Positions 1 to 27,932 of a stretch of 27,932 nucleotides of DNA are shown in pieces (the stretch's first letter is position 1; every line of letters begins with the position of its first letter). The stretch comes from a virus. Its lineage: Duplodnaviria > Caudoviricetes. Made by a program: the position numbers and the translations under genes. The notes under the pieces were generated by a model that saw only the letters and a program-made list of their open reading frames with translations, was not told where the DNA came from and did not search any database. The stretch covers positions 1 through 27,932 of the IMG/VR virus record IMGVR_UViG_3300027886_000013; one strand, written 5' to 3'.

Positions 1-491
1 CTTGCGCTGCACTGCATTATACTGCTTTGCTGTGCGCTAATGTCTTGGTACTTCACTCTGCTTTGCCTTGCTCTGCGGTGCGGTGCTCTGCGCTGCGTTA
101 CATTGCAGTGCTCTACGCTAATGTCTGGTACTTCACTTTACTCTGCACTACTCTGCATTGCTTTGCGCTGCCCTGCGCTGCGGTGCCATGCCGTGCTTTG
201 CAATACTCTGTAATGCGCTGCTTTGCATTGCTGTGCGCTACTGTGCTCTGCAATGCGCTGCGCTAATGCTCAGTATTCACTTTGCTCTGCGCTGCGATGC
301 TTTGCATTGCCTTGCATTGTGCTGCGATGCGCTGCCGTGCGTTGCGCTAATGTCTTAGTACTTCACTCTGCTTTGCTCTGCTTTGCATTGCTCTGCTCTG
401 CTCTGCTATGCAATGCTTTGCTTTGCAGTGCTCTGCTCTGCAAAGCTTTGCGCTGCGATGCAGTGCTCTGCGTTACTCTGCGCTGCTCTGA
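1..491 (-). ncRNA. Putative guide-RNA array: phased (GCA-NN)n pentamer units separated by a conserved 19-21-nt delimiter; truncated at window start
   Basis: Plus strand reads TGC-nn in unbroken 5-nt phase (rare TAC/TGT/TAT/AGC variants). Delimiter ctaatgtcttRgtacttcact and variants lie at 37-57, 118-137, 263-281 and 347-367; the segments between them are 60, 125 and 65 nt, all multiples of 5. It begins ~17 nt after the stop of the Cas7-like gene. Transcription and strand are inferred from that gene. Confidence 0.8.
37..367 (-). repeat. Four copies of the array delimiter repeat (RNA sense ~AGUGAAGUACYAAGACAUUAG)
   Basis: 37-57 ctaatgtcttggtacttcact; 118-137 ctaatgtctggtacttcact; 263-281 ctaatgctcagtattcact; 347-367 ctaatgtcttagtacttcact. 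Confidence 0.9.
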
Positions 492-508
492 TTTTCAATA
501 ACGCATTA

Positions 509-1105
509 TCAAACAACAACTTGCGTAATTTTTATACTATCCTCATCGATAATAAAGGTCCCATAGTCGCCTTTGCGAGCTGGCCGCCATGTGCCAAGCC
601 CTTTGAAAGAACCACCCGACTGAAGATACTTCGCGACTCGCTCAGGATCAATAATCTCATCGGTGATAATCAATCGGCAAGGGATTTGCCACTCGTGGAT
701 AATTGGAAAATGACGCCACACACGCTTGCCGCCGCCGCTTTTCCCATCAGCCGGGACAAATTTACTTAGACGCTCGACATCCTCTGACTTAATCGGAGAG
801 CCATCACCGTCAAGAACCGGGAATTCAACCGCATCAGCCCGCAACCCCGCCTGAAATTTCCCCGAGTACGTTTTTTGGCCCTGACCTTTTATTCGTTCAG
901 AAAGGTAGCTCGCTGCATCCAGAACACAGGACTTAATGGCATAGCCACTCATCACTACTTCATTGTTCTTATTGAGATTAAGACGCTCACGCCAAGTCCT
1001 AAGCTCAAATTCATCGTCAAGTTCATTACCTTCTTTCATGGACTTTTTCACGGCCCCGAACAACAGGGGCGCCGTACCTACTAGCGTTGCGCTAAACCGA
1101 TACAT
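509..1105 (-). CDS. Stand-alone Cas7-like / RAMP-superfamily RNA-binding protein (198 aa)
   Basis: N-terminal beta strand with 'TLVGTAPLLF', 'VVMSGYAIKSCVLDAA' helix, thumb-like 'VPADGKSGGGKRVWRHFPII.EW', and C-terminal glycine-rich loop 'GGSFKGLGTWRPARKGDYGTF' typical of RAMP/Cas7 proteins. Strong SD (AAGGAGG); no other cas genes in the window. Confidence 0.8.
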   Translation of the reverse strand: MYRFSATLVGTAPLLFGAVKKSMKEGNELDDEFELRTWRERLNLNKNNEVVMSGYAIKSCVLDAASYLSERIKGQGQKTYSGKFQAGLRADAVEFPVLDGDGSPIKSEDVERLSKFVPADGKSGGGKRVWRHFPIIHEWQIPCRLIITDEIIDPERVAKYLQSGGSFKGLGTWRPARKGDYGTFIIDEDSIKITQVVV

Positions 1106-1106
1106 C

Positions 1107-1340
1107 CTATGCCTCCTTGCTTAGTAGCTCCCCAACACCCTTCCGAAAGTTCTCATCAGTAGAATCTGACAGAATGGTTTTGGCCATATCCTCAACTGCC
1201 AGATGCATTACTTTAGTTTTAGTAATGTCCATATACTCGCTTAGCAATGAAACTATATCATCAGTTAATGTCCATACCGATGTCTGGCGACGTCCTTTTC
1301 TAGCCGCACGCTTAACAGAATGCGTGAATTTCTCACTCAT
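1107..1340 (-). CDS. Small DNA-binding protein, ribbon-helix-helix-like; first gene of the Cas7-like operon
   Basis: Basic N-terminus, short strand 'RQTSVW', then helices 'TDDIVSLLSEYM' and 'TKTKVMHLAVEDMA'. Its stop is 1 nt from the Cas7-like start; paralog at 2019-2192. Confidence 0.6.
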   Translation of the reverse strand: MSEKFTHSVKRAARKGRRQTSVWTLTDDIVSLLSEYMDITKTKVMHLAVEDMAKTILSDSTDENFRKGVGELLSKEA

Positions 1341-1387
1341 TTCTTGCTCTTGTCCGTTGATATGTTACTTAATTAATAACTGTAATC

Positions 1388-1416
1388 ATTATACAATAAG
1401 CCTGATTGGAATTCAA
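1388..1416 (-). promoter_or_regulatory. Sigma70-type promoter of the RHH / Cas7-like / array operon
   Basis: Minus strand TTGAAT-17 nt-TATAAT, ~48 nt upstream of the 1340 start. Confidence 0.75.
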
Positions 1417-1438
1417 CTGCTTTAGTGAGAAAGTAGAC

Positions 1439-1469
1439 AAAAAAAATGAGGAACTATCAAGCTCCTCAT
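1439..1469 (-). terminator. Intrinsic terminator insulating the Cas7-like operon from upstream genes
   Basis: Minus strand ATGAGGAGC-TTGATA-GTTCCTCAT followed by a T run. Confidence 0.75.
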
Positions 1470-1615
1470 CTGTGATTATGACTCATCTTTCTAATCAGGA
1501 GTGCAGCAATAGGCATCCCTGTCGCCGACCTAATTATTGCAGAACCATCGACTCCACCACCGAAGAAGTCTCGGTAAAGATCGATGGAGCCAATTTTACC
1601 CGCTAGGACCTACTT

Positions 1616-1990
1616 TTACTTCCTAAACGCCCCGTAGGCATCCTTCACCCCCTCAAGGCAACTGCGCATTAGGATAAAATCGAGCGTTTTAAACTCGGCA
1701 AGGTATATCTTCTTAAGGCACCTCACTGTTGCCCTGTGCACTTCGGTTCCCTCTGCTCCCTTAACCAAATTGTTATCGGCGTCAAAAACGCCCGTATCCA
1801 CTAGCGCTGCAAACGCGGGAACCATCGCTGCCTGCTGAGCCTTGAAACAAAATACCTGCAAGGTTGGATGATCTGGGTATTCCGCCTCACAATATTCGTA
1901 TAGCCCGGACATCGCGTCCGCACGTGCAACCGCCGGAAGAACCGATGCCATCATGAGAAGAACTGCTACTGCATGTTTGACTGTTTTCAT
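1616..1990 (-). CDS. Hypothetical secreted, cysteine-containing protein
   Basis: The ATG at 1990 has an AAGGA SD. N-terminus MKTVKHAVAVLLMMASVLPAVARA is a typical signal peptide with an A-x-A site; 4 Cys in the mature part. Confidence 0.65.
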   Translation of the reverse strand: MKTVKHAVAVLLMMASVLPAVARADAMSGLYEYCEAEYPDHPTLQVFCFKAQQAAMVPAFAALVDTGVFDADNNLVKGAEGTEVHRATVRCLKKIYLAEFKTLDFILMRSCLEGVKDAYGAFRK

Positions 1991-2018
1991 TGCCGAATTC
2001 CTTTTGTGACGTTGTTCG

Positions 2019-2192
2019 TTATCCATCCTCATGCTCGGGGAAACACCGTTTCGTCATCTCGACGACGGCCAGATGCACAACCTCGACCTTAGACCTGCCC
2101 AAATGTTCACTCAGCTTTCTGAGCATATCATCGGTAGTTACCCATATGGCTAACTGCCTTCTCGACTTATCCACCTGCCATCCTTTTTCCAT
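2019..2192 (-). CDS. Small RHH-like DNA-binding protein (57 aa), paralog of 1107-1340
   Basis: Start moved to the ATG at 2192 (GGAGG SD). RRQLAIWVTTDDMLRKLSEHLGRSKVEVVHLAVVEMTK aligns without gaps to RRQTSVWTLTDDIVSLLSEYMDITKTKVMHLAVEDMAK. Confidence 0.7.
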   Translation of the reverse strand: MEKGWQVDKSRRQLAIWVTTDDMLRKLSEHLGRSKVEVVHLAVVEMTKRCFPEHEDG

Positions 2193-2232
2193 TCTACCCT
2201 CCGTGTAAGGTATACATACATTAGATATTTGT

Positions 2233-2261
2233 AGTATACAGAACGTATAGCATAGACGCAA
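2233..2261 (-). promoter_or_regulatory. Sigma70-type promoter for the 2192/1990 genes
   Basis: Minus strand TTGCGT-17 nt-TATACT. Confidence 0.55.
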
Positions 2262-2344
2262 GTGGGAAATGAAGTGACGAAAGGTCTTGGGGATTGAGTC
2301 CCTTTCGGCATACTTCCAGGTCACCCAGGCACCCATCATCACCT

Positions 2345-2693
2345 GTGACGACAGTGACAGTGACACCCAGTGACACCCCCGTCAAACTCCTTATATATAT
2401 TCTCTACCCCCCCCCCTTTTACGTTTCCCGTGTATTTTACTTATATACCTGTCACTGCTGTCACTGTAAGGATATATAATAGTATAAAGATAGAGATTAC
2501 AATTATTTACCAGAGTGACACCCACAGTGACACCCACAGTGACACCCCCAGGGAAACAGGCAGAGGTGGCACTGAAAAACACCATATTGTTAAAGTATTA
2601 CTTTAGGTAGCTATCAAAATGATAGAGGTAGAATTTTGTAAAATGGTAGAATAGCGCTTTTTATGTAGAAGGGCAGGGGGGGGGGTGTCACTG
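2345..2693. repeat. Putative replication origin: GTGACA iterons around AT-rich tracts
   Basis: GTGACA at 2354, 2360, 2370, 2515, 2527, 2539 (12-bp tandem gtgacacccaca) and inverted at 2450, 2459, 2686. AT-rich core ~2390-2510, C and G homopolymer runs; directly downstream of the primase-helicase gene. Confidence 0.6.
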
Positions 2694-2720
2694 CCCTTTC
2701 GGAGGGGATTAGTTACGGGG

Positions 2721-4766
2721 CTAGAACGGCACCTTGTCGCTATCGTCGGGCCCAGGTCTCACCCAATAACTTTTACCATCGCTCTTCTTGCGGTACCAAC
2801 CGTTGGCCCTAAGGGCATCGGTCACCTGCATTTGCAGGCTTTTGTCTTTCCACTGGTCTTTCGACTTGAACTCAAAGTAGTAAGTACAGATCTCATCCCA
2901 GGTCGTTTTATCCAAATATTTATGGATACCTTTGCCGTTGAGGAAATCTTTCAGGCTATCTTCAAACACATTCTCGACCCTACGCGTTTCCCGTTGCTCT
3001 TTAATCGTGGACTGCAGGCCATCTGGCTCTTCCCACCAGTGAGCCGACGGGTGTTCGAGTAACCATTCCTTCGCCTCGGCGAAAAGTTGCTCCCGCTCGT
3101 GTTTGATGGCATCCAGGTCGAAGCTGCCCGTGTTGATGGGCAGGAATCGGGTATTCCCAGTGAGCCCTCGCAGATAGTCGGAGTCATTCGTCGTCCCAAT
3201 AAAAACCGTCCGTCTTGGGTAATCGACACTGTGGTTGGAATATTTAGGGACATAATGATCAGATGTATTGGTCAAGAACGCTTTGAGCCTAGATTCACTC
3301 GACTTATAAAGCGTATCGAGCTCTTCTAGCTCCGCAATCCAGTAGCCATGGATCGACATGTGAGCCTCTTTGCTTTCAAGGCTTATCTTCAAGGTTGTTG
3401 CCCACTCACCGCCAAGTAAAGCAATGGCTGTACTTTTGCCTTGGTTCTCCTCCCCGTTCCAAATCGGCACCAGCCTAGCAATGCAGCCGGGGTGAAATGC
3501 GCGGTTCATCATTTGCAAGAGGGTTACCTTGCCAACCCACCTTGAATAATCTGAATCCTCGGCCCCGCACATGTCGATCATCCAAGTTTCGATTCTTGGG
3601 GCCCCATCCCACTCGGGCAAGGTACCTAGCCACTCAATAAGAGCGTCGTATTTATCCTTGATCGCGGTCGCTTTGATGGCATCGGATAGAAGTTGCCTAC
3701 GGTTACCGCCAAAGCGGTAATGTGACCCTAGCCACTCGGAGATGCGATATTCAGTCTCGTCATTTACTGGCTTGCCGTCGAGTGTCGCCAGGTTGCGAAA
3801 TGCGTCAAAGCGTATACGCCCTTGCCATTCCTGATGATGTTCCAAGATCATGCTCATGTTGTAGAAACACTCCAGTACCTTTATCCCCTTGGCATCCAGT
3901 TGCAGCATCGAAGCCAGATCAGCATCCGGCATATGCCCATTCATACTGATATCCGCTGGCGCCCGTTCCGCCTTTTCTTTCTTCGGAAGATACGGCTCAA
4001 TAGCAGCCTCGATGTCTTTCATCATCTTAGACGACATATATGGCTGAGAAGCCACCATGATGCGGAGCTCTGGGTAACGCCAGCATCTACCCAGGAATGG
4101 GAATAAGCCCGTCCTATGAGCATCCTGGAGCCAATTAGAGGTATTCAGGCATTCGGTGAGTATATGCACGAGTACCTCACTCTCATTACCAGACCCCTGC
4201 ATCCTATCCACTCGTTGCATCCAAGTTTGGACGAGGTGAGTCTCGATAATGTGGGTGAGCTGGGATTGTCTCGGCCTGGCATCTGCATCCGTCCCAAACT
4301 TCTCCCCAGTAATGGGGATCATATAGTCCTGTGTCCATACCTCGATATCGCCGGACTTGATATTGGCCTCACCTTTTGACATGAGAATTAAATGTAGGCC
4401 GTTGTCATCATCAATTTCAGTATAGGTATCGAGAAGTGCAACGATCTCTCCTGGCAGGATTTTGATTTTCCGGGTTCCTTCATCAAAACAATTGATGAGG
4501 TGTACCACTGCAAAGAGATCTTTATCTGTTAGTAGAAAGCCGAGTCCAAACCCGTCATCAAGGCATCGCTGGTACGTTTCAGTCAGACTTCCCGGTTGGG
4601 AAATAGGAGTGTGGCATTGTTCACCATGTTCATTAGAGGTATAGACCCAGGACACCCACTGTGGGAAGCTAGATAAAGCTTTCGGGATGTTGTGAAAAAT
4701 AGGGAATGCTGGTGATAATTCCGTAGTATCTGATTGACTTTCGTTACCGGGAGTGATATCATTCAT
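2721..4766 (-). CDS. Primase-like / VapE (VirE)-family helicase fusion, phage replication protein
   Basis: N-terminal PrimPol-like motifs (IPKAL..FPQWVSW, GLGFLL, LDTYTEI..GLH, IEVW...ITG). C-terminal Walker A GEENQGKST, Walker B region WIAELEEL and FIGTTN...GNTRF. Start moved to the ATG at 4766 (GGAGG SD). Confidence 0.85.
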   Translation of the reverse strand: MNDITPGNESQSDTTELSPAFPIFHNIPKALSSFPQWVSWVYTSNEHGEQCHTPISQPGSLTETYQRCLDDGFGLGFLLTDKDLFAVVHLINCFDEGTRKIKILPGEIVALLDTYTEIDDDNGLHLILMSKGEANIKSGDIEVWTQDYMIPITGEKFGTDADARPRQSQLTHIIETHLVQTWMQRVDRMQGSGNESEVLVHILTECLNTSNWLQDAHRTGLFPFLGRCWRYPELRIMVASQPYMSSKMMKDIEAAIEPYLPKKEKAERAPADISMNGHMPDADLASMLQLDAKGIKVLECFYNMSMILEHHQEWQGRIRFDAFRNLATLDGKPVNDETEYRISEWLGSHYRFGGNRRQLLSDAIKATAIKDKYDALIEWLGTLPEWDGAPRIETWMIDMCGAEDSDYSRWVGKVTLLQMMNRAFHPGCIARLVPIWNGEENQGKSTAIALLGGEWATTLKISLESKEAHMSIHGYWIAELEELDTLYKSSESRLKAFLTNTSDHYVPKYSNHSVDYPRRTVFIGTTNDSDYLRGLTGNTRFLPINTGSFDLDAIKHEREQLFAEAKEWLLEHPSAHWWEEPDGLQSTIKEQRETRRVENVFEDSLKDFLNGKGIHKYLDKTTWDEICTYYFEFKSKDQWKDKSLQMQVTDALRANGWYRKKSDGKSYWVRPGPDDSDKVPF

Positions 4767-4832
4767 ATCAACCTCCTCTGAAAGTTGTGTGCTTAGGGTT
4801 ACCGGCTGGAATCCCACCAGCCGGTAATTGCG

Positions 4833-5462
4833 TTAGTACACCTTTGCGCCGTGGCGGTAGGCCCGCGACTTGTTGTAGGCATGCTTGGCCAGAATCGCCT
4901 CGCCAAGATCAAACTTCTGCTCCGTGGCAATCAGGCAAGTTTCAATGATGACGGAGGCAAGTGCAGATTCTGTACTGAGCTCGTCGTTGTCGACGGTGAA
5001 CGCGAGGATCGCCTCGCCTAGGTAGGAGACGATGGCGGCGATTCGCTCGACCGGATTATTCAAGGTGATGTTGTGGGCTGACTTGAGGATGTCGAATGGA
5101 TTGGCTACAAGGGCGTCAAAGCAGCAGACGAAGCGATCCTCGGGGTTGCCGGTGCAACAGGCATCAAACAGCTCCGCTTTGGCCGAGAGCTCTGGAGATG
5201 CGCCCAGATCGAGGCGATAGAATGTACATAAATCAGCAATGCGGATGATGATATCAGCGAGCTCTTCTTCAGCGTGGGAGAAGGCTAGAATCTTGGTGGA
5301 TGCCCTCGGCGTCCTGAATGCCTCGATTGCCTCGCCTAGCTCTGAAGCCACAAGGGCCATCGCCTCAAGAAACGACCTCCTCCCGTCCCACCATCCCTTT
5401 TGATACGCCAATTGATGAGCCTCATGACAGAACCAATCCCATGACTCCGCCAGATTATTCAT
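4833..5462 (-). CDS. MazG-like nucleotide pyrophosphohydrolase with a duplicated domain
   Basis: SELGEAIEAFR...EEELADIIIRIADL motif, second copy SYLGEAILAF...ESALASVII, and C-terminal K..YNKSR.YRHG typical of phage MazG-like proteins. Confidence 0.8.
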   Translation of the reverse strand: MNNLAESWDWFCHEAHQLAYQKGWWDGRRSFLEAMALVASELGEAIEAFRTPRASTKILAFSHAEEELADIIIRIADLCTFYRLDLGASPELSAKAELFDACCTGNPEDRFVCCFDALVANPFDILKSAHNITLNNPVERIAAIVSYLGEAILAFTVDNDELSTESALASVIIETCLIATEQKFDLGEAILAKHAYNKSRAYRHGAKVY

Positions 5463-5598
5463 ATGTCACCTTAATTAGCTTTTGTTAAGTCATATTAGGT
5501 TTTGGTAGGTTTTCATCTTATATTGTTGAGTTTCGCAACTTACTTAGGTACAATGGGTAGCCAAACGCGCGATTGGGTGCATTTCAACTCGTGCGGCG

Positions 5599-5629
5599 GG
5601 GTGACTGGTGCTACCAACGCCAGTCACCC
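5599..5629. repeat. Inverted repeat/hairpin in the divergent intergenic region
   Basis: GGGTGACTGGTG-CTACCAA-CGCCAGTCACCC. Confidence 0.6.
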
Positions 5630-5753
5630 AAATCACTGTTTTGCATGTTTCCCTTACCTCCCCCTCATGATCAAAATTGCTTTACCCAGATCTGAGTGGT
5701 ATCCTCTGCCCACCTGCGAACCTCAATTTATCAAACTCACCAGCTCATGTCAA

Positions 5754-6311
5754 ATGGAAAAACCATTGGCCACCACTCAGTCAAGCAAAATTATCGCTAT
5801 CGATCCGGGTGTACATGGGGCGATTGCCTACGTAGAGAGAGACGATAGAGGGAGACCTATACGTGTTTGTCTCCAGGATATAATTACGCGCAATCACCCC
5901 TATGGAAAGATGGTGGATGTTGATCGGATGCTGAAGGAGCTTGACGGTATTCCTGGGCCCGATTTGGTACTATTTGAAGAGCCATTTGCAGTCTACTCGC
6001 AACCAGCAAGGCACGGGCAGGTACCAAAGATTAGCACAAGTGCTCATACGATGAAAGTATCTTTGGTAAACTTCGGGCGACTTCAAAGCGTCATCGAGAA
6101 GGTAACGGGGGTCAGTGAGTGGCAGACCGTCCACCCTGGCGTATGGAAGCAAGCGATGAATCTAACAAGTAACAAGCAAATATCACTCATTCACGCACGG
6201 AGTAGCTTTGCAATCGTACAGGACTTACTCATGCGCAAAAGTGATCACGACAGAGCAGAAGCACTCCTTCTAGCCGAATATGCACACTGGCACCTGTGGA
6301 CCTCTGACTAG
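5754..6311 (+). CDS. ruvC: RuvC-like Holliday junction resolvase
   Basis: IIAIDPGVHGAIA, LFEEP, NFG, V.PGVWKQAM.L..NK..S and DHDRAEALLLA motifs. Start is uncertain (ATG 5754 chosen). Confidence 0.85.
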   Translation: MEKPLATTQSSKIIAIDPGVHGAIAYVERDDRGRPIRVCLQDIITRNHPYGKMVDVDRMLKELDGIPGPDLVLFEEPFAVYSQPARHGQVPKISTSAHTMKVSLVNFGRLQSVIEKVTGVSEWQTVHPGVWKQAMNLTSNKQISLIHARSSFAIVQDLLMRKSDHDRAEALLLAEYAHWHLWTSD

Positions 6312-6610
6312 ACTGGGCCACCCTGGGTGTAGTCGGATACCTCCAGATGCCTACCGATGTAGCACCCGCATACGTTATAACCTCTTCCCCCATAAAAGGT
6401 GATGCTCATCTGCTGCCATCTTAGGGTGAGCAACCCATGGCTGGACTGGACCCATAGATCCGTGGCCCTAGCCACTTGCGGATTCCCCTCAACAAATTCG
6501 AGCATATCGACTAGCGACCCCATATTCATATCGGCATGCTTTTTAAGCATCCACTTAAGACTTCGTGCCATGGCAGGCGGTAGGAGTTTATCGATCTCAC
6601 CCTCTACCAT
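6308..6610 (-). CDS. Hypothetical protein
   Basis: 100-aa ORF directly downstream of 6620-6892 on the same strand. Confidence 0.55.
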   Translation of the reverse strand: MVEGEIDKLLPPAMARSLKWMLKKHADMNMGSLVDMLEFVEGNPQVARATDLWVQSSHGLLTLRWQQMSITFYGGRGYNVCGCYIGRHLEVSDYTQGGPV

Positions 6611-6619
6611 GACAGATTC

Positions 6620-6892
6620 CTACACCCGAACCATGTTAATAATGCGCTCTGATAGAGCAGATAGCCTTTCATCAAGCTCTAACATACAATAGTCGCATAA
6701 CTCCTCCGGCCAATGACAAAACTTCCCATCTTCATCGATATCGATGGTCCCAGAGCATTTGCACATGCTACAGCTAACAATATCGCCGATGTTAGCCAAT
6801 ACGGCATTCAGGACTAAGTAGTCCTGCTCAGTCTCAATATTGGTGTGTGACCCACAACCCGAGCATGCTTCTAGAAACGGCACTCTAAACAT
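6620..6892 (-). CDS. Hypothetical zinc-ribbon protein
   Basis: CSGC, CSMC and CDYC motifs; AGGAGG SD. Confidence 0.65.
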   Translation of the reverse strand: MFRVPFLEACSGCGSHTNIETEQDYLVLNAVLANIGDIVSCSMCKCSGTIDIDEDGKFCHWPEELCDYCMLELDERLSALSERIINMVRV

Positions 6893-6988
6893 GATATACC
6901 TCCTATTAATTGATGCCGATTCATATTCAATTCATACGATAAACGACATAGAACAGCCTTGTCAATATAAATGTACGCCAATTGGTTC

Positions 6989-7017
6989 TTGACAATATCA
7001 TTTCCGATTGGTATATT
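6989..7017 (+). promoter_or_regulatory. Sigma70 promoter of the recombinase gene, overlapped by a candidate operator
   Basis: TTGACA-17 nt-TATATT with extended -10 TG; ATTTCCGATTGGTATA at 7000-7015. A divergent TTGACA lies at 6960-6965 on the minus strand. Confidence 0.7.
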
Positions 7018-7127
7018 ATGGTCATGCGGCAGGGGTTTTCTGGGGCAGCTATGCAGGGCGCCTGCTCCTCAGTTCCTTTTCCATCTGCCGCGTTTACCTA
7101 AAATTCCACGGCAGGAGGAGAAAGACG

Positions 7128-8330
7128 ATGGCTGAAGATGTGGTCACCAAAGCGATTAGGGAGGCTGAGGAAGCATGCCAGTTGGCCATTGCCACGACGC
7201 CAGAGCAATACCGCCCTTTTATCACGTTGATTTCACAGAATAAGCGGGTTGGATCGAAACAGAACCCACAATATGCGACCATCCGCCTGCCCTATATGGG
7301 CGTTGATGGACGTGTCAAGATGGCACGGGATGAGCACCGAGCTGCGGGCATGTCGTTGTCCATCCACACCGATTTTGTAAATGTAGGTGAAAGTCCCGTC
7401 TGTAAGGCAACCATCAATTCGGCTCTGCTCGGTATCTCAGTTGACTATGCCGAGATCAAATTTGGCGGGCAGGGTGTCGATGCCTCTAATCCCATTGAAA
7501 ATGCGATCACAAGCGCAGTAGGCCGTGCCCTTGGCAATCTTGGCTATGGGCTCTACGGGACTGGGATTGCCTCGGCTGAGGAAGTTCTGGCGGCGATGAG
7601 TGAGCAGATACGTCAGAAGGTTGAAGGCGCCTTGGCGCCTGATGCGTTTGTGCTGGGGCCTGTGCAGCAACACCGGATCATTGATTATGGGGCTGCTTCG
7701 CCACGTGAACCTGCCAGTGAAAAGCAAATGGGGCTACTCTATGGCAAGCTAAAGGCATGTGGCGTTCGCGATGGTCACAAGCGGGAACTCATTGAGTTTG
7801 CTTATCCCAGCGGGCTTGGCAAGCGGGTTGCCACAGAAATAATCGATTTCCTTAGCCATGAGAATACGCTACCAAGCTGGCTGCGAACCCCCTATGTGAG
7901 ATTCCTCATCAAGACGTATGGAGTGAACCGTCAAGACGTTGGGAATTACATGGATAAGACCTTTAATCACCATGATCCCACGCTGCTGGATCACGAGCAA
8001 TTTCTAGCCCTCATCGACTACCTTGCCCCCAAGGAACAACCCGAGTCTGAGCCAGACGACATCTACCTGCCCGGTGAAGCGGTCACCGCACCCATGGCTA
8101 GGGAGGAGTGGACGGAATTCGGTGTCAACCTGTGCCTGGCAGAGCGACTATCGAATGTTCAATTCGAAGCGTGGGCCATTGCGAATTTCGGAAAAGGGAC
8201 TGAAGAAAACATATCACAGCTCTCTAGAGAGGCATATAACTCACTAGTAGCGATGGATACGAGTAAAATTGCACAAGAAGTCAAAACATTCGCTCAAAAG
8301 AAGGAAGGACAGGGCGCTTTGCTACACTGA
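7128..8330 (+). CDS. Rad52/Sak-like single-strand annealing recombinase with a long C-terminal extension
   Basis: PYMGVDGRV and NPIENAITSAVGRALGNLGYG motifs, followed by ASEKQ-type helical modules. Start moved to the ATG at 7128 (AGGAGG SD). Confidence 0.65.
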   Translation: MAEDVVTKAIREAEEACQLAIATTPEQYRPFITLISQNKRVGSKQNPQYATIRLPYMGVDGRVKMARDEHRAAGMSLSIHTDFVNVGESPVCKATINSALLGISVDYAEIKFGGQGVDASNPIENAITSAVGRALGNLGYGLYGTGIASAEEVLAAMSEQIRQKVEGALAPDAFVLGPVQQHRIIDYGAASPREPASEKQMGLLYGKLKACGVRDGHKRELIEFAYPSGLGKRVATEIIDFLSHENTLPSWLRTPYVRFLIKTYGVNRQDVGNYMDKTFNHHDPTLLDHEQFLALIDYLAPKEQPESEPDDIYLPGEAVTAPMAREEWTEFGVNLCLAERLSNVQFEAWAIANFGKGTEENISQLSREAYNSLVAMDTSKIAQEVKTFAQKKEGQGALLH

Positions 8331-8353
8331 ATTGATACAGCATCGTATCTGTT

Positions 8354-8391
8354 GAGGATTTGTCTCTTCACGGGACAAATCCTCTTTTTTT
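8354..8391 (+). terminator. Intrinsic terminator
   Basis: GAGGATTTGTC...GACAAATCCTC followed by T7. Confidence 0.85.
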
Positions 8392-8402
8392 ATTGCTTTT
8401 GT

Positions 8403-8431
8403 TTGTAATTCATGCTGTATAGTCGTATAAT
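8403..8431 (+). promoter_or_regulatory. Sigma70-type promoter of the Xis-like operon
   Basis: TTGTAA-17 nt-TATAAT. Confidence 0.6.
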
Positions 8432-8476
8432 TTACCGGTCAGTAAATAAAGAGAGCGTACCTCAGGAGGTATTTAA

Positions 8477-8677
8477 ATGAGTGAGATCAGCGAGAGCTTG
8501 ATGACGATTGAGGAAGTAGCAGAGCATCTTCGTGTAGCGAAGAGCACCATGCGCAACAAAGAGTTCCGTCAACGTCTTGGATTAAAAAGTGTCAGAGTTG
8601 GCAAATCAGTGCGGTTCCGCCGGGAAGATGTCGAAGCCTTCGTAAAAAGTAATGTGGAAGGCGGCAAGGATGCTTGA
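8477..8677 (+). CDS. Excisionase-like HTH DNA-binding protein (HTH_17/MerR-like)
   Basis: LMTIEEVAEHLRVAKSTM...VRVGKSVRFRREDVEAF; AGGAGG SD. Confidence 0.85.
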   Translation: MSEISESLMTIEEVAEHLRVAKSTMRNKEFRQRLGLKSVRVGKSVRFRREDVEAFVKSNVEGGKDA

Positions 8678-8921
8678 GTGCAATGTCACGAGATATATAC
8701 TTGAACGCGAGGAGACCGGCGACTATTTTATCGGCCTTAGCTTTGAGCCTCCTTATGTTAAGGTCACGGGAGGATTATGTTTAGCCAGGATGTGGAAACA
8801 GAAGGAAAAAGCTAGAAAAATGGCATTAAGGCTAGAAGGCAGCAATCTCTGCTTTGTGGTTAGAGAAATTTACATTGAAACGAATGGGGATATAAAGCTG
8901 GTAGGCGAACGCGATGGATAA
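8670..8921 (+). CDS. Hypothetical protein
   Basis: ATG at 8670 overlaps the preceding gene end, consistent with operon packing. Confidence 0.55.
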   Translation: MLECNVTRYILEREETGDYFIGLSFEPPYVKVTGGLCLARMWKQKEKARKMALRLEGSNLCFVVREIYIETNGDIKLVGERDG

Positions 8922-9048
8922 GGCCAGAGTCAAGAGACATTTAGCTCACGTCGGCATCGGGTTTGCTGCGGGGTTTATTGCCACGTTGACCTTGACCGGA
9001 TTGGTCCTGTGGGTTTTGGGCATCCTCACCTTTCTAGGGGCGGAGTAG
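8914..9048 (+). CDS. Small membrane protein (44 aa, not in ORF track)
   Basis: MDKARVKRHLAHVGIGFAAGFIATLTLTGLVLWVLGILTFLGAE; fills the gap between the flanking ORFs. Confidence 0.65.
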   Translation: MDKARVKRHLAHVGIGFAAGFIATLTLTGLVLWVLGILTFLGAE

Positions 9049-9049
9049 T

Positions 9050-9295
9050 ATGAGATTAGTCAGATTTACTGGGCCAGGTGGGTCACCTATTTTCGTTAAC
9101 CCAGCGAGCGTAGCCGTCCTCTATGCCGATCCCACGACTGTAGAGGCGAGTCTAACTTGCATTCGCATGGCATCTGATTTCCAAGTATTTGTCCAAGAAG
9201 ACGTGACTGCTGTGAGAGATGCGCTATGCGATGTCTCTTACGTGCAGAGGGAACAATGGACGCAGACGATTCGATTAGGGGACATGAATAAGTAA
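9050..9295 (+). CDS. Hypothetical protein, FlbD-like small beta protein
   Basis: MRLVRFT..GGSPIFVNP..V...LTCIRM....VFVQE pattern resembles the FlbD-like proteins seen in phages. Confidence 0.55.
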   Translation: MRLVRFTGPGGSPIFVNPASVAVLYADPTTVEASLTCIRMASDFQVFVQEDVTAVRDALCDVSYVQREQWTQTIRLGDMNK

Positions 9296-9528
9296 AGGCC
9301 CGCTGGGTCTTGGTCGTAACCCAGCGGGCAGCAGGCGGCTGTACGACGAGGCGAGAAGGCTTGCCGCTGAAGGCATCTCGGTCTTTCCTTGCAACTCTAG
9401 TGTAGCATGCCTGATTTATTCTTACAATAAAATTATAGGATCTGTTATAATGAAGTTGCATTCTAAGGTAGGATGCAAGATTACGGCCGAGAGGTCTATC
9501 TGGCTGCACCTCTCGGCCATATCTTATT

Positions 9529-9621
9529 CTAGCGCCACTGATACAGCCAAACGAGGATGCCAATAATCCCAGTTGACGCTACTCCCACAATGATCCCGGA
9601 GATGGCATCTTTACTCTTCAC
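9529..9621 (-). CDS. 30-aa single-TM peptide (not in ORF track)
   Basis: GTG start with GAGGAGG SD; MKSKDAISGIIVGVASTGIIGILVWLYQWR; overlaps the upstream stop. Confidence 0.55.
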   Translation of the reverse strand: MKSKDAISGIIVGVASTGIIGILVWLYQWR

Positions 9622-9751
9622 CCTTGCCCTCCTCTTCTCCAGCTTGCATGGCATCATGCCAACAGTCATCACAGATTACATCAAAAGGCTCAAGCGGCTC
9701 AAATAGGCGCCCACACCGACACTCACGCATAATGATTTTAATCTTAAGCAT
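9611..9751 (-). CDS. 46-aa zinc-finger-like protein (not in ORF track)
   Basis: AGGAGG SD; MLKIKIIMRECRCGRLFEPLEPFDVICDDCWHDAMQAGEEEGKGEE (CxC...CxxC); overlaps the stop of 9744-10196. Confidence 0.65.
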   Translation of the reverse strand: MLKIKIIMRECRCGRLFEPLEPFDVICDDCWHDAMQAGEEEGKGEE

Positions 9752-10196
9752 ATGATCCTCCTAAAGCTTTTTGAACCATTATTGCTAGTTCAGGGTCGCT
9801 TGTGTAGTCGCTGATCTCTCTGCCCTCATTTGTCTTGATGCTGTGGGCGATATCCTCGGCAAGTTTCTTGCTACTGGTCCCGCGGGGCCTCCAGCCACGC
9901 CTGCTCGTTTGGGCATTTCGGCGCTCGAAGCTGCGTTCCCTCTTTACTGATGCAGCCCGCAGTAGCACCTCGATGGCGTCGGTTTCGTCATCAGGGATAA
10001 GGCCAGCCGCTTTCCGTTCACTATGAGTGAGTTGCTTGGCGACCAGGTTCTTAACCGTGTTCGTGTAGGGCTGGATGGCTGCCCTTGCATCCCCGTGGAG
10101 ACGCACTGTTTCCTTCACAATGGCAGTGGCAATGGTTACTAATTCGTCCGCAGGGACAGTTAGACCGTTGATTTCGTTTAAACCCTGTGCTAACAT
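9744..10196 (-). CDS. Hypothetical early protein
   Basis: 150-aa ORF with upstream SD-like sequence and its own promoter. Confidence 0.65.
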   Translation of the reverse strand: MLAQGLNEINGLTVPADELVTIATAIVKETVRLHGDARAAIQPYTNTVKNLVAKQLTHSERKAAGLIPDDETDAIEVLLRAASVKRERSFERRNAQTSRRGWRPRGTSSKKLAEDIAHSIKTNEGREISDYTSDPELAIMVQKALGGSYA

Positions 10197-10288
10197 TTAG
10201 CTACCCTTTCCTATTGGCGAATCATGAGGCTGACCAGAAACCCCCATCCCTGGCCAGCCTTTTGTCTTTTGGCTCATCAACTATCTAG

Positions 10289-10317
10289 ATTATATTCCAA
10301 TCGGTATAAGTAGTCAA
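10289..10317 (-). promoter_or_regulatory. Sigma70 promoter with a palindromic operator in its spacer
   Basis: Minus strand TTGACT-17 nt-TATAAT; TATTCCAATCGGTATA at 10293-10308. Confidence 0.75.
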
Positions 10318-10462
10318 TAGTCAATTGCGTGGTTATTTAATAATTTTTATTCACATATCTTTGTGTTAAGCGCCTATATGTATGCAATTGTACTTTCCCA
10401 TCTGTTCCGAGCCATTTTCGCCATTCCAATCGGGAACACAGCTATTTAACTTCTCTTGACGA

Positions 10463-10491
10463 TTGACAAAAATATGGCCATGTGTTACTAT
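10463..10491 (+). promoter_or_regulatory. Sigma70 promoter of the repressor gene
   Basis: TTGACA-17 nt-TACTAT with extended -10 TG. Confidence 0.7.
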
Positions 10492-10536
10492 ATGGAAAAC
10501 TTGCAAGTGAAATTACAATACCCAGGAGCGGGACTC

Positions 10537-10959
10537 ATGGCAGAGACTTTATCCGCCATCATTGCGGGGAGGATACGTCGTGCGAGGCTAAGCAAGGGCT
10601 GGAATCAGGGTGATCTCGCGAGAGAGACAGGCATCTTGCAGGGCACTATCTCACGCTATGAGAGCGGGGAGCGAAGAGGAGTCCATCCTGAGAACCTGAT
10701 TAAGATTGCAGACGCAACAGGCGTGACTGTAGACTTCCTAGTGGGCAGAACGGATAGCCCTGATATTGGCCCACGGATCGCGAGAGCAAGAGGGCTAAAG
10801 AGCATGTCGCAGCAGCAGTTAGCTAATGCTACAGGAATTCCGGTCTCGCTCATCCGTCAGTTTGAAGGACAGGGAGGGATGGAAATAGATCCGGAGATCC
10901 TGGATAGAATTGCAAAAGCGACTGGCGTACAGATAGATTACTTACTGGGGATTGAATAA
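10537..10959 (+). CDS. XRE/Cro-C1 family repressor with two tandem HTH domains
   Basis: RIRRARLSKGWNQGDLARETGILQGTISRYESG and RIARARGLKSMSQQQLANATGIPVSLIRQFEG. Start moved to the ATG at 10537 (AGGAG SD). Confidence 0.9.
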   Translation: MAETLSAIIAGRIRRARLSKGWNQGDLARETGILQGTISRYESGERRGVHPENLIKIADATGVTVDFLVGRTDSPDIGPRIARARGLKSMSQQQLANATGIPVSLIRQFEGQGGMEIDPEILDRIAKATGVQIDYLLGIE

Positions 10960-10961
10960 AC

Positions 10962-11153
10962 ATGTGGCAGCTGGACCCGATTTATTCTGGTATTAGAGCA
11001 GTGAAAACGGCCATCAATCTTCTGGATATTGCACTGAGAGACTGGGAAAATGAGGATGAGGAGTGCGCTCGGATGATGAATGAAGTGTGGGATGCCAAAC
11101 AAGCCATTGTCAGGATTGAGGCGAGGCTGGGTGAGGTCGCAGCAGCACGATGA
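10962..11153 (+). CDS. Hypothetical helical protein
   Basis: Starts 2 nt after the repressor stop; ATGA overlap with the next gene. Confidence 0.55.
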   Translation: MWQLDPIYSGIRAVKTAINLLDIALRDWENEDEECARMMNEVWDAKQAIVRIEARLGEVAAAR

Positions 11154-11542
11154 AATTCTCCATCTACACCGTCATTGCTCTATGGCTTTGGTGCGCAGCA
11201 GCCGCCGGTGAGGAAATTCCCCTTGTCGTTACGCCTGAAATCCTTCAGCAAAATGCCCACACCGCCACGCTACAGACACCCTGCAACTGGGACAAAGACC
11301 TGGGTAATGTCAAAGTCATGGGCTTCTACGGAACACCTGAATCGGACATGATGCAGGCTGCGATAGAGCCCACAGCCAAGACTACGGTTGGTGCCTTTCT
11401 CCAAGTCACCATCAACCCCAGCGATTACACCCACGAGCAACGCCCTCTCCATCATGCCAATGTCGTGATCAATACGACAGGCAAGCAGTGCGAGGGAGGA
11501 TTCGGTTTTAACCCAGGCAATTTCACCAAGCCCCGACGCTAG
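11150..11542 (+). CDS. Hypothetical secreted protein
   Basis: Signal-peptide-like N-terminus MKFSIYTVIALWLWCAAAAG; GAGG SD. Confidence 0.65.
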   Translation: MKFSIYTVIALWLWCAAAAGEEIPLVVTPEILQQNAHTATLQTPCNWDKDLGNVKVMGFYGTPESDMMQAAIEPTAKTTVGAFLQVTINPSDYTHEQRPLHHANVVINTTGKQCEGGFGFNPGNFTKPRR

Positions 11543-11550
11543 GAGAGCCA

Positions 11551-12072
11551 GTGGAGACGAAACAGACTGCCAAAGATTTCCTAGCCCGTGTTTACCATGC
11601 GATGATGAAGGATGGAAATAAACCCCAGGATCATGAGGTATCCCTCCCTAGCGAGATGTATGTAACGCTTTTTAATGACGCCCACGGAGGTGGTGTTGAA
11701 CCGGGTTGGGTAAAATTCATGGGCTTTACCGTTATTGATGGCGGACCAGAGCTGTCAATCCCCTTTGTGGTCAAGACAAAAGTTGAAGACCCGTATGCTC
11801 TTGCCAGGAGTAGTAAGATTCAGCCGAAATTAAAACTCAATCCCCAAGGCACGCATTATAAAGGACCGGGTGGCACGAAGCTCTGCGTCTTTTGCAAGAA
11901 AGATCTCGACACCCATCCACGCTGCCGCAGGTGCAGTGTTCTCATCCACCGGCCAAATCCAAAATATCCTGACGCGGCGCAGGTAAGAAGACGCGTGCAC
12001 GATAGGCGACTGTGTGCCTACTGCTACGACAAGCACGAGAAGCCTACCCAGGGCCGATGTGGACCCCTCTGA
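11551..12072 (+). CDS. Hypothetical protein with a C-terminal Cys-rich zinc-binding region
   Basis: AGGAG SD, GTG start; CVFC, CRRC and CAYC motifs. Confidence 0.65.
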   Translation: METKQTAKDFLARVYHAMMKDGNKPQDHEVSLPSEMYVTLFNDAHGGGVEPGWVKFMGFTVIDGGPELSIPFVVKTKVEDPYALARSSKIQPKLKLNPQGTHYKGPGGTKLCVFCKKDLDTHPRCRRCSVLIHRPNPKYPDAAQVRRRVHDRRLCAYCYDKHEKPTQGRCGPL

Positions 12073-12238
12073 GTGTACTAAATACGCCAAAGGCACTGAG
12101 CAGCCACAGAACGACCGCAATGATCACCACAATATTTAAGATTCGTTTGATCATTGGGTCCATAGGGATAAAATTGTTAACTAACCACAAAAGAATGCCT
12201 ACAACGATCAAGACGACTACTAATTGCACTAGGTCCAA
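12044..12238 (-). CDS. Two-TM small membrane protein (Thivi_2564-like)
   Basis: LIVVGILLWLVNNFIPMDPMIKRILNIVVIIAVVLWLL pattern; last gene of the virion operon. Confidence 0.7.
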   Translation of the reverse strand: MDLVQLVVVLIVVGILLWLVNNFIPMDPMIKRILNIVVIIAVVLWLLSAFGVFSTLRGVHIGPG

Positions 12239-12240
12239 GG

Positions 12241-13047
12241 TTATACCTCCTCAATACTCATCTCCACATCACACATGCCATGGGCGTTGGTGTAGGTGAT
12301 GGGGCCGCCACTTTGCCACTGGGCATAGCCGTAGTAGAATGTGTACTGCTCAGTCTGTTGCGTGCTCGGGTTTGGATCCCACTTGTAGGTCATCGGGATT
12401 TTGGACCCGTAGGTTCGGTTGATCTGCCGCCAACGGATGACCTCTGTCGGCGTCTGCATCGGGAACGTGAATGTCCCGACATCGATGCCACGCTTTGGCC
12501 TCACCACTGCTTCGCCGTTGAGTAGCCGGATTGCCGCTGACGGATCATTCCTCCCCGTTCTAGCCCCCAACTCGGGGCCTAGATTTGGCGTGAACTTCAC
12601 GCCCACCATCACGACGCCTGCCCGGAAAAACCCAGCAGGGTTACTATTGTCCACAATTTGCAGCCCGATATACCGGTGCGTCCTGATCGAACCGTGATAG
12701 GTCCAGGTGTCGTACTCCGGGAACGGTGTCAGATCACCTGGAAAACGTAACGGAAAGGTGGAGCTCGTATAGGCGGGGGCTGTGAATAGGTCAGCTAGGG
12801 TGTTAGTCGCGAATATCTGTAACGTGCCGGTGAACCCATTGTGACGCAGCAACGCCACCGTGTCCCACTGTTTGCTAGATCCCCCGTCGAGCGTTACTCG
12901 TAGTGTCCCGAGTGCTGCCGATTGCCACTTGCGGCTAGGCTGAATGAAGAGGAGATTCGATGCCGCTACATTGACATTTGCTTGACTTGGGGATGTCGCT
13001 GCTGCACCTGCTGTCCATGATGGTGGTAAAATGTGGAACCCGCTCAT
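12241..13047 (-). CDS. Putative minor tail / tail-tip protein
   Basis: Beta-rich 268 aa, coupled to the upstream tail gene, downstream of the tape measure. Confidence 0.6.
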   Translation of the reverse strand: MSGFHILPPSWTAGAAATSPSQANVNVAASNLLFIQPSRKWQSAALGTLRVTLDGGSSKQWDTVALLRHNGFTGTLQIFATNTLADLFTAPAYTSSTFPLRFPGDLTPFPEYDTWTYHGSIRTHRYIGLQIVDNSNPAGFFRAGVVMVGVKFTPNLGPELGARTGRNDPSAAIRLLNGEAVVRPKRGIDVGTFTFPMQTPTEVIRWRQINRTYGSKIPMTYKWDPNPSTQQTEQYTFYYGYAQWQSGGPITYTNAHGMCDVEMSIEEV

Positions 13048-13050
13048 TTG

Positions 13051-15075
13051 CTATGCCCATACGAGTAATTGGGTAAGATCTTCTTGGGTCGATGTGAGTG
13101 CCTTCTCAATGACCTCGACGACGATGCCTGTCTTCAAGTTCCTGGTCCCGAGGGTAGGAACCTGGAATAGCACCGTATCCCCTACTTGGATACGGAATGA
13201 GAAACCCAGGACGGTAACGTCATATAGACCCTGGAAGCTGTGATCTCTGAATGCCAGGAATGCAGCTACTGCACTCACATTAGCAGTGTTGTCCATTAGG
13301 GTGTCAATCGTCAGCACTTCCGTAGAGTCATAGTGAGGCAGTCGCGTATTGGGAGTCCCATACCACGTCAGCACTTTATACGAGAATTCCCGTTGTAAAA
13401 ATGTCCCCAGGTTTCCCGACGGCTGAAGAAGAAAATCAGTGGGGCTTAAGAGGGTCCAATTCTTGTAGTGGCCCAGTCGGTATCCACTACCTGCCTTTGG
13501 TGGCGTGCGCTTCGATGGGACCGCATCTTCAAAGATATTATGCTCACCTAGAACTGCTACTGGATCACGAGCCCGGAGTCTTTGGATGCTCACGACGCCC
13601 AGCGAATTAACCCGGATGATTGCCCCTATAGGTTGGATAATGGCATTGAGGGCGGCTCGCAGGGTCATTTCATCCTTGATATAGATGCCATGGCCACCGA
13701 TATGCTCCGTCTGAAACGCATCGAACGAGTTCTGATCGATGGTGCACTCAGGTGCAGCACGTTGAATCATTACCCGGCAGACCTCTGCTGCAGATATGGT
13801 CGTTCTGGAGATCCCAGTATCTCCCCAGAGTTCTAAGTGAACCGGCGCGATGGGGGCAAGGGACAGTCGAAACATGCCCTTGGCATAATCGACTCTATAC
13901 CCAGCAACATTAATCTCGGCTGTAGTGGGTACCCACGTCGTTAGATCTGTATGGCCGCTTGGAACGCCGCCTAAATTAGGTATATTGATGGCACCTGAGT
14001 AAAGCGCATTGAACTGGTGGATGGCGCCGTCATGCACCTGATAGAGGTGTAACACGCTATTAATGCATACTGGCGTTATATGCCGGACAAAGCCAAAGGT
14101 GAGAGGCTTATTGACACCTAGAACTTCTGAATCACCGTCGTAGCCACCTGTACCTGCATAGGTGTTGGCCTGTATCGAGCGATCGAAGAGCACAGAGTGA
14201 TCACGTAGGACAATCGTCAGTCCATCGAGATCTGCTTCTGCCCTCTCGGTCTTCGCACGTAGGATGACTCTATACGATCCAATATCTTCGTCTGCAAGAC
14301 CGACCTTGATCTCAATCGTGCGGGTGTCCCAGCTCTGTTGGATGAGATAAGCAAACCACTGATCACCAAGCTGAATCGAAACCGTTCCGACTCTTGGCAC
14401 ACTAACCCCGGCATATCCCCCTTTATACTGTTCCACCGACATCGACACATCGCCAATGGACACCAGGCCTTCCAGCCAAAGATTTACACCGTCATAGGCG
14501 AATGGGTGCCCGTTGCTGATCCGGATCGTCGCCGCTCGCTGCGGTTCGGTTCGGTCCAGTGTAGTGCTGATGACATTGGATGCACTCACGGTGATCCGGT
14601 AGATGGAGATGCCATCCTCGGCGATCATCTCTAGATACTCACCGACATACTGGAGGCGATCTAACGGAACTACTGGCTGAGTGCTGCTCGACGATAACAC
14701 ATTGGATGAATCGCTGGTGACGTAGTGGAAGCCTAGACTCGGGTCCGTAAAGACGAGAGCAGCAGGAGGAGTGGCTGTGTTGACATACTGGTCGGTCTTG
14801 TCGGCAAACTGCGTTGGCGTCGTCGTGCCTGTAAGCACCCCACCGGGAGACGTGACGCGGAAATAGCTGAACGCCCCTGATTGGTAATTTTCGACGGTGG
14901 GAATGACATAGGGAACTCTTTGTATAATCAGTTGGGACACCTGGGGCCTGGGCGAGATTTCTGCCAGGACTGCTAGACGGCGATCGATGCCAAGCTCAGG
15001 AAAGTCCTGAATAAATTCAGTGACAATAAAACTACCGCTGTAGAAGACGCCCGCTGTGTAAGGATTGGTGCCCAA
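13051..15075 (-). CDS. Putative tail-tip / baseplate hub-like protein
   Basis: 674 aa; YAGTGGYDG..E..GVNKPLTFGFVRHITPV motif as seen in siphophage tail proteins; position after the tape measure. TTG start is uncertain. Confidence 0.65.
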   Translation of the reverse strand: MGTNPYTAGVFYSGSFIVTEFIQDFPELGIDRRLAVLAEISPRPQVSQLIIQRVPYVIPTVENYQSGAFSYFRVTSPGGVLTGTTTPTQFADKTDQYVNTATPPAALVFTDPSLGFHYVTSDSSNVLSSSSTQPVVPLDRLQYVGEYLEMIAEDGISIYRITVSASNVISTTLDRTEPQRAATIRISNGHPFAYDGVNLWLEGLVSIGDVSMSVEQYKGGYAGVSVPRVGTVSIQLGDQWFAYLIQQSWDTRTIEIKVGLADEDIGSYRVILRAKTERAEADLDGLTIVLRDHSVLFDRSIQANTYAGTGGYDGDSEVLGVNKPLTFGFVRHITPVCINSVLHLYQVHDGAIHQFNALYSGAINIPNLGGVPSGHTDLTTWVPTTAEINVAGYRVDYAKGMFRLSLAPIAPVHLELWGDTGISRTTISAAEVCRVMIQRAAPECTIDQNSFDAFQTEHIGGHGIYIKDEMTLRAALNAIIQPIGAIIRVNSLGVVSIQRLRARDPVAVLGEHNIFEDAVPSKRTPPKAGSGYRLGHYKNWTLLSPTDFLLQPSGNLGTFLQREFSYKVLTWYGTPNTRLPHYDSTEVLTIDTLMDNTANVSAVAAFLAFRDHSFQGLYDVTVLGFSFRIQVGDTVLFQVPTLGTRNLKTGIVVEVIEKALTSTQEDLTQLLVWA

Positions 15076-15220
15076 CGTTACTACCCAAGCTACTGATTTA
15101 TCAGAGGGATGAGTCTGGTGGACTTGTCCATGGTTTGTTCAGTGTCCATTATACAAAGTTATGGCACTTACTTCCAGAGAGGGGATTTTCTGAGGTCCCT
15201 AAAATAAATATAAAAGCCTA

Positions 15221-15250
15221 TTGACTTTTATTTGTCGTTTGGTATATATT
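15221..15250 (+). promoter_or_regulatory. Candidate promoter of the discoidin moron
   Basis: TTGACT followed 18 nt later by TATATT, with an AT-rich upstream element. Confidence 0.5.
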
Positions 15251-15368
15251 GTCATCTAGAGAGAGGTTAAAGGTTCCGCAGTTTTCATTTGCAACTTCTA
15301 GGCCGCCGATGTATGGTATTCTAGCCGATTGCAGCTTTTGGCAACAAGCACTGACTAAGGAGAGAGTT

Positions 15369-16325
15369 ATGTCTATTTTTATCGTATTTGTAATGCTACT
15401 ATGGTCTGGAGTCGGTTGGGCATCGTCCCCAGAGATGAGAGTTACGGCAAGTAGTTACGAGAAAGCGAACGAACCGGGCAATGCAATCGATAATGATCCT
15501 TCCACGCACTGGACATGTCGCGGGGGATGCTGGATTGAGATAGATAGAGGCTATGTGGGTACTGATGTCACGCATTTCTTTATTGCATGGTTGAACGAAA
15601 AACGAGAAAACTTCTTTGATATTGCTGTCTCGGTGGATAGGGTTAACTGGATGACTGTATTTAGTGGAAGTAATCTCAGTGAAAATACGGGAACAGAAAC
15701 AGGTGAGTATGAGTTTGATCCTGATCTTACAGGCACTGAGCACGGCATGGTCTCCGCACGTTACATCCGCGTCATTGGCCATGGCAATAATGTCAGCAAC
15801 CACAACTCGATAGCCGAGCTTAGCATTTGGACATTCGACCAAAATGAAGAGGAATTCCTCGAGCATGAGGTTGCCTCGGCCACTGCCAGTGCTAGTAATA
15901 AAACGAATACGCCCGAACGTGCCGTAGACGGTAATCTGGCTACCCACTGGACTGCTGACAACGGAGAATCGCTACAGCTCGACCTTGGCTATGTGGATAC
16001 CGTAGAGAACGTGAAGATTGCCTGGCTCAGCGGCAACAAGCGCAAGGCAGACTTCGACATTGAGGTATCAGTGGATGGCATCAGCTGGGAGCTGGCCTTT
16101 TCAGGAACGAGCACTGGCGCCAGCCTGAAGCTGGAGAATAATTTCTTCGGGCAAGAGTACTGTGCCCGCTACGTGCGGATTACTGGCCTCGGCAATGACC
16201 ATCCGACTCAGGGAAATAAAAACTCAATTACCGAAGTCGAAATCTGGGGATGGAGTCGATATTTTGATCTCTCATGTGAAGAGGAAGTCGGTGGCGAGAT
16301 TGATGCAGTTGCCGGTCGGATGTAA
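15369..16325 (+). CDS. Secreted protein with two discoidin (F5/8 type C, CBM32-like) domains; moron-like
   Basis: Signal peptide MSIFIVFVMLLWSGVGWA; two repeats of TAS...P.[NR]A.D....THW...[IL].[IL]D.G....IAWL...R...FDI.VSVD...W...FSG...ARY[IV]R[VI].G.GN...NSI.E. Start moved to the ATG at 15369 (AAGGAG SD). Confidence 0.85.
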   Translation: MSIFIVFVMLLWSGVGWASSPEMRVTASSYEKANEPGNAIDNDPSTHWTCRGGCWIEIDRGYVGTDVTHFFIAWLNEKRENFFDIAVSVDRVNWMTVFSGSNLSENTGTETGEYEFDPDLTGTEHGMVSARYIRVIGHGNNVSNHNSIAELSIWTFDQNEEEFLEHEVASATASASNKTNTPERAVDGNLATHWTADNGESLQLDLGYVDTVENVKIAWLSGNKRKADFDIEVSVDGISWELAFSGTSTGASLKLENNFFGQEYCARYVRITGLGNDHPTQGNKNSITEVEIWGWSRYFDLSCEEEVGGEIDAVAGRM

Positions 16326-16421
16326 CGGATAGAACGGTCCCGAGAGAGAAATCTTTCGGGTCTGCAAGGGCTGATGGTCTCTGCCGGTCAAAGCTGAACT
16401 GTCAGCCCGCTAAGCCCCGCA

Positions 16422-19400
16422 TTATGCCTTCATTTCATGCATAACCCTAGTTAATACCTTCCGCATTTCTACAAACTCTGCCGTCTGTGACCTTGCAATA
16501 CGGATCATCTCGTTAATGCCAAGTGCGGTAGTCGAATTGTTGGAGCTGATCTGCCGTAGGTAGTCCACTGAACTCCTGCCAAGCTGGACCTGTTCGAGCT
16601 GCCTTGTTTCCTGCCTAACCAGATTGGCCCGCTCCAGCTCAATCCTCCGAGCCTCCCGGTCCCGCATATTGGTCAGCACCGTTGCGACCTCATTCCGTGC
16701 GTCCATAGACCCGCCAGTGCCACCCCTGATCTGCTGGGCGATATCGGCAAACTGTCTCCCGGCTTGCAGCGCTTCACTTATATCGCCACCTCTCACGGCC
16801 TCCATAAACTGCGTCCTGGCCTCATCAAGCCGCTGTTGAGCCGGCAGGACATCAGACAACCTGGACTGCCCCAGATAGTCATCAACCTGCTTAAGGGCGT
16901 CGCGTCTTGACTGGAATGATTCATCGATCGCAGTAATTGCATCCTGGCGAATGATATTCGCTTGTGCTTTAAATGAGTCTGTTAGGTCCTCTGTGGATAG
17001 GCCCAAAATCTCGGCGGATTGGATAAGCCCAGCGACTTGCTCAGTTAGTGCCTGCATCCTCTGGATCGTTTCACTTCTCTCTGGTAACCCCGCTTCGATG
17101 AATGACTTGAAGGCATCACCAATCCCCTTCATATTAGAACCACCGCCGCCGCTGATCGCCTCTAGAGCCCGGTCGACCTGTGCGGTCGCGACTGCAAGTC
17201 TTTTAAATTGATCGATCCGGCTCTGAGAGACTAAGCCTTTATCGGCTAATTCTTGGAATTCTCGCACCTGCTCATTGATCTGTATCATGGTCGCCAAGGC
17301 CGGGTTCACAAATTGTAAGAGCGACTGACCAAATTGTATTTGCTGCTCCCGCTTTTCTTCAGCCTCTTGGCGCCTGCGCTCTAAGTCCTCCTTCTTGACT
17401 TTATCCATCGCCAACTTCGCAAATTGGTCAACCAGGCCTTTGGGAATTAGGCCCTCCTTTGACTGCTGCCGGAAATCAGCAACCTGCTGATTAACATCGT
17501 GCATAGCAGCCCCGAGCGGATTCGTAAAATCGAGAATCAGGCCCTGGATATTGGCCTTTGCATCGGCAGCCCGCTGCCTCTTTTGCTCTGCATCGGCTTT
17601 CCGCTGCTCCGCCTGGCGCTGTGCATCGGCCCTCCCCTGGGACGCGCTGCTACTGCTACCGCCACTGCTGCCACCACGGCTACTGCTACCACCACGATTA
17701 CTGCCGCCACCACTGCTGCCACTACGGTTGCTGCCACCATCAGAGCGCTGTGGTGTGCTCTGTCGCGCTGGACGCGGTGTGCCCCCTCTGAGTAGTCCAG
17801 TCAGATCCGGTACACGGAGCGTCACTTGCCTCGCCTGTTGCGCTGGACGCGGTGTGCCCCCTCTAAGTAGTCCAGCCAGATCTGGTGCACGGAGCGTCGG
17901 TACAACACGGATCGTTGGTTGCGGCGGTCTCAACGCCGTCGCAGTCACTCGCCCCCGTGTCACCGCACTCCCACCTGCCCCGCCACCGCCATATGCCCCA
18001 CCCACACGGGTAGCAGCACTGCTGCTACTATATCCAAGCCCCCCTGTCGGCGTCTGTCGCGCTCCTGCCGCCGACTGTCGCCCCCCTGTCGGCGTCTGTC
18101 GCGATCCTGTCGCAGGGGCTCTCGGGATCGATGGACGCTGTTGTGCCGCATTCACAAGACTAGCGGCAGCTGCATTTGCCGCTCCCGTTATGCCACTTAG
18201 TATACGAACGACATTGCTTGCAGCGTCCCCGAATGCGCCCGAAATGACACCTGCTGCGTCCTGGGCACCGCTTATGATGGTGCTGTATGTGCTCCCGGCA
18301 CCGAGTACGATGGCCTCGTTTGCCTCCTGGTTCCCGCTTACGATGGCCTCGGTTGTCTGCTCGGCACCTCTTGTGGTAGCGTCGTTTATTTGGTTGTTAG
18401 CATCTGTATTGGTAGCTACACGATCGTCTGCAAGATCTCTTTCTAAGTCTGCCCGCTCAAGTGCATGCTTTCTGTCCAGCTGCTCAAGATCGGCTCCGAT
18501 CGCGATGGCTTGATCCCTTTCCCGCTTCTGTCTCCGTTCAAGGTCGTCCCATCGTTGCGCGATTGGATCGGTAAGACCTAGAATGTCATTGGCGATGGAC
18601 TCGTTAAAGTCTGCTAGTGCATCTGCGGCCGCTTTTGCACGCGCGTCCTCTGCGTCCTGTGCCGCTTTAGTAGCCTCCCTATACCACTCATCCACTAGCT
18701 CCTGAGGGATTAAACCTTCTGCAGCCTGGGCCTTGAAAATGATGAGTTGTTGATATATCGAGTGCATAGCGGCCGCGAATGGGTCCGTCATCCCCAATAT
18801 CAGGCCAACAATGTTCCCGCGGGCTGCATCTGACTGCATCTGGATTTCTTCGTTGACTCGCTTCTCAAGCTCGACTCTCTCTGCGGCATTGAGTTTTTCA
18901 ACCTCTACGAGATCTGCCCCTGCATCGATGGCATTCTGATACCGCTCTGCTTGCATGGCTTCTAATGCGTCGAACTCTGCGGCAACGGGATCTGTAAGGG
19001 CTAGGAGGCTATTGGCGATACCCTCATTAAAATCCGTTGTGACCTGTGCAAGCAGCCTGTTTTGCTCTGCTACGATCTCGTCAATAGGAAGGCCCAGAGT
19101 AGTAGCGCGATCAGCCAGTGCTTGGAATTGATCGTTAATTGCGTTGATCGCAGCTGCGGTATCAGAGAGTGGCCCTATCTTGAAGTCCTCAATCATCCGC
19201 AGAATTTCTAGTGCTTCCTCTGCCCGCTGCACGATAGCCTGGATATTTCCGGCATCAGCACTAAACTGCTCGCCTACGATATTGGTTGCAGTCGCCTCGT
19301 CTGTGAGTGCAGTGAGTGCATGGTGAAGGCGGAGTTGGATGGCTTTGGCAATAGCATCGTCCACACCTTCAGCCTGCACCATAGAACCCGCGGGTACTGC

Positions 19401-21881
19401 TGTCTGAAAATACTGCGTGACGATTGCGCGCTGTTGGGCATTTAGATACTTGGCAATGGCAGAGTCAATTTCGGAAATGGCCATCGTGGCAGCGCTAGCC
19501 GCCTCCATTGATACGACAGACTGATCGAACAGTGAGACAACACCAAATGGACTTCTGCTCGTTGGACCTTCGTGCGGGTTTGTCGGCGCCCCCAGCGATG
19601 TTTGTAAGATGAGGCGCACCTTTTCATTGTGCTCGCTCAATATCCCGCCGAGCATGCCGCCGATAACAGAACCCGCTGCGGCACCTATGACTGGGCCAAC
19701 GGCTGTGAAGGCGCCGACAACTCCTCCAACGACTGCGCCAGCAATGCTGCCAATCGTAGCGCCAGTATTATTTACGCCAGCCACCTGAGTTGCAGCCATG
19801 CCCACGCCAACACCCGCAAAAACACCCCCGGCAATCTCGCCAAATTTGCCACCACCACCGCTAATCCCTAGCATTTGGGCCAGCTGCCCTATCTTTTGTT
19901 TTGCCTGGTCCACGAGCTTATTTATGCCCGTGATGACCTGATTCATAATGGGTTCCATGGCAAAGGATGAAAGGAGTTCAGAGGTGATGGTGGCGGCGGT
20001 ATCGGCGAAAAGATCACCGATGGCGTCAGCGAAATCTGCGATATTGTCTAGGTCTCCGGTCATGGCATCACGGATACTACCGGCAAGTAGAGATTGGATA
20101 TTCTCCTGCATGTTCTCGAAGATTTTACTAATCTCGTTGGCAGTCTTCTGCTCTTCAGCTATCCGCTGTGCGTTTGTGCGTTCTACGATTTTAAGGAATG
20201 CATCATGTGTCTCTTCTTGTGCTTTGCGAGTCTCGTCCTCTAGCTTCTCACGGATATCCTGAACCTTACTTGCCGCTGTATCCTCTTGCTCAACCCATTC
20301 TTCATTTTGTCGAATTCGCTCTTTATTAGTACGGTCTAAAATACGCAAGAACTCATCGTGAAGTTCTTGCGCTACCTTCTTTTCTGCTTCTGGATTTACA
20401 ATAGTTGTTTTTCTATTTAGTGCTTCTAGCTTCTTAACAAGGTCCTGAATAACAGGGGGTACATCTGTCGCCGCTTTCTTTGCTGCATCAGTTTGTTCTT
20501 TTGGATCGACAAGTGGCTTCATATCTAAATCCAACCACGTAGCGATCTCATTAACTAGATGCTTGATGTCCTGGACGAGTGCTTTGCCTTGTGCCCCGGT
20601 TACCGGAGCCATGACATCGCCAACCCCTTTGATAGAAGTGATACCAGCGATTGAGCTTTGAAGACTGTCAGTGCTTAGCGATACCGTATCAATGTCCTTG
20701 CTGACAAATCCAAGGGCTTGACCTAACTTTGTAGACCAGGTTGCGAAGTTATCAAAAAACGATGTCAGATTAGGCAAAAACTTCCCTAGAAAATCTGCTA
20801 TATCCCTGAACGTCCCCATAATGATATCTCCCACTTTCTGGAAGATAGCACGCGAGAGTTCTGCAACCGTCACGACGATTTTGATGATATTATCTGTCGT
20901 CTGCGTGACAACGCTGGGATCTGGGAAAATATCCAGCATATTACTTTCGAACTCGACTGCCTTGATGGCTTCACTTGAGGCAAGAACCCCTTTCGTCAAG
21001 TCCACAAACTCGTTAAAGATCGTATTAAACCCTCTCGTAAATTGAGCAGGGATGGTAGTAGCGGCAGCTTCCGCTAATGCAGCGTAATCCTTGTGAAGTT
21101 GATTCGCCAGGAGGAGCATATTGTCACTGCTTACAGTGCCTGCTTGCAGCATTTTAGAGAGTTCCTTTGTGGTCACCCCCATTGCGTCTGCAAGCTTTTG
21201 AAAGGCAGGCACCCCATTTTCAGCCATTGTCGATAATTCTTCTCCTTGGAATTTCCCCTTGGCCATGGTTTGCGTTAACTGATTGAGAACCCGGTTATAC
21301 ACCTCAGAACTCGCACCCGTGGCGCGCATCGTCTCGCCAATCGCCTGGAAGACGAATTTAAGTGCCTCACCATCAAGCTTTGTGCCTTTGGCTGCATTAG
21401 CCAAACGCGCATATGCTTTTGCGCCGTCAAGGTTGCTGAGAGCCAACCGATCGGTCTCTGCCCGAATAAATGCCATTTCGGCAGCAGCAGCTGTAGAACT
21501 TCCTCGTAGGCTCGTCAGTTGCCGCTCTACGCCCGTAATGCTCTCAGCAGCCTTAATCGCGCTTGTGGCAAACTGCACAAGTGCCCTGGCACCCACATCT
21601 ATACCGAGTGCACCCAGCATGCCTTTCATGGTTTGTAGAGCTGGATTTAGTTTCTGGCTTACTGACTGCGCTGTCTTATTGGCTGCCTGCGTCGTCTCGT
21701 CGAGCTTCGTATTAACCTTCTGTATCTCGTTAGCGGCAGGCCCAGCGCCACTACCGACATTCTCTAATGCTTTACGCATATTAGCAGTGGCGCGATCAGC
21801 GGCACTTTGGGCCCTCTGTAGGTCCGCATTGAATTTGTCTAGACCTACTCTAAGATCAGCAACTAATGCCTGTTCTGCCAC
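16422..21881 (-). CDS. Tail tape measure protein
   Basis: 1819 aa, Ala-rich helical; tape-measure N-terminal motif QLTQTMAKGKFQGEELSTMAENGVP; Gly-rich hydrophobic segment; follows the tail chaperones. Confidence 0.92.
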   Translation of the reverse strand: MAEQALVADLRVGLDKFNADLQRAQSAADRATANMRKALENVGSGAGPAANEIQKVNTKLDETTQAANKTAQSVSQKLNPALQTMKGMLGALGIDVGARALVQFATSAIKAAESITGVERQLTSLRGSSTAAAAEMAFIRAETDRLALSNLDGAKAYARLANAAKGTKLDGEALKFVFQAIGETMRATGASSEVYNRVLNQLTQTMAKGKFQGEELSTMAENGVPAFQKLADAMGVTTKELSKMLQAGTVSSDNMLLLANQLHKDYAALAEAAATTIPAQFTRGFNTIFNEFVDLTKGVLASSEAIKAVEFESNMLDIFPDPSVVTQTTDNIIKIVVTVAELSRAIFQKVGDIIMGTFRDIADFLGKFLPNLTSFFDNFATWSTKLGQALGFVSKDIDTVSLSTDSLQSSIAGITSIKGVGDVMAPVTGAQGKALVQDIKHLVNEIATWLDLDMKPLVDPKEQTDAAKKAATDVPPVIQDLVKKLEALNRKTTIVNPEAEKKVAQELHDEFLRILDRTNKERIRQNEEWVEQEDTAASKVQDIREKLEDETRKAQEETHDAFLKIVERTNAQRIAEEQKTANEISKIFENMQENIQSLLAGSIRDAMTGDLDNIADFADAIGDLFADTAATITSELLSSFAMEPIMNQVITGINKLVDQAKQKIGQLAQMLGISGGGGKFGEIAGGVFAGVGVGMAATQVAGVNNTGATIGSIAGAVVGGVVGAFTAVGPVIGAAAGSVIGGMLGGILSEHNEKVRLILQTSLGAPTNPHEGPTSRSPFGVVSLFDQSVVSMEAASAATMAISEIDSAIAKYLNAQQRAIVTQYFQTAVPAGSMVQAEGVDDAIAKAIQLRLHHALTALTDEATATNIVGEQFSADAGNIQAIVQRAEEALEILRMIEDFKIGPLSDTAAAINAINDQFQALADRATTLGLPIDEIVAEQNRLLAQVTTDFNEGIANSLLALTDPVAAEFDALEAMQAERYQNAIDAGADLVEVEKLNAAERVELEKRVNEEIQMQSDAARGNIVGLILGMTDPFAAAMHSIYQQLIIFKAQAAEGLIPQELVDEWYREATKAAQDAEDARAKAAADALADFNESIANDILGLTDPIAQRWDDLERRQKRERDQAIAIGADLEQLDRKHALERADLERDLADDRVATNTDANNQINDATTRGAEQTTEAIVSGNQEANEAIVLGAGSTYSTIISGAQDAAGVISGAFGDAASNVVRILSGITGAANAAAASLVNAAQQRPSIPRAPATGSRQTPTGGRQSAAGARQTPTGGLGYSSSSAATRVGGAYGGGGAGGSAVTRGRVTATALRPPQPTIRVVPTLRAPDLAGLLRGGTPRPAQQARQVTLRVPDLTGLLRGGTPRPARQSTPQRSDGGSNRSGSSGGGSNRGGSSSRGGSSGGSSSSASQGRADAQRQAEQRKADAEQKRQRAADAKANIQGLILDFTNPLGAAMHDVNQQVADFRQQSKEGLIPKGLVDQFAKLAMDKVKKEDLERRRQEAEEKREQQIQFGQSLLQFVNPALATMIQINEQVREFQELADKGLVSQSRIDQFKRLAVATAQVDRALEAISGGGGSNMKGIGDAFKSFIEAGLPERSETIQRMQALTEQVAGLIQSAEILGLSTEDLTDSFKAQANIIRQDAITAIDESFQSRRDALKQVDDYLGQSRLSDVLPAQQRLDEARTQFMEAVRGGDISEALQAGRQFADIAQQIRGGTGGSMDARNEVATVLTNMRDREARRIELERANLVRQETRQLEQVQLGRSSVDYLRQISSNNSTTALGINEMIRIARSQTAEFVEMRKVLTRVMHEMKA
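17766..17898. repeat. 58-bp direct repeat (period 75) inside the tape measure gene
   Basis: 17766-17823 vs 17841-17898, encoding TLR[AV]PDL[AT]GLLRGGTPRPA twice. Further RQTPTGG repeats at ~18039-18102. Confidence 0.85.
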
Positions 21882-21887
21882 TGGCCT

Positions 21888-22175
21888 CTAACCCCTGTCG
21901 AAGAAGGTAAACCGTTTATCTGATGGGGTGTTGTAATAGTTCTCTTTCTCCAAGTGGAGCCTGTACAGTGCCGTTTGGAAAATGCGAACTTCCTTCGGGA
22001 GCTTTAACCACAGATGGAACGGCATATGGAACTGCGTCATGGCCATCTCGGCCTCGAAGTAGAGTCCTGTCATCCGCTCCATAGGATGACGCCATTTCTG
22101 TCCACCCCGGCTATGGTTTGGGTGAAGCTGCTCGGGCGGGTAGACCAGGCTATACGGCATGCCCAGAGCAGCCAT
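21888..22175 (-). CDS. Tail assembly chaperone, downstream (T-like) part
   Basis: Lies between the chaperone and tape measure genes, in the -1 frame of the upstream gene. Confidence 0.65.
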   Translation of the reverse strand: MAALGMPYSLVYPPEQLHPNHSRGGQKWRHPMERMTGLYFEAEMAMTQFHMPFHLWLKLPKEVRIFQTALYRLHLEKENYYNTPSDKRFTFFDRG

Positions 22176-22825
22176 TACTTTTTTGTTAATTCATCCTCGT
22201 CGTCTACTTCAACCTCAAGTGACAGGTCCTCGATCGCCTTTTCAATGTACTCTAGTTGCTTTTCGGTCAACCTTAGCCGCCTTAGTACCTCAACAGCCCC
22301 ATCATAATCGCTACCCAGTTTATCATCAGGGTCCCAGACCACATTCCCCCGGCGGTCCTTCAGCGGGATATCGAGCCCGTGCAGTATCTTGTCGATTCTG
22401 AGCTTCTCAGTCAGCCTCGTGAACTCTGCTACTTTTTCAGCGTACTGTGGGTGTTGCATATCCTGATCCCACCCACCAATATGCCCCTTTCTCGCCTCAT
22501 CCCATGGGCCTACGTCTGGAAACCTTTTTCTAGGGATTTTCTGTGCAGAGGCATTATACTCAGCAGAGATCTCGGTGAGAACATGAGAAGGGATGGCCTT
22601 GATGGGCAACTGGTATAATTCTGCTTTCCCATTGACCTTAACGACTATTTCAACTTCGCCAGTGCCCTGAAAGGACATTGACGACGCATCCAAGGATTCA
22701 AGACGCCTACGCACCTGCTGATCATAAACCTGGCGGGCAATGATCTGCTCCGGTGTGTCATCGTGGTATTTGGGCAATGCCTCGGTAGGGGACAACAAAT
22801 TCAACGAGTTATTCTCTGACATCAA
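22175..22825 (-). CDS. Tail assembly chaperone (G-like)
   Basis: Position between tail tube and tape measure; ends in slippery A AAA AAG. Confidence 0.7.
   Translation of the reverse strand: MMSENNSLNLLSPTEALPKYHDDTPEQIIARQVYDQQVRRRLESLDASSMSFQGTGEVEIVVKVNGKAELYQLPIKAIPSHVLTEISAEYNASAQKIPRKRFPDVGPWDEARKGHIGGWDQDMQHPQYAEKVAEFTRLTEKLRIDKILHGLDIPLKDRRGNVVWDPDDKLGSDYDGAVEVLRRLRLTEKQLEYIEKAIEDLSLEVEVDDEDELTKK
22178..22184 (-). promoter_or_regulatory. Programmed -1 ribosomal frameshift site A AAA AAG
   Basis: ACA AAA AAG TAA; a -1 slip reads AAA GTA ATG GCT into 21888-22175. Confidence 0.75.
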
Positions 22826-22832
22826 CTATCCT

Positions 22833-23456
22833 TTATGACGGAATTGACTCAGTACCCGTAGGCCAATCCGTTAGATTGGGGTTGATCTCGCCCCAGATTT
22901 GGGCCGTGACATCGAAGTACATGAGCTGGCCCTCGGGCACGTCTTGCACGTTGGTGACCACGACGCCTTTGGCTTCACACACAAACGGGGTGCCTGCTGG
23001 TGCATCTACAGGAACGTTATAGCCCCAGCAGACCGATACCATGCGGGTTTGTTGCTGGACATCCTTCGGGTAGAGAGCAGGGATGGCAAGGCCGTCCGAG
23101 TTGTAACGAACACCAAGTGATGATGTGCCTAGACCAACCCAGGTATGGGCACCAATGGTCCATGTCGTTTTCGCCCATGGGTTGCCGAGGGCGTCAACGA
23201 GCTGCAAGCTTTGTGACATATGCATGACGCGGAAGGTGACTTCGATAGGCTCGAATGGGATCTGCTCGTTATCGATATAGGTAACTGCATACTCAGTCAT
23301 TCGCCCGCCATCGAGCTGAATCGCTGTCGTCGGCCTCGGGGCCATCGTCGGCAGAGTCGGTTGTTCCATTTGGAAATATTGGACATATTTACGGGGGGAC
23401 CCTCCGTCGTACACTCTAAAAAACCTGTCCTTTACACCTGAATTGGAAACGGGCAT
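22833..23456 (-). CDS. Putative major tail (tube) protein
   Basis: Synteny (after terminator-like gene, before chaperones); AGGAG SD; beta-rich 207 aa. Confidence 0.6.
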   Translation of the reverse strand: MPVSNSGVKDRFFRVYDGGSPRKYVQYFQMEQPTLPTMAPRPTTAIQLDGGRMTEYAVTYIDNEQIPFEPIEVTFRVMHMSQSLQLVDALGNPWAKTTWTIGAHTWVGLGTSSLGVRYNSDGLAIPALYPKDVQQQTRMVSVCWGYNVPVDAPAGTPFVCEAKGVVVTNVQDVPEGQLMYFDVTAQIWGEINPNLTDWPTGTESIPS

Positions 23457-23564
23457 AGTTACAACTCCTGACTGGCATTTCAGTAAAAAATGTCGTTACC
23501 TTGGGGGTTTCGACCATTGCTGATGTTGGTTAGGGCCGAGGAGGGGTGTTGATAGCATCCCTCC

Positions 23565-24071
23565 TCAACTCAGATTTATGACCTCATGGTACCGAAGGGG
23601 TACACTAATATTTATTTGTTGGATACCGGAATCCGGCACAACTGGGATTTCATTTACGTCAGGTCTGCCCCAGATCATGAGTGCACCCGCCCATGGGGTG
23701 CCCACCGCCCCATAGTCGTATACAGGTATTGCAGTCGTGATGAGAAATTTATGGCGCACGTTCTCAACCATCCCAATTAAGGCATAAAGGTTCGGCGCCC
23801 CTGTCCCCGTTTCCTGGTGCTCGAACACATTGATATTGAGAATGCACTGCGTCCAGGTCGAGATCGAGTTGCCGGGTGCCGTCATCAGATCCCCCACGCC
23901 ATCACCGGGTAGGAGATCAACCTCGACCCACCTCCGGGGCAAAGTCCCTGTACGATCCTGCCCCATGTAGTAGACGGTATAGCCGAGTTCTACGGATACA
24001 TGCGTCCTAACGAAGGCATTCACACTCTTGGTGATGTTGTCGAGCCTCGATCCTGCTTCTAGCGATGCCAT
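23565..24071 (-). CDS. Putative tail terminator / completion protein
   Basis: Synteny and size; alpha-beta pattern with 'ILNINVF'. Confidence 0.55.
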   Translation of the reverse strand: MASLEAGSRLDNITKSVNAFVRTHVSVELGYTVYYMGQDRTGTLPRRWVEVDLLPGDGVGDLMTAPGNSISTWTQCILNINVFEHQETGTGAPNLYALIGMVENVRHKFLITTAIPVYDYGAVGTPWAGALMIWGRPDVNEIPVVPDSGIQQINISVPLRYHEVINLS

Positions 24072-24478
24072 TAGCTTTGCTTCACTATCCTGACGAGTGC
24101 ATCCTTGAGTGGCAGCGTACGCTTTGAGATGGCACGCCGGACTGGTGCAGCCGGCTTCTGCTTCGGGAAGATGCCGCCACCTACCTCAACGCCACCCGGT
24201 AGGACATGTGCTCCTACCCGCTCCGTCTTAGGGCCAATACCAGGGTAGCCACCGTACTCAATGGTTGGCGCATAGTCGATGTCGTTACGCAACCGGTAGT
24301 GTGCGTGACCAACCTTCGTTGGCCCCTGCCATGCTGCACGGGATGCACCCGTATCGACCGGCCAGCCCTTGATGATCTCATCTCTTAGATGACCGGCTTC
24401 TACCCTGGTGACCTCGTCGGCCTTAGCTCTGCGATCATCCCCGTAGCGTTTGACTAGTTGACTAAGCGTCGAAGCCAT
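24071..24478 (-). CDS. HK97 gp10-like neck/tail-completion protein
   Basis: PVDTGASRAAW...NDIDYAPTIEYG...Q.PA..VR motifs. Confidence 0.8.
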   Translation of the reverse strand: MASTLSQLVKRYGDDRRAKADEVTRVEAGHLRDEIIKGWPVDTGASRAAWQGPTKVGHAHYRLRNDIDYAPTIEYGGYPGIGPKTERVGAHVLPGGVEVGGGIFPKQKPAAPVRRAISKRTLPLKDALVRIVKQS

Positions 24479-24966
24479 TACGGAGTCCCTGCAACTAAGC
24501 CAAGACGGAACGTATCAGTGCCTGTACCCGTCACGGTAATCCCTAGTGCCGACGCGCCGACGGTACCAAAACCTGTGGGCTCCCACTGCATAATAGAGCC
24601 GCCCGCCTTCACGATCGTCCCATTGGTCGCCGTGAACATGCTGTATGGGTTGACACCGGCAGCTACGAACGTCATCAAAGCAGTGCCCAGATTGTCAATC
24701 CGGTAACCCAAGACCCGGAGTCCTGTAAGATTCAACACGGTCCGGTCCGTACGGACTAGGCTTGTTGTCAGGTTTAAAGCGAGAGTTCCAGCTGCCAGAG
24801 CCAGTACGCCCGACCATACTTGCGTGGCTACGGGCACCGTCGAATTGGAAGCCCGGAAGGTAGTGTCCGGCATCGAGTAGTCAAAACCCGCAGTTGCGCC
24901 GAATGGCCCAACGGTCTCCTCATACAGTTTGCCAAAAAAGAGCATTTCAGCCGTTACATTGGCCAT
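24478..24966 (-). CDS. Hypothetical virion structural protein
   Basis: Thr/Gly/Ala-rich beta protein, translationally coupled within the head-tail module. Confidence 0.55.
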   Translation of the reverse strand: MANVTAEMLFFGKLYEETVGPFGATAGFDYSMPDTTFRASNSTVPVATQVWSGVLALAAGTLALNLTTSLVRTDRTVLNLTGLRVLGYRIDNLGTALMTFVAAGVNPYSMFTATNGTIVKAGGSIMQWEPTGFGTVGASALGITVTGTGTDTFRLGLVAGTP

Positions 24967-25343
24967 TACGTTCTCCTACGTGTTAATAAAGTCCACTCAA
25001 CGCCGAATTCATCCTTGGTTATGCCCGACGCCAGTATTTCGTAGTGAAAGGGCCCAACTGTCAGGATATCATCGGACTTCAGATCACTGGCGTACTTGCA
25101 CCTCATGGTCCAGCGTGTATCAACCTGATTCAGACCGGCACTCGCAAAGTCGATGCGTTCCCTAATCGATAGCGGCCAGGATCGCACGATGACATCAGTT
25201 ACTGAGTCTGTGTACGCCTGCTCACCTGTCACGACATCGAGTTCACCAAACGTCCGTCGCCTGAGCGTCGCCTTGGAATCAACACCGATCAGACGATCCG
25301 CATGCTTTGCATTCCGGTCTAGCATCCGAGCTATCGGCTTCAT
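24966..25343 (-). CDS. Putative head-closure protein
   Basis: Synteny after the adaptor; 'DLKSDDILTV...YEIL' pattern. Confidence 0.6.
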   Translation of the reverse strand: MKPIARMLDRNAKHADRLIGVDSKATLRRRTFGELDVVTGEQAYTDSVTDVIVRSWPLSIRERIDFASAGLNQVDTRWTMRCKYASDLKSDDILTVGPFHYEILASGITKDEFGVEWTLLTRRRT

Positions 25344-25846
25344 TAGATCCGCACCACCCTACGAAAGGGGCCACCCGCCACCATGCTGTATGGCCCGAGG
25401 AGCAGGTTTACTACTCGCGGGACCACAGCAGGGGGGTTGCCATCAAACCACATCTCATAGCTAGGTGTCGCGAGGCGTTTAAGCCCGTGGCCAACCTCAG
25501 CATAGGGGTCTGGATTCTCATAGAGCGCTACTGCCCACTCAATGGTCGCCATCTCCACAAAGGTAGGGATGACCGTATCCGAGAGCAGCACGCCTATGCT
25601 GACGTCCACCACATGCTTCCTTGGCCACATCAGCGCCTGGGTATCAGCCGTCTTGTAGCCGACAGGCGTAAAGTAGCGATCGATTAGCCTCGTCGCGTGT
25701 ACAAGGAGTTGAGGCTTATTCACATCCGCATCATGCAACCATGCTTCCATGTGCGGCATGGTCTCGGCAAGGATGCCGGCTCGAGCAACCGTAAGGTAAC
25801 TATTGCTACTTACTCCGCCCACTGTCGCGTCAATGACGATTGCCAC
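25343..25846 (-). CDS. Head-tail adaptor (family often annotated DnaT-like)
   Basis: DATVGG.SSNSYLTVA.A...LVHATRLID...G.K....QALMWPR...IP..V..AT.E.A motifs. Confidence 0.75.
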   Translation of the reverse strand: MAIVIDATVGGVSSNSYLTVARAGILAETMPHMEAWLHDADVNKPQLLVHATRLIDRYFTPVGYKTADTQALMWPRKHVVDVSIGVLLSDTVIPTFVEMATIEWAVALYENPDPYAEVGHGLKRLATPSYEMWFDGNPPAVVPRVVNLLLGPYSMVAGGPFRRVVRI

Positions 25847-26184
25847 TACTGAAACCTATTGTGAGTTGACCAGAGTTCATGGACCACCGGGTCATATTCC
25901 CCATAAGGAATCTCTTTCCTGGCCTGTCTATGCTCTGGGTTGATGATGTTTACTGACACCGTGTTACCCTGCTCATCCATAATGAAGTCCGGTGCCGATG
26001 GGCGATGAGGTATATGCACACGCTCCTCTGGCGGGACTGATTCCGCTTTCGGCCCCGTATAAGGCCCCGGCATGAGGTCGCCCCAGCGCACATGGATTGC
26101 CGGATCGTAGTCAGCGGCGTTGATGATCCACTTCTGAGCAGGGTCCTTCCAACTATGTACTTCCATGGTCGGCAATTCTGCCAT
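25846..26184 (-). CDS. Small capsid-associated hypothetical protein (two YDP..H..W modules)
   Basis: IINAADYDPAIHVRW and EIPYGEYDPVVHELW. Confidence 0.65.
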   Translation of the reverse strand: MAELPTMEVHSWKDPAQKWIINAADYDPAIHVRWGDLMPGPYTGPKAESVPPEERVHIPHRPSAPDFIMDEQGNTVSVNIINPEHRQARKEIPYGEYDPVVHELWSTHNRFQ

Positions 26185-26187
26185 AGA

Positions 26188-26610
26188 CTAGGCTTCCTCT
26201 GCCTTTTCTTTATCTTCTTCTTGCTTCTGGGCCTCTTCTGCCTTTGCGGCAGCCTCGTCAGCCTGCCGCTGAACTTCTGCTACCCGCTCCATTTCCTGTT
26301 CGGCCCTATCTTCATCTGGCCCTGATATATCCTGTGGCTCATCACCCCGTTGCCGCTGGATCATCTCAGCAGCTTTTGAACCTGGAGCTTCGATAACAGC
26401 CGCATTGGGTTCATCAGGCAGCGACTCCGGAGTCATGGCTACCGTAGGGTCTTGCATCGGCGGGCCAGCTGCGGAATCGTGGTCTGGGTCATCTCCCATC
26501 GGCTCAGACCACATCGTATGGACAGCTGGGTCATAGTCGCCCCTGGGGATGGTCTTTTTCTGAGCCGGGTTATCGGGGTCGTGAATATCGACCATTTCCA
26601 TTTCAGCCAT
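26188..26610 (-). CDS. Small acidic capsid-associated hypothetical protein (one YDP..H..W module)
   Basis: DNPAQKKTIPRGDYDPAVHTMW plus an acidic coil; AAGGAG SD. Confidence 0.65.
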   Translation of the reverse strand: MAEMEMVDIHDPDNPAQKKTIPRGDYDPAVHTMWSEPMGDDPDHDSAAGPPMQDPTVAMTPESLPDEPNAAVIEAPGSKAAEMIQRQRGDEPQDISGPDEDRAEQEMERVAEVQRQADEAAAKAEEAQKQEEDKEKAEEA

Positions 26611-26665
26611 GAGTTACTCCTTGCAAAATAACCGAAATATTGTAAACTCATTTAAAATCAATGAC

Positions 26666-27814
26666 TTAGGTCCAACCGCGCACTGCCAGGTTAGGGTCCA
26701 GCACCTGAACGCCATATAGGCAATCCAGCGAGATATAGCTCTTCTTATTCACACCATCACCCCAGCGCGATGCGCGAATCGACATGCCTGTTACGGGATC
26801 TGTTACGGTTTCGATTTCCATGTTGGGGATGTTGCGGGGCAGAGTGGCGAATACAATAGCAGCCCAATTACGGTTGAATAGGAGTTGCTGTCTCGCACCG
26901 CTCGCCTGCACGTAGGCAGTGACCACCGCGCCACTGGAGTAAGCCTGCACGGCGGGAGGCGTAAAGGACACAGTTGCCGCACCACCCACCATGGCGACGT
27001 TAGCCGTCACCGCGTAGCGCTGGCTATTGCCTGCAATGCTAAACGTATCACCGGCTGTCAGGGTGTCAGTGCCGGCACCAAACGAACCGACTGCCATACT
27101 GGTCGCGCCAATTGCCAAATTTGCAGTTAGTGCACCTAGTTGGTCCGCACCACTAACGACGGTGCCTACGGTATGTGTCGGGGCATTTTGGTTGGCAAAA
27201 ATCTCGATGCCGTAGCGGTTTCCAAGGGTACCATTGAAAAGCGTCTGGTTATTCCCCGGTCCTGTCATGTCCGCGGAAATGAACATGTTCGAGTCTTGGA
27301 AACCCTTTTGCAGAGTACCGTCAATTTGCAAATGCCAATTGGGATCTCGCATGTTGGCATTGTGGTCGAAGGCGGTCTGGTACATGCCGGTGAGAACTTG
27401 GTGGTCGGTGGCAGTCCCATAGTCATATAGCCATGGGACGAATTTGTAGAGGGCGTTGACATCCTGGTCGATCTGATCAGCTAGTGCATAGGCAGCAGGA
27501 GCAATATGGTCACTGATGAGGCGCTCACCCGTGTAGGCATATTCAACGTCAGTCACTTCAAAACGGACTTCCGGGCGTTGGTCAACGAGAATGTTAACGA
27601 CTGCTGGCCTTAAATCCTGTGTAGTGATTGAGCCTTTTTGAGCAACGAAGGTACCAGGGCGGGAGATGCTAACGACGGAGCCGACATCGCGTGTGCGTCG
27701 TTCTGCGTCATATCCTTGATGGATACGCTGCGCGATGCCAAGGGCTTTACGGAGCTGGATGAGGGCTTCCTGCGCGTAGAATAGCGCATCATAATTACCG
27801 AGTACGTTTACCAT
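26666..27814 (-). CDS. Major capsid protein, P22 coat-like (HK97 fold)
   Basis: GSVVSISRP, V.FEVTD.E, HIAPAAYALADQIDQDV, inserted beta domain (TLTAGDTFSIAG...FTPP) and SLDCLYGVQVLDPNLAVR C-terminus. Confidence 0.92.
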   Translation of the reverse strand: MVNVLGNYDALFYAQEALIQLRKALGIAQRIHQGYDAERRTRDVGSVVSISRPGTFVAQKGSITTQDLRPAVVNILVDQRPEVRFEVTDVEYAYTGERLISDHIAPAAYALADQIDQDVNALYKFVPWLYDYGTATDHQVLTGMYQTAFDHNANMRDPNWHLQIDGTLQKGFQDSNMFISADMTGPGNNQTLFNGTLGNRYGIEIFANQNAPTHTVGTVVSGADQLGALTANLAIGATSMAVGSFGAGTDTLTAGDTFSIAGNSQRYAVTANVAMVGGAATVSFTPPAVQAYSSGAVVTAYVQASGARQQLLFNRNWAAIVFATLPRNIPNMEIETVTDPVTGMSIRASRWGDGVNKKSYISLDCLYGVQVLDPNLAVRGWT

Positions 27815-27904
27815 TACGGTACCTCTGGATTACGTAAGTGATTACCTGCTTGGTCTCGTACAACGAGATAAGCACCAACGTAGCCAGAGCACAGCAATGG
27901 CTAA

Positions 27905-27931
27905 CTATTCTATTTTCAAGGCATCGCCCGG
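27905..27931 (-). CDS. Possible 3' end of the upstream (scaffold?) gene, partial
   Basis: Reads PGDALKIE* at the window edge; supported only by position. Confidence 0.3.
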   Translation of the reverse strand, partial: PGDALKIE

Positions 27932-27932
27932 T

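Follow-up and report, generated by a model that had tools for sequence, protein, structure and literature searches.

Type II VIPR systems, described for Escherichia phage SUSP1 and a Pseudomonas fulva prophage, are the closest described relatives of the locus analysed here (10.64898/2026.04.26.720920, 10.64898/2026.04.26.720927; PDB 36pp). According to the accessible text of these two reports, the guides of canonical type II systems consist of 9-16 repeats followed by a structured 3' tail, and their GGY triplet is contacted by residues H17, R138 and D177. In SUSP1, a third-base pocket (E71, M72, C173, residue 175 and R179) excludes purines, and alanine mutants of D177, R138, K82 and K33 abolish silencing (10.64898/2026.04.26.720927); purine exclusion by such a pocket is how the SUSP1 and P. 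fulva structures account for GGY, and GGY-to-GGA is among the guide changes tested on silencing (10.64898/2026.04.26.720920, 10.64898/2026.04.26.720927). Departures from GGY have also been published, namely NNNGG, YNNNG and NNNNG repeats and staggered arrays (10.64898/2026.04.26.720920), as well as, in the accessible part of a further report, 21 clusters with non-GGY triplets, e.g., GAC, CAC, WGT and TGH (10.64898/2026.10.21.760802). The triplet GCA has no occurrence in the searched text of 10.64898/2026.10.21.760802, 10.64898/2026.10.15.759431 and the supplement of 10.64898/2026.04.26.720920, while the logos (Fig. S10A, Fig. S17) may include it. The VIPR system and several non-GGY triplets are known already, and a new class of system is not established here.

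Herein, we analyse a stretch of 27,932 nucleotides from a soil phage (hereafter, the window). The preliminary description of this DNA had mentioned that a similar architecture was reported in phages as VIPR and had proposed a variant with a different constant motif; both statements proved right, since VIPR has been published (10.64898/2026.04.26.720920) and GCA, as opposed to GGY, constitutes 153 of the 174 units of the full array. The mechanism put forward there is the published one for GGY systems. The locus belongs to VIPR, as it combines a Vipr-related RAMP homolog, pentamers of the 3+2 type, a minimal vap locus and a viral location; it is not a canonical type II system, lacking the GGY triplet with its contacts and the 9-16 repeats with structured tails. 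We consider it almost certain that the locus represents a real and complete VIPR system, composed of vipr, the pentamer array and a Vap1-family gene.

Organization of the locus and its array

Two ORFs on the minus strand, at 1107-1340 (77 aa) and 509-1105 (198 aa, vipr), form the gene pair noted in the preliminary description, and the first pentamer begins at 491, 17 nt past the vipr stop codon, just as noted there. The viral location of the locus follows from the virus record and from surrounding phage genes, which by Pfam include a P22-type coat, a tape measure, a VapE-like and an HTH-repressor gene. A sigma70-like promoter, TTGAAT-17-TATAAT (1388-1416, minus strand), is a candidate operon start; it had been called near-consensus, and it does match at 10 of 12 positions, but over the 2.9 kb scanned chance alone would yield 3.1 sites with at least 9/12 matches. 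Just before it, a terminator-like hairpin with a T run (1444-1471, minus strand; 3635-3662 in the metagenome contig L204), recognized by consensus match only, would close the upstream gene. L204, a longer contig of the same phage at this locus, encodes the same Vipr protein, is identical to the window over positions 1-2415, and adds 92 pentamers, a hairpin and a partner gene beyond window position 1, so the array does not end at that position, as had first appeared. A "duplicated segment" beyond position 1 was rejected as a contig misplacement.

Within the window, tract 1 (367-491; 25 GCA-NN units, a candidate guide) is followed on the minus strand by linker 1 (346-366; 21 nt), tract 2 (281-345; 13 units), linker 2 (262-280; 19 nt), tract 3 (137-261; 25 units), linker 3 (117-136; 20 nt), tract 4 (57-116; 12 units), linker 4 (36-56; 21 nt) and the first 7 of the 25 units of tract 5 (1-35), which is cut at the window edge. 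Tracts 5-9 continue in L204 up to position 5650, and the full array comprises 174 pentamers in nine tracts (25, 13, 25, 12, 25, 19, 15, 21 and 19 units, in order) over 1,036 nt, with eight similar linkers of 19-23 nt. The lag-5 identity of positions 1-492 is 0.598 vs. 0.279 in 1000 shuffles (z 16.5), and the highest 200-bp windows outside the array only reach 0.33. Thus, the 5-nt period claimed for the array is confirmed, while its phasing is not strict as had been stated, because the tracts are separated by 19-21-nt linkers, which displace the phase by at most 1 nt. The 82 pentamers inside the window (GCA 70, GTA 7, ACA 2 and three singletons) have entropies of 0.32/0.46/0.10 bits at the fixed and 1.81/1.81 bits at the variable positions; across the full array the values by position are 0.29/0.43/0.05/1.86/1.77 bits. 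The most fixed base is the third, A in 173/174 units, and the variants of the triplet alternate between G and A at position 1 and between C and T at position 2. NN entropy amounts to 3.51 bits, and all 16 pairs occur.

In type II systems, separate RNAs of ~100 nt carry structured tails, whereas here one 1-kb run contains short unfolded linkers and a single terminal hairpin, and six of the nine tracts have 19-25 units rather than 9-16. Linker 1, which is conserved among the linkers, resembles about four degenerate pentamers and has no stable fold; for three linkers that were folded the z-scores were +0.25 to +0.54, and only the terminal 18-bp hairpin (L204 5649-5688) folds (z -8.4). The 5' arm of this hairpin resembles array units. 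An Rfam search returned a chance match only. Since similar 21-nt linkers are present in another locus with a GAC array (L022), and 25 units are reached by 21 of 348 family tracts, this arrangement is uncommon without being unique. Tracts 3 and 6 have a run of six NN in common, a length reached in 1.3% of 300 shuffles.

Contigs from runs X1 and X3, which are possibly the source samples, show 0 differences from L204 across the array. A relative that is ~90% identical, found in runs X4 and X5 of one study, carries vipr, array, hairpin and partner gene on one contig. Its array is ~510 nt long, its indels of 5 and 35 nt correspond to whole pentamers, and of the five array differences listed four fall at NN positions and one changes GTA to GCA. 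In the same relative the terminal hairpin is reversed (2 differences/40 nt), as though the loop had been inverted within its two arms.

The Cas7-like protein had been described as "solo"; this does not hold, since a gene of 173 aa (L204 5712-6233), co-directional with vipr, follows the array. The profile of a partner-gene family, seeded from 11 neighbours that the 173-aa family matched weakly, recognizes this ORF with E 6.8e-10. Of 141 homolog loci, 120 have a member of that family, in each case on the strand of vipr; the family includes the gene after vipr of Citrobacter phage Mijalis. From the gene order in the SUSP1 papers, we infer that the partner family is Vap1. Pairwise comparison of the small 173-aa alignment with the Mijalis partner gave no link, and the family profile alone connected them; the structural model of the 173-aa protein was poor (pLDDT 43), and with it Foldseek returned no match. 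By contrast with the "solo" label, the reported absence of cas genes and CRISPR stands: a Pfam scan of 34 window ORFs and 3 L204 ORFs gave no Cas match, and a repeat-spacer array, like the other class 1 CRISPR-Cas features (cas1/2, cas5/6, large subunit), is absent within the window and L204, which represent an incomplete phage genome.

The 77-aa gene shows Atlas feature matches (0.91) to RHH_1 clusters, which serve as a lead only, and no Pfam match. The RHH-like gene assigned earlier to the unit thus exists as a minus-strand ORF, but it was not found beside the 141 homolog loci examined, and for this reason it is probably not a core part of VIPR; likely, it is a local regulator. A 57-aa paralog (window 2019-2192, minus strand; 42% over 48 aa) lies 700 nt upstream. 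Next to this paralog, and following the VapE-like gene, lie short repeats of the GTGACA type (2350-2551), possibly an origin region. Elsewhere in the window, a 358-aa gene with two F5/8 type C (discoidin) domains (15249-16325, plus strand) lies antisense within the tail region, and Gly/Ser- and Arg-rich tandem repeats, including a 75-nt duplication, occupy 17650-18113 inside the 1,819-aa tape-measure gene.

The Vipr protein and the GCA triplet

The RAMP/Cas7 hallmarks attributed to the 198-aa protein were borne out by its AlphaFold2 model. A protein search gave 98 homologs including the query, 89 of which were aligned for the model; it has a pLDDT of 95.4 and a RAMP/Cas7 fold, superposes on Csm3 with a VIA Z of 12.0 (rmsd 3.6, 159 residues aligned) and matches Cas7 chains in Foldseek with E 1e-7. 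Against PDB sequences, the sole significant match of the family profile is SUSP1 Vipr (36pp_D; E 1.1e-10), the next having E 0.58, and profile alignment to Mijalis Vipr reached 98% probability. The best genome-borne relative is ~40% identical. As the preliminary description had led one to expect, pentamer (lag-5) tracts adjoin vipr homologs in 74 of 80 viral loci. With the Cas7/Csm3 proteins of class 1 CRISPR-Cas (types III and VII) the RAMP fold is common, at an identity of only ~10-15%; unlike those systems, the window has neither a repeat-spacer array nor other cas genes. The locus is similar to type II of SUSP1 and P. fulva in its homologous RAMP protein of ~200 aa with thumb and G-loop, its Vap1-family partner, its phage-borne location and its 3+2 pentamer guides, with no nuclease or other cas gene seen.

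It differs from SUSP1 in the residues that contact G1 and G2 and in a shorter alpha-bundle region. Residues were compared on a ruler of Mijalis Vipr numbering, which matches the residues named for SUSP1 except 175. W173 and R174 of the window protein correspond to SUSP1 W178 and R179, while D177 is replaced by T172, R138 by F133 and K82 by S66, and K33 has no aligned counterpart; the H17 position is Gly by ungapped reading and gapped in hhalign. In 84% of the family, Lys occupies the position aligned to K82. The lysine lost at S66 may, on the aligned sequences, be made up for by basic residues gained close by (R/K71). As D177, R138 and K82, which SUSP1 needs, are changed and K33 is without a partner, these data argue against a simple transfer of the SUSP1 mechanism.

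The use of GCA places an A where SUSP1 excludes purines. In this respect the locus resembles non-canonical VIPR arrays, in which a non-GGY triplet stands beside a Vipr fold; TGH and NNNGG arrays, as far as the accessible text of their reports describes them, permit a third-base purine without fixing it, whereas here A is fixed. Of the 111 family loci for which a triplet was called and the G-loop was covered, we scored 109, leaving out L236, whose tracts are mostly GAY, and L206, whose tracts of 6-7 units read CGA; the scored triplets end in C (102) or T (7). The short CGA-NN tracts of L206 (111-145 and 812-841) stand beside a 40%-identical Vipr and are maybe a second purine-ending triplet. Triplets of the nearest family members found include GGC, CGC, GAC, CTC, GTC and GTT, and this one Vipr family uses at least 11 in all, adding AGC, CAC, GGT, AAT and ATT (L001-L080, L207-L261).

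The residues that form the third-base pocket in SUSP1 are altered as well. The family residues P53-P54-M55 are S-G-Y in the clade of the window, and Tyr55 is found in 0/109 family proteins; I168 is replaced by Lys in this clade (K168 in 1/109), and R174 is kept. Y55 and K168 are common to all six nearest relatives (P0002-P0007), the array of one of which was read. On the basis of these sequences, GCA guides are likely read through a remodelled third-base pocket. At G-loop position 172, Arg accompanies a middle G in 68 of 69 family loci and is found in 14 of the 40 remaining ones, counts that are not independent of phylogeny; the residue is Thr here, as expected for a middle C, and Thr or Met in the six nearest proteins. 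Thr172, set against Arg with a middle G, hence speaks for G-C-A being the triplet that is bound. When 400 genomes were searched for further family members to test the GCA code, the centre genome alone came up.

A scan for nine GCA units gave at least 123 loci. Among the matches listed, at least 20 loci carry a Vipr-like ORF, with GCA on the gene's strand in 20/20, and 15 of 16 parsed loci with such an ORF hold true GCA-NN arrays; L178 was rejected, not being a true GCA array. Two cultured marine phages, Listonella phage phiHSIC (L266, AY772740.1, 2085-2430) and Vibrio 1.266.O (L265, MG592631.1, 1348-2346), contain unannotated GCA-NN arrays beside a Vipr-like gene, namely ORF22 and gene 44 (hypothetical), respectively, the tracts lying on the vipr strand as in the window. 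They differ in belonging to a separate Vipr clade, in tracts of 9-12 units, most of them then followed by a folded tail, and in other pocket residues. On a quick tree (75 of 150 rows, with a long-branch warning), the window Vipr falls in a 98-supported clade, apart from the main GCA clade; the other arrays of this clade are NNY except those of L206 and L236, and the GCA label requires at least two changes. Since GCA arrays flank a separate Vipr clade, GCA likely arose at least twice. In other GCA lineages the C varies to A or G. Among further GCA loci, that of L094 (1440-2670) has ~1.2 kb of GCA-NN adjoining a divergent Vipr of 269 aa; a short GGCAG element interrupts these units and displaces their phase by one base. 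L105, L082 and L138 combine GCA-type tracts with a common 197-aa ORF that has a G-loop-like C-terminus and is missed by the Vipr profile, possibly another RAMP lineage.

Taken jointly, these observations allow a reading that we regard as possible but hold only tentatively. The triplet would be a changeable password, reached in its GCA form independently at least two times, with the S53/G54/Y55 and K168 pocket rebuilt for adenine and residue 172 setting the middle base; the system would then be orthogonal to GGY systems and immune to the orphan guides of rivals, and guides of 19-25 units, covering 57-75 bp, would come from one 1-kb precursor. If this reading is true, the triplet specificity of Vipr follows a readable residue code. 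A natural, complete system with a fixed third-base A tests how general purine exclusion is and which residues set the triplet, and the occurrence of Arg172 with a middle G (68/69 loci) is a first testable triplet rule; phiHSIC and Vibrio 1.266.O offer themselves for tests of the GCA code. Should GCA and GGY systems fail to cross-load, a single cell could make use of both side by side as small programmable DNA binders, and a change of triplet would account for the escape of phages from redirection of their Vipr by orphan guides.

Target searches and proposed mechanism

No convincing target was found in the viral and genome collections or in local sequence under the 1-nt skip rule. Self-targets in the window and the downstream part of L204, with skips of 0-3 nt, reached at best 14-16 of 20 bases vs. 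shuffles with a mean of ~15 and a maximum of 17, and 0.8 Mb of collected loci gave no target under the 1-nt rule. The collection scans used this rule only and covered tracts 1, 3, 4, 8 and 9, as well as tract 6 via the run it has in common with tract 3. Exact 10-unit patterns of tracts 3 and 4 gave 0 matches in viral contigs, and genome contigs contained no match (0) to an exact pattern of 11 units from tract 3. Eight-unit seeds matched 19 times for tract 1, 29 for tract 3, 24 for tract 9 and 12 for tract 8, the flanks being at chance (means 0.34, 0.24 and 0.29; tract 8 at best 9/26). The best case, a match of tract 1 to an HTH-repressor-like gene (L268, L271, L275), agreed at 15/34 flank bases and, by hand count, at 24/28 over the first 14 units; it was rejected because it is a post-hoc pick among 15 distinct matches. 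As no target was found, the skip rule and the biological role discussed below are borrowed from SUSP1.

For the base composition of NN, codon positions 1-2 are the best fit, with a log-likelihood of +26.8 relative to bulk, compared with +4.3 for the runner-up; when the final three units per tract are left off, the value is +15.8. Tracts 2 and 9 lean antisense. The coupling within NN pairs agrees equally well with sense codons (z 2.9), bulk DNA (z 3.2) and antisense codons (z 3.5); hence, codon-specific coupling was rejected, and the codon-frame signal is one of base composition. NN composition thus weakly supports a target period of 3 nt.

By analogy with SUSP1, we consider it probable that the locus works as a VIPR system in full, i.e., that the array is co-transcribed with vipr, each protomer grips a GCA and displays the NN, and the filament pairs with dsDNA, skipping every third base, and silences genes of competing phages or satellites. 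The operon would be transcribed from 1416, likely with the array together with vipr; both the promoter and the partner gene are co-directional with vipr. The 1-kb RNA may be cut at the linkers, and Vipr would polymerise with one protomer per pentamer, GCA being flipped out and NN presented in the presumed GCA|NN register. The filament likely pairs with one strand of dsDNA, presumably with a 1-nt skip, and, helped by the partner, would block transcription of the rival mobile element without cleavage.

Two alternatives keep a pyrimidine as the third base of the triplet and put G in its middle. In a shifted register, N-G-C would be bound, as in the YNNNG class named in the discovery paper (10.64898/2026.04.26.720920), with the fixed A in the pairing slot and one variable base read. 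The G/A and C/T variants at the first and second triplet positions resemble those at positions 2-3 of NNY relatives, and GCA, which recurs in separate lineages, is one base's slip from xGC+A. Nevertheless, a middle G predicts R172, as in 68/69 family proteins, and here it is Thr; such a register would also demand targets with a T at each third position along 12-25 units, the base that it leaves unread shows the coupling to its neighbour that natural DNA has, and C varies to A or G in other GCA lineages, so that we find a shifted register quite unlikely. A guide made from the opposite strand, UGC-NN, would need no new pocket, as TGC is the reverse complement of GCA, and TGH/NN arrays are reported in the accessible text of 10.64898/2026.10.21.760802. 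The terminal hairpin, being nearly symmetric and reversed in the ~90% relative, does not fix the direction. However, the middle G of UGC predicts R172 too, no opposite-strand promoter was found downstream of the array, and in other clades the GCA arrays, whether up- or downstream of vipr, lie on the gene's strand in all 20 cases among the matches listed. Moreover, the tails of 13 other GCA loci fold better on the GCA strand in 31 of 42 cases (10 on the other strand, one tie); since these loci are from other clades, both observations bear on the window indirectly. We therefore judge transcription of a UGC guide very unlikely, and return to GCA|NN on the vipr strand as the favoured reading.

The same parts could also serve another output: the skip might have a different length, the target might be RNA, or part of the array might have decayed to self-copied filler. 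Such an output would accord with the failure to find a target in collection scans confined to the 1-nt rule, with the loss of the lysine that clamps the non-target strand (S66) and with the NN run repeated in tracts 3 and 6. On the other hand, neither the triplets nor the two ORFs are disrupted, the content of the array changes from strain to strain by whole pentamers, the R/K71 gains may replace the lysine, and the target is perhaps absent from the collections, in which imperfect sites escape exact-match scans; another output thus appears quite unlikely. It seems barely credible that the array has nothing to do with vipr and is a microsatellite, a product of misassembly or a coding repeat rich in Cys. 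Plus-strand Cys/Ala/Leu-rich ORFs do overlap it, and, among the matches listed, 65 of 75 distinct GCA tracts without a nearby Vipr match have an NN entropy below 2 bits and are simple repeats; against this stand the high NN entropy with all 16 pairs, the unchanged array in the contigs of runs X1 and X3 (possibly the source samples) and the arrays adjoining 74/80 vipr homologs. Silencing by GCA guides presented in the GCA|NN register remains the reading we prefer. As for GCA repeats of another kind, several related viral contigs (L083, L096, L120, L126, L131 and others) contain a pure GCAGA microsatellite with the same flank, which is without variable positions and is no guide array.
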